In this document: in pieces, positions 1 through 64,000 of the stretch | How positions within the stretch are numbered: position 1 is the stretch's first letter | Layout: every line of letters starts with the position of its first letter | Sequence record: MT611523.1 | Length of the DNA stretch: 64,000 nt | Direction: 5' to 3' (one strand) | DNA from: Escherichia phage DK-13 | Program-made: the position numbers and the translations under genes | The notes under the pieces: model-generated | What the model was told of the DNA's origin: nothing | The model's database searches: none | Seen by the model: the letters and a program-made list of their open reading frames with translations, nothing else

Positions 1-218
1 TCGAAGAAATTATGTACGAAGCATCAATTGAAGGCTTTATGGCTAAGATTGGTTCCTGTCAGACCATGGACGGTCTGAAGGAGTTGGAAGGCTATTATAA
101 GAAACGCAGCAAAGAAGCTGAACTGAAAGATTCCGATGATATCAGTGTTCGCGATGCTCTTGCCGGTAAACGCGCCGAGCTTGAGGATATGGACGACGAA
201 GAAGACGAAGATTTCTAA
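1..218 (+). CDS. hypothetical small acidic protein; 5' end may lie beyond the window (UvsW.1 position in the T4 map)
   Basis: Frame open from window start, first ATG at 12; acidic C-terminus DMDDEEDEDF; convergent with the uvsY-side genes. Confidence 0.4.
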   Translation, partial: EEIMYEASIEGFMAKIGSCQTMDGLKELEGYYKKRSKEAELKDSDDISVRDALAGKRAELEDMDDEEDEDF

Positions 219-252
219 ATAAAAAGGCCCCAACCAAAAGGAAGGGGCAAAA
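218..252 (-). terminator. rho-independent terminator for leftward transcripts
   Basis: On - strand: hairpin GCCCC-(12 nt loop)-GGGGC followed by CTTTTTATTT; lies just downstream of the 276..443 ORF. Confidence 0.6.
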
Positions 253-275
253 CCAAAAATGGTTAACAACACTAG

Positions 276-443
276 CTAAATTAAAAGTTGGGTCTCGTTC
301 AGTTGCTCTTCTGTATTTTCCGTAACTGGCAAACTCTGAACATAATTATAACAGGCGCCCGGATGCACCGGACCTTGGTCTGTATCCACAACCAATGCAG
401 AATCGATTGGAGTTTTACAGACAACACAAATCTTATCTGACAT
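276..443 (-). CDS. 55-aa CxxC...C zinc-ribbon-like protein (uvsY.-2 position); not in ORF track (<60 aa)
   Basis: ATG preceded by GAGGAGACAATC; translation MSDKICVVCKTPIDSALVVDTDQGPVHPGACYNYVQ...; stop TAG then terminator. Confidence 0.45.
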   Translation of the reverse strand: MSDKICVVCKTPIDSALVVDTDQGPVHPGACYNYVQSLPVTENTEEQLNETQLLI

Positions 444-582
444 GATTGTCTCCTCAGTTAAACTTACATATCTATTTAGTGCTCTTCATAATAGCAGCAC
501 GAGCTTTCATCTCATTAACAATTTCGGTTATTCGGTTTGCAGAGATAACCATCTCGTCGAGAATCTTACTAATATTTTTCAT

Positions 583-816
583 TTAATTTTCCTTAAAGTA
601 TCTCATACCAGTATCTATTCCCATATTGTGAGAATAGAACGCATCATCGATGTATCCTGCAAATTTACCTTTAACATAGATAACATCTTCACCACAAGGG
701 TGGTCAGCGCAGATACGAATATCTGCACGATTCAATTTCCATTCCTTCATCATATACTTAATTTCTTCTTCGAACTCTTCGTCTTGGTTAAACGCATCGT
801 CGATAGAATATCGCAT
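583..816 (-). CDS. hypothetical protein (uvsY.-1 position)
   Basis: 77-aa ORF; ATG overlaps uvsY stop (TAATG); GAGG 12 nt upstream. Confidence 0.55.
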   Translation of the reverse strand: MRYSIDDAFNQDEEFEEEIKYMMKEWKLNRADIRICADHPCGEDVIYVKGKFAGYIDDAFYSHNMGIDTGMRYFKEN

Positions 817-1250
817 TACTTGCCCGCCTCAAATTGTCTTATTTCTAACATATGTTTAAGTGCGAAACTTCGTGACTTAACACCATCTAATGCAGCGCTA
901 CAGAAGTCCTGGAGCAGTGTCCAATACTGAATTGACGTATCAATCTTCAGTACGCTTGAATCTGCGGCCATGACTGTTTTCAATTCTGACTTCTCGTACA
1001 CATCCATGCATACTTCTTCCCCTGGGTCACCCCTTCCTGTATAATGGTCTAGTCGTTTTTTCAGTGCAGTTTTCTTCTGAATCTCAAGACGCATTATTTC
1101 TTTCTTGCAGTTGGTATACAATCTCAACCATTTGCTATGCAACAAAACGTTGTTTTGTGTTTCATATTGAAGTTGTGTACCATCAATTTTTAAATCTGCA
1201 TCTAACTCATCCTGAAAGACTTCTAACTTATATTCAATCTCTGTTTTCAT
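816..1250 (-). CDS. uvsY: UvsY recombination mediator
   Basis: Matches remembered T4 UvsY (…KLQYE..NNV.L.SKWL…, …SLQYW..L.DFCS.ALD..KSR.FA.KH….FEAGK); start moved to internal ATG at 1250 because the tracker ATG (1280) overlaps the promoter -10. Confidence 0.85.
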   Translation of the reverse strand: MKTEIEYKLEVFQDELDADLKIDGTQLQYETQNNVLLHSKWLRLYTNCKKEIMRLEIQKKTALKKRLDHYTGRGDPGEEVCMDVYEKSELKTVMAADSSVLKIDTSIQYWTLLQDFCSAALDGVKSRSFALKHMLEIRQFEAGK

Positions 1251-1278
1251 AATGTATCCAATGTAAGGGTCTAGAACC

Positions 1279-1305
1279 ATTATACAGCCATAAAATTAAA
1301 GCATT
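1279..1305 (-). promoter_or_regulatory. MotA-dependent middle promoter upstream of uvsY
   Basis: On - strand: TTAATGCTTTA (MotA-box-like TGCTTTA), 12-nt spacer, TATAAT; overlaps gene 25 3' end. Confidence 0.5.
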
Positions 1306-1693
1306 AACCGTTTTGACTTAGCTGAATCCTGATTTGTTCGAGGGTATCAGGGTCATCAACAATGCTGAACTGAACTGTTACGATAATGGAGTTATCATCA
1401 TACATAGGGACAACTGCCACCTGTAGATTGCTTATCCTTGGTTCGAAGTTCCGCACCGCGGAGACGATGTTGCGTTTAATGGTATCTGTGATTAATGGAG
1501 TGATATTCTCGAAAAGCTGATTACTTATATCACATCCAAATTCAGGCATAAAAGGCCTTGACCCTTTTCTTGTGGTGATTATTCCCAAAAGACTGTTCTT
1601 AACAGACCTTGCACCAGTTACTTTAGCAACGTCTTTATCCCAACTTGTAGATAAGTCGGGAGACACATCGCTATACATTTTGTTTATATTCAT
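1304..1693 (-). CDS. 25: baseplate wedge protein gp25 (GPW/gp25 lysozyme-like family)
   Basis: 129 aa; MNINKMYSD... and ...GIITTRKGSRPF.PEFGCD... match remembered T4 gp25; synteny. Confidence 0.9.
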   Translation of the reverse strand: MNINKMYSDVSPDLSTSWDKDVAKVTGARSVKNSLLGIITTRKGSRPFMPEFGCDISNQLFENITPLITDTIKRNIVSAVRNFEPRISNLQVAVVPMYDDNSIIVTVQFSIVDDPDTLEQIRIQLSQNG

Positions 1694-2317
1694 TTACATA
1701 AACTTAAAGAATTCTTTAAGCCCCTTAATTACATGGACAGAATGTGCTCCGCACTCGCAAGAGATAGGAATAGCCATTTGGACCTGTGGCTTGAGAAGTT
1801 CTTCTGTTAGTGCATTTATATCATCGAGGGTAATTGCATTGTACAGGTCCTCGATTTCAGCTTCATTTAAGTCATCAACAACGATGCGCTCACCGCCTTC
1901 CGTGATAATATATTCGATACAACAAGCAATCATTTTTCCTTTATCACCATCTTCAAACAGTCCAGGATAACGGAATTTAATTTTAAACGCCCCGAAATCA
2001 CGAATAACTTCAGACTCATCCACGATGCTTGCGCGACTTATAGTCACAGGAATATCTTGTTCCTTTCCGCACTCACATACCCATGTATGCTCGACGTTAA
2101 CAGCTCCGAGACTATTTGCCCAGAGATTAATAAGAAGCAGCTCGGCTTCCTGTTTGTTTAACCCTTTAGCATCAGTGCATTTATTAAGCAGTTCAATTAT
2201 TGCAGGTTCCATACGCTTTTCTAATTTTGCCTGAAGCAAATCTTTGTATTCGCGCAAGGTAAAAGCCCTACAATTTATAGTTTTATTTTTAATTTGGACA
2301 ATAAATTCATAAGTCAT
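1694..2317 (-). CDS. 26: baseplate hub protein gp26
   Basis: Synteny (between 25 and divergent 51), size 207 aa from ATG with AAGGAG SD; tracker start at 2350 is TTG. Confidence 0.7.
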   Translation of the reverse strand: MTYEFIVQIKNKTINCRAFTLREYKDLLQAKLEKRMEPAIIELLNKCTDAKGLNKQEAELLLINLWANSLGAVNVEHTWVCECGKEQDIPVTISRASIVDESEVIRDFGAFKIKFRYPGLFEDGDKGKMIACCIEYIITEGGERIVVDDLNEAEIEDLYNAITLDDINALTEELLKPQVQMAIPISCECGAHSVHVIKGLKEFFKFM

Positions 2318-2334
2318 AATTTGCTCCTTTACTG

Positions 2335-2346
2335 TATTTATAAATA
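2335..2346. promoter_or_regulatory. overlapping divergent late promoters (TATAAATA on both strands) between genes 26 and 51
   Basis: + strand TATAAATA at 2339-2346; - strand TATAAATA at 2335-2342 (near-palindrome TATTTATAAATA). Confidence 0.6.
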
Positions 2347-2370
2347 TCAATAAAGATAAAAGGGGATTCT

Positions 2371-3123
2371 ATGGCCAATATCGTAAGATGTGAAATGCCA
2401 GACGGAGTTCATCGTTTCAAACCGTTTACAGTCGCTGATTACCGTGATTTACTGCTTGTGCGAAACGACATGAACAACAAACCCGTCGAAGAACAAAAAC
2501 AATTATTAGACGAACTGTTGGAAGATTATTTTGGAGAGTATCCAAAAGCATGGAGGCCTTACATATTTCTGAAGGTATTCACTTCCTCTATCGGTAAGAC
2601 AAAAGTCCCGGTAGCGTTTGAATGTCAAAAATGTAAAAAGACAAAGCAGACTTTGTTTAACCTGAATCAGGGTCCATTAGTAAATCCAACGATGGAAACC
2701 GCCGGGATAAAAATACAATTTAAGTTCCCTGAAGTGGAATATAAAGATAAGTCAGAGCTTGTCTTGAATACCATCCAGACTGTCGAAGACTCGGAACAAA
2801 AATACAATTGGGAAGACCTTCCTGAAGAAACAAAGATGCAGGTTATCGATGCAATTGATATAGAGAGTCTCGAAGCACTCCTTAAGAAAATGCATTCGGT
2901 TTATATTCCATTTACATATGGCTGTTGTGAAAAGCACAAAACCGAATACACTGACCTGCTTGACGTCTTTAAGCTTATCCTTAACCCGGATGAAGTCTTT
3001 GTATTTTATCAAATTAACCACTTGCTGGTAAAGAATCAATATTCGCTGGATAGCATCATGCATATGATTCCTATTGAACGAGGTATTGCTTTATCACTAG
3101 TTGAGAAGGACTTGAAAAAATGA
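2371..3123 (+). CDS. 51: baseplate hub assembly protein gp51
   Basis: 250 aa, late promoter upstream, position before gp27; synteny/size only. Confidence 0.65.
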
Positions 3124-4289
3124 CAGTTAAATCTATGCAGCGCGAAGGCTTTCCTAATATCAGCATCCGCCTTTACGAAGATTATGATGCATGGCTTGAG
3201 CACCGTTTTGTGGAACTAGCTGCTACCTTTACAACGTTAACCATGCGCGATTCCCTTTACGGAAGAAACGAGGGGCTCTTGCAATTCTATGATACGAAAA
3301 ACCTACATACAAAAATGAATGGTGAACAGGTTATTCAGATTTCTGTTAAGAATGCCAACTCTGACCGAACCCAATCTAGAATATATGGAAGTAAACACTT
3401 TGCCGTTTCCGTGGATTCAAAGGGTGATAACATAATTACAATTCAGCTGGCTCCTATTCACGAAATTGAAGACTTGAAATTTAGTCGTATGTTTTACCCG
3501 AGCGTACAGGAAACATTAGTCGAAATGACCGGGGTAATTTATCAAGATAGACCATTACTTTCCCCACCAATAAACGGCATAAACGTTTATGCTCCTAACG
3601 TTCCATGGTGTGATTCGATGAACCAATATATGGAATTCATAAGGGAAGTTGGCCTGTCGGTAGAAACTGATAAATTTGTTTTTGTATGGGAAGATATTGA
3701 TGGGATAAGTATCCAGGATTATGAATGGCTAACATCACAAGAGCCAATTAATTTTGTGGTGGGGGAACCTCGATTGGTTGGGCAATTTGTACAAAACCTG
3801 ACTACTCCTTTAGCCTTCGATTTTGAATGGTTAACAAAGGCAAACCAACACACAAGAAAACCATACGAAAACGCAACCGTGTATGCACATTCATTCCTTG
3901 ATAAGAACGCAACCAGAATAACTTTTGGGGAAGGACAAAACAGTATTCTGGTATCTCGTTCCGGTGGCTATGCAGATTACACATACCGAAATGGTTTCGA
4001 GGAAGCACAACGATTGATAACCATGTCACAATATGACGGTTACGCGCATTGCAAAACGTACGGGAACTTTGAATTAACTCCGGGCGATAAGATAAATTTC
4101 TTTGACCCTAAGAACCAATTCAAATATGATTTTTACGTAGACGAAGTTATTCATGAAGTGAGTAACAATACATCAATTACAAACCTCTATATGTTTACCA
4201 ATGGTAAGCCTATCGAAGTTGAAGAACCACCGAAGGTTAAAAATGAACTTAAAACTGATTCTGCCGACGAAGAAAATACAGCTGGGTGA
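3120..4289 (+). CDS. 27: baseplate hub protein gp27
   Basis: 389 aa; ATGA overlap with gene 51 stop; synteny and size (T4 gp27 about 391 aa). Confidence 0.8.
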
Positions 4290-4761
4290 TAAAGAGATTC
4301 ATGTTCCTAAGCTTGGTCTCAAGCATCACAATCTGATTAAAAACGAACCTAACCCATACGCTGCATTAAGAAAGATTATGCAATCGATATTCCCTAATCT
4401 TACAGCAGCCGAATCCGACTTTGTATCTTTACATCTCCTGGAATTCAATGGTAAGCTAAAAGACAAACGCGAGATTAATGGATTTACATATAAGCTGGAT
4501 GATGTTTATATCTGTCAGCGCCTTGAATTTTCTTATCAAGGAAAGACATTTAAATTCCGCTCCAATAAACCGTATGAAGAATTCGGACCAGTTGACAATC
4601 TCCTGGAGACCCTTTATCTTGGGGAAGATGTTCCAGACTTTCTGGATATGCCTGCTTTTGTTGCTAAGTGGGCAGACGATATCACAAGCACATTAGCAAT
4701 CCCGGGTCCGAATGGTCCTGTTAAGGGGTTACTGAAAATAATGGAACTCCTAAATGAATAA
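4243..4761 (+). CDS. 28: baseplate hub distal subunit gp28
   Basis: Start moved to ATG at 4243 (GAAGG SD); 172 aa; overlaps gp27 3' end; synteny. Confidence 0.65.
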
Positions 4762-6499
4762 AAACTCCGAACAAACGAGCTTCAGACGCGGTGGACCTAA
4801 TAAAAAGCTTATCGAAGAATTAGCACCACAAAGGAGGGCGGAAGCCCTCTCTGCTGAACAGAATGATGAATTATCGAATCTGAATACAACTCTTACAAAT
4901 ACTCAGGCGGCAACCGAACTTGTATCGGAAGCTATTGAGGATAAGGGTAATCAGATTATTGAGAATATCCAGACCAACAATGGAGTCCTCCAGGATATCA
5001 GTGCTGGGGTTGAACTGACGGCCGAAGCCACCGAGAAGACTCAACAAGGGATTAAAAACCTCACGGATATTCTCTCGGATAAGCTCGACAAACTCAGTGC
5101 AATGATAAGCGGTAAAATAGGCGTCACGTCTCCTGTGGCTGGTTCTGAAAGCCTTAAACCTGTGGAGGATGCACTACCAGAGCCTGAAGAGAATAAGCCC
5201 ACAGCGAGCGTTCCAGCGCTCATACCGCCAGAAGAAAAAAAGCCCGACGCTGACTTCATTCCGGAACCAGAACAGCCAAAAAACGATGCAGAAGGTAAAG
5301 AGACTAATACCTGGTCACTTGGTGATAAGCTTGATACCCTTTCGAAGATAACCGAAAAAGGATTTAAGGCATCGATTTCTGTAGCTGACCGAATCTCCGG
5401 GATGCTGTTCAAATATACAATTACGGCAGCAGCCGAAGCAGCCAAGCTTATTGGTGGATTATTGTTGTTGGTATTCGGTATCGATGCAATACGAGTTTAC
5501 TTCCAATATTTCATGAAGCAATTCGAAAAAGGCTGGGCCGAATTTAATGATAAGTTCAAAGAATGGGGTCCGTTGCTTGAAGGACTAATGACCTGGGCTA
5601 AGAACGCCGAAGCGATGTTTAGTGAAAGGAACTGGTTAGGATTAGCCGAAGCTATTATCCGTGGGATGGTCAACTTAACGAAGAACATGGCTCAACTTCT
5701 TATGCTTGGTATTTCAAAATTAATCTCGGCTATTTTAAGTAAAATCCCTGGGATGGGTGATTTAGCAGATAATGTGGAAGCCTCAGCTTTGATGTCTTAT
5801 CAGCAAAATACAGGGGCAACTCTGGATGATGAAGACCAAACCAAGATAGCAAAATATCATGACAAACGTTCGGCCGAAGCAATGGAAGCTGCAGAGAAGA
5901 TGAATAAGAAGTATAAGGATAAACCTGAACTAATTAATCAAGCCGAAAAATATGGTAACCTTACCAAGGAACAAGCTGACCAGCTTCGCGCGGGTGGGAT
6001 TGACACAAGCTTCAGAGACCTTCCGGAAGAAGAACGTCTGGACTATTTCAAGAAGCGTGACAAAGCACAGGCTGATATTATTCGTTTGACCCAAACTGCT
6101 GACAACCTAATGAAGCCAGACGCAACCGATAAAAAGAATGCGATGGAAATGAGAGCTAACATTGAAAAACAATTAGCTGACCCAGCTATGGCAAAAGGTG
6201 GAGCTCCGAAAGACCTGAATATGCGCACCCTGTTGGAAAAACTTGATAAGTCTCTCGAGAAGTTCAAAGACGAACCGAAAGTTAAACCGCCGGATGTTAA
6301 GACTTCTCCGGATGCACAACAAGCTGCGAAGGTTGACGAAGGTATGAAGGCCAAAGAAAATAAATACAAGGATGCACCAGCTCAGGCACAAATTAACACG
6401 GTCAATAATATTCAGAAGACTTCCAGGACGCAATACAATATGCCTCCTCAAAGTTCAACCCCTGCCCCTGGCATGAGACAGGCCACGAGAATTAACTAA
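4754..6499 (+). CDS. 29: baseplate hub / tail-length protein gp29
   Basis: 581 aa, coiled-coil/low-complexity centre, overlap with gene 28 stop; synteny/size. Confidence 0.75.
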   Translation: MNKNSEQTSFRRGGPNKKLIEELAPQRRAEALSAEQNDELSNLNTTLTNTQAATELVSEAIEDKGNQIIENIQTNNGVLQDISAGVELTAEATEKTQQGIKNLTDILSDKLDKLSAMISGKIGVTSPVAGSESLKPVEDALPEPEENKPTASVPALIPPEEKKPDADFIPEPEQPKNDAEGKETNTWSLGDKLDTLSKITEKGFKASISVADRISGMLFKYTITAAAEAAKLIGGLLLLVFGIDAIRVYFQYFMKQFEKGWAEFNDKFKEWGPLLEGLMTWAKNAEAMFSERNWLGLAEAIIRGMVNLTKNMAQLLMLGISKLISAILSKIPGMGDLADNVEASALMSYQQNTGATLDDEDQTKIAKYHDKRSAEAMEAAEKMNKKYKDKPELINQAEKYGNLTKEQADQLRAGGIDTSFRDLPEEERLDYFKKRDKAQADIIRLTQTADNLMKPDATDKKNAMEMRANIEKQLADPAMAKGGAPKDLNMRTLLEKLDKSLEKFKDEPKVKPPDVKTSPDAQQAAKVDEGMKAKENKYKDAPAQAQINTVNNIQKTSRTQYNMPPQSSTPAPGMRQATRIN

Positions 6500-6507
6500 G
6501 GAATAAC

Positions 6508-7602
6508 ATGAAAGTAAAAGAACTCGATATTGATATTGCGGGTTTATTTAACGGAGGTTCTAAGACCTCCGCTGGGCAGTCAAAAGCTGCCCAGACTCAA
6601 GCTACTATTGTGGCGCAATATCCAGCAGAACGAGCTTCCGGTAATGATTCTTCAGATGATATGCGAGTTAATGACCTTTATAAAAATGGTCTGTTATTCA
6701 CGGCATACAATTTCAGTTCAAGAACATCTCCGGAATTACGCTCAGACAGGTCAAGCCAATTGACTTCATTAAAGAAAGTTTCCAATGGTGCTTCATTTAA
6801 CCCGGTTAAAAGTTTAACATCTTTTGCTAAATCGAAATTAACCGGCGCTGGCTCAACCGGTAAAAGTTTTGATTCAAACGCTGTTGCAAATATCCTGTTG
6901 CCTCGTTCGAAGTCCGATGTAGAATCCGTATCGCATCGATTCAACGATGTTGGTGAGTCTCTTATTACGAAAGGTGGTGGCTCAGCTACAGGTATTCTTA
7001 GTAACATCGCATCGACTGCAGTTTTCGGCGCACTCGAATCAGTTACAAACGGTGTAATGGCCGACCATGGCGAACAGATTTACACAACGGCACGAAGCAT
7101 GTATGCTGGTCCAGACAACAGGACAAAAGTTTATACATGGGAAATGACTCCACGTTCGGCCCAGGACTTAATCCAGATAGTGAAGATATACGAGATTTTT
7201 AACTATTACTCCTATGGAGAAACCGGTAAAAGTTCGTTTGCTTCCGAGCTGAAAGATAAAATCGATACATGGTATAAATCCACCTTCAAAAAGGAAGCAA
7301 TCGATAACTTTGACGGCAAGTTGCTCGGTGAAGAGATAACAAGCTTCCTAACGAACGTTCTGGTGGTCTCTAACCCTACTATCTGGTATATCCGCAACTT
7401 CGGTGATACAAGCTCGTACGATGGCCGTGGGGAGCTATTTGGGCCGTGCCAGATTCAGAGCATAAGATTCGATAAATCCCCGGATGGTCATTTCGGTGGA
7501 TTAGCTATTGCTCCTAACCTGCCATCGACTTTTGTACTTGAAATCACTTTCCGTGAAATCATTACGCTTAACCGTGGCTCACTATATGCGGAAGGTTTCT
7601 AA
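6508..7602 (+). CDS. 48: baseplate tail-tube junction protein gp48
   Basis: 364 aa (same as T4 gp48), synteny. Confidence 0.75.
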   Translation: MKVKELDIDIAGLFNGGSKTSAGQSKAAQTQATIVAQYPAERASGNDSSDDMRVNDLYKNGLLFTAYNFSSRTSPELRSDRSSQLTSLKKVSNGASFNPVKSLTSFAKSKLTGAGSTGKSFDSNAVANILLPRSKSDVESVSHRFNDVGESLITKGGGSATGILSNIASTAVFGALESVTNGVMADHGEQIYTTARSMYAGPDNRTKVYTWEMTPRSAQDLIQIVKIYEIFNYYSYGETGKSSFASELKDKIDTWYKSTFKKEAIDNFDGKLLGEEITSFLTNVLVVSNPTIWYIRNFGDTSSYDGRGELFGPCQIQSIRFDKSPDGHFGGLAIAPNLPSTFVLEITFREIITLNRGSLYAEGF

Positions 7603-8561
7603 TGTTTACTTTACAAGAATTTCAAACACAAGCGATTAATATCGACTTGCAGAGGAATAACCTTTTTAGTGTGGTCTTCGCGACCACGCCTTCCTCTAAA
7701 TCTCAGAATCTTCTGGACCAGTTCGGGGGTGCATTATTCAGTAACCTTCCTGTTAACTCAGATTGGTTTGGATTAACACAAGGTGACTTAACTCAGGGGA
7801 TAACAACTCTTGTTACTGCCGGGACACAAAAGCTTATTCGCAAATCAGGGATAAGCAAATATCTTATCGGGGCAATGAGTAACCGTGTTGTGCAATCATT
7901 ATTGGGGGAATTTGAGGTTGGTACTTACCTGCTTGATTTCTTTAATATGGCATATCCAACGGCTGGTCTATTAGTTCACTCTGTTAAGCTTCCGGATAAC
8001 ACATTGAACTACGAAATGGACCTTAACCATAATGCACCAAATATCAAGATAACAGGGAGAGAATATTCTCCATTGGTATTGAGCTTCAGAATGGATTCAG
8101 AGGCAGGGAACTTTAGAGCATTTAACGATTGGGTCAACTCTGTACAGGACCCAGTTACCCAGCTAAGGGCCTTGCCTGAAGACGTTGAAGCTGATATTCA
8201 GGTTAACCTTCATTCGCGTAACGGATTGCCGCATACGGTTGTTATGTTAACTGGTTGTGTTCCTGTAAGTGTATCAGCGCCTGAATTGAGTTATGAAGGG
8301 GATAATCAGATAGCTACATTTGATGTAACTTTTGCTTATCGCGTTATGTCAACTGGTGCGGTGGGAAGAGCTGCGGCATTGGAATGGTTGGAAGATAAGG
8401 TTATTAAGGGTGTATCTGGTATTAGTTCAGATAACAACTTGAACTCAGAAGTTGCCAAATTGAGCCGCTTGTCTGGTGCTCAATCTGGATTAACAAGTCT
8501 ATACAATACGTTTACTGGTTCTGGGAGAACAGTCTCTGGTGGAAGTCAACGTATATTATAA
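7602..8561 (+). CDS. 54: baseplate tail-tube initiator gp54
   Basis: 319 aa, ATG overlaps gp48 stop, synteny; followed by terminator. Confidence 0.75.
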   Translation: MFTLQEFQTQAINIDLQRNNLFSVVFATTPSSKSQNLLDQFGGALFSNLPVNSDWFGLTQGDLTQGITTLVTAGTQKLIRKSGISKYLIGAMSNRVVQSLLGEFEVGTYLLDFFNMAYPTAGLLVHSVKLPDNTLNYEMDLNHNAPNIKITGREYSPLVLSFRMDSEAGNFRAFNDWVNSVQDPVTQLRALPEDVEADIQVNLHSRNGLPHTVVMLTGCVPVSVSAPELSYEGDNQIATFDVTFAYRVMSTGAVGRAAALEWLEDKVIKGVSGISSDNNLNSEVAKLSRLSGAQSGLTSLYNTFTGSGRTVSGGSQRIL

Positions 8562-8594
8562 AAAGAAAGGGACCCGAAGGTCCCTTTTTTATTT
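8560..8594. terminator. bidirectional rho-independent terminator between convergent gene 54 and the 8589..8879 ORF
   Basis: GGGACCCGAAGGTCCC hairpin flanked by A-run upstream and T-run downstream. Confidence 0.7.
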
Positions 8595-8879
8595 GCGGAA
8601 TGAAATGAAACCTGCTGCAGTCATTACAACTTCTTTCTTAGCAAAGACTGTAATTGCAATTGGTGCTTCAGATTCAAGTTGCCCAGTTACTACACCATTA
8701 AAAATATTTTCTGTTTGTTCAGAATTTACAAAGTTTTCAACAGGGCGAAGGTCAAACTTCTTATCTTCGCCAAACACGCGCCGCAGTTCATTACCCACCG
8801 CGCTGTCAAACTCTTCTGAAGCCGGGATAACATTCTCAACTACTAGTTCCTGACCATTAAAGCGAAAAGATGATTTCAT
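8589..8879 (-). CDS. hypothetical protein (alt-proximal small ORF)
   Basis: Start moved to ATG with GAGGAAAACAAA SD (MKSSFRFNGQ...); about 96 aa. Confidence 0.5.
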   Translation of the reverse strand: MKSSFRFNGQELVVENVIPASEEFDSAVGNELRRVFGEDKKFDLRPVENFVNSEQTENIFNGVVTGQLESEAPIAITVFAKKEVVMTAAGFISFRK

Positions 8880-8942
8880 TTTGTTTTCCTCATGTGCAAT
8901 TGATATGAACATTGTATCGCACTTCCTTGTGCTTGTAAACCC

Positions 8943-11003
8943 CTACGAAAGGAATTTAGGAGGAATAGCTTCCAAATTAATACAACTAGCAAGAATACCA
9001 AGACCTTGATTGACTTTCTTCGTTACCCCAGAGGATGCAAACGATGCAAAGTCAACAGATTCTACTGGCTCTTCTGTTTCCTCGCCCTGATAAACGACAA
9101 GCTCACCAGTTTCCATCAACACATCACCATCATAGATAACTGCATTTTCATCCAGTTGGTCCGTAGTCTGGATATCAGCTTCCAGCATTTTGACGTTCGC
9201 GTTTCCTTGATACGAAGCATCAGTAATTTTGGTAATCTTAACTACAGTCCCACGAGGAAGAATAACTTCCTGCTCGGATGGGTTGCCTGACAATTCCCCA
9301 GGAACAATTACGTTAATTAAGTCCGCTCCAGAAATTTTCCAACCAACATGCATCATTACGTGTTCGCGGCGTGCTTCCGGCATATCTGGTAAAACAATTT
9401 CGTCATCAGCCTGGAAAGATGTCCCATCACGATAGTCCTGATGAACTGCAGCCATAGCAACGTTCGCCACCCAGCCACCAAAGATAATCGGTTTAAACGA
9501 CGTTGATACATAGTTCCTGAAATAAAATAATTTAGATTTCTTAATTTTATCAAATGTAGGAACGTTTAAATATTGACCACGCCAAAGAGTTGTATTAGGT
9601 GGCAACTTATGTCCAATTTCAAAGGCCGAATCCAATTCCTTAATTGTTTCGACAACTCTGTCTAGATTTAGGAATTCAGCTTCTTCTTCATAATATTTGC
9701 CCATCAAATAATTATTAATATCGGCATAGTTTGCTCCACAATAATCTGCAATTGCTTCTCGCTGACCATAATGGAAACGGTTGTCAGTATACCCTGCTGT
9801 GAAATTAAGAGTATTTTCTGATGCTTCTTCAGCAAAGTCTTTAACTGCAACACGAATGGCGCTTGTGTATTCTTTTTCCCAGAGCGAGGCTGCATAAGTG
9901 GCTGCATCCACGTTAGGAGGAGCATCATTCATTTTTCTTTCGATAAATGCGGCTTTGCGAAGGTTAAGAATCTCTGCACATGATTCGGCAAAAATCTGCA
10001 TCTGCTTCATACTACCAACTGGAGCACGTTTAAGTTCGCGATGCATACGGTTAAAAATTGGGTCAGAGTCTTCAACACGAATTTCTTCTTTCCAAACACC
10101 ATTTGCTCGCATAGCCGTATCTGCTGCGCGCATACGAGCCATAGTATTCGTTTCGGAAGGTCGAACAAAAATTTCCAGTTCTTCATAATCATCGATAAGT
10201 TCTGCCGTAGCCGGTCGGCTAAACTTAGCAGCTTCTGCATCGATTTCGTCCCAACCTTCTGGCACGGAATCACTTGGAGCGTACTGGGCTTGTGCAATAG
10301 CTCGGCGACTGATTTTAGTTTTCTGGGCAACAGCAGCATCGGTCTTTTTGTTTGCTGCGTCAATCAGAATCTCGGCTGCAATTTCTTGTTTGGATACTTG
10401 TGCACCATTATCTTTATTGGTGAATACATCACCAACTTTAGTTTCGACTTTTTTATATTTCTCAGGGACTGGTGGCATACCATCGACTGAAAGCAGGTCA
10501 ACACCCCTTTTGTACATAATTACATAAGCGTTCTTTTTACCAATGCCAGAAGCATTCGGAAGAACATGATAACGTCCGCTGGTTTTCATTTGAATCAGTC
10601 GATTCATAATACGAATAATAGCTTGGTCTTGTCCTTTCATCTTTTTGGATGGGAAACGGAACAAGACTACATCAGGTTTGCCTAGTTTAATGCTTTCCCA
10701 GACTGTAGTAAAAATCAAGTTAATTGCATCAAGAGGTTTTTCACCTAAACCACCCTTCAGAGGAACAGCATGACCGTGTGAAGTTCCGGATAACAGGAAT
10801 ACCTCGGCAATTGCATCGCCGCGTTTATATTGTTTAACTGTTTCTTTGCCCGTGAATTGCATCAAACGGGCCATAAGAGAATTGGTCCCAGGAACACCGA
10901 ATTGCCAAACCTGTGGGACCTTGTATTTTGGATTCATATTAATGACAGGATAACCGAAGGTTTCGATATATTTGTCAAAGAGTTCATTTAATTGTTCAGA
11001 CAT
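8943..11003 (-). CDS. alt: Alt-like ADP-ribosyltransferase (packaged, modifies host RNA polymerase)
   Basis: 686 aa (T4 Alt about 682), directly downstream of DNA ligase, own late promoter; identity by synteny/size. Confidence 0.75.
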   Translation of the reverse strand: MSEQLNELFDKYIETFGYPVINMNPKYKVPQVWQFGVPGTNSLMARLMQFTGKETVKQYKRGDAIAEVFLLSGTSHGHAVPLKGGLGEKPLDAINLIFTTVWESIKLGKPDVVLFRFPSKKMKGQDQAIIRIMNRLIQMKTSGRYHVLPNASGIGKKNAYVIMYKRGVDLLSVDGMPPVPEKYKKVETKVGDVFTNKDNGAQVSKQEIAAEILIDAANKKTDAAVAQKTKISRRAIAQAQYAPSDSVPEGWDEIDAEAAKFSRPATAELIDDYEELEIFVRPSETNTMARMRAADTAMRANGVWKEEIRVEDSDPIFNRMHRELKRAPVGSMKQMQIFAESCAEILNLRKAAFIERKMNDAPPNVDAATYAASLWEKEYTSAIRVAVKDFAEEASENTLNFTAGYTDNRFHYGQREAIADYCGANYADINNYLMGKYYEEEAEFLNLDRVVETIKELDSAFEIGHKLPPNTTLWRGQYLNVPTFDKIKKSKLFYFRNYVSTSFKPIIFGGWVANVAMAAVHQDYRDGTSFQADDEIVLPDMPEARREHVMMHVGWKISGADLINVIVPGELSGNPSEQEVILPRGTVVKITKITDASYQGNANVKMLEADIQTTDQLDENAVIYDGDVLMETGELVVYQGEETEEPVESVDFASFASSGVTKKVNQGLGILASCINLEAIPPKFLS

Positions 11004-11028
11004 AATAGGTTCCTTATAAAATATGATG

Positions 11029-11036
11029 TATTTATA
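11029..11036 (-). promoter_or_regulatory. late promoter (TATAAATA) for alt
   Basis: - strand AGTATAAATACATC about 25 nt upstream of alt ATG, immediately after ligase terminator. Confidence 0.55.
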
Positions 11037-11040
11037 CTAA

Positions 11041-11060
11041 AAAAGGGCCGAAGCCCTTTT
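11041..11060 (-). terminator. rho-independent terminator after gene 30
   Basis: - strand AAAAGGGCTTCGGCCCTTTTTT right after ligase stop. Confidence 0.65.
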
Positions 11061-11061
11061 G

Positions 11062-12594
11062 TTATTTTAATCCAGTCTTTGACCAGTCGCCAAATACATC
11101 TTCGAATGTGTCTGCATGGTCTTTATCAAAACGGAACCCTTTAATAATCGGCAGGAACAATGCAACCGTATTATCTTTACGAGTCTCGGAAGTCAACCAA
11201 CCATTACATTCACAGTCGGCAATCATTCCAACCAATTCACCTTTACGTGCTTTAACCATCAAGGCTTCACGGTCCATTTCATGACGCTCCTCAATCGGAA
11301 TAGTAACCCATTTTTTGGTTTTCTTATCTTTGACTTGAGTTGTGTCTTTAAAACCAGAACCACAGTTATTCGTAATCTTACCACAAGAAGAACGAAGCAC
11401 CACACCGCCAATCTTATTCGGGTCTTTATCGTGCTCGTAATATCCAATGATTTCCATTGCAATGTCAATTACTTCTTTGAACTTATACAGGTTCTTTGAG
11501 CGCTTGTTTTCCCAAATCGATGCCATGTTTTTAAGGATAATACCTTCAAGGCCTTCATCTACATATTTCTTATAGATAACCTTCGCTTCATCGAGATTGT
11601 TAACAACATGGTTTTCAATCAGAATCATGCGGTCGAAACCATGTAGCACCACGTTATCTGCAATCATCTTTTCCAGAACAGCAAAACGCACATCATATTT
11701 CAGCGGATTGAGAATCTTAACATCAGAATAGACTTCAATCAGTGGAACATAATCCCAAACCTGGAATTTCATACAAGAAGCTTCTGCTGCAGAAATAGTT
11801 CCTTTCAATGATTTGTTTGCCAGACCATTTGAAAAGGTTCTTGATTCAGCAGTTTCTTTTGCAGGAGCAATCTCATCTGAATCGTCAAAAAGGAAGCCCA
11901 AACCGTCATTCTGGGGAGCTATTTTCTGTTCGTGATATACTAACTCGCCATCAATTAAAACGCCCTCAGGATGTCTCTCACGCGCTTCACGGGTGGCTTC
12001 AATCAATTCCTTCTTAAGGAGGTCAAGCTTGAGGTATTCGTTACCAGCTCGGGATAACAATCGAACATCATCCAACTCATCGCCACGAACTTCTGCAAAA
12101 CATCGGGCGCCGTCGGCTTTCAATTGTGCAAAGGCCGGGAACTTAATGTTCTTAGCAATGCCAGCTTCATCATAAGAAGAAGCGAGCATCTGCTGTTGTT
12201 CAGGAATTAAACCTTTCCAAACCTTATTCGCAATTGATACAGACGCACCACATTCCAGGTCACGCATCATCACGCGGCGCAAGACTTCAACATCTGCTTT
12301 TTTACCATCTGCAATATAGCCAGATAATTCCTCGATTGCAGCATTACCTGTTAATTTGCGCGCGGCTAATGTGAATTCTATAAAGTCAAGCATATCATCA
12401 ATATTCAACATGCCAAAGCTTTGAGACGTTGTACCAGGTTTAGGCCATTTCTTTATATAGAACTGGATGCCTTTGGAATATGTCAAACGATACACACGTT
12501 TGAGGGTTTCATTGTCAGAATACGATTCCAGAATAGCTTGTTTCTCTTTAGTGGAATCGGTTGCAGCAATTTCATTTAAAATATCTAAAATCAT
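11062..12594 (-). CDS. 30: ATP-dependent DNA ligase
   Basis: Near-identical to remembered T4 ligase over long stretches (ILNEIA..STK.KQAILE, KRVYRLTYS, IKKWPKPG, AFAQLKADGARCFAEVRGDELDDVRLLSRAGNEY, EGVLIDGELVYHEQ); start at third ATG of MIMILDIL. Confidence 0.95.
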   Translation of the reverse strand: MILDILNEIAATDSTKEKQAILESYSDNETLKRVYRLTYSKGIQFYIKKWPKPGTTSQSFGMLNIDDMLDFIEFTLAARKLTGNAAIEELSGYIADGKKADVEVLRRVMMRDLECGASVSIANKVWKGLIPEQQQMLASSYDEAGIAKNIKFPAFAQLKADGARCFAEVRGDELDDVRLLSRAGNEYLKLDLLKKELIEATREARERHPEGVLIDGELVYHEQKIAPQNDGLGFLFDDSDEIAPAKETAESRTFSNGLANKSLKGTISAAEASCMKFQVWDYVPLIEVYSDVKILNPLKYDVRFAVLEKMIADNVVLHGFDRMILIENHVVNNLDEAKVIYKKYVDEGLEGIILKNMASIWENKRSKNLYKFKEVIDIAMEIIGYYEHDKDPNKIGGVVLRSSCGKITNNCGSGFKDTTQVKDKKTKKWVTIPIEERHEMDREALMVKARKGELVGMIADCECNGWLTSETRKDNTVALFLPIIKGFRFDKDHADTFEDVFGDWSKTGLK

Positions 12595-12603
12595 AATCAC
12601 CTC

Positions 12604-12885
12604 TTAGTCGTTGGCTCTATTATATGCCACATCTTCCAAAAGCAAATCCAGACGCTTATGATAAGTGAACACAAATTTAGTCGCCCCATCCGGTTTCATT
12701 TTAGTCAGGAAGTGAACATAGATAAATCCTTGCTCAACACATTCCCGCCAGATTGGGTTATCCTTGGCCGGATTAATATCAAACGAGTAATTATGATTCA
12801 CATGACGAATAAACTGGTTAACATGACCGTAATCCATCGTGGTGGTTGGGCCACGGTCTGAAATAGTATGAACGACAAACATCAA
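12604..12885 (-). CDS. hypothetical protein
   Basis: 93-aa ORF, ATGA overlap with upstream gene stop. Confidence 0.5.
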   Translation of the reverse strand: MMFVVHTISDRGPTTTMDYGHVNQFIRHVNHNYSFDINPAKDNPIWRECVEQGFIYVHFLTKMKPDGATKFVFTYHKRLDLLLEDVAYNRAND

Positions 12886-13706
12886 TTACCCCCTTGTCCG
12901 CCGGTCGGTTGATTGTACCAATATTCAATGCCAGTACCTACACGCTGGCCATATTGATATGGATATGCTGGATTATATCCAGGAGTCCACGGTTGACCAG
13001 GCTGCCAGCCTTGTTGCATTTGTTGTTGAAGACGGCGAGTTTCACGAAACAGCTCATCCAGTTTACGGAGTTCATCTGGGGTGAATTCTGGTTTGACCGG
13101 TTCATCTTTGTGTTTCAGTTTAAGCTGTCCAGCAACATCGTCCCAGTTAAAAACTTTGGAAGCCGTCTTAGGAATAGCATCACGTTCGCCACGGGCCATC
13201 CAATAAACCGGGACTTCAAGGATTTCACTCGCATGGTCGCAATGGTGTGCAAGGTCATCAATATAACAAATGACATTATATTTGGTCTTCGCTTTCTGGA
13301 ATAACTCTTCTTTAGAGGCTGTATGGCCACACATCATCACTTCTTTAAATGCGCCAGGGAACAAAGCATTCAGGTTGAATTGACGATTCAGACGGGCATC
13401 AATGGAATCACCCAGAGCTGTAACGGCCACAAAATCATATTGCTCTTTGAGGTTATTAATAACCCTTAGCGCATCTGTGTAAGGAGACAAATAGCGAATA
13501 AAATCTGAACAGTTATATTTCTCAATCAACTGTGCTCCCAACTCTTCATCACAATTGAACAGTTTACCAGGGGTCACAAATTTTTCATCCTGAATCATCT
13601 TAAGGATATGTTCCAGGGGTAAATTATATTTTTGGGCGAAATAAGGCAAGCCAGACTGCCATGACAAACATACGCCATCAATATCTGTTAAAATAACGGG
13701 TTTCAT
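12882..13706 (-). CDS. HAD-superfamily phosphatase/nucleotidase-like protein with Q/G/P/Y-rich C-terminal tail
   Basis: N-terminal HAD motif I ILTDIDGV; C-terminal QQQMQQGWQPGQPWTPGYNPAYPYQYGQ...GGQGGN low-complexity tail. Confidence 0.55.
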   Translation of the reverse strand: MKPVILTDIDGVCLSWQSGLPYFAQKYNLPLEHILKMIQDEKFVTPGKLFNCDEELGAQLIEKYNCSDFIRYLSPYTDALRVINNLKEQYDFVAVTALGDSIDARLNRQFNLNALFPGAFKEVMMCGHTASKEELFQKAKTKYNVICYIDDLAHHCDHASEILEVPVYWMARGERDAIPKTASKVFNWDDVAGQLKLKHKDEPVKPEFTPDELRKLDELFRETRRLQQQMQQGWQPGQPWTPGYNPAYPYQYGQRVGTGIEYWYNQPTGGQGGN

Positions 13707-14170
13707 AATGCATCTCTCAATTGGTTAAGTATGTCAATAAATTCTTGTTCAGTCAATATTGTATCATGAACAGTAAGGTGGCTCGCCATCGAATGCTTTA
13801 AAACTTTGCCCTTTGTAGCTTGTAATGCGTCGCGGAACCCTTTGTTTTGGAGCGCTGCTTCAAAATAAACATTTGTATACAACTCTTTCCATGATGCAGA
13901 GTATCTTGAAAAGGGAATTCCAAGCCAGAAAAGCGTCCCACGGTCCGCAGCTCTTGCATAAGCTCTTCCACTTTGCTGGGCGGCCAATCCGGACATCCCA
14001 AATATACGTTTTTGTTGTTCATGATTTCTCACCTTACACCCTTGTAGGAAGCCTTCAAGACCTCCAAACTGGATGCCATCCATAACAAAAGGCCATTTAG
14101 CAAAGTTACTTAATGCACATGATGGCCATGGGAAATTGCTTCTGATTTCTAACTCAGACATCTTTGACAC
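13703..14170 (-). CDS. NADAR-like (YbiA/DUF1768-type) domain protein
   Basis: 155 aa; LSNFAKWPFVMDGIQFGGLEGFLQGCKV resembles the NADAR signature (SNF..PF..DG..F.S.E...Q..K); motif-level only. Confidence 0.5.
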   Translation of the reverse strand: MSKMSELEIRSNFPWPSCALSNFAKWPFVMDGIQFGGLEGFLQGCKVRNHEQQKRIFGMSGLAAQQSGRAYARAADRGTLFWLGIPFSRYSASWKELYTNVYFEAALQNKGFRDALQATKGKVLKHSMASHLTVHDTILTEQEFIDILNQLRDAL

Positions 14171-14366
14171 TTACTACATCAACGTTTGCCCAATGACCAT
14201 AACCAGGTAGACGGTCTTTAATAGATAATCCACCGTCAGATTTCAGCATTTTAATTGTTTTAGTATATGGTTCAATATTTCGGGCCCATGGACTCACGTC
14301 TGTTACGCGATAAGTAACTTCAACCATTTCTGTGCCCAAAATTTTCTGAATCAGTTTCTTAAACAT
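14154..14366 (-). CDS. hypothetical protein
   Basis: 70-aa ORF in operon-like tight packing. Confidence 0.45.
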   Translation of the reverse strand: MFKKLIQKILGTEMVEVTYRVTDVSPWARNIEPYTKTIKMLKSDGGLSIKDRLPGYGHWANVDVVSVKDV

Positions 14367-14367
14367 A

Positions 14368-14562
14368 TTATCCTCGCCTTAAACATTTGATTACAGACAG
14401 TTCACCGCTCATGCGAACGTCTTCAGTTCCGTCAACCCACAAGACTGCATATGCTTCTTTAATTTGGGTATTGTCTAATTTAAACGCAGGCAGGACCTTT
14501 GAAATCATTCCAGGAATACCCACACCTTTTAACTGAACTGTTTGTGATAAGAATAGTTGCAT
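14368..14562 (-). CDS. hypothetical protein
   Basis: 64-aa ORF. Confidence 0.45.
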   Translation of the reverse strand: MQLFLSQTVQLKGVGIPGMISKVLPAFKLDNTQIKEAYAVLWVDGTEDVRMSGELSVIKCLRRG

Positions 14563-14849
14563 TAGAACCTCATCTGAAAGCCGTGCGATTTAACATTGCC
14601 ACCATAGATGTCAGACGTATTAACTTCACGTGCAGCGCTCGGGTCGATATTGATATCATGGTTGAGCTTAGTGATTGCTAGGGTATCACGACCGTTAACA
14701 GTACGGAATTCTACCGGGCAAACTATATCCGCATAGTTTTTAATGGATTCTTTAGTTGGTTGCTTATCAGCAGGTACACCTGGACCAGCTTTAGAGAAAA
14801 CAACTTCACAGAAATTTTTACGTGTATCAAAGTAAGTAGTCATAAACAT
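14562..14849 (-). CDS. hypothetical protein
   Basis: Start moved to ATG after TTGAGGAAAATACT SD (MFMTTYFDTRK...); GNRA-loop hairpin GGGGCGAAAGCCCC just 5' of the SD. Confidence 0.5.
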   Translation of the reverse strand: MFMTTYFDTRKNFCEVVFSKAGPGVPADKQPTKESIKNYADIVCPVEFRTVNGRDTLAITKLNHDINIDPSAAREVNTSDIYGGNVKSHGFQMRF

Positions 14850-14947
14850 AGTATTTTCCTCAAGGGGCTTTCGCCCCATTTAAGATTAGATATCAAATTC
14901 ATTAAGAACTACATCAAAGATTGCTTCCAGGTGTTCAGTATGGAATC

Positions 14948-14977
14948 ATTATGCACTGGACAACCCCTGTTGTAAAC
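14948..14977 (-). promoter_or_regulatory. early promoter (GTTTACA, 17-nt spacer, CATAAT) directly downstream of terminator
   Basis: - strand GGGTTTACAACAGGGGTTGTCCAGTGCATAATGATTCCATACTGA; shares the 3' half CATAATGATTCCATACTGA with copies at 50092 and 53991. Confidence 0.5.
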
Positions 14978-14984
14978 CCTTTAT

Positions 14985-15016
14985 GGAAAATAAAAAAGGG
15001 ACTCCGAAGAGTCCCT
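14985..15016 (-). terminator. rho-independent terminator
   Basis: - strand GGGACTCTTCGGAGTCCC then TTTTTTATTTT, right after stop of the 15021..15182 ORF. Confidence 0.7.
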
Positions 15017-15020
15017 GAAC

Positions 15021-15182
15021 TTATGCTTTCGGCTTACCAAAGCAAGCTGCATCGGCACGCAATACCGCACGAGCACGAGCCTGAAGTTTATCAGTTACCT
15101 GATTGATTCGCTTGTTGGACGCACGCTTGTAACCAGCGCGTTTGGAGGAGCCATCAACAACTTTAACTTCTTTCTTAGCCAT
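15021..15182 (-). CDS. small basic protein (53 aa), not in ORF track
   Basis: ATG..TAA ORF MAKKEVKVVDGSSKRAGYKRASNKRINQVTDKLQARARAVLR...; weak SD; followed by terminator. Confidence 0.35.
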   Translation of the reverse strand: MAKKEVKVVDGSSKRAGYKRASNKRINQVTDKLQARARAVLRADAACFGKPKA

Positions 15183-15479
15183 ATTAAATTCTCTTTAAAA
15201 ATAGAATGCAGGACTTATTGACATTGCCTGCGCAAGCCCTCGAAGGGAACATTAGGTTTCGGATATTTAACGACAGGATAACCATAAACCTCGTCATCAT
15301 ACCAACCACGACTTAGACAGATAACCTTTTTCTGACGCGTGATAGTACAAAATACATTCAAGAGGTACACCATAAAACTGTCGGGGTCTTAAAACTATAA
15401 CGATTCGCAAATCATTAATCAGACAGTTCGATGGCTCCTCGATTTTCTAGCCGCACTAAGGTAGCGAATCACCTAAAAC

Positions 15480-15734
15480 TTACTTCAGGGTTACGACAAA
15501 ATGACGAACAGCTTTACGGGCAGCAGATGCCAGCGGCTTAGCAAATTTCAGTTCATCTTTTGCTTCGAGCACTGCGCGAAGGTCGGTTTGAATCGGGTTA
15601 AGATGTTTGAAATACTGCAGAATTTCCAGTGCTTCGGCTTCAACATCAATAGATGCGCCGTAGTTTTCGTGACCGTTATTCCATGCAGTGCGTTGCAGTT
15701 CAAGAGCGTGTTGTAATTGTTTGTTTAAAGACAT
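15480..15734 (-). CDS. probable rIII-position lysis-inhibition accessory protein (84 aa)
   Basis: Start moved to ATG with GAGG SD (MSLNKQLQ...); lies between gene 31 and the gene-30 cluster where T4 rIII maps; size close to T4 rIII; sequence not independently recognised. Confidence 0.45.
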   Translation of the reverse strand: MSLNKQLQHALELQRTAWNNGHENYGASIDVEAEALEILQYFKHLNPIQTDLRAVLEAKDELKFAKPLASAARKAVRHFVVTLK

Positions 15735-15905
15735 TTTAGAAGCCTCAATATGAGGTGAATATTTGGTGGACACGTTCTTCTGAATTTCACTTCCTTTCGG
15801 CAAGTCTCTCAGTTGTAGTCCACCGTTTAGGATTAGCTAACCCCATACACCAGCAAAGCTCTGTATGACATCAACCAATCCATATTATTATTTATAACGC
15901 TAATT

Positions 15906-16229
15906 TTACTTATAAAGACAAGGAACAGCTTTATAATGACAGGTCACAAATTTCTGCTTAACTTCTTTAGCCTGCTTAAGTCCCAGAGCAACCAGAGGAT
16001 GTGGAACGTTTGCAATCTTGCCAACCGGAAGAGGAGTCAAATCACCTACTTCACAGAAACCTTCAGGAACATCTGGACCAACCGAAAATACTTCACACAT
16101 CTCCGGGATTTCACCCTGATGAAGTTTTCCGATAACGATACCTGATGCCGTAGTTTCTTCATCACCAGCTTGCTTTGGCTCAGAAACCAAAATAATATAT
16201 TCACCTACTGCTTTAATTGGTAATTCCAT
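15906..16229 (-). CDS. 31: co-chaperonin gp31 (GroES functional analogue)
   Basis: Strong match to remembered T4 gp31 ([82 protein letters not shown]); start moved to second ATG (16229) because the first ATG abuts the promoter -10. Confidence 0.9.
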
Positions 16230-16259
16230 ATTTAATCCATGTTGTTTGGTCATGTATTA

Positions 16260-16286
16260 ATAATAACACGCACCGTTTGAAGCATT
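16260..16286 (-). promoter_or_regulatory. MotA-dependent middle promoter upstream of gene 31
   Basis: - strand TTAATGCTTCAA (MotA-box-like), 12-nt spacer, TATTAT. Confidence 0.5.
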
Positions 16287-16584
16287 AAAGGACAAGCAGT
16301 GTCTCGGTCTGCAGTCCATTCACGGAAATCAATTTATTGAAACAGAATGAACGCCATTCATTAAGCTTGGTATCAAATACCCGGATATAGCTAACTGGTT
16401 CTTTATGAGCTTCTGGTCCAGGGGCCTGGATTTCTTTATACGGTAGCAGGTCCAGGTCGCGAGTACAAGTCATACGACGAACGCTGCCATCTGCTTTTTC
16501 AAACAGAACTTCATGAAAGCCAACAGACAAGATAGTCTTGACTTTTTCACGAAGACGAATTGTTTCTTGTTCAGTTAAAATCAT
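16285..16584 (-). CDS. hypothetical protein
   Basis: 99-aa ORF. Confidence 0.5.
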   Translation of the reverse strand: MILTEQETIRLREKVKTILSVGFHEVLFEKADGSVRRMTCTRDLDLLPYKEIQAPGPEAHKEPVSYIRVFDTKLNEWRSFCFNKLISVNGLQTETLLVL

Positions 16585-16586
16585 AA

Positions 16587-16820
16587 TTATTCCAAAACAG
16601 TTTTAATAGTGGTTGCATTACGCTCTTTTAGAGCACGCAATAGATGGTGACAATTTTCAAGAATAGGCACCGTTTTATAGTTCGTTTCGGCGCGAACCCA
16701 CTCGGATTTATAGTACGATTTCCAGCGAGAGAAAAAGTACTTTTTGTATTCTACTGAATAGGCTACTAAGCTTTCGCCTTTTGAGTTTAGCCCTGAAAAT
16801 TTAACTAGACGAAATTTCAT
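16587..16820 (-). CDS. hypothetical protein
   Basis: 77-aa ORF. Confidence 0.5.
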   Translation of the reverse strand: MKFRLVKFSGLNSKGESLVAYSVEYKKYFFSRWKSYYKSEWVRAETNYKTVPILENCHHLLRALKERNATTIKTVLE

Positions 16821-17401
16821 TATTCACCACAAAATTCGTTAATGTTTTCCCAGTTCAATTTGTCTAGACTACGCTTAGGCACATTGAACACCTCAATTCC
16901 TGCATTCTTCAGGATATCATCCCAACCAGGAATATTCTTATCATACGTTTCACAGTAAACCAATTTCTTGATTCCTGATTGAGAAATTGCCTTTGCACAA
17001 TCAGGGCAAGGAGAAAGCGTCACATACATAGTAGCGCCTTCAATTGACGAACCCATTCTGGCTGCGAACAGAATTGCATTAAGCTCGGCATGAATTTCGT
17101 TGTTCTTTGACCAGGCCGAATGAGCTTCGCGATGAGCTTTCGCCAATACAAAACGGTCAACCTTACTGAATCTCACACATTCTGGCTTGTGACCAGGGAC
17201 GAGAACAGGTTTAGGTTTATTCAGTAACCAACCTTGCTCTTCCGCATGCTCGCAACAGTTGACCCCACCTGCAGGGGAACCATTATACCCTGTAGAAATA
17301 ATGCGGCCATTCTTTTCAATAACAGCTCCCACTTTCCAGGAGCAACATTTGGATTCTTGAGATACAAGGTATGCGATTTGCAGAACAGTAGTTGGTTTCA
17401 T
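16820..17401 (-). CDS. cd: dCMP deaminase
   Basis: 193 aa; cytidine/deoxycytidylate deaminase zinc motifs H(A)E...PCPDCAKAI; size equals T4 Cd. Confidence 0.9.
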   Translation of the reverse strand: MKPTTVLQIAYLVSQESKCCSWKVGAVIEKNGRIISTGYNGSPAGGVNCCEHAEEQGWLLNKPKPVLVPGHKPECVRFSKVDRFVLAKAHREAHSAWSKNNEIHAELNAILFAARMGSSIEGATMYVTLSPCPDCAKAISQSGIKKLVYCETYDKNIPGWDDILKNAGIEVFNVPKRSLDKLNWENINEFCGE

Positions 17402-17737
17402 TTACATCACCACGAGATAATTGGTTTTAATAGTTTCAACACGATATAATTCATGTCGCAATTTAGTAATGCTCTTAACATGTGTTGTAATTATACTATC
17501 ACCATCGCTGAAGCGTTTTTTCTTATCGTCAAAAATCACCCCAAACATTCGCTCACCAATTTCTACAGGAGCTTCTGTGATAACAACCGCATCATAATTA
17601 CTTGGGTGAATACTTTTAAACAGAGCATCATTCGCAAGCGTTACTTTGATAAATGCAGTTGTTTCTGGGTCCAACTTACGATGGTCACCTAAATCATTTT
17701 TAAGTGATTCTTTGAAAATATCCATTAAATTCATCAT
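17402..17737 (-). CDS. hypothetical protein
   Basis: 111-aa ORF (cd.1 position). Confidence 0.5.
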   Translation of the reverse strand: MMNLMDIFKESLKNDLGDHRKLDPETTAFIKVTLANDALFKSIHPSNYDAVVITEAPVEIGERMFGVIFDDKKKRFSDGDSIITTHVKSITKLRHELYRVETIKTNYLVVM

Positions 17738-17979
17738 TGAATATACACTCGCTGCGCTTCAACCAGACCATCAGAACCCAATTTCAGTTGGGTCAACTGG
17801 TCACCACCTTTTAGAGTAATTTTCGGATTAATGACAATCATAAAACTGCGTGCAGATTCCTGAATAACTTGCAAAGTCGCAGCAGGGAATCGCTGTGATA
17901 CGCGGTTAATCATCTCTTGAGCAAATGCCTTCACTTTTTCGTGGAACTCTTCAACAGTAATTGGGGTTTCGCTAAGCAT
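17734..17979 (-). CDS. hypothetical protein
   Basis: 81-aa ORF, ATGA overlap. Confidence 0.5.
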   Translation of the reverse strand: MLSETPITVEEFHEKVKAFAQEMINRVSQRFPAATLQVIQESARSFMIVINPKITLKGGDQLTQLKLGSDGLVEAQRVYIQ

Positions 17980-18521
17980 CAGATTGTCTCCTGTTTTACT
18001 TGTTTAACGATAGAAGCTTTTGTGATATCGCCTTTGATAATATAGCAATCTTCAACAGTACCACGGTTTAACAGACGCTCTGCTTCGCCTTCCGCATATT
18101 CTTTTGACACATGACGAGAGTTAATCTCAATCTTGCCATTTTTAACCACAAGCAATTTCCAAACTGATGCAAGTTTTACTGGCACAGGTTCAACTTCTGG
18201 CTTAACACCAACTTCTGCCTGGATGAAATAATCAAATTCATCAGACAATGGACCAGCAGAAACAAACATTGCCCCATGATGCCTGTTCTGTGTGCCAGAT
18301 ATTTTTGGCAAATCCACAAAATCATTTTCATCAATCAAACGAATCTCACAAACTTTTTTACCGCCGCTGATGTCATCGGATAAAATCTTAACTTCAAACG
18401 GAGTCATACCGATGTATCCAGCAATTTGGTAATTGGCTGCCCAGCCTCCGGCAATAAACTGTTTTTTGGCATTTTCAGATACAAATTTGTAAAACTTACC
18501 TTCTTCAAAGAAATCGCTCAT
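17979..18521 (-). CDS. hypothetical protein, member of an in-window paralog family (GKFY...AKKQFIAG N-terminus)
   Basis: 180 aa; N-terminus EEGKFYKFVSENAKKQFIAGG similar to the ORF at 31834..32202; own early promoter upstream. Confidence 0.55.
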   Translation of the reverse strand: MSDFFEEGKFYKFVSENAKKQFIAGGWAANYQIAGYIGMTPFEVKILSDDISGGKKVCEIRLIDENDFVDLPKISGTQNRHHGAMFVSAGPLSDEFDYFIQAEVGVKPEVEPVPVKLASVWKLLVVKNGKIEINSRHVSKEYAEGEAERLLNRGTVEDCYIIKGDITKASIVKQVKQETI

Positions 18522-18550
18522 TTTGTTTTCCTCATGTGTTGATGAAATTC

Positions 18551-18579
18551 ATTATACACCATCCATGGTGAAAGTAAAC
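18551..18579 (-). promoter_or_regulatory. early promoter (GTTTAC, 17 nt, TATAAT) with palindrome CACCATGGATGGTG in spacer
   Basis: - strand GTGTTTACTTTCACCATGGATGGTGTATAATG then SD GAGGAAAACAAA. Confidence 0.5.
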
Positions 18580-18581
18580 AC

Positions 18582-18860
18582 TTAAATTGCTTCGACAACT
18601 ACCGTTTGTTTCTGGAAGTCCATTTTGCATGAAATAGCCAAAATATGGTTATCAATTTTAAATGGAACAATTGCAAATGCTGCACCAGGCGTGAGTTGAA
18701 CAGTGATTGCATCAACTGCATCCGGGAACATGATTTCCAGAATAGCAGACAAACGACCGTGCACTTTTAGTTCAGTCGACACGTCGACGCTTTCGTATAG
18801 ATAATCAGATACAATCTGACTAAAAAGTACTTTAACAATTTCAGAATATGTAGGAAACAT
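18582..18860 (-). CDS. hypothetical protein
   Basis: 92-aa ORF. Confidence 0.5.
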   Translation of the reverse strand: MFPTYSEIVKVLFSQIVSDYLYESVDVSTELKVHGRLSAILEIMFPDAVDAITVQLTPGAAFAIVPFKIDNHILAISCKMDFQKQTVVVEAI

Positions 18861-18931
18861 TTCTTTTCTCGCTTAGTTATTGGGGTATCCAAAGGACCTA
18901 GACCCCATTATACCATAAAATTTTTAAAGCG

Positions 18932-19147
18932 TTAATGGACGGTATGCACCTTGACATTAACGATAAATCGGTCAATGACTTCAGTCAGCGGAACGAATTC
19001 AACATAATATTCGCCCTTGTACCGTTCGTTGATGTCATTACGCAGTGCAGCCAGGTTATTGATAAGAGCAGGAGACATATTCTGACCTACCAGTTTCTGA
19101 AGCTCTTTATAAGCTTCTTCTTCAACTTCATGGTGTTTGTTATACAT
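18932..19147 (-). CDS. hypothetical protein
   Basis: Start moved to internal ATG (MYNKHHEVEEE...) overlapping upstream stop by 8 nt; about 71 aa. Confidence 0.4.
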   Translation of the reverse strand: MYNKHHEVEEEAYKELQKLVGQNMSPALINNLAALRNDINERYKGEYYVEFVPLTEVIDRFIVNVKVHTVH

Positions 19148-19337
19148 AATGTTCTTCCAAGAAGGCCAAGAGTTCTGGAGCGGATTTAAAGATACCGCCA
19201 TCGACCTTGTCTTCATCTTTATAGTCCATTACATCCAGGCCAATACGTCCATCAGTTAAAGGCCATACGCTGAAAAAGTATTCGTAACGTTTTTCAATCT
19301 CTTCGATTGTGCGAAAAATCTTTTCAATGTTATTCAT
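19140..19337 (-). CDS. hypothetical protein
   Basis: 65-aa ORF. Confidence 0.45.
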   Translation of the reverse strand: MNNIEKIFRTIEEIEKRYEYFFSVWPLTDGRIGLDVMDYKDEDKVDGGIFKSAPELLAFLEEHYV

Positions 19338-19529
19338 AAGTTTTCCATGGTAATTGGATTCGAGTTTGTTTTACAGTAAGCTCGACCTCGGGATTCAATT
19401 TTTTCAATCGGAGACATTCTTCCCAGGCGTCTGATTCGTTACTGAACGTATAGAAACGGCCGTCAATAACTACAATCTTTTTCTGATTGGTAATATTAAC
19501 AATGGCCCAGGTATCGCAATAATAGCCCA

Positions 19530-19530
<1 letters not shown>
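19330..19530 (-). CDS. hypothetical protein
   Basis: 66-aa ORF abutting pseT stop. Confidence 0.45.
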
Positions 19531-20748
<1,218 letters not shown>

Positions 20749-20752
<4 letters not shown>

Positions 20753-21231
20753 ACACCAAGCTCCTTATAAAGTTCTTCGCGACAAGTTTTAAGGATTTTA
20801 CCAGTTTCATAAGCTGCGCTTTCAGAAACATCACCAAGTGTGGCGGCAGCTTGCATTTGACCATGGCGTTTAGCCGCATATTCAAAACTTTTTACCAGTT
20901 CACGAATACGTTCTTTTTCATTGTATTCTTCAATAAATTCTGGGTATTCCCAAACAGGTCGCATCATACGATACCAATGCTGAATAGTAATATAATTACT
21001 TCCATCCAGATTAATAATTTGCGAAGGCTTAATAGCGCCCGGGGCATAAAAAGTTACCTGTCTCACTACATCAATACCGTCCACAATAGCCCAAGCAAAA
21101 TTGAAAGTGGCCTTCTTTTCAATTGGTGTGCTTGCACAGGACCCTAATTTTAAGAGCTTTTGTAATACAGGAGATTTAACACCTGAAATGTATTCAGGCT
21201 TAGCCACAAAACTGTTATCACGTAATGTCAT
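20749..21231 (-). CDS. hypothetical protein with its own promoter cassette
   Basis: Start moved to ATG after GAGGAAATGATT (tracker start lies inside the promoter); about 160 aa. Confidence 0.5.
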
Positions 21232-21258
21232 AATCATTTCCTCAAATTTTATTATCCG

Positions 21259-21294
21259 TGGGAGCATTATACTCTGCTCCCATGAGTTTGTACA
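21259..21294 (-). promoter_or_regulatory. early promoter with inverted repeat spanning -10
   Basis: - strand TGTACA-aactcatGGGAGCAgag-TATAAT-gCTCCC; arms GGGAGCA/TGCTCCC. Confidence 0.5.
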
Positions 21295-21398
21295 CTATTT
21301 TCCAAAAAGACCTTGAATATGCAAAGTGGTCGCAATTCCAAAACAAAAACAGAATGCACCAAATCTAACAATATCCCAACCAAGGCTACAGGTCTCTA

Positions 21399-21689
21399 TC
21401 ATTTGCAACGTTCCTCTTTTAGTTCAGAACGATAATAACATAACATACCTTTTTGGTCATGTACATATCTTTTTACATCATTCATCCAAATCCTGAATTC
21501 TTGCGATGCCTCAAAAGGCATACCAACCCACGGCTGACCTTCAATTACCTTCACTTCCCATTGCTGCTTATAATCAGCCAATGCAGCAGGCCAATTAGGA
21601 TGAACTTGGATTGTGGGCTCCACAACGGGCTTCTGGGCGCACGAAACGAGCCCAATAGCCAAACATACTGCCATGATAGATTTCATCAT
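21399..21689 (-). CDS. o-spanin (outer-membrane lipoprotein spanin subunit)
   Basis: 96 aa, signal peptide with lipobox LVSC; ATGA overlap with upstream i-spanin. Confidence 0.65.
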   Translation of the reverse strand: MMKSIMAVCLAIGLVSCAQKPVVEPTIQVHPNWPAALADYKQQWEVKVIEGQPWVGMPFEASQEFRIWMNDVKRYVHDQKGMLCYYRSELKEERCK

Positions 21690-22039
21690 TTGGTGAGCTC
21701 CTGGAAGTCCTGGGCGAACTTATCAAAAGACTGATTAATCTGTTTTTCAACTAATTTAGGCTTCGCGGCCACAACCTTAGTACGTTTTGCATCTGCACGG
21801 AGTTTATCATTTTCCTTCTGCAGGTGTTCAACATATTCCTGACGTTGCTGGTCAAGGAGATTAATTTGATTAATCTGGTCTTTTACTGATTGTAGATTTT
21901 TCGCGTTATCTTCTGCGACTTTGGTGACTTCCGCCACCGCTGTCTTGAGATTATCCACTTTTGCTTTTAGATAGAAACCACTACCAGCAGTTACTACCAG
22001 GGCGAGCATAAGCCCTGCAGTGAGATTACTTATTTGCAT
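21686..22039 (-). CDS. i-spanin (inner-membrane spanin subunit)
   Basis: 117 aa, N-terminal TM helix then coiled-coil; immediately upstream of o-spanin. Confidence 0.65.
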   Translation of the reverse strand: MQISNLTAGLMLALVVTAGSGFYLKAKVDNLKTAVAEVTKVAEDNAKNLQSVKDQINQINLLDQQRQEYVEHLQKENDKLRADAKRTKVVAAKPKLVEKQINQSFDKFAQDFQELTK

Positions 22040-22533
22040 AACTTGATGATTACCTCAACAATATCATCCTGGGATAAACCATTCAGGAGGATGTGATTTG
22101 TGCTGTCAGATGCTGAAATGCGGAACTGATTACCAACTTCATCCGCCATATCATCCTGGGTTAACACTGGATGTTTAATTCCCAGGCGGTGTTGAAGTGT
22201 CAGGGGTTCAACCACAACATAACAAACACATCCATTGATATGTACATTAGGTTGGGTCTGGTTAATGAACACTTCTGCATCATATTTAACCAAATGGTTC
22301 TTTAAGAATTCAACCATTTCAGGAACAGATTCATGCAGTGCTTCTTTCCGCTCTTCTGATTTTTTATCGCGATATTCTTTTTGTTTCGCCTTCAACTTTT
22401 TGTTAGAGGCGAGTTTTTTCCGCAGGTCAGTCATAAGACCAATTTTCTTGGTCCCTTTATAGACATAAATTCCGTCATGACGGTCACCATATTCATTGAC
22501 AATCATTTCATTTGAAATCAGTTGCATATCCAT
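22030..22533 (-). CDS. hypothetical protein, candidate Alc (transcription-termination factor) by position and size
   Basis: Start moved to ATG after GAGGAAAATATT; 167 aa (same as T4 Alc); between spanin genes and rnlA; sequence not recognised. Confidence 0.4.
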   Translation of the reverse strand: MDMQLISNEMIVNEYGDRHDGIYVYKGTKKIGLMTDLRKKLASNKKLKAKQKEYRDKKSEERKEALHESVPEMVEFLKNHLVKYDAEVFINQTQPNVHINGCVCYVVVEPLTLQHRLGIKHPVLTQDDMADEVGNQFRISASDSTNHILLNGLSQDDIVEVIIKLCK

Positions 22534-22546
22534 AATATTTTCCTCA

Positions 22547-22780
22547 TTAGTAGCGGTTATAACCCCGGGGACCAAAAGAGTTGGCACCCAGGCGCTCATC
22601 TTTCTTTTTGGCTCTTGCTCTAAACCCAGAATCACCTGTTTGAGCTTTCAGTTCTTTTAACAATTTGGCCTTCAGGTCAGTAATGAAACCAATCCGGCGG
22701 TCTCCCTTATAGACATAGATTCCATCATTTCTGTCACCATATGCCTTTGTAACTCTGTCATTTGTAATTAAGTTTAACAT
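22547..22780 (-). CDS. hypothetical 77-aa protein, paralog of the N-terminus of the 22030..22533 protein
   Basis: YGDRNDGIYVYKGDRRIGFITDLKAKL vs YGDRHDGIYVYKGTKKIGLMTDLRKKL; own promoter. Confidence 0.5.
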   Translation of the reverse strand: MLNLITNDRVTKAYGDRNDGIYVYKGDRRIGFITDLKAKLLKELKAQTGDSGFRARAKKKDERLGANSFGPRGYNRY

Positions 22781-22811
22781 GTTTTGGTCCTCATCAGTAG
22801 TTGATGGAACC

Positions 22812-22850
22812 ATTATGTATAGAAAGAAGGGGCTTGTACACCCCTTTTTA
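22812..22850 (-). promoter_or_regulatory. compact terminator-promoter: -35 TGTACA sits in the loop of the rnlA terminator hairpin, -10 CATAAT
   Basis: - strand AAAAAGGGGTGTACAAGCCCCTTCTTTCTATACATAATGG. Confidence 0.5.
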
Positions 22851-23987
22851 TTATTCAGGAAGGATTACTTCCGCTTGGTAGTCTAACGGAATGTAAAGTT
22901 TATGATTTTTAAGGAAAACTTTATTGATTTGAGCAATCGTTTGTTCAGTTTCCTGTGGGCGTTGATAGGTGTTCATTAATACGGAGAACAATCCCGGGTA
23001 AGGTTTGCACAACTCTTGACCTTTAATCGCAAACTCGCGACGGTCTTTTCCTGCCAATTGTTTCTGAGCATCAAGCAACAATCCAAGAGTGTTGGACAGA
23101 TAATCCAGATGCGTTACAGTAAAGGCATTAACTTTTTCGCGAGCATAAGTATCGCCAGTAAACATGGCAATAACATCATCCGCCCCGCCAGCAACAACAA
23201 CTTCAAACAGTCGCTCATTATTATTAATGGAGTCTTTAGTATGATGCAGAGCACAATACCATTCTGTTTTCATCTTGAACTTCTGACCACTTGCCAACTC
23301 GTAGACGAAGCCTTCAATCTCTTTCATACCACGGACATTCTCAATGCTCGCCGGGTCATATGCTTCAACCAGGAAAGGACGGAGCGCAGCATCTTTGAAC
23401 AGTTCCTGATAAGGAATATATTCACCAGTTTCATTATGGCGAACGTTCAGTAAAATCAGGTCACGTTCCTGGTAAGGCAAAACAATGCGGTTGGTTGGTG
23501 CAACATATTCCATATTGCATGTATAACCAGCTTCAGTGATTTCAGTTACGCGAGTCCTGAATGCACTGCGATGCTCTTGTTTAAACACCTGCAAGGATTC
23601 AGCAGCTTGGGAGCTTTTGATTGACCCTTTGGATTTAAAGGCGATATTAGTCTGGTCCATATAAGTAGAAACCAAGCTACCATCAGCTTTTGCAGTAACC
23701 AGGACAACCTCATCAAGGTTAAGGTCCATGGTCATTGGATTCTCACCCAGATTAAAGAATTTTTCCATAGGACGGGCGGCAATGCGAACTGGACCATTGT
23801 CATCCATTTCAAACATAATGCCACGACACTCCAGCGCATCATCAAGGAGCCAATCACTATAGGAAGCATAGTTATAGCTAAAGATGCGGAACTTAGTTTC
23901 AAATGGAGAAACAAAATCCGTATAGAAAAACTTACCTTTATCGGATTCGGCGCAAAGCTTCATTAAGTTATCATATAATTCAATCAT
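22851..23987 (-). CDS. rnlA: RNA ligase 1
   Basis: 378 aa; FRIFSYNYASYSDWLL.DALECRGIMFEMD...RPMEKFFNL.ENP matches remembered T4 Rnl1 (gene 63). Confidence 0.9.
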   Translation of the reverse strand: MIELYDNLMKLCAESDKGKFFYTDFVSPFETKFRIFSYNYASYSDWLLDDALECRGIMFEMDDNGPVRIAARPMEKFFNLGENPMTMDLNLDEVVLVTAKADGSLVSTYMDQTNIAFKSKGSIKSSQAAESLQVFKQEHRSAFRTRVTEITEAGYTCNMEYVAPTNRIVLPYQERDLILLNVRHNETGEYIPYQELFKDAALRPFLVEAYDPASIENVRGMKEIEGFVYELASGQKFKMKTEWYCALHHTKDSINNNERLFEVVVAGGADDVIAMFTGDTYAREKVNAFTVTHLDYLSNTLGLLLDAQKQLAGKDRREFAIKGQELCKPYPGLFSVLMNTYQRPQETEQTIAQINKVFLKNHKLYIPLDYQAEVILPE

Positions 23988-24400
23988 TTCTTCACCTTAT
24001 GTTGGTAATTCCACGGGGGATTAAAAAGCTTGATGAACATCGGCTCTTCCAGAGACATCGTTTCGACTGACATTGTGCCAAGTTCATTGGTCATTGACAG
24101 ATTGAAACATTGACGTGCATAGAATACCACCTTTTTACCTTCTTGTAAAGCTTCATGTATCATCCGGGATTTGTTTGAATCACTCGTCTGTTCGATTCGG
24201 TTAATTGCAGTCCGGTAATAGTTGATACGCTTCTTAAGGTTGTTCGTCTTACCAATATACACTAGTTCATCATCAACTGAAATAGCATAGATAACATTTT
24301 TCTTGTTTGCGAGAGTAAGGATAGGGATTTTACCATCGACTAACTCTAACTCCGCGTATTTTATAAAACTGTATTCATCAGCGATTTGTTTCATGGGCAA
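23984..24400 (-). CDS. denA: endonuclease II (GIY-YIG family)
   Basis: 138 aa; GIY-YIG-like VIYAIS...LVYIGKTNNLKKR; position between nrdB and rnlA. Confidence 0.75.
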   Translation of the reverse strand: MPMKQIADEYSFIKYAELELVDGKIPILTLANKKNVIYAISVDDELVYIGKTNNLKKRINYYRTAINRIEQTSDSNKSRMIHEALQEGKKVVFYARQCFNLSMTNELGTMSVETMSLEEPMFIKLFNPPWNYQHKVKK

Positions 24401-24420
24401 AAAGGGCCGAAGCCCTTTCC

Positions 24421-25599
24421 TTATAGATATTTACGGAAACTAGCAAGAACATTCTCATCGACGTCATTGTCAATCTGGGCTACCAGGTAAGCAGACAACT
24501 CAACTTCTTGTGGTGCAGATTGCACATTATCAGAGTTAAGATATTCACGAATCCATGGAATCGGGTGCTTAGTAGATTCTAACACGATTTCACAAGGGAG
24601 ACCGCATTGCTTCATACGAGAAACCGTCAGGTAATCGATGAACCGGTTAAGAATCTCGACGCTCAGCCCAGGGAGTCCACCATCTTTAAACAGATGCACG
24701 GCCCATTCTTTTTCCTGGCGATTAACTTCCATGAAAATGGCTGCGGCTTCTGCTTCACATTCGTGAGCGATTTTAACCCATTCGTCACCGTCAACACCAG
24801 TTTGCAGCTGACGAAGAATATATTGGGTCCCCTTAAGGTGGAGCTGCTCATCACGGGCGATGAACTTCATTATCTTCGCATTACCTTCCATGATTTCCAT
24901 GTTCTTATGGAAGTTAAAGGTGCATGCGAAAGATACATAAAAACGAATAGCTTCCAGGGCGTTAATAACATGCAGGCAGAGATAAAGAGACTTCATCAAT
25001 GCTCGTTTGGCGATAGCTTCTTGTTTGATAGCTCGTTCCAAACGTTCGTCCGCTTCGGGAGTTTCTTTGGCCAGTTCAACAAAAGCAATCTGGTTTTGCC
25101 ATTGACGAGTTTTATTCAGAACATCATCATAGTAATGACCAATGGATTCTGCGCGCTTCATGATTGCATCATCTAACAGGATTTCGTCGAATACCTTCGC
25201 CGGGTCCGTATAGAGATTTCGCATGATGTGCGTATAAGAACGAGAGTGAATTGTCTCGCTGAATGTCCAGGTCTGAATCCATGTATCAAGACTCGGGTCG
25301 GAAACTAATGCGGCTAATGCTGCAGCTGGAGCACGTCCCTGGATACTATCCAGAAGTGATTGGTATTTCAGGTTATTGGTAAAAATATTTTGTTGATGTT
25401 CAGGAAGCTTATTAAATTGGGCTCCATCCATCATCAGGTTTACTTCCTCAGGTCGCCAGAAGTACGAGAGTTGACGCTCTGTCAACTCTTCAAACTGTTT
25501 GTGTCGCTGGATATCATAACGGGCGATGCCCAATCCAGAACCGAAGAACATCGGCTCGGCTAAAACATCCACCGGAGTGGTATTAAAAACTGTACTCAT
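24421..25599 (-). CDS. nrdB: ribonucleotide reductase small (beta) subunit, uninterrupted
   Basis: Diiron RNR beta features; start moved to MSTVFNTTPVDVL (ATG at 25597-25599); no intron. Confidence 0.9.
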   Translation of the reverse strand: MSTVFNTTPVDVLAEPMFFGSGLGIARYDIQRHKQFEELTERQLSYFWRPEEVNLMMDGAQFNKLPEHQQNIFTNNLKYQSLLDSIQGRAPAAALAALVSDPSLDTWIQTWTFSETIHSRSYTHIMRNLYTDPAKVFDEILLDDAIMKRAESIGHYYDDVLNKTRQWQNQIAFVELAKETPEADERLERAIKQEAIAKRALMKSLYLCLHVINALEAIRFYVSFACTFNFHKNMEIMEGNAKIMKFIARDEQLHLKGTQYILRQLQTGVDGDEWVKIAHECEAEAAAIFMEVNRQEKEWAVHLFKDGGLPGLSVEILNRFIDYLTVSRMKQCGLPCEIVLESTKHPIPWIREYLNSDNVQSAPQEVELSAYLVAQIDNDVDENVLASFRKYL

Positions 25600-26324
25600 T
25601 AATTTTTCCTCTTTAAAATTCTTCCACGTTTCCAACCTGAAGGTATAATACCACCCTTTTCTATAAGCGTACAAGATGAGCCATCATTAATCCAAATTTT
25701 ACCGCGTATTCCTTTATATGCTCGGTCCTTGACTTCTGCAAAGGTTGCATCCGGTTTATATGACCATCTGAATCCATATGCATATTGGAATTTCCCTTCT
25801 GCACAATATTTTAGATTTGATGCATTACCGTTAACATGCCGAGCAGCTTCGGCAATTGACTGGAAGCTTTCAATAAATTTTCCGGCTAAATCAAATTTGA
25901 AAATTTTAATTGATGGAACCGAAGTTCTATTTGCAATTGAAACTTGTTCTTTAGATTTATCGGAATGATGCTTACCTAACATTCCCTTTGGATGTGGATT
26001 ATTTTTAAAATATTCTTTCATATGTTTGGAAGAGGACTCTGCAAATCTAAGTCTATGCCATTCATATAATCGATTATTCAATCTATTACCAAATTTATCC
26101 GTACACATTAATGTAATAGCACAAAGTAATCCATGAGTTCTATATATTTTGTACAGTAATTGATGCGCAACGAAATGTTCTCGAGCTGATAATTTAACTA
26201 AATTGGATTTGTCATCTGTGCCGCCCATGCATTTGGGAATAATATGATGGGATTCGGTATAGCCTTCTAAAGGAGAGGCTTTCCGCCTCTCAATTAGAGA
26301 ATCATATATTTTCTTATAATTCAT
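25599..26324 (-). CDS. mobE: HNH homing endonuclease (MobE-like) inserted between nrdA and nrdB
   Basis: HNH motif ESHHIIPKCMGGTDDKSNLVKLSAREHFVAH; NUMOD-like GKHHSDKSKEQVS; ATG overlaps nrdA stop, stop overlaps nrdB ATG. Confidence 0.8.
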   Translation of the reverse strand: MNYKKIYDSLIERRKASPLEGYTESHHIIPKCMGGTDDKSNLVKLSAREHFVAHQLLYKIYRTHGLLCAITLMCTDKFGNRLNNRLYEWHRLRFAESSSKHMKEYFKNNPHPKGMLGKHHSDKSKEQVSIANRTSVPSIKIFKFDLAGKFIESFQSIAEAARHVNGNASNLKYCAEGKFQYAYGFRWSYKPDATFAEVKDRAYKGIRGKIWINDGSSCTLIEKGGIIPSGWKRGRILKRKN

Positions 26325-28579
26325 TACAGTTTACATGCCGAGCAATCATCTGCTTTTGGAACTTCAATTTCGTAATCATCTTGACCAGAACCATCACGAG
26401 AATTATGATAATATAAATTCTTGAGACCAAAATACCAACTGTACATCAAGTCGTCAAGCATAACTGACATCGGAACTTTTCCTTTCGGATAATTCTGTGG
26501 GTCATAATATGTATTGGCTGATGCTGACTGACAAATCCATTTCAACATAATCGCGACTTGTGTCAGATAAGGTTTGTTACCTTGCTTAGCTAGCACCCAT
26601 GCGTAATCGTACAATCCTTTATTGTGCTCAATATTGGGCACGACTTGATTAAAGGAACCCTCTTTTGACTCTTTAATAGAGACTGGTCCACGCGGAGGTT
26701 CGATACCGTTTGTACTGTTAGAAACTTGGGAAGATGACTCACAAGGCATAAGCGCTGATAATGTGCTATTACGGATGCCATGTTCAACCAGGTCTTCCCG
26801 CAACTGCGCCCAGTCACAAACGTAGTTTGGAGCTGCGATTTGGTCAATCTTTTTATTGTACCAGTCGATAGGTAATTCGCCTCGAGCCCAACGAGTGTCT
26901 GAATAATATTCGCAAGGTCCTTTTTCTTTGGCGAGCTTGATTGATGCTCGGATAAGGCCATATTGTAATCTCTCGAACAGTTCATGCGTTAAATCGTTTG
27001 CATCAGCATAGGAAGCGAAATTGCTTGCCAGCCATGCAGCATAGTTAGTAACCCCAACACCCAGGTTGCGCCGTTTTTTGGCTTTCAGAGCTTCTTTAAC
27101 CGGATAACCCTGGTAGTCCAACAGGTTATCAAGAGCACGAACTTGTACTTCGGCCAACTCGTTAATCTTATCTTGGTCCTGCCAGTCAAAACTATCCAGA
27201 ACAAATGCAGACAATGTGCACAATCCGATTTCAGCGTCTTCGCTGTTCACATCAGTAGTCGGGATTGCAATTTCGCAGCAAAGGTTTGATTGACGAATCG
27301 GAGCCTTATCACGGATGAACGGAGTGTAGTCATTCACGTTATCGACGAACTGCGGATAAACCCTGGCCGTACCGGAACGTTCGGTCATGAATAATTCAAA
27401 TACATCTTTTGCTTTGATGCGCTTCTTACGAACCGTCGGGTCTTTTTCTAAGGCTTCATATAACTCGCGGAATTTATCCGGGTTATCAAAATATGAATAA
27501 TACAATTCACCGCCAGCTTCGTGCGGACTAAACAGAGTGATGTAATCATTCTTAGCCAGTCGTTCCATCATCAGGTTATTCAGCTGGACACCATAGTCCA
27601 TATGTCTGATGCGGTTTTCTTCAACGCCCTTGTTGTTCTTCAGAACGAGTAAATTTTCAACTTCCAAATGCCAAATAGGATAATAAGCAGTAGCAGCGCC
27701 GCCACGGATTCCACCTTGTGAACATGATTTAACAGCCGTTTGGAAATGTTTCCAGAACGGAATAACACCAGTATGCTTGACTTCGCCCATACCGATTTTC
27801 GAACCTTCAGCACGAATCATGCCAACGTTGATACCGATACCTGCACGCTTACTGATATATTCGATGATTGAATTAGCAGTCTTATTAATTGACTTCAGGG
27901 AGTCAGCCGCTTCGATAACCACACAGGAACTGAACTGCCTGGTAGGTGTTCTGGCGCCCGCCATGATAGGTGTGGGCAACGAAACCTGTTGCGTGGATAC
28001 TGCATCATAAAAACGGCAAACGTGTTTCAGGCGGTCCGCTGGTTCATCCTGGTGCAGTGCCATGCCAATGGCCATGATAGCGAACTGTGGAGTCTCATAG
28101 ATTTTCCCAGTGGTTTTATCTTTAACCAGGTATTTCTCTTTAAGTTGCATCGCGCCTGCATAAGTCAGGTCAAAATCGCGTTCGTGCTTAATACGAGATT
28201 CCAGGTAAGTAATCTCTTCAGCTGAGTAGCTTGACAACAGCTCTGGGTCATATTTACCTTCATTAACACAATAAGAAATCTGGTCAATAAAAGAACGTGG
28301 CTCAAATTGTCCATAAACATCTTTACGCAGAGCAAACATTGTAGCTTTGGCTGCAACATATTGGTAATCTGGTTCTTCAACCGAAATAAGCCCAGCGGAT
28401 ACTTTGATGATAACCGTCTGAATATCGCGAGTAGTCATGCCATCGCGCAGATGCGGTTTGATTGTTTCGTATAATTCATACGGGTCGATATTAGTTCCTT
28501 CACATGACCAGGAAAGAACTTTAATAATTTTTTGGCCATCAAAATCTTGAGATACACCACTACTTTTTTGTACTTGCAT
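26324..28579 (-). CDS. nrdA: ribonucleotide reductase large (alpha) subunit
   Basis: 751 aa class Ia RNR alpha; active-site region NLCCEIAIPT. Confidence 0.95.
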   Translation of the reverse strand: MQVQKSSGVSQDFDGQKIIKVLSWSCEGTNIDPYELYETIKPHLRDGMTTRDIQTVIIKVSAGLISVEEPDYQYVAAKATMFALRKDVYGQFEPRSFIDQISYCVNEGKYDPELLSSYSAEEITYLESRIKHERDFDLTYAGAMQLKEKYLVKDKTTGKIYETPQFAIMAIGMALHQDEPADRLKHVCRFYDAVSTQQVSLPTPIMAGARTPTRQFSSCVVIEAADSLKSINKTANSIIEYISKRAGIGINVGMIRAEGSKIGMGEVKHTGVIPFWKHFQTAVKSCSQGGIRGGAATAYYPIWHLEVENLLVLKNNKGVEENRIRHMDYGVQLNNLMMERLAKNDYITLFSPHEAGGELYYSYFDNPDKFRELYEALEKDPTVRKKRIKAKDVFELFMTERSGTARVYPQFVDNVNDYTPFIRDKAPIRQSNLCCEIAIPTTDVNSEDAEIGLCTLSAFVLDSFDWQDQDKINELAEVQVRALDNLLDYQGYPVKEALKAKKRRNLGVGVTNYAAWLASNFASYADANDLTHELFERLQYGLIRASIKLAKEKGPCEYYSDTRWARGELPIDWYNKKIDQIAAPNYVCDWAQLREDLVEHGIRNSTLSALMPCESSSQVSNSTNGIEPPRGPVSIKESKEGSFNQVVPNIEHNKGLYDYAWVLAKQGNKPYLTQVAIMLKWICQSASANTYYDPQNYPKGKVPMSVMLDDLMYSWYFGLKNLYYHNSRDGSGQDDYEIEVPKADDCSACKL

Positions 28580-28612
28580 GTTTTCCTCTATAGTTCAAAA
28601 GGGTTGGGAACC

Positions 28613-28858
28613 TTAAATTGTCTCTGGTAGTTCCGAAGTCATTTCATCATTATATTCTTCTTCTGACTGGACAGTGATGTCAAAATATGACTGGACGTCA
28701 CCGGCTGAATCATGACAGTAGACACGTTCATGTCGTTTGGCCAGAAATTTGATTCCGTCAATAGTGATATAAGAATTTGGTGCAGGTAAATCCTGTTCGG
28801 TAAATTGTGGCATTTCAAAAATGACTTCGCCTGACTGGCGTTTAAATCGTAAATTCAT
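28613..28858 (-). CDS. hypothetical protein
   Basis: 81-aa ORF (nrdA.1 position). Confidence 0.5.
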   Translation of the reverse strand: MNLRFKRQSGEVIFEMPQFTEQDLPAPNSYITIDGIKFLAKRHERVYCHDSAGDVQSYFDITVQSEEEYNDEMTSELPETI

Positions 28859-28917
28859 AATTTCCTCTCATTAAATTTTAAATAATTATATCACGGTGCC
28901 CTGAAGCGGAATCGTAT

Positions 28918-29217
28918 TTATGTACCCAAATCCTCGAGCGAAAAGGTGTCTTTGAAAAGTTTGTTAACGACCAGAGCGATAACATCGCCATGACATGCTT
29001 TCGGTTTACATGTACAGGCTAATCGCATTCCGCGAAGGGTTTCAAGGTGTTCTCTTTTGATTTCACCCGATTTAATCTTTGATATGAAATATTCTTTAAA
29101 GTTCTTTATGTTTTCTTCTCGGGTACCATCTTTATATGGATTTCCCCACATGGTACCCCGTTGAATATTCACATCAAAGTCGGATTGATATTTGTTAACA
29201 ACCCGACAGGCTTTCAT
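28918..29217 (-). CDS. hypothetical protein with CxC...CHGD cysteine motif
   Basis: 99-aa ORF; LACTCKPKACHGDVI. Confidence 0.5.
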   Translation of the reverse strand: MKACRVVNKYQSDFDVNIQRGTMWGNPYKDGTREENIKNFKEYFISKIKSGEIKREHLETLRGMRLACTCKPKACHGDVIALVVNKLFKDTFSLEDLGT

Positions 29218-29278
29218 AGTAGGAAGTTAAGCCCGACCATTATGGCCAGAAATAAAAGGCCAGCAATTTGAATTTTCA

Positions 29279-29475
29279 TTAGACCTCAACAATAAACCAG
29301 ATAGACCGATTGAAATCATCATATTCATACGATTTAATCACACGCATAACATAAAGTTCTTTGTTCTGGACAAAAATCGTTGTTTTCTCTTTAGGCAGTT
29401 CATCGAGACTTATATTCATTTTTTCAAACAGCACCTCATTGGTGCCGTATCTATTGTTTACTATACGAATATTCA

Positions 29476-29476
<1 letters not shown>
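29279..29476 (-). CDS. hypothetical protein
   Basis: 65-aa ORF. Confidence 0.45.
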
Positions 29477-31252
<1,776 letters not shown>

Positions 31253-31262
31253 TATATTTTCC

Positions 31263-31502
31263 TCACGCTTTCTTAGCGACTTTCCAGTCAGCTTTAAATT
31301 GGTCAACGTCAGAGTGATGAATCCAGAAACCAGATGAGCTACCATCTTCATAAAGAGGACAACCATCACACTCATCTTTCCAACCCATTGCACACAAAGT
31401 TTCTTCAGCTTTTTCCAGAGCTTCTGGATTGTTACCCTGGATTGTGAAATACCATTTGCCTTTAACTTCTGAATCTTTGATGCTCTCACGTTGTAATTTC
31501 AT
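31263..31502 (-). CDS. hypothetical protein
   Basis: Tracker start is TTG inside the promoter; ATG start after CTGGAGAATAAA gives 79 aa (MKLQRESIKD...). Confidence 0.5.
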   Translation of the reverse strand: MKLQRESIKDSEVKGKWYFTIQGNNPEALEKAEETLCAMGWKDECDGCPLYEDGSSSGFWIHHSDVDQFKADWKVAKKA

Positions 31503-31541
31503 TTTATTCTCCAGTTTTGTTGTGTAACTCAATATGGGACC

Positions 31542-31570
31542 ATTATGTCATAGCCCCATTTGGTTGTACA
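31542..31570 (-). promoter_or_regulatory. early promoter (TGTACA, 17 nt, CATAAT)
   Basis: - strand AAAAAGTAGTGTACAACCAAATGGGGCTATGACATAATGGTCCCATATTGAG. Confidence 0.45.
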
Positions 31571-31577
31571 CTACTTT

Positions 31578-31832
31578 TTAAATTTTATCAAGCCATTTTC
31601 CAAGTTTAGTCATTTCCTTGGTGGCTTTTTCCATACTTCTGAATTTAATTAATAAAGGATAGGTATCTACACCCATCACCAGATTGGTTGCAAGACTATG
31701 TTCACCAACAAGCCATAATGAGTATGTTTGAACATCCAGACCATAATTTCTGTCTTTATGTAAACGTACACCCATCACTTCAAATTGTTCACTGGCTTTT
31801 TCCACTGCATTCAGGAAATCATCTTTAGTCAT
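31578..31832 (-). CDS. hypothetical protein
   Basis: 84 aa from first ATG (tracker start is TTG). Confidence 0.45.
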   Translation of the reverse strand: MTKDDFLNAVEKASEQFEVMGVRLHKDRNYGLDVQTYSLWLVGEHSLATNLVMGVDTYPLLIKFRSMEKATKEMTKLGKWLDKI

Positions 31833-31833
31833 A

Positions 31834-32202
31834 TTAGACCCCAAAAGTTGCTTTAATCAGTGCAATGACTTCTGCGGCATTTTTGTGATTGACTTGCACA
31901 TGAATGGTTTGGGTATCAACATCAGGAGCATCGCCATCAACTTCCAGGAAGTGACAGAATTCCCATTCAGCGAGTTCAAAGTACTCATCAACATCACCCA
32001 TACTATTCAGGATGGTACCATCTTTCATTTCAACTTTTTCAACAAAATAATCACCTTCAATATAACACATATCCAGGACTTTGAAGGAACTACCATGTTG
32101 TTCCATCAACTTGACCATGCACGAATTATCATCAGGACTACCAGCGATGAATTGTTTTTTAGCAGCAGGGTCTAATACGTAAAATTTACCAGTTTCCATC
32201 AT
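31834..32202 (-). CDS. hypothetical protein, paralog family member
   Basis: Start moved to ATG after GAGGAAATTAAA; 122 aa; similar to 32550..32912 over full length and to 17979..18521 at N-terminus. Confidence 0.5.
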   Translation of the reverse strand: MMETGKFYVLDPAAKKQFIAGSPDDNSCMVKLMEQHGSSFKVLDMCYIEGDYFVEKVEMKDGTILNSMGDVDEYFELAEWEFCHFLEVDGDAPDVDTQTIHVQVNHKNAAEVIALIKATFGV

Positions 32203-32225
32203 TTTAATTTCCTCATTTTTGTTGA

Positions 32226-32260
32226 GGGAACATATTATCATGTTCCCGTTGGTTTGTATA
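32226..32260 (-). promoter_or_regulatory. early promoter with perfect palindrome GGGAACAT/ATGTTCCC around -10
   Basis: - strand TATACAAACCAACGGGAACATGATAATATGTTCCC. Confidence 0.45.
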
Positions 32261-32488
32261 CTAAGCTTGAATCAAGCCCATATAAAATTCAGCGTCTTCC
32301 GGGTGCATCCCTTCGCAATATTCATTTTGCATAAAGCGGGTAAGGTCTTCAAGAGGACCTTGAACTTCAATTTGAATACTAAAGAATTGGGTATCTTTAA
32401 TGTAAGTCATACACAAAGAAGGATACCGATTACGAATAACTTCGTAAGTGTATTCAAAATCAACGATATCAATATTAACCTTAGCCAT
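32261..32488 (-). CDS. hypothetical protein
   Basis: 75-aa ORF, SD GAGGAAAATAAA. Confidence 0.5.
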
Positions 32489-32517
32489 TTTATTTTCCTC
32501 ATGTAGTTGATAGGTCT

Positions 32518-32547
32518 ATAGTATCTCAACCATAGACCGTTGTAAAC
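32518..32547 (-). promoter_or_regulatory. early promoter (GTTTACA, 17 nt, TACTAT) with inverted repeat GGTCTAT/ATAGACC
   Basis: - strand AGTTTACAACGGTCTATGGTTGAGATACTATAGACC. Confidence 0.45.
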
Positions 32548-32549
32548 TG

Positions 32550-32912
32550 CTATTTGAAAGCTTTTTGTAGAAGTTCAATGATTTGGTCGACGTTATTAGC
32601 ATCTACAACACAATTAATAGAAACCGCCCCCGAAGGTGTTTTTGTATAATTGGAGTATTCACGGAAGCAATAAAACTCTTCTTCACTAAGTTCAAAATAA
32701 TCATCACCCATGCCATCATCATTATAGATTGCACCATTAGCACAAATGATTTCGGTTACATAATCATAGCCGTCTAAACTTGATATTGATTTAACTTCAA
32801 ACCAACCGCCATTTTCTTGGATGATGTCGACCATACTAGCATTCGATGAACTAATATCAATGAAAGATTTAATACGATGTGGATTGAACTCATATTTTTT
32901 GCCGATTTCCAT
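32550..32912 (-). CDS. hypothetical protein, paralog family member
   Basis: 120 aa; shares DxYFEL.E.EF motif and overall pattern with 31834..32202. Confidence 0.5.
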   Translation of the reverse strand: MEIGKKYEFNPHRIKSFIDISSSNASMVDIIQENGGWFEVKSISSLDGYDYVTEIICANGAIYNDDGMGDDYFELSEEEFYCFREYSNYTKTPSGAVSINCVVDANNVDQIIELLQKAFK

Positions 32913-32950
32913 TTTTATTTCCTCAGTTGTTATCAGTAGTTGATGGAATC

Positions 32951-32979
32951 ATTATGCCTTAGCTCAAGGGGATTGTACA
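32951..32979 (-). promoter_or_regulatory. early promoter (TGTACA, 17 nt, CATAAT) fused to gene 32 terminator
   Basis: - strand ...TTTTTATTTTAAAAAAGTAGTGTACAATCCCCTTGAGCTAAGGCATAATGATTCCATC. Confidence 0.5.
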
Positions 32980-32984
32980 CTACT

Positions 32985-33016
32985 TTTTTAAAATAAAAAA
33001 GGGACCCGAAGGTCCC
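32985..33016 (-). terminator. rho-independent terminator after gene 32
   Basis: - strand GGGGACCTTCGGGTCCC then TTTTTATTTT. Confidence 0.7.
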
Positions 33017-33022
33017 CTTATA

Positions 33023-33934
33023 TTAAAGGCCAGCCAGAAGGTCGTCAAGACCATCATCAGAAGGCTCTGGAGTGCTTGGAGCAGTCGCAGTGCGTTCAGA
33101 CTTAGCAGGTTTGCTGGAAGTGAAGTCTTCCATATCTTTATCAAAATCGTCCAGGTCAGCACCCAGTTTATCGGCTTGTGCAGCGGCTTTAGAAGCAGCA
33201 CCACCGAGAGCAGCCGTACCCATTACTTTAGAGAATTTCTTCTGATTCTCTTCAAGGGATTTAAACACCAGCAATTCATTCAGGTCAGACATTTCGTCCC
33301 AAAGTTTTTTCTGGAATGCTTCATCATTGATACCAGCGATTTCAGACTGGTTCATGAATTTGGAATCATCGTAGTTTTTATAACCGGAAACCATTTTAGA
33401 TTTCAGTACGAAGTTCGCACCTTCAAACGGACAAGTTACATCGATAGCAGTTTCACCCATGTCAACATCGACTTCAACCATCTGGTTGATTTTGTCCATG
33501 ATTTTCTTACCAAAGCGATATTTGAATACTTGGCCTTCGTTAGACGGAACTGCAGGGTCTTTAATGACCAGGATGTTAGCCCAGTAAGAAGTATTACGCT
33601 TCAGTTTACGATATTCGGATTCGTTTGTATTGTACAGGTCATTCTTATTCATGTACGCACACACAGGGCAGTTTTCATAATCGCCGTGAGTAGAAGTACA
33701 GTTTTCAATATACCATTGACCAGCATTTTTAAAGCCGTGGTTAACGAGCTTGATGAATGGAGATGGATTTTCTTCATTCTTAGAAGGCAGGAAACGAATA
33801 ACCGCAGAGCCGACACCATCAGTATCTTTCAGTTTCCATTCTTTTTTATCGTCAGAAGAGAAACCAGCACCACCTTTCAGTGCATTAAGGGAAGCAGCCA
33901 GGTCAGCAGGGTTTTTACGTTTAAACATAGACAT
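33023..33934 (-). CDS. 32: single-stranded DNA-binding protein gp32
   Basis: 303 aa; [58 protein letters not shown], acidic C-terminal tail ending DDLDDLL. Confidence 0.95.
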
Positions 33935-33983
33935 ATGATTTTCCTTAGATTATTTGATTTTTAGCAGTTGTTTTGATTACGTA

Positions 33984-34622
33984 TTAATTATACTTCAAAG
34001 TGATTGAAGCGATAAACTTTTGAAATTCAGAATCAAGATGGGGATTCCATCCTAATTTGAATTTATTTATAATGGAAATACCGGTCGTGTGTGTACACGG
34101 TAAACCAGTTTCTCTTGCCATAATAACTGGACCAAGTCTGGAAGTTCTATGCGGTCCTATATACCAGTCATAATATATTCCAGCATTTAACCAAACTAAA
34201 TGAGCACCTTTAGCTATTGTATTAGGATGTTCCCAAGGCAATAAACCTTTAAGGTGAGAATTTAATTTCATATTTATTTTATGTGATTCTGATTTTGGTT
34301 TACCTTTTAATGAAGACTTAAAGGTTCCACGAGCACTCGCCTTATTGAAAAACAATGGCGATTTAACCACATTATAGTGTTGATGGTAAAACTCTTCTTC
34401 TGACAACACATCGTCACACACATGCAGAATTTTAACGGTTGGTTTTTCAGACAATGCCTCAATAAAACGAGATTGTTTGCATGAAGACCAGTATTCTTTA
34501 TTATGTGAATCAATTATAACACCATTTTCAAAAGCACAATTATGCTTTGACCCAATGTAAAAATAAGGAGGCGTTTTATTTTTCAGACGAGTTTCAAATG
34601 TAAACCAATATACAACATTCAA
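33984..34622 (-). CDS. homing-endonuclease-like ORF (GIY-YIG/NUMOD-like, SegG position between 32 and 59); no ATG start, possibly degenerate
   Basis: Tracker start codon is TTG; first in-frame ATG only at codon about 118; N-terminus VVYW...YFYIGSK resembles a GIY..YIG motif pair; GKPKSESHKINMKLNSHLKG resembles NUMOD3. Confidence 0.4.
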   Translation of the reverse strand: MNVVYWFTFETRLKNKTPPYFYIGSKHNCAFENGVIIDSHNKEYWSSCKQSRFIEALSEKPTVKILHVCDDVLSEEEFYHQHYNVVKSPLFFNKASARGTFKSSLKGKPKSESHKINMKLNSHLKGLLPWEHPNTIAKGAHLVWLNAGIYYDWYIGPHRTSRLGPVIMARETGLPCTHTTGISIINKFKLGWNPHLDSEFQKFIASITLKYN

Positions 34623-35272
34623 AACTTACACCCTTTAACAGTCTCGATGAACAATTTACGGGCTTCAAGAGAATCGATATTTAAGATTTTCTTATAAGCA
34701 TTTAGTTTAGTTGAATACTTTTCCCAAACCAAGTCGTTAGTCTGTTCATCATGTTGGTCTATTATACCTAAAAATGAATCAAGCAAACAAAACGTTTCAA
34801 ATGAAATAACATTCGATTGGAGAAGTTTGAAAATATAACTTGTATTCACTTTAGTATTATACTCGAAAATCTCTTGGAGCGATTTGACTTCGACTTTCTT
34901 ACTGAAGTAATAGATGTTCTTTATATCATCTTCGTATACTTGTCTAATTCTTTTAAGTCGGCCAATGTATTCTCTATAAAATATCAGAGCATCGGCATCA
35001 CTTATATCGCCTATCCATGCATCCTGGTTCGCAACCAGGTTTGACATGAATATTAACGTTAATTCTTTAAGAGTGTACTTATCGCTAAGCTTTTCGAAAA
35101 AATACTTATCGCGACGTTTTTGATAAGCACTATCGGAGATTCGCATGGTCCAGTTATATTTGATAATATCATAACGACCCGAAAAATGCTGTTTGATGGA
35201 TAAGTACAGTTGGTATACTGATTTACCATTTATATATCGGTTGTTATTTGGAGGCATGCGAATCGTAATCAT
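34619..35272 (-). CDS. 59: helicase loader gp59
   Basis: 217 aa (same as T4 gp59), position between 33 and 32; ATGA overlap with gene 33. Confidence 0.8.
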   Translation of the reverse strand: MITIRMPPNNNRYINGKSVYQLYLSIKQHFSGRYDIIKYNWTMRISDSAYQKRRDKYFFEKLSDKYTLKELTLIFMSNLVANQDAWIGDISDADALIFYREYIGRLKRIRQVYEDDIKNIYYFSKKVEVKSLQEIFEYNTKVNTSYIFKLLQSNVISFETFCLLDSFLGIIDQHDEQTNDLVWEKYSTKLNAYKKILNIDSLEARKLFIETVKGCKF

Positions 35273-35562
35273 AACAAAAAGTCCAGCGTATTAGTTTTCT
35301 GTGTACGAGACATACTTGGGCGAAGCAGGTTATCATCATATGCTTCATTCATAATCTTATCAATGATTCCCGCAGGAATGTATCGTGCAAAATTACCTTC
35401 AGGAATTCCACGTTCTTCCAACCAGGCGGTCGCAGCTTCCAGATAAGACATTTCAGTTGACTCAACCATGGCTTCAATATCAAGCCCATTTTGCTGCTTA
35501 CTAATCGCCCCGGAAGGCGATTCAGTTTTCTGTGTATCGAAATTAACTAAAGAGGACATCAT
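35269..35562 (-). CDS. 33: late transcription co-activator gp33
   Basis: Start moved to ATGATG after GTGGAG SD, overlapping dsbA 3' end; C-terminal ...LLRPS...KTNTLDFLL resembles T4 gp33. Confidence 0.7.
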   Translation of the reverse strand: MMSSLVNFDTQKTESPSGAISKQQNGLDIEAMVESTEMSYLEAATAWLEERGIPEGNFARYIPAGIIDKIMNEAYDDNLLRPSMSRTQKTNTLDFLL

Positions 35563-35812
35563 AGAGCTCCACAGCTTCGGTTTTTTCATCTTCAAAACGT
35601 TCACGAGTGCCTTTATGATACAGGCCGAGCTGTGTATTGAACATCTTACCGTCAACGCCTAATTCAGTTTTTGCCTTATCTTTAAGGTCTTTAATTTCGT
35701 CTGCATATGCTTCCATTTTTAATTTGGTATCGGAAGCAGCTTTAATCAGCTTGGCTAGTTCAGCACCATGAGTATCAGGACAAAATTCAACTTTCACTTT
35801 TTTCTCTTTCAT
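35543..35812 (-). CDS. dsbA: double-stranded DNA-binding protein DsbA
   Basis: 89 aa (same as T4 DsbA), position between rnh and 33. Confidence 0.75.
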   Translation of the reverse strand: MKEKKVKVEFCPDTHGAELAKLIKAASDTKLKMEAYADEIKDLKDKAKTELGVDGKMFNTQLGLYHKGTRERFEDEKTEAVELYDVLFS

Positions 35813-35820
35813 AATATACC

Positions 35821-36765
35821 TTAATAAAATTCAGCAATATTTGCAGTTAGTTTAGACAGACCAGACTTAACAAAGTAAGGATAAACTTTACTTTTGGCTG
35901 GGATAACGTAGTTATTATATCGTTCTAATATTGAAGCGGATATTTCCGTTGGGATAAAGTCCATATCAATCAACAATTGGTTTTCACAGAATCTATTATA
36001 TTGCTCTTCTGTTAAAAGCGTTTTCAAAACGTCATGGTCGTAATAGTTGAGTGCAATTTGTTCAAGCTCAGCTGCACGGGTTGGCGGAGTACGTTCACCT
36101 TCTTCATGAGTGTAATAAAAATCACCACGAACCTTGATGCTCGACACGTTATCTTTTTTGTCGCCTTTAACAACCTTTGTCACGCAATCCATAAGGGCAT
36201 CGCCTGATTTAGTTTTGACATATTTTTTCTGCATCGGGGACCATTGTTTCACCCCAGGGAATTTATGCAACTGGGTAAAGTCACCATCCGAAGAAACAAC
36301 CATAACCGGATGTCCGAGACTGGTGAGCAACTTCGTTAATACTGCAATATGGTCGTCTGCCTCGACTTTATCAATATTCATCACGATGTAAGGCATGTAT
36401 TTTTCCATTTCATCGATGATGATGTGCATGGCAGCATGTAGACCTTCCCAATCGAATTGAGACTCTTCACGAGCCTTTGCACGGTTTTTCTTATAATAAT
36501 AAGATTTAGTCCGGCGCCAATAGCCATTCTTCGAGTTATCAACACAAATAATTGGAATTGTATAACCAAGCTTTTTGAACTGTACGATATTTTTTCGGAT
36601 AGAGTTCAGAACCAAGTGTCTGGTCATTGCAGTTGTTACTTTCGGAAAGCCTGCGTCTTTGCCGAATTCCTGAAAGGCTGCAGCCATGATAAGCTGACTA
36701 AAATCGAGTAACTGAAAACCTTCTTTTTGACGGTCTTCTTCAGGGAGTAAAAAATCTAAATTCAT
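35821..36765 (-). CDS. rnh: RNase H (5'-3' exonuclease, FEN-like)
   Basis: 314 aa; LGY....C.DN...GYWRR....YYKKNR.KAREES.WDWEG and SSDGDFTQLHK..VKQWSPM.KK match remembered T4 RNase H. Confidence 0.9.
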   Translation of the reverse strand: MNLDFLLPEEDRQKEGFQLLDFSQLIMAAAFQEFGKDAGFPKVTTAMTRHLVLNSIRKNIVQFKKLGYTIPIICVDNSKNGYWRRTKSYYYKKNRAKAREESQFDWEGLHAAMHIIIDEMEKYMPYIVMNIDKVEADDHIAVLTKLLTSLGHPVMVVSSDGDFTQLHKFPGVKQWSPMQKKYVKTKSGDALMDCVTKVVKGDKKDNVSSIKVRGDFYYTHEEGERTPPTRAAELEQIALNYYDHDVLKTLLTEEQYNRFCENQLLIDMDFIPTEISASILERYNNYVIPAKSKVYPYFVKSGLSKLTANIAEFY

Positions 36766-36822
36766 ATGAACCTCTGTTCAATTAGTTGACTCGATTATAT
36801 TAGCATAAAAATTTTAAAGCAA

Positions 36823-36830
36823 TATAAATA
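36823..36830 (+). promoter_or_regulatory. late promoter (TATAAATA) for gene 34
   Basis: TATAAATA about 30 nt upstream of gene 34 ATG. Confidence 0.6.
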
Positions 36831-36861
36831 CACATATACCAAATCAATAAGGATAAAGCAC

Positions 36862-39800
36862 ATGGCCGATATTTTAAAACCAGCATTCAGAGCAACATCC
36901 GGTCTCGATGCTGCTGGTGAGAAAGTCATTAATGTCGCAAAAGCTGATTACTCAGTTTTATCAGACGGCGTTAACGTAGGTTTCTTTATAGAAGAAAACA
37001 CAATTCAACAATATGATGCGACGCGCGGATACAAAAAGAACTTTGCGGTTATTAATGATAACCGTATTTGGGTTGCTCAACGTGATATTCCGGCACCAGC
37101 TGGAGCATTTACCCCTCAGTATTGGTTAGCAACTCGTACTGACCCTAAATGGGAAACTGTTGCATCTCCAACTCGTCAGCTTAGCTCCGGGGAATTTATC
37201 GCAGTCGACTCAGCTGCAAGCTTTACCACATTTACATTGCCTCCGAACCCGACTGATGGTGATACCATCGTTATTAAAGATATCGGCGGTAATACCGGTT
37301 ATAATGAAATTAAAGTTCAATCGAGCAATGTGCCTGGTCAAGGTAACCAAAAGATTGTTCGCTTTGGTAATCAGTATTCAGAAGTTTTAATTACCAAACC
37401 ATTCTCTTATAACATGCTTATCTTTTCAAACCGCTTATGGCAATTTTGGGAAGCAGGTAACGAAGAACGTGGTATCAGAGTAGAACCGTCGACCGGACGT
37501 TTCCATGCACAAGCTGGCGACTTTATTATGCGTCGTTATACAACTGGTGCACCGATTACTTTCATTCTTCCTAAGTATGCAAACCAGGGTGATATTGTCA
37601 AATCTGTTGATATCGATGGTATGGGACCAACGTTCCACCTGATGGTTGAAACCTTTGACACTAGTTCCAGTCTTGATAAAGCTGGTCAGCATCAAATGGA
37701 ATTCCGCACCACAGGTGATGGTTTCTTCGTTTATGATGCTGCCGAAAAACTCTGGCATGTTTGGGACGGTGATTTTAAAACTCGTCTTCGCGTTATTCGC
37801 GACAGCGTTAAACTTTTACCAAACGAAAGTGTCATTGTATTTGGCGAAGATAACTCAACTCCGGCAACGATTAATATCGATTTGCCAACTAATGTTTTGC
37901 AAGGCGATATTGTTAAGATTGCGCTGAACTATCTCCGTAAATCGCAGACTGTTAATATAAGAGCTGCTGTTGGCGATAAGATTGCAACTGACATTAAATT
38001 GCTGCAATTCCCTAAACGTTCCGAGTATCCACCAGATACAACTTGGGTGATGGTTGATTCATTGACCTTTAATGGCAACATCAGTTATACTCCGGTTATT
38101 GAATTATCATATGCAGAAGATGCAGTGTCTGGAACAAGTTATTGGGTTGTCGCTCAGAACGTCCCGACTGTCGAACGAGTTGACTCATTAAATGATTCCA
38201 CGCGTACACGTCTTGGTGTTATTGCTCTGGCAAACCAGACTCAGGCAAACGTTGACCATGAAAATAACCCAGAAAAAGAACTCGCAATTACCCCTCAGAC
38301 TTTAGCCAACCGTGTTGCTAAAGAGAACCAACGAGGCATTGCCAGAATCGCAACGACTGCCCAAGTAAATCAGAACAGTGATTTTGCATTTGTTGATGAT
38401 GTAATTATTTCTCCGAAAAAACTCAATGAACGTACGGCAACAGAAACGAGACGCGGGCTCGCAGAACTCGCCACACAGCAAGAAACCAATGCGGGTGTAG
38501 ATGATACCACAATTATAACTCCAAAGAAACTGCAAGCTCGCCAGGGCTCAGAATCGCTATCCGGTATTGTAACTTACGTTTCAACAACCGGTGCAACTCC
38601 TGCTGCTTCGCGTGAATTAAATGGTACAAACGTTTATAATAAAAATACGGTTAATCTGGTTGTTTCTCCGAAAGCTCTTGACCAGTACAAAGCTACTTAC
38701 ACCCAACAAGGTGCGGTTATTCTTGCGGTTGAAAGTGAAGTAATTGCTGGTACTTCTCAATCTGGCTGGGCAAACGCAGTCGTTACTCCAGAAATGTTGC
38801 AGCGCAAAACTGCTCTTGATTCCCGTATCGGTTTAATCGAGATTGCAACTCAAGTAGAAACAGATGCAGGAACCGATTATACCAGAGCTGTGACTCCTAA
38901 AACGTTAAATGACCGTAAAGCATCAGAAACGTTAACCGGCATAGCCGAGATTGCTACGCAATCAGAATTTGATACTGGAACTGATGATACTCGTATCTCA
39001 ACTCCATTAAAAATTAAAACTAGATTTAATAATACTGCTCGCACTTCTGTTAATGCATTAAGTGGTTTAGTAGAAACAGGGACGCTCTGGGACCATTATA
39101 GCCTGAATATTCTTGAAGCAAATGAGACTCAACGCGGTACGGCAAGATTAGCAACTCAGGGTGAAGTCAATACCGGCACTGACGATAAAACAATCGTTAC
39201 TCCGCTTAAATTGATGTCGAAAAAAGCCACTGAAAATGCCGAAGGTATTGTTCGCATCGCGACAAACGCAGAAGCAACAGCAGGCACATCAAAAGTCTTG
39301 GCCATCAGTCCGTCGGCGCTGAAATATATTGCACAAACGGAAACAACCTGGGAATCATCTGAAACACTGCGTGGATTTGTTCGTTTATCTTCTGGTACAG
39401 CTACTTCGGCCGCAACTACAACGACTGGTGCAGGATTTACATATGCAAATGGTGTGTATACTCCGGACCCAAGTAAACTGGTTAGCTATTCAAAATCTGG
39501 TTATGCAGTTTCACCTTACGAATTAAACCGCGTATTGCAAAACTTCTTACCGATAAATGCGATGGCTGTTAATGCTGAAAAACTGGATAACCTTGATTCG
39601 ACCCAGTTTATTCGTCGTGATATTGCTCAGACTGTTGAAGGTGTGTTAACTCTTACTAAACAGACAAATATATCTGCTCCGGTTGTATCGACGAGCACTG
39701 CAGTGTTTACTGATGTAACGGCTGGCACTTCGACGTTCGGAACTGTGAATGTTGTTAACGGAACTAACAAGTGGAAAATCACCGCTCCTTCCGCCGGAAC

Positions 39801-40818
39801 GACAATGACTATTGGCGATACGACTAACGTATTGACATTAAACACCGCCTCGGGTAATGCTGCTGTATTGAACAACCTTAGTGCCGGAAATGATGTTCAA
39901 GCCAAAAATAATTACGTTCTAAATGGTCGTACTATCGCAACCACAACGGGTGAAGCTTCTGGCGCAACTCTGGCTCTGGGTGATAACTCGCAGAATTTAG
40001 TGCTTAAAACTCTTGATGCTGGCAATATCATAGCAAATGGTGGCGGCGCATTTAAAGTCCTGACCGAGAAAAACGCTGTTGAGATTGTAGATAGAAACTT
40101 TGTTAACCAAGCCGGTGATACAATGTCTGGTGTGCTCCGTGTGAATGCTCCGGTCCGTGTATTCGGTACGAAACCAAGTCTTATCGCACAAGCTCCGACT
40201 GCAGATACTGTTGGCTTCTGGTCTGTCGATATCAATGATGAACCGACTTATAGCCAGTTCCCTGGTTATTGGACAATGAAGTTAAAACGTCAGGTAAACA
40301 TTGATACAGTTCAAACTAAACCTGCTGGGGTAACTGATGAAGTTTGGAATGCTTCTGGTTGGTTAACTGAAAATGGAACTTTCGCCTCGCCTGTTATTCG
40401 TTATCGTAATGACGATGGTACACTCGGTGATGAAGTATTAGGTAGCTCTGGCCAAAAACTGCGCGGAACCTGGTTTGACTATTCGGTTCGTGATAAGGAA
40501 GTTAAATACCCTGGTACGTTAACTCAGTTTGGTAATACATTGGATTCATGTTATCAGGATTGGGTGTGTTATCCAACTGGATTGAACGGTGGTACTATTC
40601 GTTATACTCGTACATGGCAGAAAAATAAATCTGCATGGACGACTTTTGCAATGGTTTACACCGCGGATAACCCTCCGTCTGCAGAGGATGTTGGTGCATT
40701 ACCGGCCGACAACACAACAATGGGGAACTTAACCATTCTCGATTGGTTGCGTATCGGTAACGTGCGCATCATCCCAGACCCGACCACTAAATCCGTTAAG
40801 TTTGAATGGGTTGAATAA
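36862..40818 (+). CDS. 34: long tail fibre proximal subunit gp34
   Basis: 1318 aa; first of the 34-35-36-37-38 block; internal repeat units ...E(T/S)xRGxAxxATxxExxxGTDDxxxxTPxKL. Confidence 0.9.
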   Translation: MADILKPAFRATSGLDAAGEKVINVAKADYSVLSDGVNVGFFIEENTIQQYDATRGYKKNFAVINDNRIWVAQRDIPAPAGAFTPQYWLATRTDPKWETVASPTRQLSSGEFIAVDSAASFTTFTLPPNPTDGDTIVIKDIGGNTGYNEIKVQSSNVPGQGNQKIVRFGNQYSEVLITKPFSYNMLIFSNRLWQFWEAGNEERGIRVEPSTGRFHAQAGDFIMRRYTTGAPITFILPKYANQGDIVKSVDIDGMGPTFHLMVETFDTSSSLDKAGQHQMEFRTTGDGFFVYDAAEKLWHVWDGDFKTRLRVIRDSVKLLPNESVIVFGEDNSTPATINIDLPTNVLQGDIVKIALNYLRKSQTVNIRAAVGDKIATDIKLLQFPKRSEYPPDTTWVMVDSLTFNGNISYTPVIELSYAEDAVSGTSYWVVAQNVPTVERVDSLNDSTRTRLGVIALANQTQANVDHENNPEKELAITPQTLANRVAKENQRGIARIATTAQVNQNSDFAFVDDVIISPKKLNERTATETRRGLAELATQQETNAGVDDTTIITPKKLQARQGSESLSGIVTYVSTTGATPAASRELNGTNVYNKNTVNLVVSPKALDQYKATYTQQGAVILAVESEVIAGTSQSGWANAVVTPEMLQRKTALDSRIGLIEIATQVETDAGTDYTRAVTPKTLNDRKASETLTGIAEIATQSEFDTGTDDTRISTPLKIKTRFNNTARTSVNALSGLVETGTLWDHYSLNILEANETQRGTARLATQGEVNTGTDDKTIVTPLKLMSKKATENAEGIVRIATNAEATAGTSKVLAISPSALKYIAQTETTWESSETLRGFVRLSSGTATSAATTTTGAGFTYANGVYTPDPSKLVSYSKSGYAVSPYELNRVLQNFLPINAMAVNAEKLDNLDSTQFIRRDIAQTVEGVLTLTKQTNISAPVVSTSTAVFTDVTAGTSTFGTVNVVNGTNKWKITAPSAGTTMTIGDTTNVLTLNTASGNAAVLNNLSAGNDVQAKNNYVLNGRTIATTTGEASGATLALGDNSQNLVLKTLDAGNIIANGGGAFKVLTEKNAVEIVDRNFVNQAGDTMSGVLRVNAPVRVFGTKPSLIAQAPTADTVGFWSVDINDEPTYSQFPGYWTMKLKRQVNIDTVQTKPAGVTDEVWNASGWLTENGTFASPVIRYRNDDGTLGDEVLGSSGQKLRGTWFDYSVRDKEVKYPGTLTQFGNTLDSCYQDWVCYPTGLNGGTIRYTRTWQKNKSAWTTFAMVYTADNPPSAEDVGALPADNTTMGNLTILDWLRIGNVRIIPDPTTKSVKFEWVE

Positions 40819-40826
40819 GAGGTAAT

Positions 40827-41957
40827 ATGGAAAAATTTATGGCAGAGTTTGGACAAGGATACGTCCAAACGCCAGTTATATCAGAAAATAATGCCGTTAA
40901 ATTTAAAATGAGTATAGCAGGGAGCTGTACTCTTTCCACGGTGAAATCGTATATCAAATTTCAGGATGAACAAATCGGACCAACTACTTTTGGCAATGGT
41001 TTGACTCTATTAGAAATTGATACAACTACGAATAAAATTGTTAACACGAAAAACTATTCATTGACCAGCACACATGATGTAATCAGTCAGGCATTAATCA
41101 CCTTTGTGGAATCTGTTCCAGCTGGAAGATTGATTGCTTTTATTTCTTCTGGGAAACTAAATGCCTCGCAAACATTAATTGACTGGCTTCGTAAATGTGG
41201 CTCAAGAGCATTCCCCGAGAAATGGTTGATTGATAAAGTTGATACATCGTACTCGGCTTTTTACATAACCGGCCGGAACGTAATTGTTTCGGAGCATGTT
41301 AAGTATAATGACGGAATGTTAGTTGAGGATGTTTCAACTCCGCTTGAAGTCATTTATGATACCTTTAGTGATATAGGAGCAACAGGCTATCCTGTGCGCA
41401 TAACGGAAGACGAGAGCACGTATTCATCAACAGGTGATGGAACATCAACCGCGATTAGAAGGTTCCCCACAGAGGACCTGGTGACTCCTATGAGCACCTA
41501 TAACCTTTTACCTTTGGATGTGCTTTACTTGAAGTTTCAGATGTCATTTGACGCTGCACTGAAAGCCGCCGGGACTGTAAGGACTTCGGTTCGATTCTTT
41601 AAAAGCCCCAGCACTTCTCCAATATCAAATACAAACATCGATATTGCAGCGAACGTTCCAGCTGGTGCATGGGCAAGTTTCGAAAGATATGTCGAGATTC
41701 CAGCGGAAGCCGATGGCTTTACGGTAGTAACATCAAGGACTGTAGCTGTGGGAACTGGGTCAATACGTAATATTGTTATTGGTGAGATAACCAGAGGTGA
41801 CTCGGCATTCAAACCAGCTGAATTTGGTGTCAACGGCATAAGGATGTCATATGCAAACGATACAACAAATACAGGCAATACAATTGTAACATTACCAGAT
41901 GCGCAAGCTCCGAGAGCCGGCAAGATATATGCGGCCGAACTACGAGAAAAACAATAG
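40827..41957 (+). CDS. 35: long tail fibre hinge (knee) protein gp35
   Basis: 376 aa, synteny. Confidence 0.8.
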   Translation: MEKFMAEFGQGYVQTPVISENNAVKFKMSIAGSCTLSTVKSYIKFQDEQIGPTTFGNGLTLLEIDTTTNKIVNTKNYSLTSTHDVISQALITFVESVPAGRLIAFISSGKLNASQTLIDWLRKCGSRAFPEKWLIDKVDTSYSAFYITGRNVIVSEHVKYNDGMLVEDVSTPLEVIYDTFSDIGATGYPVRITEDESTYSSTGDGTSTAIRRFPTEDLVTPMSTYNLLPLDVLYLKFQMSFDAALKAAGTVRTSVRFFKSPSTSPISNTNIDIAANVPAGAWASFERYVEIPAEADGFTVVTSRTVAVGTGSIRNIVIGEITRGDSAFKPAEFGVNGIRMSYANDTTNTGNTIVTLPDAQAPRAGKIYAAELREKQ

Positions 41958-41978
41958 GACTCTTCGGAGTCCTTTTTT
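41957..41978 (+). terminator. rho-independent terminator after gene 35
   Basis: GGACTCTTCGGAGTCC then TTTTTT, followed by late promoter. Confidence 0.6.
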
Positions 41979-41981
41979 CGT

Positions 41982-41989
41982 TATAAATA
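41982..41989 (+). promoter_or_regulatory. late promoter (TATAAATA) for genes 36-38
   Basis: TATAAATA about 35 nt upstream of gene 36 ATG. Confidence 0.6.
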
Positions 41990-42024
41990 CAAAATATCAT
42001 ATGCCGGTTGAAGAGGACTTATAA

Positions 42025-42672
42025 ATGGCAGATTTAAAACTAGGCTCAACAGCCGGAGGTTCGGTCCTCTGGCACCAAGGTAATTTCCCATTAACACCAG
42101 TCAGTAATGACTTATATTTCAAAACTTATAAAATTTATTCCGAATATAACAAGCCACAAGCAGTCGATAACGATTTCGTTTCTAAAGCTCTTGGCGGTAA
42201 TTATAAAGCAAATGTATATTTCGAACAAGGCTTGACATTTAACGATTCAAATGGTTATGGAATTAAGTTGGGAGCGAGAACGGGCGGTGCACCATTTACA
42301 GCATCTTTCCGTATTAAAGGACCGTTTGGATTTGAGACTGAAACGGGAACACCATTCGTTATTTTTGACCCTGACACTACAACAGGAGCAAAACGTCTTA
42401 CTGTTATGGGTGATACGTTAGCTCGACAAATTTATGATGAAACAGGTCGTGTATTTTCTCCAGGAAATACTCCGTCAAAAGCTCAAGTTGGTCTTGGTAA
42501 TGTAACTAACCAGCGACAGGTGGAACTAAATAATAGTACATTGCAAACAATGACAGGTAACTTGTCAGCACCTAATTTCTTCTCTAGGAACCCAGCATCA
42601 GACCCGGCCCACGTGCCCCGTTTTGACCAAATCGTTCTTAAAGACTCCGTACAAGATTTTGGATATTATTAA
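42025..42672 (+). CDS. 36: long tail fibre distal connector gp36
   Basis: 215 aa, synteny. Confidence 0.8.
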   Translation: MADLKLGSTAGGSVLWHQGNFPLTPVSNDLYFKTYKIYSEYNKPQAVDNDFVSKALGGNYKANVYFEQGLTFNDSNGYGIKLGARTGGAPFTASFRIKGPFGFETETGTPFVIFDPDTTTGAKRLTVMGDTLARQIYDETGRVFSPGNTPSKAQVGLGNVTNQRQVELNNSTLQTMTGNLSAPNFFSRNPASDPAHVPRFDQIVLKDSVQDFGYY

Positions 42673-42680
42673 GAGGCATT

Positions 42681-45600
42681 ATGGCTACTTTAAAACAAAT
42701 ACAATTTAAAAGAAGTAAGGTTGCCGGCGTTCGTCCGGCGCCAACAGTTCTTGCTGAAGGTGAACTGGCTATCAACCTGAAAGACCGCTTACTTTTTACT
42801 AAAGATGACACCGGCGCCATCATCGACCTTGGCTTTGCTAAAGGTGGTAATATTGACGGTAACGTTATTCATAAAGGAAATTACAATCAAACCGGCGCCT
42901 ATACTATAGCCGGAGATATTTCACAAACGTCTGGACATTTTACTACTACTGGTAATATAACAGCAAATGGTGATATTACTGCAAAAGCCCGTTTAATGAC
43001 AGATAACGGTGAAGTTCTTGTACGAGGTACAGGAACCACTCATGTTCGATTCCAGGATTTGGCTGATGCTCGCGAAAGAGGTATAATTTATTCTCAAAAC
43101 CGTACTGGGGATACCAAGCAAATCTTGAACGTTCGTGTCCAGGATTACACTAATTCAACATCTAATATTTTTGCATTCAACGGCGACGGTTTATTTTATG
43201 CTCCATCTATTTCCGGTGGAACATCGGTAAAATCTCCGGTAATTTATACTAATACCGTTGATACCGGTAATAAATCAGCTCTTGATTATGATATATCTTC
43301 ATTAGCAAATAATAATCCTGCAAGTTCAAGCGCAACAGCTATTAACTATCTTAGAATAAGTAGACACGCTGTCGATGGAATTAGGTATCGTGAACTTAAT
43401 AATGTAAATGGTATTTCATGGCATTCTATTTCTACAGCCGGAACAGCTAAGTATCTTTGGTCATTTAATGCAGATGGAGATGTCAAAACATCAAATTCTC
43501 TTTCCGTTGGCCTACCTGGGGATAGCTCAGGATACTCAACATTAGGTCCGTCTGCTATCGCACTTGGCGACAATAACACAGGTTTGAAATGGAGACAAGA
43601 CGGCCAGTTCCATATAGTTAATAATGGAGCTTATACTTTACTTACAACTCCGACTGAAGTTACAAGCCTTAAACAGTTAGTTGCGGGTTATTCAACCAAC
43701 GGTTCTGATTTAATTCTCCCTACAACCCAAAACTATCCATTAGTTATTGTTAATACTACTAATGATAAAAACGGCTTCGGTGACGGTCAAACTCTTTTAG
43801 GATATCACCAAAGCGGCAAATATCACCATTATTTTCGTGGCAAAGGTGTAACAAACGTTAACACCGATGGTGGGTTGTTGGTTACTCCTGGTAACGTTGA
43901 AGTCCGTGGTGGTTCGGTTAATATTGATGGTCTCAGTAATGCTTCGACAGTGCTTTTTAAAGGAAATACTACAGGTTCTAGTTCAGTTGATAATATAGAG
44001 CTCAAAGTTTGGGGTGACACTTTTAATACGGTAGATGGTTCTCGTAAAAACGTAATGGAAACATCTGATGCTACCGGCTGGATGCATTATATTCAACGAA
44101 CTACAGCAGGTAAAGTCGAATCCTATTTAAATGGTACCATGAATGTAATTGAAGGATTGACTGTCAATCAAGATACATCCTTAAAACGCAATCTGTATGT
44201 TTCTAATGAAATTAAAGTTCGCGCTGCTAGTGGTCTTCGTATTTGGAACGATAAGTACGGTGTTATTTTTCGAAATTCGGAAGACCAGCTGCATATTATC
44301 CCGACCAATGTTAATGCCGGCGAAAGTGGCGGATTAGGCCCATTACGCCCATTAAGTATTACGTTAGACACTGGTCAAGTTAAAATCCCTAATTTAGCGG
44401 CTGACCAAGTTTCTTTTATTGCTAACAGCGTATTAGAATTCCCTGCTGGTAATGGTGCATCTTATGCCAACCAGAATACGACTAAAGCTCCGTTGTATCA
44501 AACACTTGGTGCAGCAACCCAAGCATTCTATCCAATTACCAAGCAGAAAAATACAGTTTCTAATGTAACTATTACTCAAGGTATGGACCGCGCTACGAGC
44601 GAATACCGAATTGTTGCTCAAGGTGATTTGCTTGGTAATGGTGATGTTACAGGATTAAAATACTGGCGCTTTACCAAAGAAGGTAACTTCATAGCTCAGA
44701 ACCGCTTATATGCCGGTACAGCTTATATGAATACCGATGGTAATATTGCAGGTTCTATTTGGAAAAAGTATAGCGGTGCTACTAACCTTGATTCTGCGGT
44801 GAATACTCGTGTAGGTAAAGGCGGCGATACAATGACAGGCCGTTTAACTCTTAATGCAAACTCGGATGCTATTGTTATTAACAGTGCTGCAACCGAATCT
44901 GGTTATATGAAAGGACAAAAAGCTGGTATTGATAACTGGTATGTAGGTAACGGCGGTGCCGATAATGCTGTATCAATTTATAGTTTTCAAACTAATTCAG
45001 GTGTTAATATTAATGCAGGTGGTGATATTGCTTTAAACCCACAAGGTTCAGCCACTTTTAATTTTAATAGGGACAGACTTTTTATTAATGGCTCTGTCTG
45101 GGCGGCTCACCAAGCTGGCGATTGGGGAACCCAATGGAAGCAAGAAGCTCCGGTATTTGTAGATTTTGGTAATGTTGGTAATGATAGTTATTATCCGATT
45201 ATCAAAGGAAAATCTGGTATTACTAATGAAGGATATGTATCGGGTGTTGATTTCGGTATGCGTCGTATTACTAATACATGGGCCCAAGGTATTATTCGTG
45301 TAGGTAACCAGGAAAACGGTTCCGACCCACAAGCTATATATGAATTCCACCACAATGGAGTTATGTATGTTCCTAACATGGTTAAAACTGGAGCAAGATT
45401 ATCAGCTGGTGGTGGTGACCCTGTATGGACCGGCCCGTGTCTTGTTATTGGTGATAATGATACAGGATTAGTTCATGGTGGTGACGGCCGAATCAATATG
45501 GTTGCCAATGGTATGCATATTGCATCTTGGTCTAGCGCTTATCATATCCATGAAGGTCTTTGGGATACCAATGGTGCTTTGTGGACTGAGCAAGGAAGAG

Positions 45601-46010
45601 CTATTATGTCTTATGGTCATCTTGTTCAGGCAAACGACAGCTATTCTACATATGTTCGAGATGTTTATGTCCGTTCTGATATTCGTGTTAAAAAAGACCT
45701 TGTTAAATTTGAAAATGCTTCTCAGAAGCTTTCTAAAATCAACGGTTACACTTATATGCAGAAACGTGGCCTGGATGAAGAAGGTAATCAGAAATGGGAA
45801 CCTAACGCTGGTTTAATTGCTCAAGAAGTTCAATCTATTTTACCTGAATTGGTTGAAGGCGACCCTGATGGTGAAGCTTTACTTCGTTTAAACTATAACG
45901 GTGTAATTGGTTTAAATACAGCTGCAATCAATGAGCATACTGCAGAAATTGCAGAACTTAAGTCAGAGATTGAAGAACTTAAAGCATTAATTAAATCATT
46001 GTTAAAATAA
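42681..46010 (+). CDS. 37: long tail fibre distal subunit gp37 with C-terminal intramolecular chaperone (S74-like) domain
   Basis: 1109 aa; C-terminal about 110 aa begins at the S-D-x-R-x-K-type motif [10 protein letters not shown] and ends in a coiled coil. Confidence 0.9.
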
Positions 46011-46016
46011 TAAGAG

Positions 46017-46030
46017 GGGCTTCGGCCCCT
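46017..46030 (+). promoter_or_regulatory. UUCG-loop hairpin immediately 5' of the gene 38 Shine-Dalgarno
   Basis: GGGGCTTCGGCCCC followed by TTGGAGGTTTATATG. Confidence 0.45.
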
Positions 46031-46839
46031 TGGAGGTTTATATGGCAGTAGTAGGACCATGGGTTGGAGGGTCTGCAGTAGCTAATACAGGACAAAACTG
46101 GATGGGTGGCGCGGCCCAACGATTAAGAATGGGTGCTCCGTTTTGGATGAGCAATATGATAGGTCGGTCTGTTGAAGTAATTCATACTTTAGGTGGAGAC
46201 CATAACTTTAATGGGCAATGGTTTAGAGACCGTTGTTTTGAAGCCGGCGCTGCGCCTATTGTGTTTAATCTTACAGATACATTAGTATCTTATACCCCTG
46301 ATGTTCCATTGTTCTTTATGTATGCGGATACTCCAAACGAATACGTTGTTTTGAATATTCATGGTGGGGTTCATATGTGGGGACGTGGTGGTCACGGCGG
46401 TTGGACCCACTCAGGTGGAGACGGTAACGGCCAACGGGGTGGTGATTGTATAGTCAACCATATAGGTCATAGACTACGTATTTGGAACTATGGGGTTATC
46501 TGCGGCGGTGGCGGAGGCGGAGGCGGTATTGCTTATCGACCTCACTCAGGTGCTAACTGGCAAGATATCGGCGGTGGCGGCGGACGTCCATTTGGTCCAG
46601 GTGGTGGTGGCGGGTATTCCGGCGGCGGCGCTTCTTATGAAAGCCCTGGCGGTGGATACGATTATGGTAACGCCCACTCAGGTCGTGGCGGGGATGCCGG
46701 CGGTGCAGGCCAGAACGCATGGTCTGATGGTGGTAAAGTTCTAAAAGTCGGAGCCGGTGGCGGTTCTGGAGCTGCTGTTGCCGGTTATGCTCCTGCATGG
46801 GGCGCGACAGGTACGATTTACGGTCCTTGGCTTAGTTAA
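46030..46839 (+). CDS. 38: T2-type tail fibre adhesin gp38 with glycine-rich motifs
   Basis: 269 aa; poly-Gly tracts [48 protein letters not shown]. Confidence 0.85.
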
Positions 46840-46844
46840 GAACT

Positions 46845-46852
46845 TATAAATA
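46845..46852 (+). promoter_or_regulatory. late promoter (TATAAATA) for holin gene t
   Basis: TATAAATA about 22 nt upstream of t ATG. Confidence 0.6.
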
Positions 46853-46874
46853 TCTTTAAAGTTAAGGAGAAAGT

Positions 46875-47528
46875 ATGGAACCAAAAGTAGGAATATCAAT
46901 ACCCGACCTACTTTTTGGACTTCTTGATAGAATTTTTAAAGATAATGCGACCGGGAAAGTTGTTTTTTCCCGGGTACTAGTTATTGTTCTATTATTTTTA
47001 ATGGCGGTAATCTGGTATAAAGGTGATGCAATTTTAGATGCGTACAGGGATGCTTCATATGCCTCGTACACAGAAATGATAAGGCAAGACCAGGATAACA
47101 GATTTAAAATTGCAGCTATCGAGCAAATCCAGATAGTCCACTCGTCAAGTGGAGCAGACTTTACAGCAATATATTCTTTTAGACCAACTAACCTTAACTA
47201 CTTTGTGGATATGGTGGGATATGAGGGGATATTGCCTGATACTGTCGACGAAAAAAATTTGGGTGGGTTTCCAATAGATAAAACTTCAGCAGAATATTTG
47301 GCGGGGGTTAATGGTAATTATTTTGAATCCAGTACGGAATCTGTATTCTTACCAACAAAGAAAAAAAGCAGCTTCTCATATATGTTCAGCTGCCCATTCT
47401 TTAATTTGGAAAACGTTTATGCAGGTACAGTCTCGCTGTACTGGTATAAGCAAAAACCTATCCTTGGTTTTGATAGGCTTTCTGCTATGTGTGGACAAGC
47501 AGGTCGTACGCTTGGGCGTACACGTTAG
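46875..47528 (+). CDS. t: holin T
   Basis: 217 aa; N-terminal FG.LDR.FKDNATGKV..SRV.V..LLF.MA..WY plus single TM; conserved C-terminal periplasmic domain resembling T4 T. Confidence 0.9.
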   Translation: MEPKVGISIPDLLFGLLDRIFKDNATGKVVFSRVLVIVLLFLMAVIWYKGDAILDAYRDASYASYTEMIRQDQDNRFKIAAIEQIQIVHSSSGADFTAIYSFRPTNLNYFVDMVGYEGILPDTVDEKNLGGFPIDKTSAEYLAGVNGNYFESSTESVFLPTKKKSSFSYMFSCPFFNLENVYAGTVSLYWYKQKPILGFDRLSAMCGQAGRTLGRTR

Positions 47529-47800
47529 AATCCGGAGGTATACATCATAAGATAACGGTGTATATCTTCGAATCCTTCGTTAAATTGTTCAATGATTTGT
47601 TCAATTTCATCTTCAGATAAACTTTTAAACAACTTGTTAAACGATACATTGTTTAACTCATTCCCATTCTCATTCCGTAATCCTAACTCATTCAAAAACG
47701 CGATAAACACATCACGCTTCATCGTAATATCTTCCCGGTCGGTTTTAATCAAAATTGAAGTTACAGTAACAATTTCAGAAACGATTTCAAATTTAGTCAT
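47525..47800 (-). CDS. asiA: anti-sigma70 factor AsiA
   Basis: 91 aa; EIVTVTSILIK..REDI...R..FIAFLNE.G......L....F.K....L...........F.EGFE...RYL.MYT matches remembered T4 AsiA. Confidence 0.85.
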   Translation of the reverse strand: MTKFEIVSEIVTVTSILIKTDREDITMKRDVFIAFLNELGLRNENGNELNNVSFNKLFKSLSEDEIEQIIEQFNEGFEDIHRYLMMYTSGF

Positions 47801-47858
47801 TTTAATTTACTCAAGTATTCAATAAGACATTCAATTATTCAGTAAGGATATTGTACTA

Positions 47859-48023
47859 TTATTCCTCTGGGTTGTACACATGATTTTTCATCTGTACAAC
47901 ATATTCCTGATACATCTGTTCAACTGGTTCCTGGAACTTAAAATCAGCTCCAAGGAATTCCTCAAAGCAAGACTGTTCGTGTGTACGCTGGCCAGTAATG
48001 GTGTTCTCTAAGTTATGACTCAT
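47859..48023 (-). CDS. small hypothetical protein (54 aa), not in ORF track
   Basis: ATG after AAGGGGAATCGTT SD; MSHNLENTITGQRTHEQSCFEEF... Confidence 0.3.
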   Translation of the reverse strand: MSHNLENTITGQRTHEQSCFEEFLGADFKFQEPVEQMYQEYVVQMKNHVYNPEE

Positions 48024-48132
48024 AACGATTCCCCTTGTGCTTCTGCTTACGTTTGGACTGCATTTCAGTTTTCTTCTTATCCTTATGGACAGACGCCTTA
48101 TTGAAATCGTGCTTAGCTACCAGATTGTTCAT
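48013..48132 (-). CDS. small basic hypothetical peptide (39 aa), not in ORF track
   Basis: ATG after AAGGAAATTGC SD; lysine-rich; overlaps 3' end of 48113..48391 and 5' end of the next ORF. Confidence 0.25.
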   Translation of the reverse strand: MNNLVAKHDFNKASVHKDKKKTEMQSKRKQKHKGNRYES

Positions 48133-48391
48133 GCAATTTCCTTAATTGATATTCAAGAGAACTGATAATTTCTTTATTAGTTGCAATATACATATCACGT
48201 AGGAAGGGTTTCAGACCTTCTCTAACTCTATACGTGTTATCACTAATATCCTTTATATATTCATGGTCTAAAGCATCCCAAGCCGGCTGGTTAACATAAG
48301 TTCCCCAGTTGTCTTCCATCATAGTGTTCAGACGTTTGATATGATTGATATGAGTTTCGATTGCATCAATCTGGAGTTGTTTAAGGTTCAT
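48113..48391 (-). CDS. hypothetical 92-aa protein, candidate Arn (anti-restriction) by position and size
   Basis: 92 aa equals T4 Arn length; between asiA and motA; sequence not independently recognised. Confidence 0.4.
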   Translation of the reverse strand: MNLKQLQIDAIETHINHIKRLNTMMEDNWGTYVNQPAWDALDHEYIKDISDNTYRVREGLKPFLRDMYIATNKEIISSLEYQLRKLHEQSGS

Positions 48392-48888
48392 TAATAAAGG
48401 TCCTCTGAATAAAGTTCTTTTTCACTACCGCCACGACGTTCAATACGCACTTGATTTGCATAAGTCGCAATAATCATTGCTTCTTCGCGGGTCCAGTAAT
48501 TGCTGTACTGGTCAATGAATCCTTGATTATCACCACAAACATGGTCTGACACAAGTTTATCACTTACTTGGTCAAGCACTTCTGCCATATCCTTGGAATA
48601 ATGTCTGGCACCAGGAATAACCAGAGTCCCACCATCTTTTAACTTAAATCGGTTGGCTGCACATACAATCCGTCGCTGATATTTTTCATTATTGTTCCAA
48701 TGAGCAATCTGCCAACAGATTTCAGGAACTTCTTCTAAAACATCCTCTTCCGTATATTCGGTGTATCCATAAGCCTGTAATTTAGCTGCTAGACTTTCTA
48801 GAGTTTCACGAGAAAGAGCTTTATCTAATAAAGCCATACGGTCTTTAAAGGATAATTCTTTACCTTTTAATGGATTCATTTGAACCAA
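48391..48888 (-). CDS. hypothetical protein
   Basis: 165-aa ORF; motif RIVCAANRF...[11 protein letters not shown]. Confidence 0.5.
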
Positions 48889-49208
48889 CCTTTAACACGT
48901 TGCCACAGACTTTTCTGTTGAGCTTTATTAACACCAATTGAGCGAATAACTGGTTGTGATTCCTGGTATTCTTTGTAGTCAGCTTTATATACTTCATATG
49001 CTGCTGGAACAAAGGCACCAATCGCTGCCATGAAGTTCTTGCGTGCACCAAACGGAGCTACTGCATCATCCTGACGATGGATAAGATACTGACCAGCTTT
49101 GACCTTGACAATAGTTCCAAGGTAAGCGCCATGATACCAAACATCCCAACCCTCTTGAGTAGGTTCTACACAAGCGCGCAATTCATTAACAATATTCAGC
49201 TTATTCAT
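48876..49208 (-). CDS. hypothetical protein
   Basis: 110-aa ORF. Confidence 0.5.
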
Positions 49209-49215
49209 AATTTCC

Positions 49216-49824
49216 TCACTTTAAGATGTTAATAACATGTTGAATGTTTTCAGTTGACATAACATTGTCAATGTAGGTATTCAATCCACCCACTTTAACG
49301 CTAAATCCCACATCTGTAAACTGTTTTACTATCTTTTGTTCAGTATTATACGCATGTACGCGAATCTGACCATCACGCCGCACATCAATCTGTTTTAATG
49401 TCTTGATACGCTTGAACTTCACAATCAGATTGCTGCGGTCTTCTGAAATGCTCTTAAAGTCAATACCAATAGACAATAATTGCTCTTTGATATATTCTGC
49501 AGTCGCTTCCATTTCATCAGTAACACCGCGTTTTGTTCTTGTCTTCTTCACTTCCAGAAGGTCGGGATTATTTTCATTCGCCCAAAGTTCAGCTGCATCC
49601 AGAATAAGGTCAACACCCTTTTCTGTAATCATCAAACCATCACCAGAAGCTTCAACATAGTTGTTATTCAACAATGTCTGCACGCTATCAATTGACGTGT
49701 TCTGCTGGCCTAAAACAACCTCAGGACGCACGAAGTTGTTTTTGTATACAAACACCAGAGCATTAACATCAGTCTCATGTAGAGCGTTCTGGGAGCATTT
49801 AACGATATAATTTAACTTGTTCAC
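49216..49824 (-). CDS. motA: middle-transcription activator MotA
   Basis: 202 aa; GDGL.IT..G.D.I and KQFTDVGFS resemble remembered T4 MotA; position next to 52. Confidence 0.75.
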   Translation of the reverse strand: MNKLNYIVKCSQNALHETDVNALVFVYKNNFVRPEVVLGQQNTSIDSVQTLLNNNYVEASGDGLMITEKGVDLILDAAELWANENNPDLLEVKKTRTKRGVTDEMEATAEYIKEQLLSIGIDFKSISEDRSNLIVKFKRIKTLKQIDVRRDGQIRVHAYNTEQKIVKQFTDVGFSVKVGGLNTYIDNVMSTENIQHVINILK

Positions 49825-49826
49825 AA

Positions 49827-50042
49827 TTATCCCTTAATAGATTTCATATAATTTGATGCATATGATTGTACCACAGTACGTTTCATATGGGAAGTAGAAA
49901 CAATCACATCAATCGCTTGTTTACGTTCTTCTTTAGAGTTTGCCAGTTTGAACATGTCAAAGTAGTAATAACAAGCTTCTTTATTAGATTTGAATTTAGC
50001 GTTAATGTATTCTTGACCTTCATTCTGTTGTGCAGTAAACAT
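49827..50042 (-). CDS. hypothetical protein
   Basis: Start moved to ATG after GGAGAATAAA (MFTAQQNEGQ...); about 71 aa. Confidence 0.45.
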   Translation of the reverse strand: MFTAQQNEGQEYINAKFKSNKEACYYYFDMFKLANSKEERKQAIDVIVSTSHMKRTVVQSYASNYMKSIKG

Positions 50043-50091
50043 TTTATTCTCCAAAGTTTTTGTGATTCATTGTGTAACTCAGTATGGAATC

Positions 50092-50120
50092 ATTATGCAG
50101 CGGGTCAAGGGGATTGTACA
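50092..50120 (-). promoter_or_regulatory. early promoter (TGTACA, 17 nt, CATAAT) fused to terminator
   Basis: - strand AAAAAAAGTAGTGTACAATCCCCTTGACCCGCTGCATAATGATTCCATACTGAGTTAC. Confidence 0.5.
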
Positions 50121-50130
50121 CTACTTTTTT

Positions 50131-50158
50131 TAAAATAAAAAAGGACCCCGAAGGGTCC
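50131..50158 (-). terminator. rho-independent terminator downstream of gene 52 and the 32-aa ORF
   Basis: - strand GGACCCTTCGGGGTCC then TTTTTTATTTT. Confidence 0.7.
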
Positions 50159-50256
50159 TAGTCTTTATCTATCTTATTACCAATAAACATACCAACAATC
50201 ACACCTGCGATTGCCGCGAAAATACAAAGCAATGCAAACTCAACTCCAAAACTCAT
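50158..50256 (-). CDS. 32-aa hydrophobic membrane peptide, translationally coupled to gene 52 (ATGA)
   Basis: MSFGVEFALLCIFAAIAGVIVGMFIGNKIDKD; SD TGGAGG inside gene 52 3' end; not in ORF track. Confidence 0.35.
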   Translation of the reverse strand: MSFGVEFALLCIFAAIAGVIVGMFIGNKIDKD

Positions 50257-51632
50257 AGAGCCTCCAGGTCATTAAGGTATTCAGTTTTAACATCAGTTGT
50301 CTTCCAGTACTCATGCTCAGCTTTCTTAGCCTTTGCTTCGTCTGCAAGCTTCTTGGCTTCATCAGAGGTCATATGGTAGATGTTCATCGCCACTAACTTC
50401 TCTGCATAATCGCCATATATTTCACTCGCCTGGAGTTCCTCAATCAACTTCTTACGAGGTTTCCCCTGGATAACAACCTTGCCATCAATCACTTCTTTAA
50501 TAAAGAAGACTTTTGCTCGGGCCAGTTTAAATGCTGCTTCAGTTTCTTTAATCTTACTGTCAATTCGCACTTGAACATAAGTCTTACGGACATCAACGAA
50601 ATCGCGAATCAGGTCAAGCGTGTTTGTGTATTCAGCCAGCTTGCCTTTGTGATTAAGCACTGTTAAGTTCTGGGAGAGCTTCTCAATCAGACCAAAGTCT
50701 TTCATGATTTTCTCATGATTTTCTTCTTCAGTACCATCCAACTTGTATTCTTTGCGGAATTTAATCTTAAACCCAAAACCATGCTCGCCACAGTTATCTT
50801 TCCAGGTGATAAAACCTTTCTCTTCCAGCGGGTCCAGGATTTTACTTGTATACTTTTCCAGGTTCCATTGGACCGGGATTTCAGTAATTTCCATTTGGGT
50901 CCTGGAAGTCATTTTGTATGTGCCATGAAGCTCATACTTACCAGGCTCTTCCAGCTCAACCACTTTACCGCGGAATTCTGGATATTTTACTTTCGGAGCA
51001 ACCGGCTCCCGACCTTCCACGATAGCTTTAACAGCTTCCTTGACGTCCTGGAACGAATGAGGAAGAATATCAGTAGCGAAGCCAACAGCAATCCCAGAAG
51101 TGGCGTTAAGTAATACAGTAGGAATAACAGGAAGATAAAAAGCAGGAGGCTTATGTTCTTCATCAGGATGGACCGGAGCATATTCTGTATCCTTAAACAA
51201 GTTATAAAAGTTCTTTGAAACCCTTGCGAATACATAACGAGCTGATGATGCTTCTGGAACCATTCTGGAACCAAAGTTACCTTGCCCATCAAACATGGGG
51301 TATTCATTTTTATATGTTGCGACCAAACCAGAAGTTGCTTCTTCCGCTGATGCTTCGCCATGGTGATAACCATAATCAGCTACGCCACCTGCAATGGAGG
51401 CAACCTTATGGAATTTATTCTTATCGCCACGAGCCAGGTCTAATGCTCTCGCCATAACAAATCTGTGAACTGGTTTAAAACCATCAATCATGTTTGGGAT
51501 GGCACGACCTTCCACAGTGTAGATAGCATATGACAATGCTTCCACATCAATAATGTCTTTTAGACTGCGTGGGTTAAGGGACCCCATGGAATCACTGAAC
51601 TGTTTGGACATCATACTTAAAACGTCAGACAT
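50253..51632 (-). CDS. 52: DNA topoisomerase II medium subunit gp52 (GyrA-like)
   Basis: 459 aa; GyrA/ParC-type N-terminal region DGFKPVHRFVMARALDL; synteny. Confidence 0.9.
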   Translation of the reverse strand: MSDVLSMMSKQFSDSMGSLNPRSLKDIIDVEALSYAIYTVEGRAIPNMIDGFKPVHRFVMARALDLARGDKNKFHKVASIAGGVADYGYHHGEASAEEATSGLVATYKNEYPMFDGQGNFGSRMVPEASSARYVFARVSKNFYNLFKDTEYAPVHPDEEHKPPAFYLPVIPTVLLNATSGIAVGFATDILPHSFQDVKEAVKAIVEGREPVAPKVKYPEFRGKVVELEEPGKYELHGTYKMTSRTQMEITEIPVQWNLEKYTSKILDPLEEKGFITWKDNCGEHGFGFKIKFRKEYKLDGTEEENHEKIMKDFGLIEKLSQNLTVLNHKGKLAEYTNTLDLIRDFVDVRKTYVQVRIDSKIKETEAAFKLARAKVFFIKEVIDGKVVIQGKPRKKLIEELQASEIYGDYAEKLVAMNIYHMTSDEAKKLADEAKAKKAEHEYWKTTDVKTEYLNDLEAL

Positions 51633-51640
51633 ATATCACC

Positions 51641-51781
51641 TTACCAGATTAACGAATGTACTGCCATTATAGCATCAGAAATAAAAAGCACAACCTGTAC
51701 TAATGCAAACATAACTCCATAATACAACGCTACCAATAAGGTAGCAAGGGCTAACGAGTAGCCCAAGATTTTCTTAATCAT
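51641..51781 (-). CDS. 46-aa hydrophobic membrane peptide
   Basis: MIKKILGYSLALATLLVALYYGVMFALVQVVLFISDAIMAVHSLIW; ATG overlaps upstream stop (ATGA); not in ORF track. Confidence 0.4.
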   Translation of the reverse strand: MIKKILGYSLALATLLVALYYGVMFALVQVVLFISDAIMAVHSLIW

Positions 51782-51942
51782 TTATTAATAGCCGATTCAA
51801 GAAATTTAACTAAGGCATCCAGTACAAACCATGTGCAAATAAATCCTGCAAAAAGAGTACTTGGGACCCATACACCTGTAGCAAAAAGAGTCACAGCAAC
51901 GATAACAGCTACGAGCCAGATAAAAGTAAAAACTGATTGCAT
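51778..51942 (-). CDS. 54-aa membrane protein (possible Ac-like)
   Basis: Start moved to ATG after GAGGAAAAC; MQSVFTFIWLVAVIVAVTLFATGVWVPSTLFAGFICTWFVLDAL... Confidence 0.45.
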   Translation of the reverse strand: MQSVFTFIWLVAVIVAVTLFATGVWVPSTLFAGFICTWFVLDALVKFLESAINK

Positions 51943-52031
51943 GTTTTCCTCACAGGCGTCCAAAGACGCCAGTTAATTTCAGATTATGACGATGCCATTG
52001 CATCACATGTTCGTTATGGAAATTACTCATA

Positions 52032-52481
52032 TTAATAGCTCTGTAAAATGAATTTAAAGTTATCAGCAAGCATGCGATTCATTTCTGAAAGGGTCTGGCA
52101 ATCAGAACTATGTGAGCGAGTGAACGCCATCGCAATTTGACCTTTACCATAACCAGTTGTCAGAGGTTTCATTTTAGAAACTGGGACAAACAGGACTTCA
52201 TAGATAACCCCATTGTTCGCCATTGTGCGAGACAGTTGCGAACGCTGTTTGCGGATGTGACTTAATACAGTGTCAAACCCTTGTTGTGAACGTTGGTTAC
52301 CAACATAAAAACGTGCGGCAACAATACGTGATTCGCCTTCACCTTTGACCACGAAATAAAAACCTGGTTGGGTGACAGCTTCTTTAGTTGGACGCCCTGC
52401 AACATAATTGCCATTATGGATGTGAGCAACAGTGGTAGCGCCAGCATTCAGTACGTCACGACGGGTCATGTAAGTAGTCAT
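52032..52481 (-). CDS. hypothetical 149-aa protein, candidate Ndd (nucleoid disruption) by position and size
   Basis: Between gene 52 and rIIB, size close to T4 Ndd; sequence only vaguely familiar. Confidence 0.4.
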
Positions 52482-52520
52482 ATTAATTTCCTCAGTAAGT
52501 TAAAGTTTTGTGCTCCAGTG

Positions 52521-52555
52521 GGGGTCATTATACTCTGACCCCAAGAGTTTGTACA
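52521..52555 (-). promoter_or_regulatory. early promoter with inverted repeat spanning -10
   Basis: - strand TGTACA-aactcttGGGGTCAgag-TATAAT-gACCCC; arms GGGGTCA/TGACCCC. Confidence 0.5.
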
Positions 52556-52900
52556 CTATTTTTGAAGTTGTTCTAAAATAAATCCGCTGGTGTAAAGGCT
52601 TGCATTATACAGGCGGTCAAGAGACAACGAATCCAATCCATAAGCTTCGCGAATTGCATTGATAACACTCTCATAACTTGTATAATAAACATCACGATAA
52701 TCGCGGTCCATAGTCATGCGGAACTTAATAAATTTGTAGAAACCAGTTTCAGGGTCCTGATAGAATGCAAATTCTGCAGACATCAAATTTTTAAGGTTAA
52801 CAGCTTTTGTACCACCTGAATAACTTAAATCAAATGCTTCTGATATGCTAATCTGTTTAAAGAACATAATGTTGCGATTACCAAAAAATACTTTAGACAT
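52556..52900 (-). CDS. hypothetical protein
   Basis: 114-aa ORF with own promoter. Confidence 0.5.
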   Translation of the reverse strand: MSKVFFGNRNIMFFKQISISEAFDLSYSGGTKAVNLKNLMSAEFAFYQDPETGFYKFIKFRMTMDRDYRDVYYTSYESVINAIREAYGLDSLSLDRLYNASLYTSGFILEQLQK

Positions 52901-52932
52901 AATATTTTCCTCAATTAAATTTTATTATCCAC

Positions 52933-52967
52933 GGGAACATTATACTCTGCTCCCAAGAGTTTGTACA
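52933..52967 (-). promoter_or_regulatory. early promoter with inverted repeat spanning -10
   Basis: - strand TGTACA-aactcttGGGAGCAgag-TATAAT-gTTCCC; arms GGGAGCA/TGTTCCC (one G-T wobble position). Confidence 0.5.
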
Positions 52968-53213
52968 CTATTCTACATCTACTGCGCCATCCCACAAGTC
53001 AACTTCTTCTGATGATTCCATCAGTTCATCAACTGTGAAGCACTCAGTATTATTTTCAATTGCAAAACGCTTCTGATAAAAAGGATAATCCAAACAGTTT
53101 TCAGTGCGCACGGGGCGTTCACTGTTATCCATTAAAGGCGAAATGCGAATCAGTTGTTGACCATTACCCAGGACAAATTTTTCACCAACTGCAATGTCTT
53201 TAAAAAGTTTCAT
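52968..53213 (-). CDS. hypothetical protein
   Basis: 81-aa ORF. Confidence 0.5.
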   Translation of the reverse strand: MKLFKDIAVGEKFVLGNGQQLIRISPLMDNSERPVRTENCLDYPFYQKRFAIENNTECFTVDELMESSEEVDLWDGAVDVE

Positions 53214-53416
53214 TGCTTAGCTCCATTCCAAATTACATCAACAACAGACTTCAAACCATTATCCTGGATTTGTGTGAATACTTCAGCAGCAATCCAGAGC
53301 TGGAAACCAATCATTGCAATGGCACCAATGAAAATCAGGATAATCATTGCCACAATAAACTTGAACATAAAGTCAAAGCGACGATTGGATTTCTGAAAGT
53401 GTGAATTGTAATTCAT
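53210..53416 (-). CDS. small membrane protein (68 aa)
   Basis: Start moved to ATG after TTGAGGATAATATT; hydrophobic segment FMFKFIVAMIILIFIGAIAMIGFQLWIAA. Confidence 0.45.
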   Translation of the reverse strand: MNYNSHFQKSNRRFDFMFKFIVAMIILIFIGAIAMIGFQLWIAAEVFTQIQDNGLKSVVDVIWNGAKQ

Positions 53417-53426
53417 AATATTATCC

Positions 53427-53543
53427 TCAAAAGAAATAGTTAAAGTAAACACGCACATGGTCAATCATAAAAACAATTGGGAAAATGCTCAGGACAACAA
53501 ACAGTACAAACATGTTCCAAATGGCTTTAAGTAACTTTTTCAT
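53427..53543 (-). CDS. 38-aa hydrophobic peptide, not in ORF track
   Basis: MKKLLKAIWNMFVLFVVLSIFPIVFMIDHVRVYFNYFF after SD CTGGAGATGATT. Confidence 0.3.
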   Translation of the reverse strand: MKKLLKAIWNMFVLFVVLSIFPIVFMIDHVRVYFNYFF

Positions 53544-53688
53544 AATCATCTCCAGTAGTTGATAGGTTCATTATACTACAACCACTGGAGATGTATACTC
53601 TTTTATGCAAGTTTCATTAATAATAAACTAAAACAAACGCAAATTACTGGGATACACAATATCCAGATAAGACACCAGGTTTTGCTGC

Positions 53689-53955
53689 TCAAAATATCAC
53701 CTCTTTGATTTCAATCAGACCACGGTGCAATGCAGTGCGAAGGTCATAAAGAATATCTATGCCATCAACATTATCCAGTTTTCCATCAATAAGCTTTTTT
53801 AAATCACGCTTTGATGCAACTAGCGGGCGAAGAAATTTACATTCAGAAAGAGACAACTCTGTAGTAACATCATCACCATCACCTGACGCATCATACATGG
53901 CGGCAACAACCATACCTGTAACTTTGTGCTTGGCGTAATATAATTTGATATCCAT
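53689..53955 (-). CDS. hypothetical protein
   Basis: 88-aa ORF, SD GGAGAAACAAA. Confidence 0.5.
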   Translation of the reverse strand: MDIKLYYAKHKVTGMVVAAMYDASGDGDDVTTELSLSECKFLRPLVASKRDLKKLIDGKLDNVDGIDILYDLRTALHRGLIEIKEVIF

Positions 53956-53974
53956 TTTGTTTCTCCAGTTTGGT

Positions 53975-54019
53975 AACTCAGTATGGAATCATTATACATA
54001 GACTCCATACTGATGTACA
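53975..54019 (-). promoter_or_regulatory. early promoter with 10-bp inverted repeat flanking -10
   Basis: - strand TGTACA-TCAGTATGGA-gtctatg-TATAAT-gat-TCCATACTGA. Confidence 0.5.
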
Positions 54020-54030
54020 CTACTTTTTAA

Positions 54031-54306
54031 TTAATTTTGCATTTGTTCTTTAACTTCTTTATATGCGCCAACTGCATTCACGACCCCAGTAAAATCTGCA
54101 GTCCCACGATAGAGATAGAAAGCAATTTCAGTCAGGTGGTAGACTTCAAATTCTGAAAGATAAACGATAACGTCATAATATGCAACTTGACCCTGGACTT
54201 CGTTGAATACCACATCAAAAATTTCATGGGTTGGAAAATTGATGTTGTTGTTTTTGAGTGCTTGGATAAGAATTTGTTTGATGTTGTGAGTAGTAACGTG
54301 TTCCAT
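54031..54306 (-). CDS. hypothetical protein
   Basis: Start moved to ATG after hairpin-embedded SD (MEHVTTHNIKQ...); 91 aa. Confidence 0.5.
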   Translation of the reverse strand: MEHVTTHNIKQILIQALKNNNINFPTHEIFDVVFNEVQGQVAYYDVIVYLSEFEVYHLTEIAFYLYRGTADFTGVVNAVGAYKEVKEQMQN

Positions 54307-54312
54307 GATAAT

Positions 54313-54338
54313 GTCCTCATTTGTTGGTATGAGGACAT
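54313..54338 (-). promoter_or_regulatory. hairpin sequestering the Shine-Dalgarno of the 54031..54306 gene
   Basis: - strand TGTCCTCA-taccaacaaa-TGAGGACA then TTATCATG; SD GAGGA lies in the 3' arm. Confidence 0.45.
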
Positions 54339-54367
54339 TATTACACAGTTGGTTCAGCTTGTAAACC
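54338..54367 (-). promoter_or_regulatory. early promoter (GTTTACA) inside the 3' end of the upstream gene
   Basis: - strand GGTTTACAAGCTGAACCAACTGTGTAATAATG. Confidence 0.4.
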
Positions 54368-54947
54368 GGTGATAGGGAAATTTTTCTTCTGAACAAGAAC
54401 GGAGGTACCAGCCATCCCCTTGTGACTTCTGCACAAGACCAGACTCAGGAACGAAAGCACCAGGCCCAGCAAGGAATTTTGGTTTAAATCTATAACCTTT
54501 GAGAGTCTCTTTTACATCGAGCATAATCATAAGGTCAGCAAGTTTGTGTTGCATAAAGGGACCAAGATTAACCCCGTAACCATGTGGATAATCGCCCTGG
54601 TGACCAGTATGCACGGATATCCATTTGGAACCAGACTGGTGGGTCTTGACTTCGATTCTTACCCCTTCCTTCGAAACTACATCAAATGCAAAGGAATAAG
54701 GATTATCGTAATCTTCATCACCGCCACATAAAAAACCGGAGGTCCATTTGGCAATAGCTTGTTCAGCCATTGTGGCCACCATACATCTTTGCATGACTTG
54801 CTCACGGTCCTGACCTGGGTCTTTACGCAATGAATACCGGGCAGTGTCTACAATCTTTTGCAGGGATTCGGGGGTTAAGTCTTCCTTTGTATAAAGGAAG
54901 GAGGGCATCTTTTTCAGATGCTCCCATGTTTTACTCTTCTGAATCAT
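54354..54947 (-). CDS. PD-(D/E)xK-like nuclease candidate; possibly DenB (endonuclease IV) by position
   Basis: Start moved to ATG after AAAGGATGAGCTG; motif AFDVV...RIEVKT (D...E.K); about 197 aa near rIIB. Confidence 0.4.
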   Translation of the reverse strand: MIQKSKTWEHLKKMPSFLYTKEDLTPESLQKIVDTARYSLRKDPGQDREQVMQRCMVATMAEQAIAKWTSGFLCGGDEDYDNPYSFAFDVVSKEGVRIEVKTHQSGSKWISVHTGHQGDYPHGYGVNLGPFMQHKLADLMIMLDVKETLKGYRFKPKFLAGPGAFVPESGLVQKSQGDGWYLRSCSEEKFPYHRFTS

Positions 54948-54951
54948 CAGC

Positions 54952-55272
54952 TCATCCTTTAAAATACATATCGGATTTTTCGACAATATCCAAAGAATTT
55001 TGCTCAGCTTGCTCTTGATAATCACTGCCAATATAAACTTTGTCTACATGAACGACGCCATAATAAATTCTGGCACTTTCGGCTAGAGTAGAATGGTCCA
55101 GACTACGAAGTTCTTCTTTCGTTGCAAGAATGATGTCTCTCGCATATAACCGGCCAGTTGACTTTGTAGAAGCATAATGACAATCAACACAATAAACAAT
55201 ATCCGCAACATGATTACCATGCAACCGAATTTCATTAATAGATTCATCGCCAACGTTCATATAGTTAATCAT
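54952..55272 (-). CDS. hypothetical protein
   Basis: 106-aa ORF. Confidence 0.5.
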   Translation of the reverse strand: MINYMNVGDESINEIRLHGNHVADIVYCVDCHYASTKSTGRLYARDIILATKEELRSLDHSTLAESARIYYGVVHVDKVYIGSDYQEQAEQNSLDIVEKSDMYFKG

Positions 55273-55275
55273 AAT

Positions 55276-55473
55276 TTATTCACCAAAATAAGAGATACGA
55301 GTTGCCAGAATATGAGCATATGCGCCCATCGCATCTAACTGGGCAATCAAAAGACCTTGTTGACGAGCATCGAGAGTTTCAAAAACACCACCCTTAATAA
55401 ATTCTTCAAGAGCATTGATTTTCAAAACCAGCTGGTCATGTTCTTCAACTACACGTGCTTGGAAACCTAACAT
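55276..55473 (-). CDS. hypothetical protein
   Basis: 65-aa ORF; GGGGCTTCGGCCCC hairpin immediately 5' of its SD. Confidence 0.5.
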   Translation of the reverse strand: MLGFQARVVEEHDQLVLKINALEEFIKGGVFETLDARQQGLLIAQLDAMGAYAHILATRISYFGE

Positions 55474-55506
55474 AAAGCCTCATTAGGGGCCGAAGCCCCG
55501 ATTAAT

Positions 55507-56481
55507 TTAGAATTGTTCAGTTACATCGTCAAGGACTAAGTAACCACAGACCCGCATTTTGGAATCATTATAATCCACCGGGATACTTACAACATCACGC
55601 GGGTGAACTTTACAGGATACGATGCGTCCATCACCATGACCAAAACCACTTCCGATATAACCTTTAGAGCAAACATGCAGCCCGGTTGAACAGGTCTGTT
55701 CGTCATTATCGTTCACACGAGAGCGCGGCATTTTAACATATTGGCCAGGGCTGTTGTCGAATGTATTTGAGTGACAATCTTTGTAAGTTGCACGAACCAT
55801 TTTCCATGTGATGAAATGACCGTCTTCGGTGATTTCAATATCGTTCGCAACCAGGAAGTCAAACAAACGCTGTACAGCTTTTTCACTCGGGTTCTCAAGG
55901 AGATTCTCAAGGAACGGCAGATAGAATTCAAAGTCTTCGCCATTTTGCATTGAATCAATGATACGAGTAACCAGGCCGGAGCGCAGTTCAATTCCCTGAT
56001 AGAACAAACTACCACCTTCAATACGCACATCACCTTTCACATATTTTTGTACTGCAGCTTTGATTGAGATAAACTCGATAGCATCATCAAAACGAGATTC
56101 TTTGAGTGCCTGAATAATATCATCAAAGTGTTTATGGTCTTTTGTTGCGTTCCAGACTGTACGACCTTCAGTGATGGAAACGAATTTGCTTGATGCGTTC
56201 CATACGATTTCTGGACGGCTACCGCCGATTGTATCTTCAACAACCGGGACTTCAACCGTTACTGTCACCGGAGCATTAATCGCCACCCCGACAGCGGCTT
56301 TCAATGATGCAGAAATGGTTTTAGATAATTTTGATTCTTTATCATTTTTCAAAACACGGCGAATGGTGTCAACCGATACACCGAAATTATCTGCTAGTTC
56401 CTGTTGGGTATAATTACCAGTTTTATAAAGAGAAACTACCTGGTTTTGGTCAAATTTGGATAAAGCTTTAATATTAAACAT
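55507..56481 (-). CDS. rIIB: rIIB lysis-inhibition/membrane-integrity protein
   Basis: 324 aa directly downstream of rIIA; sizes and order as in T4. Confidence 0.8.
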   Translation of the reverse strand: MFNIKALSKFDQNQVVSLYKTGNYTQQELADNFGVSVDTIRRVLKNDKESKLSKTISASLKAAVGVAINAPVTVTVEVPVVEDTIGGSRPEIVWNASSKFVSITEGRTVWNATKDHKHFDDIIQALKESRFDDAIEFISIKAAVQKYVKGDVRIEGGSLFYQGIELRSGLVTRIIDSMQNGEDFEFYLPFLENLLENPSEKAVQRLFDFLVANDIEITEDGHFITWKMVRATYKDCHSNTFDNSPGQYVKMPRSRVNDNDEQTCSTGLHVCSKGYIGSGFGHGDGRIVSCKVHPRDVVSIPVDYNDSKMRVCGYLVLDDVTEQF

Positions 56482-56482
56482 A

Positions 56483-58717
56483 TTATTCCTTATTGGCCGC
56501 TTCCACGGCCTTCATGATTTGAGCAACGTTCTGTACTTGTTCAGTTGACATGGCGTTACGGTTATATAAAAAGTGTGAAACAATCGGGTGATTCTTTTCA
56601 AATTCAAAAACCATTTTATCGCTTGTTACCGAAGCGTTTTTGGTCAGGTCGTCATAAATCTTATTACAAAGGACCAGAGTTTCCTGCATGGTCTTATCAA
56701 CTGTTCCACTGTTATATGCATTATAAGCAAAGAACTTATTGAACTGCATTAGTTCAGCATAGTCAGTGTTCACATCTTTCTGAACATCTTTCGCATAAAA
56801 ATACTTGAACATAAAATTCAGTTCTGCATATTCAGACAGGATAGGAATATAATAACGCGAACGGCTTGAAGCGGCAATGTACTGGTCCGCATCAACTGAA
56901 TCAATCAATTCCACATAACCATTGACTGCAGCTTCAATCAGACAATCACACTGCGCCAGCTTGGTAACCTTTTTCTGAAGCTGTGGACGAATAACACAGA
57001 ATTCATTGATTTCCAACAGGTTTGCCAGTTTACACAATGTCTGGGTCCCGAAGGTCGTGGTGCCATATTCTTGATTCAACGGGGAAATGCTGCTGCGGTT
57101 AATGAATACAGCATAACCATCGATTTCCTCTGCATCAGCAGCACACGTAAATTCTTCAACAGCCTGCCATCGACCATTGGTTTTAGTCCAACGAATCACC
57201 GATGGAGTCTTTGACTTAACACGCTCTTTCGGGTCCGCAACCGGAATCCAGTCTTTTACAAGGGCGGTCAGTTCAGACGTACGATAGATATTAACTGTAT
57301 CGCCTTTAAATCGTTCTTGAAGTTGAACCATCAGACGTGTTTGAATTTCGCTGGTTGGGTCAACGAACAATAGACTACTACCCTGCACAGTCGGAACTTT
57401 ACCAGATGCTTTGAGCTTTTTGGCTTTCGCGCTGGTGTCATACAGCATTGAACTGATACCACGAATCATCGCAATTCGCCCTTTAGCATCGTCAATAACA
57501 ATATTCAAGGTATCATTATGAATACCAAACATGCTTGTCAGGCTTGCAGTATTCGTGTTCGAGCTTGAGTTACGCAGACGTTTCAGACGGGTGGTGCTAT
57601 AGATATCATAGACAACCCCGGCATTAATAAGGTCTTTGTCCAGCTCGAACATTTCGTACATCTGGTTAAAAGTCAATTGTGATTTTGTAAATTTCGTTTC
57701 AGCATTACGAGCTTTCAGAAAATTACGAGCTTCATAACTCAGACTCTGCAATTCGCGATACGTATGGCGGATACATTCTGATTCCTGCCATTTCTTACAA
57801 TCATCTTCCATGACCTTCTTATCAAGCGATTCAATACGTTCAACGATATTTGCGACCGTACGTTTGTCCAGTGATAATGCTTCGCGAGAAGGTGCAATAT
57901 CCAACGAACCCATCGGGAACTTAATAAAGACAACATCATTTTTGGCAGTCATCCAGGTTTTCTTTGTATAACCATCACCAATCGGATAAACAATACCGCC
58001 GTAAATTGCATAAAGTCCATAACGTTCTGGGCTGCTATAATCAATACGCGCTGGAGCATAATAATCATCAAATTCTGGGAAGTAATTAATTTCGCCTACG
58101 CCTTGCACTTCAGCCAGTCCAGCAAATGGACGCATGATATACGCAATCTCGTAGCGGAACTTACCAAAATCATTACTATCAACCGGGACAACAACTTCAA
58201 TCCCTGTGCGGTCACCAGGTTTCATTGGTTCGCTAAAGGTTGGCTTAATCTGTGGACCATCGCCGTCCATATAAGCGACATATCCATTAACTTGACCATC
58301 ATGATATGAAATCAGGCTAAACGTCTCGGTATAACTGAACGGAGATTTAGAACCCAGACCAAAGCCACCAATAAAATCATTGGATTCAGCCTTGGATGAT
58401 GCAAAGAAACTGTTATACAGACCTGGAGTGTTTTCATCACCACGAATCTGGAAATCACTCATACCTGGACCAAAGTCACGACACACAAAACGTGGGTCCA
58501 GTTCACCAGGAGCTTGAACAATGAATTTATCCTGACAGCCATTGAGCATATGAGCATCAATCATATTGGTAATCAACTCACGAACAACTGCACGCACCTT
58601 ATTTGTGTAAAGGTCGCTGGTCAGAATCTTAAACACCTTTGGAGATGCCTGGATTGTGAATGCTGATGCCTTGGCACCATTACCAAGGATTGTTTCCTTT
58701 TCAGTTTCTAAAATCAT
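56483..58717 (-). CDS. rIIA: rIIA protein (GHKL-type ATPase-like N-terminus)
   Basis: 744 aa; N-terminal histidine-kinase-like ATPase signature (ELITNMIDA..., GGFGLGSKS); position between 39-side genes and rIIB. Confidence 0.85.
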   Translation of the reverse strand: MILETEKETILGNGAKASAFTIQASPKVFKILTSDLYTNKVRAVVRELITNMIDAHMLNGCQDKFIVQAPGELDPRFVCRDFGPGMSDFQIRGDENTPGLYNSFFASSKAESNDFIGGFGLGSKSPFSYTETFSLISYHDGQVNGYVAYMDGDGPQIKPTFSEPMKPGDRTGIEVVVPVDSNDFGKFRYEIAYIMRPFAGLAEVQGVGEINYFPEFDDYYAPARIDYSSPERYGLYAIYGGIVYPIGDGYTKKTWMTAKNDVVFIKFPMGSLDIAPSREALSLDKRTVANIVERIESLDKKVMEDDCKKWQESECIRHTYRELQSLSYEARNFLKARNAETKFTKSQLTFNQMYEMFELDKDLINAGVVYDIYSTTRLKRLRNSSSNTNTASLTSMFGIHNDTLNIVIDDAKGRIAMIRGISSMLYDTSAKAKKLKASGKVPTVQGSSLLFVDPTSEIQTRLMVQLQERFKGDTVNIYRTSELTALVKDWIPVADPKERVKSKTPSVIRWTKTNGRWQAVEEFTCAADAEEIDGYAVFINRSSISPLNQEYGTTTFGTQTLCKLANLLEINEFCVIRPQLQKKVTKLAQCDCLIEAAVNGYVELIDSVDADQYIAASSRSRYYIPILSEYAELNFMFKYFYAKDVQKDVNTDYAELMQFNKFFAYNAYNSGTVDKTMQETLVLCNKIYDDLTKNASVTSDKMVFEFEKNHPIVSHFLYNRNAMSTEQVQNVAQIMKAVEAANKE

Positions 58718-58724
58718 GTTTTTC

Positions 58725-58928
58725 TCACTTTATGTTACGTTTGATTAATTCTGCAACTTCAAGAAGTTCATCCTTTGTTGCGGTGTCTGAAGCTATTTTA
58801 ATACGGATTTCTTTGAAGCGTTCTTTAAACTCTTCAGCTTCTCTTATATCAAAAAATCGTTGGATAACACGGTATTCTTTATGGACGGCTTTATCAAACA
58901 GTTCCATATTCACTTTGAAGTTCGTCAT
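58725..58928 (-). CDS. hypothetical protein (rIIA.1 position)
   Basis: Start moved to ATG after CAGGAGATTGGAA (tracker start is TTG); 67 aa; overlaps upstream gene by about 35 nt. Confidence 0.5.
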   Translation of the reverse strand: MTNFKVNMELFDKAVHKEYRVIQRFFDIREAEEFKERFKEIRIKIASDTATKDELLEVAELIKRNIK

Positions 58929-59193
58929 TTCCAATCTCCTGCAATATTTTTCTCATACTACGCATGGTAGCTTTATGTTCTTGGTCATGGTATATCAATG
59001 CAAGGAGTGCTTCAATTCGCTCCTCAGGGACCTTCTGGCCAGCCTTAATGCTCATGGCTGTTGCTCTTACAGCCAACAAGTAACTTCGCTTCCTGTCGCT
59101 ATCTGGGAGCTCCTGTACCTTCCTCAGGCCTGCTTCCATAATACAACGAGCAACATTCTGCAGATTAACTAAACTTCCATCAGACATAATCAT
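58894..59193 (-). CDS. hypothetical protein
   Basis: 99-aa ORF after SD GAGGTGAAAAT; own promoter and terminator upstream. Confidence 0.5.
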   Translation of the reverse strand: MIMSDGSLVNLQNVARCIMEAGLRKVQELPDSDRKRSYLLAVRATAMSIKAGQKVPEERIEALLALIYHDQEHKATMRSMRKILQEIGNDELQSEYGTV

Positions 59194-59210
59194 ATTTTCA
59201 CCTCAAAGAC

Positions 59211-59239
59211 ATCTTAACGCAATTTTTATGGCTTGTACA
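59211..59239 (-). promoter_or_regulatory. early promoter (TGTACA, 17 nt, TAAGAT)
   Basis: - strand TTATGTACAAGCCATAAAAATTGCGTTAAGATG. Confidence 0.4.
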
Positions 59240-59242
59240 TAA

Positions 59243-59264
59243 TAAAAAAGGACCCGAAGGTCCT
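59243..59264 (-). terminator. rho-independent terminator
   Basis: - strand AGGACCTTCGGGTCCT then TTTTTTATTAT. Confidence 0.65.
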
Positions 59265-59269
59265 TTTGG

Positions 59270-59422
59270 CTACTCAACTTTATAGACTTGCCCATACGCG
59301 GTATAGTATTCACCATCCCAGGTCTCGCACATAATGGTGACAAAGGATGCAAACAGGGGTTTAGTATCGGCCCACAGATAACCGTATTCGCCATTTGACA
59401 ACGTAACCCACCACTTTTTCAT
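59270..59422 (-). CDS. small hypothetical protein (50 aa), not in ORF track
   Basis: ATG after TAGGAGAAGTCC; MKKWWVTLSNGEYGYLWADTKPLFASF...; preceded by palindrome GGGAGAATATTCTCCC just after gene 39 stop. Confidence 0.35.
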   Translation of the reverse strand: MKKWWVTLSNGEYGYLWADTKPLFASFVTIMCETWDGEYYTAYGQVYKVE

Positions 59423-59464
59423 GGACTTCTCCTATAAGACGGGAGAATATTCTCCCACATCTAT

Positions 59465-61297
59465 TTATAGCGTCGCATTCATCCAGTCTTTACGCTGCTG
59501 GGAATCTTTACCGAATAGCATTTCGAACAGTTCTTTCCAGTTGTCGGGCAATTGAACAACTTCGAATACCGGTTCGAGCAATACACGTTTATACTCGGCA
59601 TCTTCCAGAGAACCAAGCCCCTTGATATATCGGATGGTGTGCTTCGGAAGTTTATCCTTAGCTTCTTCATAGTCAGGGAGAGAATAGAACCATTCTTGTT
59701 TATCTTTGAGCTGTGCAATAATAACAGGAGTTTTCACAAAGCGAATTCGTCCTTCATGGAACAACTCTGGCCAGTTACTGAAAAACGCCAATAATGATGG
59801 ATAGATACTACCGACACCATCCACATCCGCATCTGTCATGATAGCAATGTTTCGGTAATTCATATTCTCGGCCGGTTGTCCAATCGTTAATCCAGTAATT
59901 GCACACACATCAAAGGCTTCAGCGTTCTTCATAACTTCAACAGCTTTCAGACCCCATGTGTTTTTAAACTTACCACGTAATGGATAAGCACCTTGCAATT
60001 CACGGTCACGAACCTTGATAAATGGACCGGTTGCAGAATCACCTTCAGTCAGGAACAGAGTTGTTTCCAACTTATCATTGCCCCATTCGTTGGCTTTGAT
60101 ATGCTTTTGTACCTTGGCCTTTGAAGCTTTCTTATTTGCTTTAGTCTCTGCTGCTTTCTCTGCAGCCAATTTACGGGCTAATGCAGCTTCAACAATCGGC
60201 ATAATCAGCGGTTCATTTTTCAGAATAGCTTGCGCGATTTTCTTGGCATCAATCTTAATGTGATTTCGAATTTCGCCAGCCGGAGAAGTCAATCGCTCCT
60301 TGGTCTGGGAATCAAATCGCATGTTGCTCATATCGCGGATGAACATAAGCATGGTGAGACATTCTTTAACTCGTGCCTTGGTCACCTCGATGCCTTTATA
60401 TTTGCGCTTAATCGCAGGCTGAAGGTATTCACAGATATCATCCATAACACATTCAACGTGGTGTCCGCCATTCTTTGTATGAATATTGTTGACATAAGTC
60501 AGCTGACGGAAACCGTCCGGGCTGGTCGTAAAGGCCATCGATACTGTATCAGTTTCCTGGATAACAACTTCAGTTCCGAATTGCTTGGAGAACTTCTTGA
60601 AATTACCATCAACCTTTTTACCATTAAAGGTGAACTGAATATCCGGATAAACAACCGCGAGAGTCTGTAAACGGTCTAATGTAATATCCAGATAAATCTG
60701 GGACAGACTATTTTCTTCAAAGTGACTAAAATCTGGAACAAATATAACAGTTGTACCTTTGCCCTTAGATTTCTTGGTGGACCAACCTTTGTTTTCCATA
60801 CCGTTGGAGCAGTTAACAGTAATTTCATTTGTCCCATCAGCGGTAATCCCGGTGAACAATACAGAGAAAATATTGGTCAGAGAAGACCCGACACCATTCA
60901 TCCCGCCAGTTTTACGTTCAGCATCATCACCGAAGTTGCCACCGGCTTTTGGAATAGTCCATGCTGCAACAGGGCCAGGGATTTGTTCACCGTTTTGGTC
61001 TGTAACCATTGCTTGTGGAATACCACGGCCATTATCAGAAACCGAAATCTGATTATCTTTAATTTGGACATCAATTTTATTGGCAAATTTAAAACTGGTG
61101 CGAATTGCTTCATCAACAGAGTTATCGATAATTTCATCAATCAGTTTTACAATACCAGGAACATAGCTTACGGACTTATATTCACCAAACAAGAATCGCT
61201 CATGCGCTTCATTTGAACTGGAACCAATATACATCCCGGAACGTTTTTTGATATGCTCGACGTCCGAGAGTACTTTAATTTCATTATTAATCATCAT
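59465..61297 (-). CDS. 39: DNA topoisomerase II large subunit gp39 (GyrB-like ATPase), unsplit
   Basis: 610 aa; GHKL ATPase motifs (...DNGRGIP..., GGMNGVGSS) plus TOPRIM-type C-terminal region; single continuous ORF, no gene-60 split. Confidence 0.9.
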   Translation of the reverse strand: MMINNEIKVLSDVEHIKKRSGMYIGSSSNEAHERFLFGEYKSVSYVPGIVKLIDEIIDNSVDEAIRTSFKFANKIDVQIKDNQISVSDNGRGIPQAMVTDQNGEQIPGPVAAWTIPKAGGNFGDDAERKTGGMNGVGSSLTNIFSVLFTGITADGTNEITVNCSNGMENKGWSTKKSKGKGTTVIFVPDFSHFEENSLSQIYLDITLDRLQTLAVVYPDIQFTFNGKKVDGNFKKFSKQFGTEVVIQETDTVSMAFTTSPDGFRQLTYVNNIHTKNGGHHVECVMDDICEYLQPAIKRKYKGIEVTKARVKECLTMLMFIRDMSNMRFDSQTKERLTSPAGEIRNHIKIDAKKIAQAILKNEPLIMPIVEAALARKLAAEKAAETKANKKASKAKVQKHIKANEWGNDKLETTLFLTEGDSATGPFIKVRDRELQGAYPLRGKFKNTWGLKAVEVMKNAEAFDVCAITGLTIGQPAENMNYRNIAIMTDADVDGVGSIYPSLLAFFSNWPELFHEGRIRFVKTPVIIAQLKDKQEWFYSLPDYEEAKDKLPKHTIRYIKGLGSLEDAEYKRVLLEPVFEVVQLPDNWKELFEMLFGKDSQQRKDWMNATL

Positions 61298-61319
61298 CTT
61301 TCCTCTTGTGTATGGAGGT

Positions 61320-61346
61320 ATTATAAGTCACATATTTTAAAGCAAA
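61320..61346 (-). promoter_or_regulatory. MotA-dependent middle promoter upstream of gene 39
   Basis: - strand TTTGCTTTA (MotA-box-like), 12-nt spacer, TATAAT; overlaps T-run of upstream terminator. Confidence 0.5.
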
Positions 61347-61362
61347 AAGGCCCGAAGGCCTT
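61343..61362 (-). terminator. rho-independent terminator
   Basis: - strand AAAGGCCTTCGGGCCTTTTT right after stop of the 61363..61761 gene. Confidence 0.65.
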
Positions 61363-61761
61363 TTATTTGAATCGAAGCTGCTCTAACATTTTAATAGCTT
61401 GTAGACGTCCGGCTTCAGTTTTAACCGTAATAATAACATCACCGCCGGTAACAACGATATCCTCTTTTGATTCCTGTTCGGTTATTTCAGAATCACATTC
61501 CGGGACTTCTTCAAAATATTTAAATTCATCACCAAAAATAAGACCGGTTCCATTACGACTATGGAAAGAAAACCCAGTTCCATCGATAGTACTAAATTCC
61601 GTAACAACATTTGCTTCCATCTTAGTGACTGAAAACTCTTTGGTAGTAACCAAATCAATGATAGAGGTTCCTTGTTGGTTCAAAATGCTACCAGGCATAC
61701 CGACATGTTTAAGGAAGCCATCTAAATCTTTAATGCAATAACTCTTTCCAATTTTAAACAT
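61363..61761 (-). CDS. hypothetical protein
   Basis: Start moved to ATG after GAATGAGGATATT; about 132 aa. Confidence 0.5.
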   Translation of the reverse strand: MFKIGKSYCIKDLDGFLKHVGMPGSILNQQGTSIIDLVTTKEFSVTKMEANVVTEFSTIDGTGFSFHSRNGTGLIFGDEFKYFEEVPECDSEITEQESKEDIVVTGGDVIITVKTEAGRLQAIKMLEQLRFK

Positions 61762-61768
61762 AATATCC

Positions 61769-62029
61769 TCATTCGAATCGGATGGTTGAATTCTTAAACA
61801 GCAATCCAGAACAAACGGTTCCTTCAACTTTCTTACCAGTTGGGCCCACGGCTGTAAAACCTGTGTGTTGAAAATCATCTTTACCACAAGAGAACCAGTT
61901 ATAACCGGTGATTTGGATTTGCTCATAGCCGTTTGCATCTAATACACGAATGGCATTATCTGCATCAGTACAACCAGCCAATGAAACCGCCAGTACCAGT
62001 GCTGCAATAGAACGATTAATGTATTTCAT
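61769..62029 (-). CDS. predicted lipoprotein
   Basis: 86 aa; signal peptide with lipobox LAGC (MKYINRSIAALVLAVSLAGCTDA...). Confidence 0.55.
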   Translation of the reverse strand: MKYINRSIAALVLAVSLAGCTDADNAIRVLDANGYEQIQITGYNWFSCGKDDFQHTGFTAVGPTGKKVEGTVCSGLLFKNSTIRFE

Positions 62030-62035
62030 AATTCC

Positions 62036-62212
62036 TCACTTAGTCAGCAGGTCGTAAAAACCGCCATTAACATGTTTAGGAGCCGAGACTAACCGAACAG
62101 CCAGCCGATGGCAATCAGGACAAACATCATTATCTCTTTCAGAGATTTTCTTGATTTTTTCGTATTCTTTTGCGCAGTCATTGGATTGGCATTTGTAATC
62201 ATAAAGTGGCAT
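62036..62212 (-). CDS. FmdB-type zinc-ribbon protein (58 aa), not in ORF track
   Basis: MPLYDYKCQSNDCAKEYE...DNDVCPDCH; SD AAGGAATAAC. Confidence 0.5.
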   Translation of the reverse strand: MPLYDYKCQSNDCAKEYEKIKKISERDNDVCPDCHRLAVRLVSAPKHVNGGFYDLLTK

Positions 62213-62213
62213 G

Positions 62214-62588
62214 TTATTCCTTAAAATGTGCTTTCAACATCTGGTACACGGTCCAGGCTTCAGAGTTATTAGAAATTGTGATTTTAGTCAAAGGGAATTC
62301 GCTTGGTTCAAATGCTTCATCAGCGTCTTCGCATTCATCTTCAGTATCGTCATCTTTTTCTTCTTCAAAGAAACGACGCTCATCTTCCTTTATGAATATT
62401 CTCTCTATTCCACCGGTCGAAAATTCTATCCGATATACATCACCACCTTCAATTCCGACTGGTCTAAATCCTTCACCATTGATTATAGCATCAGCTATAT
62501 TATCATTATCAGAGCATAACAAACGAAATCTGCTTTCAGCAACATTATCTTTAAAATAATACCATTTATCAGTTTCAAATTTCAACAT
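62214..62588 (-). CDS. hypothetical protein with strongly acidic segment
   Basis: Start moved to ATG after GGAAGGAGACTTATC; about 124 aa; EEEKDDDTEDECEDADEAFE. Confidence 0.5.
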   Translation of the reverse strand: MLKFETDKWYYFKDNVAESRFRLLCSDNDNIADAIINGEGFRPVGIEGGDVYRIEFSTGGIERIFIKEDERRFFEEEKDDDTEDECEDADEAFEPSEFPLTKITISNNSEAWTVYQMLKAHFKE

Positions 62589-62805
62589 GATAAGTCTCCT
62601 TCCAAAAATCTGTACCATCTTCTGATTCTTCGCGGAACAGCGCATAGCTAGGTAATTCCGCACCTTCATACGCATACACATAAATGATATCAGTGGTGCA
62701 AAGAAATTCATTGATGTTTTTCTTAACAATCACTTTATCACTTTCAGCGGTTTCCCAGAACTCTTCAGCGGTCAGGGAAGTGGTCACACAATCTTCATTA
62801 AACAT
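62575..62805 (-). CDS. hypothetical protein
   Basis: Start moved to ATG after CAATGAGGAGAATATT; about 76 aa. Confidence 0.45.
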   Translation of the reverse strand: MFNEDCVTTSLTAEEFWETAESDKVIVKKNINEFLCTTDIIYVYAYEGAELPSYALFREESEDGTDFWKETYHVEI

Positions 62806-62850
62806 AATATTCTCCTCATTGATAGGGCAAAACCCTATCATTTTTATAAT

Positions 62851-63342
62851 TTAGGCACGATGAATATCAGCATACTCAACGATAAAGCTTTCAGGAACCA
62901 CCTTAAAGGTTCCAAGGAACACGATGTTATAGAGCTTAACGCCTTTTTCAACCCACTGGTCTGTGATGTAACCAGACATGCTAGTGGTTTCATAAGTACC
63001 AAAAGGTTCGTCAACATATTCAAACGGTTTAGGTGAAACAAAAAAGACACCTTTGCCCAATTTCCATTTAAAATCAACCCCAACATGAGACTGGTCAATG
63101 GTTTCAACTTCTTCGGTCACAGGAGCGATGTACCCAGTAAATTCGGTTGATTCCAGGAATTTAGGATGTACATAAGCCAATTGAGTTTCAGTCTGGCCAT
63201 TTTTAGGAATAATACGCACTTTAACTTCTTTAATTCCACCTACTAAATTAGTGCGAAGACCCACAACCTCAACAAAACGACCAGCAGCTTTAGAACGAGA
63301 TTCTTTAGAAACACGTGCAATATCACCAACTTCAACTTTCAT
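62851..63342 (-). CDS. hypothetical protein; candidate MotB-like by position/size; paralog of the next gene
   Basis: 163 aa; basic beta-rich N-terminus MKVEVGDIARVSK...; C-terminus ...GYITDQWVEKGVKLYNIVFLGTFKVVPESF similar to 63419..63889. Confidence 0.4.
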   Translation of the reverse strand: MKVEVGDIARVSKESRSKAAGRFVEVVGLRTNLVGGIKEVKVRIIPKNGQTETQLAYVHPKFLESTEFTGYIAPVTEEVETIDQSHVGVDFKWKLGKGVFFVSPKPFEYVDEPFGTYETTSMSGYITDQWVEKGVKLYNIVFLGTFKVVPESFIVEYADIHRA

Positions 63343-63378
63343 AATTTTCTCTCTTGGTTAATAAGTTTATTCTCCAGT

Positions 63379-63413
63379 GGGGCCATTATACTCCGGCCCC
63401 AAGAGTTTGTACA
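63379..63413 (-). promoter_or_regulatory. early promoter with inverted repeat spanning -10
   Basis: - strand TGTACA-aactcttGGGGCCGgag-TATAAT-gGCCCC. Confidence 0.5.
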
Positions 63414-63418
63414 CAAAT

Positions 63419-63889
63419 TTAATTAAAAATTTCAACAGCCATGGAACGTGGTACAACAGTAAATTCACCAGCATGGACAACGTTCAGGAGTTCAACACCA
63501 TCTTCAATCCACTGGTCTGTTACCCAACCACAAATGGAACTATTAAATGGACGTTTGATTTGAACTGGTTTACACAACAAGTCAATAGGGTCACCCAGCT
63601 CGCTAACTTCTTCCAGCAGTACAGATTCACGCGGATAAAGGATAGCTTCAAGATTGTCACCTGATTCATTGACTGCAGTAAATTCAAAAATGCTTTGGTG
63701 ATTGTGGTACTTAACTGTTTTAACGGTAAATGGAGCAAATCCAAAAATACCTTTCAGTACCCGCCAACCGGCATTCAATGCATTAGTATTATCAAAATCA
63801 CCATATCCAACAAGTTGATAGGTTTTGTCAACTTTGATAGGAGTTTCTTCAACTTCTTTGAAGAGTTCAATCTCAGCTTCATAAACCAT
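63419..63889 (-). CDS. hypothetical protein, tandem paralog of 62851..63342; reading frame stays open upstream to the window end
   Basis: C-terminus ...CGWVTDQWIEDGVELLNVVHAGEFTVVPRSM; no in-frame stop between 63890 and 64000, so the true start may lie outside the window. Confidence 0.45.
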   Translation of the reverse strand: MVYEAEIELFKEVEETPIKVDKTYQLVGYGDFDNTNALNAGWRVLKGIFGFAPFTVKTVKYHNHQSIFEFTAVNESGDNLEAILYPRESVLLEEVSELGDPIDLLCKPVQIKRPFNSSICGWVTDQWIEDGVELLNVVHAGEFTVVPRSMAVEIFN

Positions 63890-64000
63890 AATTTTTTCTA
63901 CTTCATTTGTATCAAGGCGACGTGCATGTAGAATATATGCTTTATCAAACCAGTTACTTTTTACAAAAGTTTCAACAATAAATTCACCTTCACCTAAAGC

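Follow-up and report, generated by a model that had tools for sequence, protein, structure and literature searches.

Small predicted membrane proteins of catalogued T4-like families around topoisomerase gene 52 of Escherichia phage DK-13

The window, i.e., the whole stretch of 64,000 nucleotides of Escherichia phage DK-13 that was analysed (record MT611523.1), comes from a T4-like coliphage (Gaprivervirus) with ~96-97% identity to P896, VR20 and UPEC01. On its minus strand, an early promoter, ndd, stp, an ORF of 54 aa, 52.1 (46 aa), gene 52, an ORF of 32 aa and an intrinsic terminator follow one another (Table 1), in exact synteny with ndd-stp-ac-52.1-52-motA.1 of T4, which confirms an earlier note on this DNA that had pointed to ac and stp of T4 in this neighbourhood. 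The product of gene 52 has 65-70% identity to gp52 of T4, JS98, Marfa and CIP9, and PF06591 is recorded on the ndd gene of locus L070, which is identical to that of the window. The five small ORFs on which the earlier note was based, i.e., those of 54, 46 and 32 aa flanking gene 52 and those of 68 and 38 aa upstream of ndd, were all recovered at their positions.

Table 1. Features of the ndd-gene 52 region of the DK-13 window, with their family or other support
Feature	Position	Strand	Support
ndd.6-like hydrophobic ORF, 29 aa, TTG start	53603..53692	-	phrog_8851 E 2e-15
ndd.4 homologue, 38 aa, N-terminal lysines then one transmembrane segment (predicted)	53427..53543	-	phrog_3098 E 2e-23
ndd.2a-like protein, 68 aa	53210..53416	-	PF23906 DUF7248, phrog_2401
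T4-type early promoter-like site TGTACA-N17-TATAAT, upstream of ndd	52527..52555	-	
ndd, nucleoid disruption protein, 149 aa, first gene of the unit	52032..52481	-	Ndd annotation in relatives
stp homologue, 26 aa, soluble peptide (predicted)	51950..52030	-	PF08133 Nuclease_act
54-aa two-helix hairpin membrane protein (predicted), T4 "ac" slot; phrog_9347, VR7ORF281c family	51778..51942	-	
gp52.1 homologue, 46 aa, single long transmembrane helix (predicted)	51641..51781	-	PF24129 DUF7396
P52, MotA-dependent middle promoter within the 52.1 coding sequence	51666..51690	-	pattern match
Gene 52, topoisomerase II medium subunit, 459 aa	50253..51632	-	
32-aa single-pass hydrophobic peptide (predicted), T4 "motA.1" slot	50158..50256	-	phrog_16377 E 1.7e-9
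Intrinsic terminator AGGACCC-TTCG-GGGTCCT then TTTTTATTTT	50132..50159	-	conserved in relatives

The five peptides are strongly hydrophobic, with best 17-residue Kyte-Doolittle scores of 2.27-3.17, far beyond those of chance ORFs, as only 2-4% of the ATG-initiated ORFs of 25-70 aa in the window have a score of 2.3 or more, and no more than 1.8% one of 2.8 or more. The pN/pS of the small ORFs is 0.06-0.40, compared with 0.41 for ndd, and the frames, whose poor conservation in relatives would have spoken against the earlier proposal, are kept under purifying selection. It may be argued that these ORFs are frames left open by chance in intergenic DNA rich in AT, given that they are very short and that 6 kb contain 102 ORFs of 20 aa or more, so that 32 aa is a common length by chance. 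Conservation of the frames across genera, purifying selection, Shine-Dalgarno (SD) sequences, extreme hydrophobicity and significant profile matches all stand against this explanation, which would appear effectively refuted by the comparative data and retains hardly any probability. The claim that these are genuine small membrane-protein genes is thus borne out by conservation, hydrophobicity and family matches, and the five ORFs are very probably real members of catalogued families of T4-like phages.

The finer points of the earlier description stood in part. The ATGA start/stop overlaps, by which the ORFs were said to be chained, join the 54-aa to the 46-aa ORF (51781..51778) and gene 52 to the 32-aa ORF (50256..50253), but not the 46-aa ORF to gene 52, whose ATG follows after a gap of 8 nt. 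An SD, attributed to each ORF, precedes those of 54 aa (GAGGA) and 32 aa (GGAGG), as well as those of 68 aa (GAGGA) and 38 aa (GGAG), but is lacking before the 46-aa ORF, for which translational coupling at the ATGA overlap probably takes its place. The single helix holds for the 46-aa protein in the AlphaFold2 model and probably also for the 32-aa peptide with its one hydrophobic stretch, but not for the 54-aa protein, which is modelled as a hairpin. The description of the ORFs as unannotated is not borne out, because the exact sequences of four of the five are deposited as DK-13 hypothetical proteins (QMV33896, QMV33898, QMV33899 and QMV33903), and homologues carry annotation in VR7, UPEC01 and P896. 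Mis-started versions do occur in some public records (RZ, CJ20, DK-13 and SP18), in which, for example, the 54-aa ORF is given as 61 aa (RZ) and the 68-aa ORF as 84 aa (CJ20).

The small ORFs are, therefore, already known, in Pfam, PHROGs and GenBank, and the finding is an ordinary one, since they are catalogued small membrane proteins of T4-like phages. They correspond to a cluster of predicted small membrane proteins that has been recognised in T4 since its genome annotation. In the literature searched, no functional study was found of gp52.1, motA.1, ndd.2a, ndd.4 or the other ndd.x genes, gp52.1 being named in one paper only, as a deletion endpoint; nothing usable was found there on T4 ribosome profiling or on membrane association of gp52, and the text of the HIDEN-SEQ preprint on T4 essentiality does not discuss these genes. 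A scan against Rfam returned no family above threshold, and the sub-threshold hits were driven by the terminator hairpin.

The 46-aa ORF matches PF24129 along all of its residues (1-46 of 46; 73.2 bits against a cut-off of 27) and phrog_3595 (E 8e-24), and its product has ~87% identity to T4 gp52.1, with which it shares length, position upstream of gene 52 and the embedded promoter P52, no substantive difference being found. AlphaFold2 models one helix at residues 2-45 (pLDDT 96). P52 consists of a TGCTT box (51690..51686; core TGCTTTT, 7 nt), a 12-bp spacer and a TATAAT at 51671..51666, and the box falls on the codons of V31 and L32 (GTG CTT), which do not vary at synonymous sites among 21 unique 52.1 genes. 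The mapped transcription start of P52 in T4 (165227) also lies within 52.1 (PMC2988021, Table 1). Part of the conservation of 52.1 is, accordingly, due to the embedded promoter and not to the protein.

At the other end of gene 52, the 32-aa peptide has the conserved N-terminus of phrog_16377, MS(F/L)GVEF.LLCIFA, in an alignment of JS98-type and window-type sequences; this family consists of peptides of 32-34 aa that follow gene 52 in Gaprivervirus and Dhakavirus. It resembles motA.1 of T4 in its slot, in the ATGA start on the gene 52 stop, in its hydrophobicity and in being followed by a terminator and the promoter of the motA unit. On the other hand, T4 motA.1 (49 aa, predicted periplasmic or membrane; phrog_3487) is longer and belongs to an unrelated family, the 32-aa peptide having a probable single helix and no relation to it that profile-profile comparison could detect (hhalign probability 1.0%). 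In VR7 and VR26 a second allele, VR7ORF278c (phrog_28787), takes the place of the 32-aa ORF. A 491-aa "multidrug efflux outer membrane protein" that fell into the 90% cluster of the 32-aa peptide has nothing alignable to it and was discarded as a clustering artefact. The terminator stem abuts the stop codon of the 32-aa ORF and ends the unit.

The setting of these two ORFs was compared across T4-like phages by a scan of viral contigs, in which a single gp52 query recovered four loci and an alignment query 62, and counts were made on 45 distinct T4-like loci. Of these, 39 have a 52.1-like ORF immediately before gene 52, and in 36 of the 45 a hydrophobic ORF, drawn from several unrelated families, starts between -15 and +12 nt from the gp52 stop. 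One possible reading of this constancy is that gp52.1, together with the peptide whose start is coupled to the stop of gene 52, anchors or organises the phage topoisomerase, or the replication complex, at the membrane; the 32-aa ORF would be co-expressed with gene 52 from P52, and gp39 and gp52 of T4 fractionate with membranes (literature of the 1970s). Nevertheless, the more distant T4-like phages (L045-L068) have gp52 without any such small ORFs, the adjacency of 52.1 is explained in part by its housing P52, and the downstream slot is filled by unrelated families, which is unlike what is expected of a specific topoisomerase partner. Given also that T4 is viable with a deletion from gp52.1 to rIIB (PMC9712115, Table 1), the tethering role is regarded as highly improbable.

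It may also be proposed that some of these ORFs matter mainly in cis and that their peptides are dispensable, the 46-aa ORF being the carrier of P52 and the 32-aa ORF a translated spacer that would couple ribosomes up to the terminator. The synonymous-site invariance of the MotA box, the abutment of the 32-aa stop on the stem and the interchangeable occupants of the motA.1 slot are in keeping with this proposal. Against it, pN/pS lies well below 1 over the full length of the ORFs, including 0.39 for the 46-aa ORF and 0.06 for that of 32 aa, conservation of 52.1 extends to its N-terminal half, where the promoter does not reach, and the unrelated occupants of the slot stay hydrophobic, so that a role mainly in cis is very improbable indeed.

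The 54-aa ORF (pN/pS 0.40) matches phrog_9347 with E 2e-26 and carries the G(V/A)W(V/I)P turn that separates the two hydrophobic helices in this family, which AlphaFold2 places at residues 2-21 and 28-52 (pLDDT 77). The alignment of phrog_9347 has 11 members, from Gaprivervirus, Dhakavirus, Marfavirus, Kanagawavirus and PEi20-like phages, and the proteins, which are mostly of 51-55 aa (46 aa from the first ATG in Marfa-type loci), remain in frame across genera. A protein homology search returned three hits, and an exhaustive search of 1.84 billion representatives only two relatives, and the family is therefore confined to T4-like phages.

As the ORF lies exactly between stp and 52.1, it might represent a divergent orthologue of T4 Ac that likewise sensitises infected cells to acridines. 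The two proteins share the slot, a similar size (Ac has 51 aa), an early expression context and a predicted two-helix hairpin (from AlphaFold2 for the 54-aa protein and from an ESMfold description for Ac), a raw alignment between them gives a weak z of 3.1, and a C-terminal ND is common to Ac and to some 54-aa alleles. The last of these points is accounted for by the overlapping 52.1 start, which forces an ND ending before the stop codon (AATGATTAA). The comparison of sequences and profiles speaks against orthology: the 54-aa ORF belongs to another PHROG (9347, against 2501 for Ac), the hhalign probability is 0.3%, and the Ac motif TGE(T/S)SV.SQ..AQG is missing in the alignments. The 54-aa family and an ac-like gene, moreover, stand side by side in JS98 and L024. 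An Ac homologue was not detected in the six-frame translation of the 64-kb window, the best match having E 0.13. The 54-aa ORF was thus rejected as an Ac homologue, and orthology is considered decidedly unlikely.

Action of Ac itself on AcrAB-TolC has been proposed but is unproven (preprint bioRxiv 10.1101/2025.06.30.662393; PMC13250531, cited for the Ac model). No likeness of the small peptides to AcrZ, a host peptide that binds AcrB, emerged from local alignment, in which z was 0.9-2.5 relative to shuffled sequences, although this is a weak test.

Directly upstream of the 54-aa ORF lies a gene that the earlier note missed, just outside the range of its coordinates. The stp homologue begins with an ATG 1 nt past the ndd stop, matches PF08133 (E 9e-15; 54.4 bits against a cut-off of 25) and phrog_6763 (E 1e-18), and has a pN/pS of 0.20; its exact sequence is absent from the protein collection, and it is therefore probably unannotated. 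Like T4 Stp, it has 26 aa and directly follows ndd, with 19 of the 26 residues identical, among them the first 11, the differences being F12W, Y13H, N15H and the C-terminus. In T4, the anticodon nuclease PrrC is triggered because Stp inhibits restriction enzymes of type Ic. Within the N-terminal 18 residues, which carry this activity and are near-absolutely conserved (PMC3014915), 15 of 18 are identical to T4 and the changes fall in or next to the mutational cluster at residues 4-14, in a variant that is common to VR7, JS98 and others. PrrC activation, which had been suggested as a test for the membrane peptides, is a role of Stp, and is predicted for the Stp of the window by homology.

Upstream of ndd, the ORFs of 68, 38 and 29 aa are clear homologues of ndd.2a, ndd.4 and ndd.6 of T4, in the same ndd-denB hyperplastic region. 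The 68-aa protein (DUF7248, 87.7 bits against a cut-off of 27; z = 12.5 against T4 ndd.2a) has a basic N-terminus, one predicted transmembrane segment and a conserved C-terminal tail of 28 residues, and differs from T4 ndd.2a, which has 40 aa, in its longer basic N-terminus. The label "ndd.3" that its VR7 homologue bears appears to be a misnomer. The 38-aa ORF aligns to T4 ndd.4 with z = 18 and is deposited as 40 aa in DK-13 (QMV33904) and SP18 and as 38 aa in VR7 and UPEC01; its GGAG is 6 nt away from the 38-aa ATG and directly abuts (0 nt) the alternative start of the 40-aa form. The ndd.6-like ORF, also missed by the earlier note, overlaps the stop of an upstream 88-aa ORF through TTGA, with the SD GAGGTGAT, and the protein collection contains no exact copy of its product.

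Phages that are otherwise nearly identical have exchanged the contents of the 54-aa and 32-aa slots, each as a cassette the size of one gene. The replacement of alleles is sharp, flanks of 94-99% identity enclosing a cassette that is 62-67% identical or replaced altogether, and the 54-aa cassette has its breakpoints at its own start codon on one side and at the ATGA overlap with 52.1 on the other. In UPEC01, a true ac lies between the exact junctions that hold the 54-aa ORF in the window. This pattern resembles the shuffling at promoter early stem-loops (PeSL), in which published examples include the exchange of ndd.4/.5 of T4 (Arbiol 2010; Comeau 2014), in the ORF-sized replacements between close relatives and in the repeated early-promoter motifs that flank small ORFs in the window, recurring on the minus strand at 54019, 53597, 52967 and 50120. 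It differs from it in that the breakpoints of the 54-aa cassette lie within the operon and not at a PeSL, and homology of the flanking genes is therefore the more likely substrate.

Such swapping fits host-specific adaptive roles, and the earlier note had suggested that the peptides act in superinfection exclusion or in the triggering or control of abortive infection. These suggestions, like that of transporter inhibition in the same note, are not supported for the particular peptides of the window. Small early membrane proteins would suit these functions, cassette-like exchange of alleles is the pattern expected of genes in an arms race, and the neighbouring Stp is a known trigger of a defence. 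The exclusion proteins of T4, Imm and Sp, are not known to be related to these peptides and are located elsewhere, however, and the family matches include none that points to this role. As shuffling is a general feature of the hyperplastic regions of T4-like phages and is not confined to exclusion genes (PMC4122927), a role in exclusion or abortive infection is held to be unlikely.

The account preferred here is that the locus is a T4-type prereplicative unit, in which the five ORFs are translated and are non-essential accessory genes of catalogued families, and this is on balance probable. The site at 52527..52555 is likely the start of the ndd-stp-54aa-52.1-52-32aa transcript, and the early promoter very probably drives the whole unit to the terminator past the 32-aa ORF, P52 later re-expressing gene 52 and the 32-aa ORF. 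The small ORFs are very probably translated from their own SDs or through ATGA coupling. According to sequence and structural models, gp52.1, the 32-aa peptide, ndd.4 and the ndd.2a-like and ndd.6-like products are predicted to be single-pass inner-membrane peptides, the 54-aa protein a helical hairpin and Stp soluble. Within minutes of infection, the membrane peptides would enter the inner membrane of the host, where their binding to host membrane proteins would alter permeability, efflux or transport, and the 54-aa hairpin could be a non-homologous functional substitute for Ac, although JS98 and L024 have its family next to an ac-like gene, which speaks against the two being simply equivalent in function. 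The likeliest role of these peptides, put forward tentatively, is that of accessory factors which modulate inner-membrane proteins of the host.

A more speculative extension, which is itself doubtful, is that the position between stp and 52.1 is a "plug-in" slot for swappable, unrelated hairpins of ~50 aa, each with a different host membrane target, with a parallel slot at the gene 52 stop. Besides Ac, its occupants may include two alleles of the 54-aa family, each exchange would run exactly from start to stop codon, and the targets may be host membrane machines, e.g., an efflux pump or a transporter. If this were true, the ac-less phage of the window would be naturally acriflavine-resistant and the 54-aa protein would have a distinct host target.

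Finally, these results are of value for annotation, given that the public record appears to lack both stp and the ndd.6-like ORF, that the 54-aa ORF should not take the label "acridine resistance", and that start sites or product names are wrong in several relatives. The sharp exchange in the ac and motA.1 slots amounts to a natural experiment, in which isogenic-like phages differ in one tiny membrane protein, and such phages may be used to learn what Ac-type peptides do, a question that dates back to the 1960s.

The 4-kb stretch surrounding the small ORFs has 96-97% identity to the Gaprivervirus coliphages P896, VR20, VR26, UPEC01 and SP18, which are T4-like Straboviridae, and every gene of the region is carried by the minus strand. 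All five of the tiny hydrophobic ORFs that an earlier note had reported near the topoisomerase gene 52 were found where that note placed them. T4 presents an identical order (ndd, stp, ac, 52.1, 52, motA.1), with nearly equal gene sizes, and its equivalent of the ndd-denB region, where the 38- and 68-aa ORFs lie, holds ndd.1 to ndd.6. Annotation among relatives (loci L001 and L070) is inconsistent on where gene 52 starts, giving 459, 444 or 443 aa. A good SD (AAGGTGAT) precedes the start at 51632 that yields 459 aa, and this start agrees with the long versions of the gene in Marfa and CIP9.

Features of the ndd-gene 52 region and of the adjoining ndd-denB region, in transcription order
Feature	Coordinates	Strand	Assignment and position
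29-aa hydrophobic ORF, TTG start	53692..53603	-	ndd.6 homologue; phrog_8851, E 2e-15
38-aa ORF	53543..53427	-	ndd.4; phrog_3098 (profile search); ndd-denB region, upstream of ndd
68-aa ORF	53416..53210	-	ndd.2a-like; DUF7248 (profile search); ndd-denB region, upstream of ndd
ndd	52481..52032	-	First gene of unit
26-aa ORF	52030..51950	-	stp homologue; PF08133, 54 bits (cut-off 25); directly 3' of ndd
54-aa ORF	51942..51778	-	phrog_9347 (profile search); after 26-aa ORF
46-aa ORF	51781..51641	-	gp52.1; Pfam DUF7396, 73 bits (cut-off 27); ~87% identical to T4; after 54-aa ORF
MotA-box middle promoter	51666..51690	-	Inside 52.1; TGCTT 51690..51686, TATAAT 51671..51666
Gene 52	51632..50253	-	After 46-aa ORF
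32-aa ORF	50256..50158	-	phrog_16377 (profile search); last ORF of unit
Strong intrinsic terminator	50159..50142	-	T-run next

The membership of the small ORFs in named families is strongly supported by the profile searches, and in the annotation of relatives they appear as 52.1, VR7ORF281c, VR7ORF278c or "hypothetical", "ndd.3" and "ndd.4". Exact matches to four of the five peptides are on record as hypothetical proteins of Escherichia phage DK-13, for which ndd.4 is deposited in a 40-aa form, so the ORFs are neither new nor, as had been supposed, unannotated in public records. The suggestion of wrong starts holds for the records of some relatives, which give 61-, 84- and 40-aa versions, and some relatives also carry wrong product names ("recombination endonuclease subunit", "RNA polymerase binding protein"). 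The small genes that the earlier note had spotted are thus real, but were already known and catalogued. The 90% cluster of the 32-aa peptide (P0019) also lists a 491-aa "multidrug efflux system outer membrane protein"; BLASTP gave no alignment between the two, so its presence is a clustering artefact that provides no link to efflux.

The best 17-residue Kyte-Doolittle windows of the small ORFs range from 2.27 to 3.17, and a score of 2.3 is reached by just 2-4% of the 25-70-aa ATG ORFs of the whole window; hydrophobicity of this degree does not simply follow from AT-rich sequence. The signals described for the cluster were found in part, given that ATGA start/stop overlaps join the 54-aa to the 46-aa ORF and gene 52 to the 32-aa ORF, the 46-aa ORF and gene 52 being 8 nt apart, and that good SDs precede the 54-, 32-, 68- and 38-aa ORFs and none precedes the 46-aa ORF. 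The AlphaFold2 model of the 46-aa protein is a single continuous helix (residues 2-45, pLDDT 96), as proposed, and that of the 54-aa protein is a helix-turn-helix hairpin (2-21 and 28-52, pLDDT 77), for which reason the single-helix label is wrong in this case.

Frames were compared over 62 related loci from viral contigs, found with a gp52 alignment, to which the annotated records of VR7, UPEC01, P896, T4, JS98, Marfa and CIP9 were added. They are preserved over several genera. Pooled pN/pS comes to 0.06 in the 32-aa family, 0.20 in stp, 0.39 in 52.1 and 0.40 in the 54-aa family, against a yardstick of 0.41 in the undoubted gene ndd; poor conservation of the frames, which the earlier note had named as speaking against the ORFs, is therefore not seen. 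Members of the 54-aa family are mostly 51-55 aa long, with a few longer calls, and in Marfa-type loci measure 46 aa when the first ATG is chosen and 55 aa as annotated in Marfa. The Rfam scan of the region returned no family at its threshold. Chance ORFs are effectively excluded, and the small ORFs are, on strong support, real genes with helical, hydrophobic products. Near the denB region, another 54-aa ATG ORF (55083..55247, minus strand) has the top hydrophobicity score of the window (17-residue Kyte-Doolittle score 3.31), and may be a gene in its own right or lie in another frame within a longer gene.

The most informative neighbour of these ORFs, overlooked by the earlier note, is the Stp homologue, which is clearly recognizable and identical to T4 Stp at 19 of 26 residues. 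Through its inhibition of type Ic restriction enzymes, the T4 peptide unleashes the PrrC anticodon nuclease, an activity that resides in its N-terminal 18 residues (PMC3014915); 15 of these are conserved here, the three changes relative to T4 being F12W, Y13H and N15H. Among these genes, homology suggests a function for Stp alone. The protein collection lacks the exact 26-aa sequence, and the DK-13 accessions run on with no gap for stp, so this homologue is probably without public annotation. A perfect palindrome (GGCGTCTTTGGACGCC, 51955..51970; 6-bp stem, 4-nt loop) lies within the last stp codons, a few bases upstream of the SD of the 54-aa ORF, and might modulate translation or mRNA processing. 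In UPEC01, stp is annotated as a 52-aa fusion using an upstream in-frame ATG, probably a mis-start. Directly after ndd, many T4-like phages carry a conserved family of 57-61 aa with two TMs, phrog_5941 (ending ...FERL.k.CG(V/I)(Y/I)(K/E)), which neither the window nor T4 has; it occurs in UPEC01 (L002, 3270-3516), in JS98, Marfa and CIP9, and in many more loci. The 29-aa ndd.6 homologue was also missed previously; its start overlaps the stop of an 88-aa ORF as TTGA, following a strong SD (GAGGTGAT), and its exact sequence was not found in the protein collection.

The 54-aa gene occupies the exact slot of T4-type ac, between stp and 52.1, and both products are hairpins of approximately 50 aa (the 54-aa protein by AlphaFold2, Ac by ESMfold in a published description). 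The ac of UPEC01 is flanked by the same SD (GTGAGGAAAAT-ATG) and the same 52.1 junction. Despite these likenesses, a divergent Ac orthologue is not favoured, and the identification of the 54-aa protein as Ac fails. The 54-aa ORF and VR7ORF281c belong to phrog_9347 rather than phrog_2501, which takes in Ac of T4 and the "acridine resistance" protein of the UPEC01 annotation, and the profile-profile comparison with the Ac family, using alignments built here, gave 0.3% probability. JS98 and one further locus (L024) have both genes, an ac-like one and one of the 54-aa family, next to each other, and the six-frame translation of the whole window contained no Ac-like ORF. The C-terminal "ND" common to Ac and some 54-aa alleles is due to the overlapping 52.1 start (AATGATTAA). 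The 54-aa protein may work like Ac.

The expression signals of the unit are strongly supported. It is bounded by an early promoter upstream of ndd and by the terminator 3' of the 32-aa ORF, and the early-promoter motif TGTACA-N17-TATAAT occurs on the minus strand with first hexamers at 54019, 53597, 52967, 52555 and 50120 (CATAAT at 50120). This repeated motif punctuates the small-ORF region and looks like the promoter portion of PeSL elements known from T4-like hyperplastic regions. The middle promoter is a pattern match in which 12 bp separate the 7-nt core TGCTTTT from TATAAT; it lies within the coding sequence of 52.1 and is equivalent to T4 P52, which was mapped with its start at 165227 (printed as 65227 in Table 1; PMC2988021), a position inside 52.1 in the T4 annotation coordinates. 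Given this, gene 52 and the 32-aa ORF are expressed both early and middle, and stp, the 54-aa ORF and 52.1 early only. The synonymous positions of the MotA-box codons (GTG CTT) are invariant in all 21 unique 52.1 genes, so 52.1 is under dual constraint, as protein and as promoter, and its unusual conservation is due in part to the promoter. Roles of the ORFs purely in cis are not favoured.

As regards function, the region is dispensable in T4, where a gp52.1-rIIB deletion is viable (PMC9712115), and the roles proposed earlier for the membrane peptides are unsupported; superinfection exclusion or defence control is not favoured, nor is a membrane tether for the topoisomerase. Ac makes infection acridine-sensitive, and a block of AcrAB-TolC was recently proposed (bioRxiv 10.1101/2025.06.30.662393, cited in PMC13250531). 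As Ac is the only partly characterised neighbour, it serves as the model for a tentative, low-confidence mechanism in which, early in infection, the peptides would insert in the inner membrane and may bind host membrane proteins, changing permeability, efflux or transport.

Finally, Gapriverviruses match the window at 94-99% identity in ndd, stp, 52.1 and gene 52, apart from gene 52 of VR26 with 92%, and the 54-aa gene presents three states: 96-99% identity in VR20 and VR26, 62-67% in VR7, VR25 and P896, and replacement by ac in UPEC01. Its divergence runs from the start codon to the ATGA junction. The 32-aa slot holds the window allele or VR7ORF278c, with breakpoints at the gene 52 stop and the terminator. 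Comparison of the window with six related loci (L001, L002, L003, L008-L010) presents gene-sized allele replacement between otherwise 94-99% identical phages, its breakpoints falling exactly on start and stop codons or on the terminator, with three occupants in the ac slot and two in the motA.1 slot, at the gene 52 stop. Of 45 distinct T4-like loci flanked by ndd and motA, 36 carry a hydrophobic ORF whose start falls within -15..+12 nt of this stop. These ORFs represent at least seven families with no relation to one another (motA.1, the 32-aa family, and 23-, 26-, 29-, 46- and 59-aa peptides). Such plasticity is known for the hyperplastic regions of T4, the ndd.4/.5 exchange being a published example (PMC4122927). 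An unlikely reading, which would be of moderate interest if true, is that the ac slot is a precise exchangeable site whose occupants are unrelated hairpin proteins of the Ac type, directed at different host targets.

Follow-up and report, generated by a model that had tools for sequence, protein, structure and literature searches.

Early promoters with the -10 hexamer in the loop of a stem: PeSL-type cassettes in a VR7/SP18-like T4-type phage

The window, the whole 64,000-nucleotide stretch of Escherichia phage DK-13 that was analysed, carries a family of early-promoter cassettes in which the -10 hexamer lies in the loop of a stem whose arms differ in sequence and continue to pair. The cassettes are a further example of the published promoter-early stem-loop (PeSL) class, every architectural feature of which they display. 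They are best read as PeSL-type punctuation of the early genes, in which the stem would serve as a transcript-boundary element that insulates tandem early modules (a probability of about 0.6). The comparison presented here adds to the class a stem that is under selection on the sense strand only, an orthologous promoter in T4 (that of motB), and one cassette that is an indel unit. That the cassettes are active as promoters, where their transcripts start, that they act as boundaries and that they take part in recombination are all inferred from sequence. The window is 93-97% identical to vB_EcoM_VR26, VR20, VR7, SP18 and RZ, and its source is a VR7/SP18-like T4-type phage of the genus Gaprivervirus. 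The cassettes open no new kind of system, and they give a concrete handle on the insulation of densely packed tandem early promoters in T4-type phages.

Cassettes in the window

The pattern TGTACA-N{16,18}-TATAAT has exactly five matches in the window, each of them on the - strand and with a spacer of 17 nt (21266-21294, 52527-52555, 52939-52967, 53991-54019 and 63385-63413), compared with a mean of 0.06 and a maximum of 1 in 100 dinucleotide shuffles. The five - strand copies proposed in the initial annotation are therefore present, and they match the promoter consensus at 10 of 12 positions. Base-by-base checking also agreed with that annotation in placing the -10 in the loop of an inverted repeat in all five copies, and in the arm pairs GGGGTCA/TGACCCC, GGGAGCA/TGCTCCC, GGGAGCA/TGTTCCC and GGGGCCG/TGGCCCC. 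The stem length of 7-10 bp given at that time is correct for four copies, which have 7 bp, and has to be revised for the fifth, which has a longer stem of 13 bp. The four copies with GGG-type arms share the layout TGTACAAACTC(T/A)T-[7 nt]-GAGTATAA-[7 nt], while the spacer of the fifth copy, at 54019, is unlike that of the other four.

The core of the ndd cassette (52521-52555, - strand) lies upstream of the gene encoding Ndd. Its -35 (TGTACA) is at 52550-52555 and its -10 (TATAAT) at 52527-52532, and the arms are GGGGTCA on the 5' side (52536-52542) and TGACCCC on the 3' side (52521-52527). A RegB-type box, GGAGCACAAAA (52506-52516, - strand), follows a few bases past the 3' arm, where the ndd transcript is predicted to begin. 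A 51-nt cassette (52917-52967, - strand; the 52967 cassette) lies between ndd.1 and a 114-aa ORF (52556-52900), and has the arms GGGAGCA (52948-52954) and TGTTCCC (52933-52939), with one internal G.U pair, followed by the box GGATAATAAAA at 52920-52930. Another 51-nt cassette (21244-21294, - strand; the 21294 cassette) precedes a gene (20749-21231) that encodes 160 aa and has no known function, with the arms GGGAGCA (21275-21281) and TGCTCCC (21260-21266) and the box GGATAATAAAA at 21247-21257. These two cassettes are paralogues, identical at 47 of 51 bases.

The cassette at 63365-63413 (- strand; the 63413 cassette) precedes the motB homologue (62851-63342) and is the orthologue of the T4 motB promoter. 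Its arms, GGGGCCG (63394-63400) and TGGCCCC (63379-63385), are closed by a G.U pair, and its box is GGAGAATAAAC (63365-63375). The 54019 copy (53978-54019, - strand) is upstream of an 88-aa ORF (53689-53955); its 13-bp stem, with one G.T pair, is formed by TCAGTATGGAGTC (54001-54013) and GATTCCATACTGA (53978-53990), and the -10 (53991-53996) lies within the 10-nt loop.

Two further - strand copies with variant hexamers also have the -10 in a stem-loop, and were absent from the earlier list because their hexamers deviate. The 53597 copy (53547-53597) reads TATACA-N16-TATAAT and has a stem of about 18 bp, formed by 53576-53593 with 53547-53565. The 31570 copy (31526-31570) reads TGTACA-N17-CATAAT, and its positions 31550-31565 pair with 31526-31543, including two G.U pairs.

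Four of the seven copies with a -10 hairpin (52555, 52967, 53597 and 54019) form a tandem array inside 1.5 kb of the ndd-denB region. In most copies the -35 directly adjoins the stop codon of the gene before it, and in the others the two are no more than 11 nt apart; the Shine-Dalgarno (SD) sequence and ATG follow 29-39 nt past the predicted start. The intergenic unit, which opens with the stop codon of one gene and an A+T-rich stretch and closes with the SD and ATG of the next, is that of a PeSL. The genes downstream of the cassettes are ndd, motB and small genes of unknown function; among the six downstream genes tested, four have no known function, including a small ndd.4-like ORF.

Read as RNA, the - strand of the five TGTACA-N17-TATAAT copies folds into the described hairpins with energies of -12.2 to -21.4 kcal/mol (z -2.0 to -6.0), and the 53597 and 31570 copies fold at -25.5 and -17.1 kcal/mol. 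Taken together, the seven copies have stems of 7-18 bp around the -10, with energies of -12 to -25.5 kcal/mol and z from -2 to -6.7. A stem of at least 7 bp encloses the -10 in 7 of the 14 promoters of the cassette type in the window, whereas in 2000 trials with the downstream 30 nt shuffled the mean was 0.89 and no trial exceeded 4.

The hairpin might instead tune its own promoter, either with the G+C-rich 3' arm acting as a discriminator or through folding of the non-template strand during melting. The positions of the arms would suit such a role, since the spacer is taken up by the 5' arm and the stretch between the -10 and the predicted +1 by the 3' arm, and T4 early promoters are known to have extra conserved positions of unknown role. 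Promoter kinetics, however, would not explain why spacer and discriminator stay complementary, the region of the 5' arm is still duplex in the open complex, and half of the window's promoters of this type are without the stem. Tuning of the promoter by its own hairpin is accordingly quite improbable.

Covariation of the arms and the strand under selection

A 61-nt cassette query found similar sequence in 722 phage records, T4 among them. An arm-free scan of IMG/VR and a metagenome collection, in which the 5' arm was given as seven N and the 3' arm lay outside the pattern, produced 18 distinct cassettes with 13 different arm pairs, all of them complementary. The metagenome collection gave only 6 loci by this pattern, and most of the diversity came from IMG/VR. 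In the alignment of the 18 cassettes, 99.2% of the stem cells pair, compared with 84.4% when partners were shuffled (0 of 500 shuffles reached the observed value), although the shuffle figures overstate independence because the compared cassettes share descent. Pairing falls to 44-52% when the partners are slid by 1-3 columns, a control that is unaffected by shared descent. Four of the seven stem pairs show compensatory changes with both sides altered, and one pair takes six forms (GC, CG, AU, UA, GU and UG). Three unrelated pattern matches with a TTGACA -35 (L023, L028 and L030) act as an internal control, and are without arm complementarity. These comparisons support the earlier proposal that selection would maintain the pairing of the hairpin itself, beyond the promoter hexamers.

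The orthologous loci, for which shared descent is likewise not a concern, present the same picture. The T4 match to the cassette query is the promoter before motB, GTTTACAAACTCTTGGGACCAGAGTATAATGGTCCC, a direct orthologue of the 63413 cassette with the same spacer AAACTCTT and the same loop GAGTATAA. Its 7-bp stem is followed by GGAGTATAAAA, a match to the RegB/S1 consensus. It differs from the window copy in its -35, which is GTTTAC/TTTACA and not TGTACA, and in its arms, which differ by compensating substitutions. The arms at the motB promoter are GGGACCA/TGGTCCC in T4, GGGGTCA/TGACCCC in VR20, GGGGCCA/TGGTCCC in VR25 and VR26, GGGGTCG/TGGCCCC in a metagenome contig and GGGGCCG/TGGCCCC in the window, and G.U intermediates link the series. 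At the ndd promoter, the arms GGGGTCA/TGACCCC of the window's group correspond to GAGGACA/TGTCCTC in a lineage further away. The long 54019-type stem of SP18 has three substitutions in the 3' arm, and all three keep the pairing.

All 10 non-Watson-Crick paired cells in the 18-cassette alignment are G.U on the - strand, where the + strand has A.C. This is in keeping with the claim of the initial annotation that the wobbles are pairs only if the - strand is read as RNA (10 G.U cells and 0 A.C cells). A search that accepted G.U and A.C equally found 24 G.U and 5 A.C cells, with the A.C cells occurring only in weak, chance-looking stems, most of them within coding sequence. Among bona fide cassettes there are at least 12 independent G.U events and 0 A.C events, for which p is about 2e-4, assuming that single transitions are equally likely either way. 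Since the imperfect pairs on the sense strand are G.U only, selection acts on one strand, and the stem is selected as a single strand on the sense side. The sense strand also has the more stable fold in six of the seven copies (for example, -12.2 vs -6.2 kcal/mol and -17.1 vs -8.1 kcal/mol).

The selected sense strand is most likely RNA reading through from upstream, because the predicted start of the cassette's own transcript sits just past the 3' arm. A hairpin of single-stranded sense DNA would show a G.T bias identical to that of RNA. Maintenance of the stem by selection on one strand only nevertheless points to RNA over a DNA recombination structure.

An inverted repeat that acts as DNA is an unlikely alternative. 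It could be a cruciform or single-strand hairpin used as a preferred crossover or cleavage site, as on the recombination side of the PeSL model, or the palindromic operator of a dimeric protein that shuts the early promoters off. Such a role would suit the location of the cassettes at plastic junctions, and the shut-off of T4 early promoters is still without a known mechanism. A cruciform or duplex operator is strand-symmetric, yet the imperfect pairs are all G.T on the sense strand and never A.C, and the arms change freely with compensation, which a sequence-specific protein could not tolerate; for these two reasons an operator or cruciform is rejected as the main explanation. In addition, a 7-bp stem with an 8-nt loop makes a poor cruciform, and the cassette indel observed here takes out the whole 51-nt unit, with no crossing over in the loop.

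The strand bias also bears on whether the stem has a function at all. A single ancestral palindrome could have been kept by templated quasi-palindrome correction during replication, or the stem could be due to chance. The copies are indeed paralogues and orthologues of one family, and quasi-palindrome-templated mutation is a known process in T4. However, chance is excluded by the shuffle tests, and templated correction would not prefer G.T over A.C intermediates. Moreover, unrelated stems of different sequence enclose the -10 at 54019, 53597 and 31570 and in RB49, which points to convergence on the layout. A stem without function is therefore very unlikely.

Proposed transcript boundary, terminators and leader elements

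As duplex DNA, the cassette would be a strong sigma70 promoter (TGTACA or TTTACA, a 17-nt spacer and TATAAT) that the host RNA polymerase would use immediately upon infection. The repeat that encloses the -10 would not serve that promoter, and would take its RNA form only in transcripts from the next promoter upstream. In this read-through RNA a G+C-rich hairpin would fold directly behind the upstream stop codon, and presumably delimits the upstream message at its 3' end. It would pause or attenuate read-through and shield the 3' end of the upstream RNA from exonucleases, so that tandem early modules would be insulated from one another. The cassette's own transcript is predicted, from spacing alone, to start about 7 nt past TATAAT at the first purine after the 3' arm. 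It would thus be free of the hairpin, which would be complete only in read-through RNA, and it would open with a RegB-type cleavage box. Since the unit of about 50 nt is repeated, it may also supply homology for the gain or loss of genes and of the cassette. No usable 5' or 3' end data for the T4 motB promoter came out of a search of the literature for maps of T4 transcript ends (Term-seq or similar).

A bolder and still tentative possibility is that the unit of about 51 nt is a self-contained, transposable piece of RNA punctuation, composed of a U-tract-independent hairpin, a loop-nested promoter and a RegB box. The hairpin may end or insulate the upstream message, the nested promoter may start the next one exactly at the 3' edge of the stem, and the RegB box, at about +3 to +13, may set the lifetime of the message. 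If this is true, T4-type phages would build early operons from one three-function module, and it would be the hairpin, independently of classical intrinsic termination, that sets the 3' ends of mRNAs.

Canonical intrinsic termination was considered for the -10 stems and rejected. The stems have no U-tract, with 0-3 T in the next 8 nt compared with 7 at the canonical terminator at 50142, so they are not canonical terminators and efficient intrinsic termination is not expected of them. The terminator scan likewise does not flag the -10 stems.

Composites of a canonical terminator leading into a promoter occur on the - strand at 14948-15021, 32951-33020 and 50092-50159. Each has a GC stem closed by a TTCG loop, then a T-run, and after this a promoter (TGTACA or GTTTAC-N17-CATAAT) that has no -10 hairpin. 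Their common downstream box is GATTCCAT(A/C)..., which reads GATTCCATACTGA in two of them.

At 14976, 32979 and 50120, promoters of the cassette type lack the -10 hairpin and have a canonical terminator close before the -35. None of the 143 candidate promoters from the window and related loci combines the two. Within the window, the hairpin is found at 0 of 3 terminator-bearing promoters and at 7 of the 11 others (one-sided Fisher p about 0.1), so that mutual exclusion in the window alone is only suggestive. The distribution fits the two arrangements doing one same job. In both, a hairpin lies right behind the upstream gene and before the next start (50142-50159 with 50092-50120 in one composite), and the presumed job is the same. 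They differ in that the terminator hairpin has a U-run and lies upstream of the -35, whereas the stems reported here overlap with the promoter and are not followed by a U-run. At 22812-22862 (- strand), a GGGG/CCCC stem encloses the -35 (TGTACA) in its loop, and a T-rich run comes after the stem; with its stem over the -35, this promoter belongs to a different PeSL subclass.

The RegB/S1 consensus is GG*AGRAYARAA in unstructured intergenic early RNA (Durand et al., as cited in PMC3014915). The four GGG-type copies carry GGAGCACAAAA, GGATAATAAAA (twice) or GGAGAATAAAC within 2-4 nt of the 3' arm, and these RegB-type boxes are separate from the Shine-Dalgarno. Boxes of the form GGA[G/T]NAYARAA are located at 21247-21257, 31502-31512, 50042-50052, 52506-52516, 52920-52930 and 63365-63375, all on the - strand. 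Five of the six exact window matches to GGAKNAYARAA are in cassette leaders, and there is one near-match in addition. The boxes after the stems are a lead as putative RegB/S1 cleavage sites.

The hairpin could also be a translational gate of the kind known from T4 gene e, soc, 49 and I-TevI, in which the read-through RNA hides the ribosome-binding site (RBS) and the promoter's own RNA exposes it. The design is established in T4 (PMC3014915) and resembles the cassettes in having an embedded promoter and a stem that is complete only in read-through RNA. It differs in that the 3' arm of the T4 hairpins holds the SD or AUG, which here is the case only in the 53597 copy and in the hairpin at 54295-54365. 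The 3' arm of the 53597 copy includes the GGAG Shine-Dalgarno of the ndd.4-like ORF, and its RBS is predicted to be unpaired with a probability of 0.60 in the copy's own RNA, compared with 0.07 in the read-through RNA. In the five reported copies, however, the RBS lies 15-30 nt beyond the stem, and its predicted accessibility is alike in the read-through and own transcripts (0.64/0.67, 0.40/0.35, 0.64/0.65, 0.70/0.68 and 0.37/0.31). Gating of translation as the role of the hairpin is therefore highly improbable, and the fold predictions suggest that the 53597 copy would work like T4 gene e and that the others would not. An anti-SD idea, in which the conserved spacer ACTC would pair with a downstream GAGG in read-through RNA, was rejected because RBS accessibility is equal in read-through and own transcripts of the GGG-type copies.

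The 54295-54365 region (- strand) has an 11-bp hairpin, AATGTCCTCAT/ATGAGGACATT, to which the fold adds two A-U pairs. It buries the SD of an HNH-like ORF (54031-54306), ends 1-2 nt before the AUG, and has a 5' arm that overlaps with a promoter-like TTTACA-N17-AATAAT (54337-54365). The arrangement at this homing-endonuclease-like gene is that of gene e, I-TevI and mobE.

Relation to published PeSLs and plasticity of the junctions

As defined in RB49 and phi1, a PeSL consists of an early promoter of the sigma70 type, an upstream region rich in A+T, and a stem-loop that mostly lies between the -35 and -10 or overlaps the -10, with G-T pairs marked (Arbiol et al. 2010, PMC2839356). PeSL211/210 of RB49 is reported to reduce lacZ expression to roughly the extent seen with the rrnB T1 terminator. 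Read directly, the PeSL211/210 stem-loop is also without a U-tract.

The resemblance to PeSLs proposed in the first description of the cassettes was borne out, since the layout matches both the description in PMC2839356 and the RB49 cassettes read directly. One qualification is that PeSLs were put forward mainly as recombination modules with terminator activity, whereas the stems here are without a U-tract. In the order of parts, both have a stop codon, an A+T-rich stretch, a -35 and -10 separated by 17 nt, a G-run/C-run stem-loop in or across the promoter, an SD and an ATG. In both, the units are repeated between small early ORFs in hyperplastic regions, with G-T pairs and no U-tract. At the RB49 junctions 193/192, 205/204 and 186/185, the -10 is in or at the loop, as it is here.

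There is no sequence homology between the two sets: RB49 has TTGACA, other arms and another 5' UTR. The RB49/phi1 sequence family (TTGACA, Gn-loop-Cn stems and a ACACACATACCGAAACGAA leader) was not matched by the cassettes when the RB49 intergenic regions were read directly. In RB49 the stem is most often placed between the -35 and -10; the stem of the present cassettes surrounds the -10. For RB49/phi1, experiments demonstrated promoter function, termination and mini-circles, whereas the cassettes here are known from their sequence.

Comeau et al. 2014 (PMC4122927) extended the PeSL class to PST/T4 and nt-1/KVP40, with lineage-specific sequences. The concept is that of the present work, applied to T-even relatives, and the T4 ndd region (ndd.4/.5) is among the examples given there of PeSL-linked gene exchange. 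The promoter consensus of that study, TTTACW-N17-TAYWAT, is close to the TGTACA/TTTACA-N17-TATAAT found here. The stems differ, those of PST/T4 being described there as just upstream of the promoter, with AGNA-loop-TCNT; the window copies and the T4 motB promoter have GGGNNNN/NNNNCCC arms around the -10, unlike those stems. PeSL-like sequences have also been noted in JS98. The cassettes extend the PeSL idea to the VR7/SP18 group and to one named T4 promoter, that of motB. Comparative evidence that selection keeps the stem, and does so on a single strand, is an addition not found in the consulted text of the two PeSL papers.

The 52967 cassette is a precise 51-nt presence/absence difference, being absent from VR7 and present in the window, VR26 and a metagenome contig. 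In VR7 the ndd.1 stop codon is joined directly to the SD of the next gene, with the whole 51-nt unit missing, and a fourth phage has a small ORF in place of the cassette at the ndd.1 junction. In other places a cassette retains one of its flanks while the other flank changes: at cassettes of the 21294 type, the downstream gene is absent in one contig and its 5' part is replaced in another. Three relatives have an extra 156-nt ORF inserted directly after the 54019 cassette. The ndd-denB region has several indels among the relatives, and the gain, loss or replacement of genes abuts cassettes. A recombination role of the cassettes would be consistent with these data.

Crossover from cassette to cassette as the source of the neighbouring gene indels is not supported at the junctions that were read, which use short SD/ATG homology. 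Several gene-sized replacements or insertions among close relatives, with breakpoints at gene boundaries, were also observed in the ndd-denB region, at 54948-55265 and 53714-53915 (loci L018 and L047-L050). The ORF at 54952-55272 has an RB69 ORF272c-like gene as its counterpart at the same place, and UPEC01 has an extra 156-nt ORF after ndd.

Elsewhere in the window, a 171-nt ORF-free gap between small - strand ORFs (15735-15905, - strand) folds at -52.9 kcal/mol, with z = -4.3 against shuffles, and the neighbouring gap at 15374-15479 is unremarkable. An Rfam scan of the whole window, this gap included, found no family, and a tRNA scan found none. The 15735-15905 gap could encode an undescribed structured small RNA.

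Follow-up and report, generated by a model that had tools for sequence, protein, structure and literature searches.

Compact cassettes known as promoter-early stem-loops (PeSLs), which combine a sigma-70-type promoter, a stem-loop, and an SD sequence with its ATG, have been described in the hyperplastic regions of T4-like phages (PMC2839356, PMC4122927). PeSLs have been tied to ORFan replacement (Arbiol et al. 2010; Comeau et al. 2014), with the T4 ndd.4/.5 locus as a published example, and those of the T4/PST type share the promoter consensus TTTACW-N17-TAYWAT (PMC4122927). In both studies the stem-loop is read as a terminator or attenuator only, and the words “translation” and “ribosome” appear in neither PMC2839356 nor PMC4122927. 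An RB49 stem-loop lowered expression of a downstream lacZ about as much as rrnB T1 did, and PeSL crossovers were placed in the interval from the -10 box to the SD as well as inside the stem-loop (PMC2839356). The promoters of T4 early genes have been described as being of an UP/-35/TGn/-10 type (PMC2988021), with a -35 consensus GTTTAC at -36 to -31 accompanied by a GT-rich/TGn tract and a -10 box (PMC1524935).

A separate group of T4 and T4-like genes, comprising e, soc, 49, I-TevI/II/III, segB, and Aeh1 mobE, uses a helix over the SD and/or AUG that forms on long RNAs, while a promoter located in the DNA of the 5' strand yields a short, translatable RNA (PMC3014915 section 29; PMC2988022 section 12). 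Genes with internal-promoter hairpins of the e/soc/I-TevI kind are all late genes (PMC2988022). SD regions of early T4 mRNAs can also be targets of the endoribonuclease RegB, whose consensus is GG*AGRAYARAA; RegB needs an unpaired GGA, is readily impeded when the RNA forms secondary structure, and inactivates rather than activates the mRNAs that it cleaves (PMC3014915).

Here, we analyzed a hairpin located downstream of denB in Escherichia phage DK-13 (MT611523.1), using the 64,000-nt stretch of this record hereafter called the window. In a preliminary description, this hairpin was proposed to repress translation of the downstream gene until relieved by RNA cleavage, refolding, or a trans-acting factor. 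Our analysis suggests instead that a T4-like compact promoter/stem-loop/ribosome-site cassette probably lets the downstream 91-aa ORF be translated from its own early promoter only.

Results

A stem-loop covering the SD between denB and a 91-aa ORFan

The window comes from a T4-like coliphage that belongs to Gaprivervirus (VR7/VR20/SP18 group) and has an AT-rich genome (40% GC), and the 1.5 kb around the hairpin matched 84 phage records, with TH41 as the top match (97%). On the minus strand, the genes are arranged in the order rIIB, a denB.1-like ORF, another ORF, denB, the hairpin, the 91-aa ORF, an 88-aa ORF, small ndd.x-like ORFs, ndd, and gene 52, i.e., the hairpin is located between denB and a 91-aa ORFan within the denB–ndd hyperplastic region of T4-like genomes. 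The upstream gene (54354..54947, minus strand) is denB, encoding DNA endonuclease IV, based on a match to the DenB-like PHROG 1360 (E=5.8e-80) and on the annotation of relatives, and its TGA stop codon (54356-54354) lies 12 nt before the 5' arm of the hairpin. The downstream ORF (54031..54306, minus strand; VR7 gp288-like) matches over its full length PHROG 17571, a family of unknown function (E=7e-61), is annotated as hypothetical in relatives, and retrieved no family in a Pfam search (E <= 0.01). One relative's record labels it as a “MafI family immunity protein”, which Pfam does not support at E <= 0.01. This ORF is interrupted in phage fDHCT2 and may thus be dispensable. Searching IMG/VR with the 91-aa ORF returned three near-identical Gapriverviruses only, which provide no comparative power.

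All hairpin elements are on the minus strand. The 5' arm ATAATGTCCTCAT (54329..54341) and the 3' arm ATGAGGACATTAT (54308..54320) form a 13-bp stem without any mismatch, including five G-C pairs, around the 8-nt loop ACCAACAA (54321..54328). The whole SD GAGGA (54314..54318) falls within the 3' arm, and 7 nt separate it from the ATG. A weak outer helix of 5 bp pairs CUGUG (54344..54348) with CAUGG (54303..54307), i.e., with C-AUG-G, and thereby includes the start codon (54306-54304). The preliminary description, which placed a perfect 8-bp hairpin at 54313-54338, was correct as to the inverted repeat, whose 8-mers TGTCCTCA and TGAGGACA occupy 54337-54330 and 54319-54312, although its coordinates are one base off and a stem of 8 bp is an understatement. 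Similarly, it correctly assigned the SD GAGGA to the 3' arm, at 5 nt from the ATG rather than the 7 nt found here.

This hairpin is real and beyond chance. Its 13-bp stem is the sole perfect stem of ≥10 bp with a loop of 3–12 nt in the 64-kb window, for which first-order Markov simulations predict 0.01 stems of ≥13 bp. The 101-nt fold has a free energy of -24.9 kcal/mol (z = -4.46), with 0 of 200 shuffled sequences as stable, and the hairpin ranks approximately third in stability among 31,978 local 44-nt segments from both strands. Across a heuristic survey of 117 gene starts, the probability of an unpaired SD was 0.00 at the hairpin gene and one other only. When compared to Rfam 15, the hairpin matched no family at the gathering score, and three chance-level hits reached 16–22 bits vs the 50–117 needed.

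A predicted early promoter overlapping the 5' arm

A promoter scan detected TTTACA-17-AATAAT, with 10 of 12 matches plus a TG, directly upstream of the hairpin, and the fuller form of this site reads GTTTACA-17-TGtAATAAT. On the minus strand, its -35 element GTTTACA (54360..54366, including the scanned hexamer TTTACA), which fits the T4 early consensus, its TGn extended -10 element TGT (54343..54345), and its -10 hexamer AATAAT (54337..54342) show no variation among 12 close relatives; for the TGn element, this is the case although the bases just 5' of it (54347/54346) vary. At denB loci from other genera, the -35 element recurs with identical spacing. Five of the six -10 bases (54341-54337) constitute the base of the hairpin 5' arm. 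The -10 box carries an A rather than a T at -12, and this first -10 base is the one mismatch to the PeSL consensus TTTACW-N17-TAYWAT of T4/PST, which the site otherwise matches at 11 of 12 positions (PMC4122927). Further upstream, inside the end of the denB coding sequence, an A-rich tract AGAAGAAAAATTT (54378..54390, minus strand), which spans roughly -60 to -48 relative to the predicted start, represents a possible UP element. The 11 bases from this tract to the GTTTAC box, CCCTATCACCG, are C-rich and are denB coding sequence.

Based on spacing, transcription from this putative promoter would start at 54328..54332 (minus strand), most likely at A54330, which lies 7 nt past the -10 box and is the penultimate base of the 5' arm. 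The loop would then provide the first bases of the own-promoter transcript. The sequence AUACCAAC after the predicted start resembles the AUCAAC that opens the predicted transcripts of other early-type promoters, for which an A(T/C)CAAC motif begins the predicted transcripts both in the window and in T4. The late promoter sequence TATAAATA is absent from 54300-54400, and no MotA box was found at the hairpin locus. The simple promoter scan identified 8 sites vs 6.8 +/- 2.7 in shuffled sequence; since these counts are similar, it is on conservation and the T4-specific consensus that the predicted promoter is based. No promoter features are listed for the denB–ndd region in the T4 records NC_000866 and AF158101.

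Two RNA classes with opposite predicted SD accessibility

Because the 5' arm is built from the -10 box plus the next 8 bases and the 3' arm contains the SD, two RNA classes are expected. In RNAs starting at 54420, 54380, or 54345, the computed probability that the SD is unpaired is 0.000, and opening the region from -15 to +13 costs 17.7–19.5 kcal/mol. The AUG is also buried in the fold of the read-through RNA, more weakly than the SD, and the computed ensemble includes no alternative fold that would free the SD. For RNAs starting at 54332-54328, by contrast, the SD is ~0.72 unpaired and the opening cost falls to 3.4 kcal/mol. The SD sequestration put forward in the preliminary description is thus borne out by RNA folding for any RNA with the 5' arm (probability unpaired 0.000, opening at ~18-19 kcal/mol). 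A transcript starting downstream of the 5' arm, which that description regarded as contrary to its reading, is predicted for one of the two classes, and this would make the regulation conditional without abolishing it.

The read-through class would derive from denB transcription. Every denB mRNA should carry at least the 5' arm, because the denB stop codon is 12 nt before the arm and no terminator lies between this stop codon and the 5' arm. The heuristic survey of gene starts found no promoter-like site within 90 nt upstream of the denB start, and the promoter scan reported a weak site (9 of 12) ~70 nt upstream of it. On RNAs reading through from denB, both arms would be present, with the SD held in the 13-bp helix and the AUG in the short outer helix, and the 91-aa ORF would be silent. 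Conversely, RNA initiated at ~A54330 would have an unstructured leader with a free SD and would be translated; the gate is predicted to be transcriptional in its relief, since RNA from ~54330 never contains the 5' arm.

We also considered translational coupling from denB. The helicase point of the ribosome is located at about +11 from the P site. Judging from geometry, a ribosome with the UGA in its A site would reach ~54348 only, and may open the outer helix but not the 13-bp stem, so that this candidate was rejected. An RNase III site was another candidate set aside, as typical RNase III substrates are longer than a 13-bp stem. As a separate consideration, occlusion of the SD would be redundant if the stem stops or destabilizes the read-through RNA.

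Non-apical pairing is maintained among close relatives

The 12 Gapriverviruses compared are 95–100% identical over the junction, which limits the power of this comparison. In terms of raw site variation, the stem (3 of 26 sites) is no more conserved than the flanking coding sequences (11 and 20 of 137 sites). The four variable helix positions that are not apical (54347, 54346, 54331, and 54314) all correspond to interchanges between G.U and Watson–Crick pairs in the sense RNA. Within the stem, the substitutions 54331 C>U and 54314 A>G both keep the pairing, while a recurrent UG>CA change at 54347/54346, seen in 6 of the 12 relatives, converts two G.U pairs of the outer helix to C-G and A-U and decreases the probability of an unpaired AUG from 0.30 to 0.001. 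The apical closing pair U54329-A54320 is a C×A mismatch in 9 of 12 genomes, making a 12-bp stem the majority state. Since G.U pairs exist in the sense-strand RNA only, this pattern argues for a structure at the RNA level, and the comparative data more generally argue that pairing is selected.

SD-occluding cassettes recur downstream of denB in other T4-like lineages

We next turned to more distant T4-like lineages. An IMG/VR scan for 14-base sequences with the core ACCAACAA(N)TGAGGA yielded at least 120 matches, mostly due to chance and thus uninformative, and DenB anchoring was used instead. This approach retrieved 29 loci from IMG/VR with 36–98% DenB identity, to which we added Marfa, VAC36, fDHCT2, T4, and eight further Gapriverviruses. 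Column-wise covariation on a MAFFT alignment was set aside because stem registers differ by lineage and fixed columns are misleading; it was replaced by per-sequence estimates of SD accessibility with shuffle controls, along with an inspection of each close-relative substitution.

Most lineages carry a cassette of near-constant length 3' of denB, with 59–67 nt from the -35 box to the ATG. Its promoter consists of TTTACA (or TGTACA) separated by 16 or 17 nt from TATAGT, TACTAT, TATTAT, or AATAAT, usually with a TG, and in most lineages a hairpin then follows whose 3' arm contains the SD. The arms differ by lineage yet remain complementary (GTCCTC/GAGGAC, TACTCCT/AGGAGTA, AGCTCCA/TGGAGCT, and TTCTCCGTTAG/CTAACGGAGAA). 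For instance, TATAGTACTCCT and AGGAGTACTATA are paired in L131 and L136-138, the shorter TAGTACTCCT and AGGAGTACTA in L132, L141, and L142, AGCTCCA and TGGAGCT in L148, and TTCTCCGTTAG and CTAACGGAGAA in L146 and L147. In the window cassette (AATAAT with ATTAT), and likewise in the group comprising L131, L136-138, L132, L141, and L142 (TATAGT with ACTATA), the spacer from SD to ATG complements the -10 hexamer itself. The site of the 5' arm varies, as it may coincide with the -10 box, follow it, or occupy the -35/-10 spacer, whereas the 3' arm always holds the SD. The spacer arrangement, in which the -10 box is in the loop and the 3' arm is the SD, is seen in L146/L147, in a second element of the window, and at T4 ndd.4. 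The loop is conserved as ACACCAACAA in Marfavirus and other lineages. A cassette of ~62 nt is so short that any stem located past the -10 box will tend to extend to the SD, and some of the overlap could be a by-product of packing.

When RNAs were folded from the -35 box, the probability of an unpaired SD was ≤0.013 in 18 of 20 distinct denB-downstream cassettes; when folded from the predicted start, it was 0.48–0.89 in all 20. In an upstream-shuffle control with 500 shuffles, 9 of the 18 were never matched, 8 were matched 1–25 times, and L133/4 was matched 91 times. The promoter is kept and the SD is free in L143-L145 and at the T4 denB junction, and in L139/L140 the SD appears occluded in the short context only. 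Across the loci sampled, the SD-occluding design thus appears common, albeit not universal, at the denB junction.

The genes that follow these cassettes are highly variable. Across the 29 denB loci, more than 10 unrelated N-termini follow a homologous cassette; L143 and L144 have identical cassettes and different downstream ORFs, and the downstream ORFs of the window and of Marfa are unrelated (E=0.15). This variable cargo supports a role of the cassette as a recombination junction, as proposed for PeSLs.

Similar elements elsewhere in the window and in T4

Two other gene starts of the window are associated with SD-occluding elements. Upstream of an ndd.4-like ORF of 38–40 aa (start 53543/53549), an imperfect 18-bp stem pairs the promoter spacer with a GGAG SD, and the opening cost is 18.7 kcal/mol on read-through RNA vs 2.8 from its own start. 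In the element at start 22780, CATAAT precedes the stem GGTTCCATCA / TGATGAGGACC, and the corresponding costs are 13.7 vs 3.9 kcal/mol. The three SD-occluding elements of this genome have no arm sequence in common. T4 ndd.4, which belongs to the same denB–ndd hyperplastic region, displays the same promoter-hairpin-SD design as the window hairpin. At other junctions of the window, namely starts 53955, 52900, and 52481 (the latter being ndd) and a hairpin near 63408, compact hairpins surround the -10 box and do not occlude the SD. Overall, promoter-embedded hairpins of this kind account for 4 of the ~9 most stable local structures of the window. An SD with a probability ≤0.11 of being unpaired was found at 3 of 18 starts with a nearby promoter-like site vs 0 of ~99 without, a contrast that is indicative only as this threshold was chosen post hoc.

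Discussion

The window cassette resembles PeSLs in several ways. Both have a sigma-70-type early promoter, predicted in the window, with a T4/PST-type consensus, and a PeSL stem-loop may overlap the -10 box, as does the 5' arm here with 5 of 6 bases; other PeSL stem-loops overlap the -35 box or are found between the two boxes, upstream, or a short way downstream of the -10 box. In both, the upstream gene's stop lies at the 5' end and the downstream gene's SD and start codon lie at the 3' end, and both are located in hyperplastic regions next to ORFans, with a downstream gene that differs between related phages. There are also differences: in the five published PeSL subclasses, the stem-loop is found at the transcription start or upstream of it, whereas the window stem spans the predicted start, extends further 3' than in any of these subclasses, and includes the SD in its 3' arm; this stem is AU-rich with no U-tail, while RB49 stems are polyG/polyC; and the -35 box precedes the denB stop codon, within the last part of the gene, instead of following it.

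In its predicted behavior, the element resembles T4 e, soc, 49, and I-TevI: the SD and/or AUG would be sequestered on RNA initiated upstream, and the promoter is placed such that its RNA would lack the 5' strand. The late gp55-dependent promoter TATAAATA of these genes is, however, replaced in the window by a predicted promoter of the early sigma-70/T4-early type. The window element would therefore work like the e/soc/I-TevI family without being a strict member of it, given that the defining promoter of that family is late. The predicted timing is accordingly reversed, with translation from immediate-early RNA only and silence on read-through or middle-mode RNA.

We somewhat favor an early promoter nested in an SD-hiding hairpin, forming a PeSL cassette that gates translation of the 91-aa ORF. 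In this model, the ~62-nt cassette would be ordered, as in PeSLs, from an early sigma-70-type promoter to the stem-loop, the SD, and the ATG, with a 5' arm built from the -10 box and the next 8 bases and a 3' arm built from the SD and the SD-to-ATG spacer. Translation of the 91-aa ORF would be tied to its own immediate-early promoter and insulated from upstream transcription, following the logic of T4 e, soc, 49, and I-TevI with an internal promoter that is early instead of late.

The reading that the PeSL authors gave to their stem-loops, i.e., a terminator or attenuator, here possibly also a 3'-end stabilizer, of the denB transcript with an incidental SD overlap, appears unlikely for this hairpin. 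It draws on the lacZ decrease comparable to rrnB T1 measured for RB49 (PMC2839356), on the conservation of the cassette with the denB side whatever gene follows, and on the position of the stem only 12 nt after the denB stop codon, a position just after a stop codon that this stable stem-loop shares with intrinsic terminators. However, neither the window stem nor any of 11 further stems that occlude an SD is followed by a U-tract (the next 8 nt include 4 T at most, and 1 in the window), and the hairpin was not reported by a terminator scan. With 5 of 13 G-C pairs, the stem is also unlike the polyG/polyC stems of RB49, and unlike an intrinsic terminator it includes or abuts an SD and a start codon. 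Moreover, the elements with an arm in the promoter spacer have large loops that fit a terminator poorly and still target the SD, while the other promoter-embedded hairpins of the window are compact and off the SD, meaning that this overlap is not forced. The sequence does not support an intrinsic terminator, while an attenuator or a 3'-end stabilizer is conceivable. We consider it quite improbable that the repeat acts primarily at the DNA level, whether as a recombination hotspot (the PeSL mini-circle model), an operator for a dimeric protein, or a promoter-modulating cruciform, although such a role would be compatible with an early promoter nested in the hairpin. The replacement of downstream genes next to a retained cassette, with more than 10 unrelated N-termini, different genes after the identical cassettes of L143 and L144, and unrelated ORFs in the window and Marfa, fits a recombination role, as do the PeSL crossovers mapped from the -10 box to the SD and within the stem-loop (PMC2839356). 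On the other hand, all four non-apical substitutions involve G.U pairs, which are functional in sense RNA only, homologous recombination needs sequence similarity and not a hairpin, and the lack of a shared arm sequence among the three SD-occluding elements of one genome makes a common operator unlikely. An 8-nt loop disfavors cruciform extrusion.

The model of the preliminary description, i.e., a single transcript under constitutive repression, with relief through cleavage of the RegB type, through refolding, or through a trans-acting factor, is very improbable in our view, even though the SD is fully paired in any RNA with the 5' arm and the SD regions of early T4 mRNAs are indeed among the targets of RegB (PMC3014915). 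Like RegB sites, the hairpin is located at the SD of a gene from the early region of a T4-like phage; yet its SD context AUGAGGACAUUAUC is without GGAG/U, lacks the matching A-rich 3' context, and is base-paired in read-through RNA. Neither GGAG nor GGAU occurs in or near the SD (GAGGACAUUAUC; GAGGAC), pairing would protect it from an enzyme that needs an unpaired GGA and is inhibited by structure, and RegB cleavage inactivates mRNAs (PMC3014915). In addition, the computed ensemble offers no alternative fold freeing the SD, no riboswitch or other curated RNA family was matched in Rfam 15, and an internal promoter represents a simpler route to an open SD. The preliminary description was thus right in reading the hairpin as SD-occluding, and relief would most likely come from a nested early promoter and not from cleavage. 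Finally, an AT-rich genome (40% GC), in which both the -10 box and the SD-to-ATG spacer are AT-rich, might favor a functionless palindrome, but with 0.01 such stems expected per window, a fold z-score of -4.46, and a recurrence across genera with complementary arms, the probability of a chance origin is negligible.

The mechanism and the cassette family are both already known, and no major concept is changed by this analysis, to which the early internal promoter adds a modest twist. A broader and more tentative proposal, which we regard as possible though rather doubtful, is that the stem-loop of this PeSL subclass is mainly a translational insulator and not a terminator, i.e., that the -10 box or the promoter spacer pairs with the cassette's own SD, so that translation of each ORFan is confined to RNA from its private immediate-early promoter, with silence on read-through. 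If true, the promoter-hairpin-SD unit would be a self-contained, context-independent module that can be inserted anywhere in a T4-like hyperplastic region, and its “early-only” temporal gate would mirror the “late-only” gate of T4 e (lysozyme), soc, and the I-TevI intron endonucleases. This insulator design would then be conserved at the denB junction across genera and also at T4 ndd.4. For annotation, start codons and promoters in hyperplastic regions could be placed from the cassette geometry, and phage engineering may benefit from a portable, self-insulating expression module of ~62 nt. For the phages themselves, such a design would provide a functional reason why stem-loops accompany promoters in the mobile cassettes through which ORFans are shuffled among T4-like phages: because each cassette would bring its own insulation, an acquired gene would be expressed alike wherever it is inserted.

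Hairpins embedded in predicted promoters of DK-13 and T4

Besides the hairpin upstream of the 91-aa ORF, the window carries a second SD-occluding promoter hairpin on the minus strand (53550–53597), preceding an ORF that starts at 53549 or 53543. Here, a TATACA −35 box is followed by CATCTCCAGTGGTTGTAG, a TATAAT −10 box located within the loop, and CTATCAACTACTGGAGATG, and the resulting stem of 18 bp, although imperfect, gives the most stable single hairpin of the window (−21 kcal/mol over 44 nt). The downstream ORF encodes an ndd.4-like, hydrophobic protein of 38–40 aa (PHROG 3098). Opening its ribosome site was computed to cost 2.8 kcal/mol in the own-start RNA, i.e., the transcript from the predicted promoter, which lacks the 5′ arm, versus 18.7 kcal/mol in the read-through RNA, which comes from the upstream gene and carries both arms.

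The same design was found in T4 itself, at the ndd.4 promoter (NC_000866, ~166750–166830; ~3751–3830 of the extracted locus), where GTTTACA is followed by a spacer that forms the 5′ arm, then by TACTAT and the 3′ arm ATGGAGGAACAG, for a stem of 15 bp. The annotated ndd.4 start codon falls within the SD-bearing arm (ATG-GAG-GAA-CAG-AAA-ATG). A second ATG lies in frame five codons further 3′, with GGAGG 8 nt upstream of it, and this second ATG looks like the true start.

A third element (22780–22850, minus strand) precedes ORF 22547–22780 and is arranged as TGTACA-17-CATAAT followed immediately by GGTTCCATCA-ACTAC-TGATGAGGACC, with the SD held in the 3′ arm and the −35 box enclosed by an additional, separate GGGG/CCCC hairpin. 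For this ORF, computed opening costs were 3.9 kcal/mol in own-start RNA and 13.7 kcal/mol in read-through RNA.

Four further promoter-embedded hairpins, all on the minus strand, leave the SD free and belong to the classic subclasses of promoter-early stem-loop (PeSL) cassettes: ~54019–53975 (ORF start 53955), ~52970–52930 (ORF start 52900), ~52550–52510 (ndd, start 52481), and ~63408–63365. Within the denB–ndd interval, nearly every small ORF has its own predicted promoter.

Other stable structures were also detected. At the rIIB 3′ end (55486–55499, minus strand), GGGGCUUCGGCCCC forms a G+C-rich stem capped by a UUCG tetraloop, directly downstream of the stop codon and directly upstream of the SD of the following ORF; T4 has an analogous GGCUUCGGCC at the corresponding junction. 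Hairpins of the C(UUCG)G type are typical of intercistronic regions in T4. A tandem hairpin pair, GGAGGTTCTAAGACCTCC and GGGCAGTCAAAAGCTGCCC, lies on both strands at 6553–6596, near the junction of plus-strand ORFs 5588–6499 and 6508–7602, and ranks as the most stable local structure of the window (−27.6 kcal/mol over 44 nt).

Proposed cassette shuffling and fate of the putatively gated ORF

Two T4-like IMG/VR contigs (denB loci L143 and L144) share identical 61-nt promoter-leader cassettes (~1924–1985 in L143), while the ORFs reading from the cassette ATG are unrelated (MKIKASEV... versus MKRYYLKN...), so that the boundary of recombination falls at the start codon or immediately after it.

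The 91-aa ORF belongs to PHROG 17571, a family without assigned function, and is labeled "MafI family immunity protein" in one relative (EAWsc9, PQ341120); a Pfam scan of the window's 91-aa protein (54031–54306) returned no family at E ≤ 0.01. In phage fDHCT2 (~1326–1660 of its extracted sequence), the homologue is unannotated and broken by a deletion or frameshift, so the putatively gated 91-aa gene may be dispensable. The promoter-hairpin cassette is nevertheless kept there; it contains one wobble pair, and one mismatch at the apex of the stem.

Follow-up and report, generated by a model that had tools for sequence, protein, structure and literature searches.

Tuerk et al. (PNAS, 1988) reportedly described the extra-stable C(UUCG)G hairpins of T4 intercistronic mRNA, and the functions that have been proposed for this family are folding nucleation, stability and termination. 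In bacterial operons, the REP elements in malEFG and the hairpins of the puf operon are intercistronic stabilizer hairpins, and intrinsic termination by E. coli RNA polymerase has the U-tract as its defining requirement. The UUCG tetraloop was discovered in T4 mRNA (PMC4371310), and the intergenic stem-loops of T4 often carry UUCG (PMC1702504). The same hairpin design is found in the intrinsic terminators of T4-type phages, including the PeSL stem-loops (PMC2839356, PMC4122927). In T4 gene 38, the SD and the AUG are 22 nt apart, and a structure between them brings this distance down to 5 nt, with improved initiation (Uzan and Miller 2010, PMC3014915); this split ribosome-binding-site hairpin, which T4 gene 25 also has (Nivinskas, Malys; reviewed in PMC3014915), lies at one of the junctions analyzed below. 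The hairpins reported here are of a kind already known since 1988, the intercistronic C(UUCG)G hairpins of T4, and the finding is in this respect an ordinary one.

We analyzed a 64,000-nucleotide stretch of Escherichia phage DK-13 (MT611523.1), hereafter called the window. The region around the hairpins showed 96% identity to Escherichia phages TH41 and VR20, the latter being a Gaprivervirus of the Tevenvirinae (T4 group), and the gene order of the window was that of T4. On sequence grounds, the window belongs to a Gaprivervirus related to T4 and similar to VR20. Three U-less hairpins were located at the junctions rIIB/denB.1, 37/38 and 30.7/30.6. The names rIIB and DenB.1 were transferred from the annotation of the 96%-identical VR20, in which the ORF is given as 'similar to T4 DenB.1', and the names gp30.7 and gp30.6 were taken from the VR20 and T4 annotation. 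The gp37-like fibre was identified with Pfam, and the gene 38 product is a T2-type gp38 adhesin (Pfam PF05268, E=1e-62). The gp37-like fibre gene (42681-46010, + strand) encodes a C-terminal 'chaperone of endosialidase' domain (Peptidase_S74, residues 999-1058), and the gp38 adhesin gene comes next. Comparative loci were collected from IMG/VR with DenB.1, rIIB, gp38 and gp30.6 as queries, and the T4 reference sequence was included. A search of the whole 64-kb window with the Rfam covariance models gave 0 matches at the gathering score, and no tRNA, intron or other curated RNA family was detected in this way. For the three sites, transcript-end or half-life data for T4 were not found in the literature.

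The first-pass annotation had noticed the same GC stem with a UUCG loop after rIIB and between genes 37 and 38, and the two copies proved to be an exact 14-mer, GGGGCTTCGGCCCC, at 55486-55499 (- strand) and 46016-46029 (+ strand). This 14-mer occurs exactly twice in the window; when up to 2 mismatches were allowed, there were 5 matches versus 0.07 expected from shuffles, and 0 of 100 shuffles reached 5. At the 37/38 site the hairpin itself stood as annotated, and its position had to be moved by one base from the 46017-46030 given originally. The related hairpin that had been placed near an SD at about 14864 was recovered as GGGGCGAAAGCCCC at 14864-14877 (- strand). The three elements form GGGGC(UUCG)GCCCC twice and GGGGC(GAAA)GCCCC once, with nearest-neighbour estimates of dG between -9.6 and -11.2 kcal/mol, and all of them were present in both the minimum-free-energy and the centroid folds of their 101-nt contexts. 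At each of the three sites, both flanking genes have the stable loop on their coding strand. The annotated sequence of events after the stem, an SD and an ATG at a short distance and no U-run, was also borne out: each stem is followed by 2-4 nt, then by GAGG or GGAGG and then by ATG, and the sense-strand tails UAAUGAGGC, UUGGAGGUU and UUGAGGAAA are free of a U-run. The three hairpins belong, as members without a U-run, to the extra-stable hairpins of T-even intercistronic mRNAs, which have a GC stem and a C(UUCG)G or GNRA loop; the first-pass annotation had not identified them with these classical CUUCGG hairpins. They share the loop, the closing pair, the GC stem and the intercistronic sense-strand position with the C(UUCG)G hairpins of T4, which has counterparts at all three junctions, whereas one window hairpin differs from that family in its GAAA (GNRA) loop.

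At the rIIB/denB.1 junction (- strand), the rIIB stop UAA (55509-55507) and the AU-rich spacer AUUAAUC occupy 55500-55509, and the hairpin GGGGC(UUCG)GCCCC (55486-55499; dG -9.6; T-score 1.26) stands 7 nt past the stop without a U-run. The initiation region of the DenB.1 homolog follows at 55471-55485 and comprises UAAU, GAGG (55481-55478), CUUU and AUG (55473-55471), the sense order being UAA-AUUAAUC-hairpin-UAAU-GAGG-CUUU-AUG; the downstream ORF of 65 aa extends over 55276-55473. A UUCG hairpin right after the rIIB stop was present in nearly all sampled lineages, with variable stems: GGGGC/GCCCC in the window and its close relatives, GGGGAC/GUCCCC in L015-L017, AAGGGCC/GGCCCUU in L018-L020 and L022, and GGC/GCC in T4. 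The T4 hairpin is placed directly before the SD and, like that of the window, has no U-run (UAAGGCUUCGGCCCUUAACUAAGGAAAAUUAUG). In L015-L020, the gene after rIIB is not denB.1 and the hairpin there has a U-run; the tails of the homologs at this junction in other Tevenvirinae read UUUUUCUUU or UUUAUUUUU. This retention of the hairpin next to the upstream gene is no less compatible with a function at the 3' end or as a boundary than with a 5' role, and the U-runs on the positional homologs in other lineages suggest that termination may be the ancestral role.

At the 37/38 junction (+ strand), the hairpin core GGGGC(UUCG)GCCCC (46016-46029) can be extended to GAGGGGC...GCCCCUU (46014-46031; dG -11.2; T-score 1.90), and the extended hairpin begins directly behind the UAAUAA stop of gene 37. 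The gene 38 initiation region at 46032-46044 consists of GGAGG (46032-46036), UUUAU and AUG (46042-46044), and the sense order is UAAUAA-GA-hairpin-UU-GGAGG-UUUAU-AUG. The hairpin was found 0-4 nt before the SD in 17 of 17 T2-type gene 38 loci, the SD being GGAG or GGAGG in all but one of them, and it was kept across three unrelated gp37 C-termini. The stems at this junction were AGGGGC/GCCCCU, AGGGCC/GGCCCU, AUGGGGC/GCCCCAU, GAUGGGGC/GCCCCAUC and AAGGGGGC/GCCCCCUU, and the loops among relatives were UUCG, UUAG, CUCG, UUUG, AUU and AAC. In the MAFFT alignment, 94.7% of the cells were paired and one pair was swapped from G-C to C-G in three sequences; 0 of 500 shuffles matched the observed pairing or covariation score, and slid registers scored worse. 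Such compensatory stem changes, with the structure kept, point to selection on RNA.

Almost the same 37/38 stem-loop is present in T4 (GAGGGGCUUCGGCCCUUC, compared with GAGGGGCUUCGGCCCCUU in the window), where the junction reads UAAGGAG-AGGGGCUUCGGCCCUUCU-AAAU-AUG. In T4, the SD (GGAG) is located 5' of the hairpin; in the window, by contrast, GGAGG is located 3' of the hairpin at a normal spacing of 5 nt, and gene 38 encodes the T2-type adhesin, which is unrelated to the T4 product. The bridging mechanism of T4 therefore cannot apply in the window. All three window sites have the SD 3' of the stem and 4-8 nt between SD and AUG, an arrangement that differs from the split ribosome-binding site of T4. 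The hairpin is the constant of the 37/38 junction, and its bridging role is specific to T4.

At the 30.7/30.6 junction (- strand), the hairpin GGGGC(GAAA)GCCCC with its GNRA-type loop (14864-14877; dG -10.0; T-score 1.73) is found directly 5' of the SD of the gp30.6 homolog. The initiation region (14847-14863) contains UU, GAGG (14861-14858), AAAAUACU and AUG (14849-14847), which gives the sense order hairpin-UU-GAGG-AAAAUACU-AUG. The MAFFT alignment of this junction violated the structure, and the hairpins were tabulated directly instead. Among relatives, the stems were GGGGC(GAAA), GGAGGC(UUCG)GCCUCC, GGGC(UUCG), AGGGGC(UUCG) and UGAGGGGC(UUUG)GCCCCUUA, each 2-5 nt before UGAGGAAAA. The T4 junction reads GAGGGGC(UUCA)GCCCCUU-ACUGAGGAAAA and is likewise U-less and directly before the SD, so that the hairpin-then-SD arrangement occurs in T4 at two of the three junctions (rIIB/denB.1 and 30.7/30.6). 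As judged from the compared loci, it is the structure and not the sequence that is conserved at the three junctions.

Upstream of the window's 30.6 homolog, at 14948-15016 (- strand), a U-run terminator AGGGACUC(UUCG)GAGUCCCU (14997-15016) is followed by the early-promoter-like motif TTTACA-17-CATAAT (14976-14948), which places the 14864 hairpin ~70 nt into a 5' UTR. Upon comparison of window positions 14880-14996 with VR20 (L176), VR7 and T4, we found that 30.8 was gone and that 30.7 was gone except for its last ~50 nt; ~780 bp were missing there, and the terminator-promoter cassette after 30.9 was fused to the 30.7 remnant. In one of the comparative loci, L044, the 30.6 hairpin was kept although a terminator-promoter cassette had taken the place of the upstream gene, the junction falling at the 5' edge of the stem. 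This persistence of the hairpin with 30.6 favours a role for the downstream gene.

A scan for perfect stems with 4-nt loops and an energy-based census placed the three hairpins in a family with 12 intergenic members in the window, all with tetraloops (11 C(UUCG)G and 1 GAAA). In all 12, the stable loop is found on the strand that is sense for the flanking genes, which argues for an RNA function over a DNA palindrome. When the U-tails were measured with a d'Aubenton-type T-tail score, nine hairpins (8566, 11041, 14997, 24401, 32998, 41956, 50142, 59246 and 61345) scored 3.7-5.2, and the three U-less hairpins scored 1.26-1.90. A late, middle or early promoter-like motif was present before the next gene at 7 of 8 co-directional U-run hairpins versus 0 of 3 U-less hairpins: the late motif TATAAATA after 11041 and 41956, a motif of the MotA-box type after 61345, and the early type T(T/G)TACA-17-(C/T)A(T/A)(A/G)AT after 14997, 32998, 50142 and 59246. 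As an example, the terminator-class sibling at 41956-41989 (+ strand) comprises AGGACUC(UUCG)GAGUCCU and UUUUU, then TATAAATA (41982-41989) before gene 36. The nine U-run hairpins are, by these predicted features, terminators.

The first-pass annotation had held the three U-less hairpins not to be terminators, and this view is supported from several sides. They have the GC-rich hairpin of an intrinsic terminator but lack the U-rich tract 3' of the stem, with T-scores of 1.3-1.9 compared with 3.7-5.2 for the U-run class, and none of the three was called by a consensus terminator scan of the sense strand. The PeSL order, a stem-loop and then an early promoter (-35, N17, -10), was seen at other hairpins of the window and at none of the three sites; the absence of both the U-run and the downstream promoter distinguishes them from the intrinsic and PeSL terminators, of which the window holds nine siblings. 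The gap between stem and AUG is 11-14 nt at the U-less hairpins, so a promoter cannot fit, and expression of the downstream genes requires that all three be read through. The nearest exact late-promoter motif upstream of gene 38 is that at 41982-41989, ahead of gene 36, and no exact match to this motif was found on the + strand from there to 46845, where one precedes gene t. Transcription of gene 38 must therefore begin at the gene 36 promoter and pass through the hairpin. In T4, moreover, the corresponding 37/38 hairpin lies inside the translated gene 38 mRNA (PMC3014915).

A fourth U-less candidate at 51955-51970, GGCGUC(UUUG)GACGCC followed by UGAGGAAAA, was dropped because it is part of the coding sequence at the 3' end of a 29-aa ORF (51942-52032, - strand). 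The last codons of this ORF form the hairpin, and its UGA stop overlaps the next SD. We take the ORF to resemble T4 Stp, and the T4 annotation has stp at the corresponding place.

We also observed other hairpins and cassettes in the window, all on the - strand. Inverted repeats around a TATAAT-like -10 were found at 21259-21282, 31534-31559, 32226-32247, 32513-32538, 52521-52542, 52933-52954 and 63378-63401, for example GGGGTCA-GAGTATAA-TGACCCC, and a -35-like element, G(T/G)TACAA, stands before each of them. These repeats resemble PeSL cassettes of early promoter and stem-loop, and their hairpin could form only in read-through RNA from upstream. At 14948-15016, 32930-33019 and 50060-50159, a U-run UUCG terminator precedes a promoter cassette that is almost the same each time, ...GT(A/T)(G/T)T(G/T)TACAA...N...GCATAATGATTCCAT(A/C), and the three constitute a repeated PeSL-like terminator-promoter module. 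At 24395-24423, UAAGG, AAAGGGC(UUCG)GCCCUUU and UUGCCC precede the AUG of a GIY-YIG (denA-like) ORF (23984-24394); the UAAGG overlaps the stop of an nrdB-like 392-aa ORF, and no SD intervenes between the stem and the AUG. The arrangement may represent a split site like those of T4 genes 38 and 25, with the order SD-hairpin-AUG, although the tail of the hairpin is also terminator-like (T-score 3.73).

Further hairpins were found close to start codons on the same strand. At 54308-54341, a 13-bp hairpin, AUAAUGUCCUCAU-ACCAACAA-AUGAGGACAUUAU, ends 1 nt before the AUG of ORF 54031-54306, with the SD (GAGGA) in its 3' arm paired to UCCUC; it looks like the SD-sequestering structures of T4 e, soc, 49 and I-TevI. 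At 59441-59469, TATAAATA (59469-59462) is followed after 5 nt by GGGAGA(AUAU)UCUCCC, AGGAG and an AUG at 59421, and a late transcript would begin roughly at the 59441-59456 hairpin. GGCCGU(GGAA)GCGGCC at 56495-56510, in the last rIIA codons and directly 5' of the rIIB SD (AAGGA; AUG at 56481), is a further case of a hairpin and then an SD, but within coding sequence. At 62820-62840, a U-less hairpin with a different stem and loop, UGAUAGGGU(UUU)GCCCUAUCA, stands 1 nt before GAGGAG and AUG.

A scan of IMG/VR for the exact 14-mer found it in at least 120 contigs, and 125 occurrences with enough flank were classified. Among the matches listed, 34 of the 125 had an SD-like motif and a start codon within ~25 nt, a strong T-run being absent in 28 of these 34, and another 28 of the 125 had only a strong T-run after the 14-mer. 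With 34 of the 125 listed occurrences showing SD and start, the stop-hairpin-SD-AUG order is a common phage arrangement. The recurrence of the 14-mer itself is probably a convergence on the shortest maximally stable hairpin.

We propose that the U-less hairpins are read-through RNA boundary elements, namely decay barriers that leave the adjacent ribosome-binding site free, and we give this reading about an even chance of being correct. The hairpins would act in RNA and not in DNA. Since a U-run is absent, the host RNA polymerase would read through, and the hairpins would stay in the mRNAs rIIB-denB.1, 36-37-38 and (30.7)-30.6. There, the hairpin could block 3'-to-5' exonucleases, and the upstream cistron would outlast an endonucleolytic attack that strikes the next ribosome-binding site or cistron. 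As the hairpin is predicted to pair only with itself, the SD and AUG region that starts 2-4 nt later would be left unpaired. In T4 mRNA decay, RNase II, RNase R and PNPase enter at the new 3' ends that cuts by RegB and RNase E/G create (PMC3014915). A function as decay barrier and insulator is suggested by analogy with intercistronic hairpins such as the REP elements and the CUUCGG hairpins. The window hairpins resemble the REP and puf hairpins in their stability, in their position between cistrons of a common transcript and in the absence of a terminator tail, but they are much shorter (14-18 nt), single copies and phage-encoded, and exonuclease protection would be carried over to them by likeness.

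In an ensemble calculation, opening the initiation region cost 5-7 kcal/mol when the hairpin was present; deletion of the hairpin raised this cost by 0.1-2 kcal/mol, and shuffling raised it at 3 of 4 sites; these differences are small, and the modelled effect would be weakly compatible with insulation. Several observations speak against a decay barrier. The 14864 hairpin lies in a 5' UTR, with no upstream cistron to protect on the transcripts of that promoter, and L044 keeps the 30.6 hairpin after replacement of the upstream gene. Moreover, the rIIB positional homologs elsewhere have U-runs, and the computed insulation is small.

The hairpin might instead be part of the downstream gene's initiation region, as in T4 genes 38 and 25, where it would set the access of the 30S subunit or of a terminating ribosome to the SD, for example by platform docking or by a stop-SD approach for re-initiation. 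The T4 37/38 hairpin is an experimentally supported initiation element that shortens the spacing from 22 to 5 nt (PMC3014915), the distance between stem and SD is 0-5 nt in every relative at 37/38 and 30.7/30.6, and in L044 the hairpin remains with 30.6, the junction being at the 5' edge of the stem. We nevertheless regard this explanation as unlikely: with the SD 3' of the hairpin at an optimal spacing of 4-8 nt, bridging is unneeded, in silico deletion shifts the opening cost by just 0.1-2 kcal/mol, and the hairpin after rIIB persists with a different downstream gene. Short distances between stem and SD are, in addition, expected anyway in gaps of 26-33 nt. A 5'-protective hairpin of the ompA type must lie within a few nt of the RNA 5' end, and the 5' stabilizer role that the first-pass annotation suggested, alongside that of a processing boundary, consequently requires that transcripts start, or are cleaved, immediately before the stem. 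If the AU-rich spacer were cut, or if transcription began next to the stem on its 5' side, the hairpin would then block 5'-end-dependent RNase E/G. Immediately before the rIIB/denB.1 stem, the AU-rich single-stranded AAAUUAAUC includes AAUUA, which fits RAUUW, the RNase E motif that Ehretsmann reportedly defined in 1992 at the T4 gene 32 site. RNase E processes T4 gene 32 mRNA at -71 (PMC3014915). However, RAUUW is short and common in AT-rich sequence, and it was rejected as a shared feature, being beside the stem at one site only and absent beside the 14864 stem. A sigma-70-like TTGACG-17-TAAATT (55532-55504) would start transcription at the first Gs of the rIIB/denB.1 stem, but it was rejected as a promoter, given that such matches were at chance level (2 found versus 0.9 expected) and that the start from the same candidate at the matching T4 place would fall inside the loop. 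Although the hairpin at 59441-59456, 5 nt after TATAAATA, provides an example in this genome of a stem near a predicted transcript 5' end, we consider a 5' stabilizer role at the three junctions quite unlikely.

If the hairpins terminated weakly or conditionally, or caused pausing, and in this way set the balance between upstream and downstream expression, this would explain why the stems are the same as those of bona fide terminators in this genome and why the rIIB-junction homologs in other Tevenvirinae end in UUUUUCUUU or UUUAUUUUU. The U-tract is required for intrinsic termination, however, the T-scores are just 1.3-1.9, and the downstream genes have no promoter of their own. Both UUCG copies were called terminator-like on the antisense strand because of their T-rich tails, but these antisense candidates were rejected, as the A-rich stop-codon spacers explain the T-richness. 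A weak-terminator role thus seems very unlikely. The hairpins could also be DNA-level linkers or relics with no present RNA function, either degraded PeSL halves or microhomology linkers for module exchange. PeSL cassettes shuffle modules in T4-type phages, and degraded copies with only the stem-loop have been described (PMC4122927); GAGGGGCTTCGGCCC is common to T4 and the window at 37/38 though both flanking genes differ, the L044 junction is located at the stem edge, and at least 120 viral contigs contain the exact 14-mer. Against this, the stable loop is always on the sense strand, compensatory stem substitutions keep the structure, and two of the three junctions lie outside hyperplastic regions, between conserved genes. 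Convergence on the shortest maximally stable hairpin explains the ubiquity of the 14-mer equally well, and we consider the linker or relic explanation highly improbable.

The decay-barrier reading can be extended to a cistron-uncoupling unit, in which a U-less hairpin with an SD 0-5 nt on spares the upstream cistron and doubles as a module-swap breakpoint; we regard this extension as rather improbable. In such a unit, RegB, acting on SDs that contain GGA, or RNase E/G, acting in the A-rich spacer, would cut the downstream ribosome-binding site. The upstream RNA would then end in the stem, its 3' overhang would not be long enough for RNase II, RNase R or PNPase to engage, and the upstream cistron would outlive the programmed inactivation of its neighbour. 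The same hairpins would be preferred module breakpoints of T-even phages, as in the exchange of T4-type and T2-type gene 38.

Current understanding of these hairpins is not overturned by the present results. What they reveal is a clean split of one family into two classes within one genome, namely hairpins with a U-run and a promoter and hairpins with no U-run and an immediate SD. For annotation, a U-run with a downstream promoter marks the end of a transcription unit, and a hairpin with neither marks read-through inside an operon, a distinction that terminator predictors and operon calls should apply. In the T-even group, the 37/38 junction, with its SD-hairpin-AUG order at T4 gene 38 and its hairpin-SD-AUG order at T2-type gene 38, is a natural pair for hairpin effects beyond the bridging of the SD.
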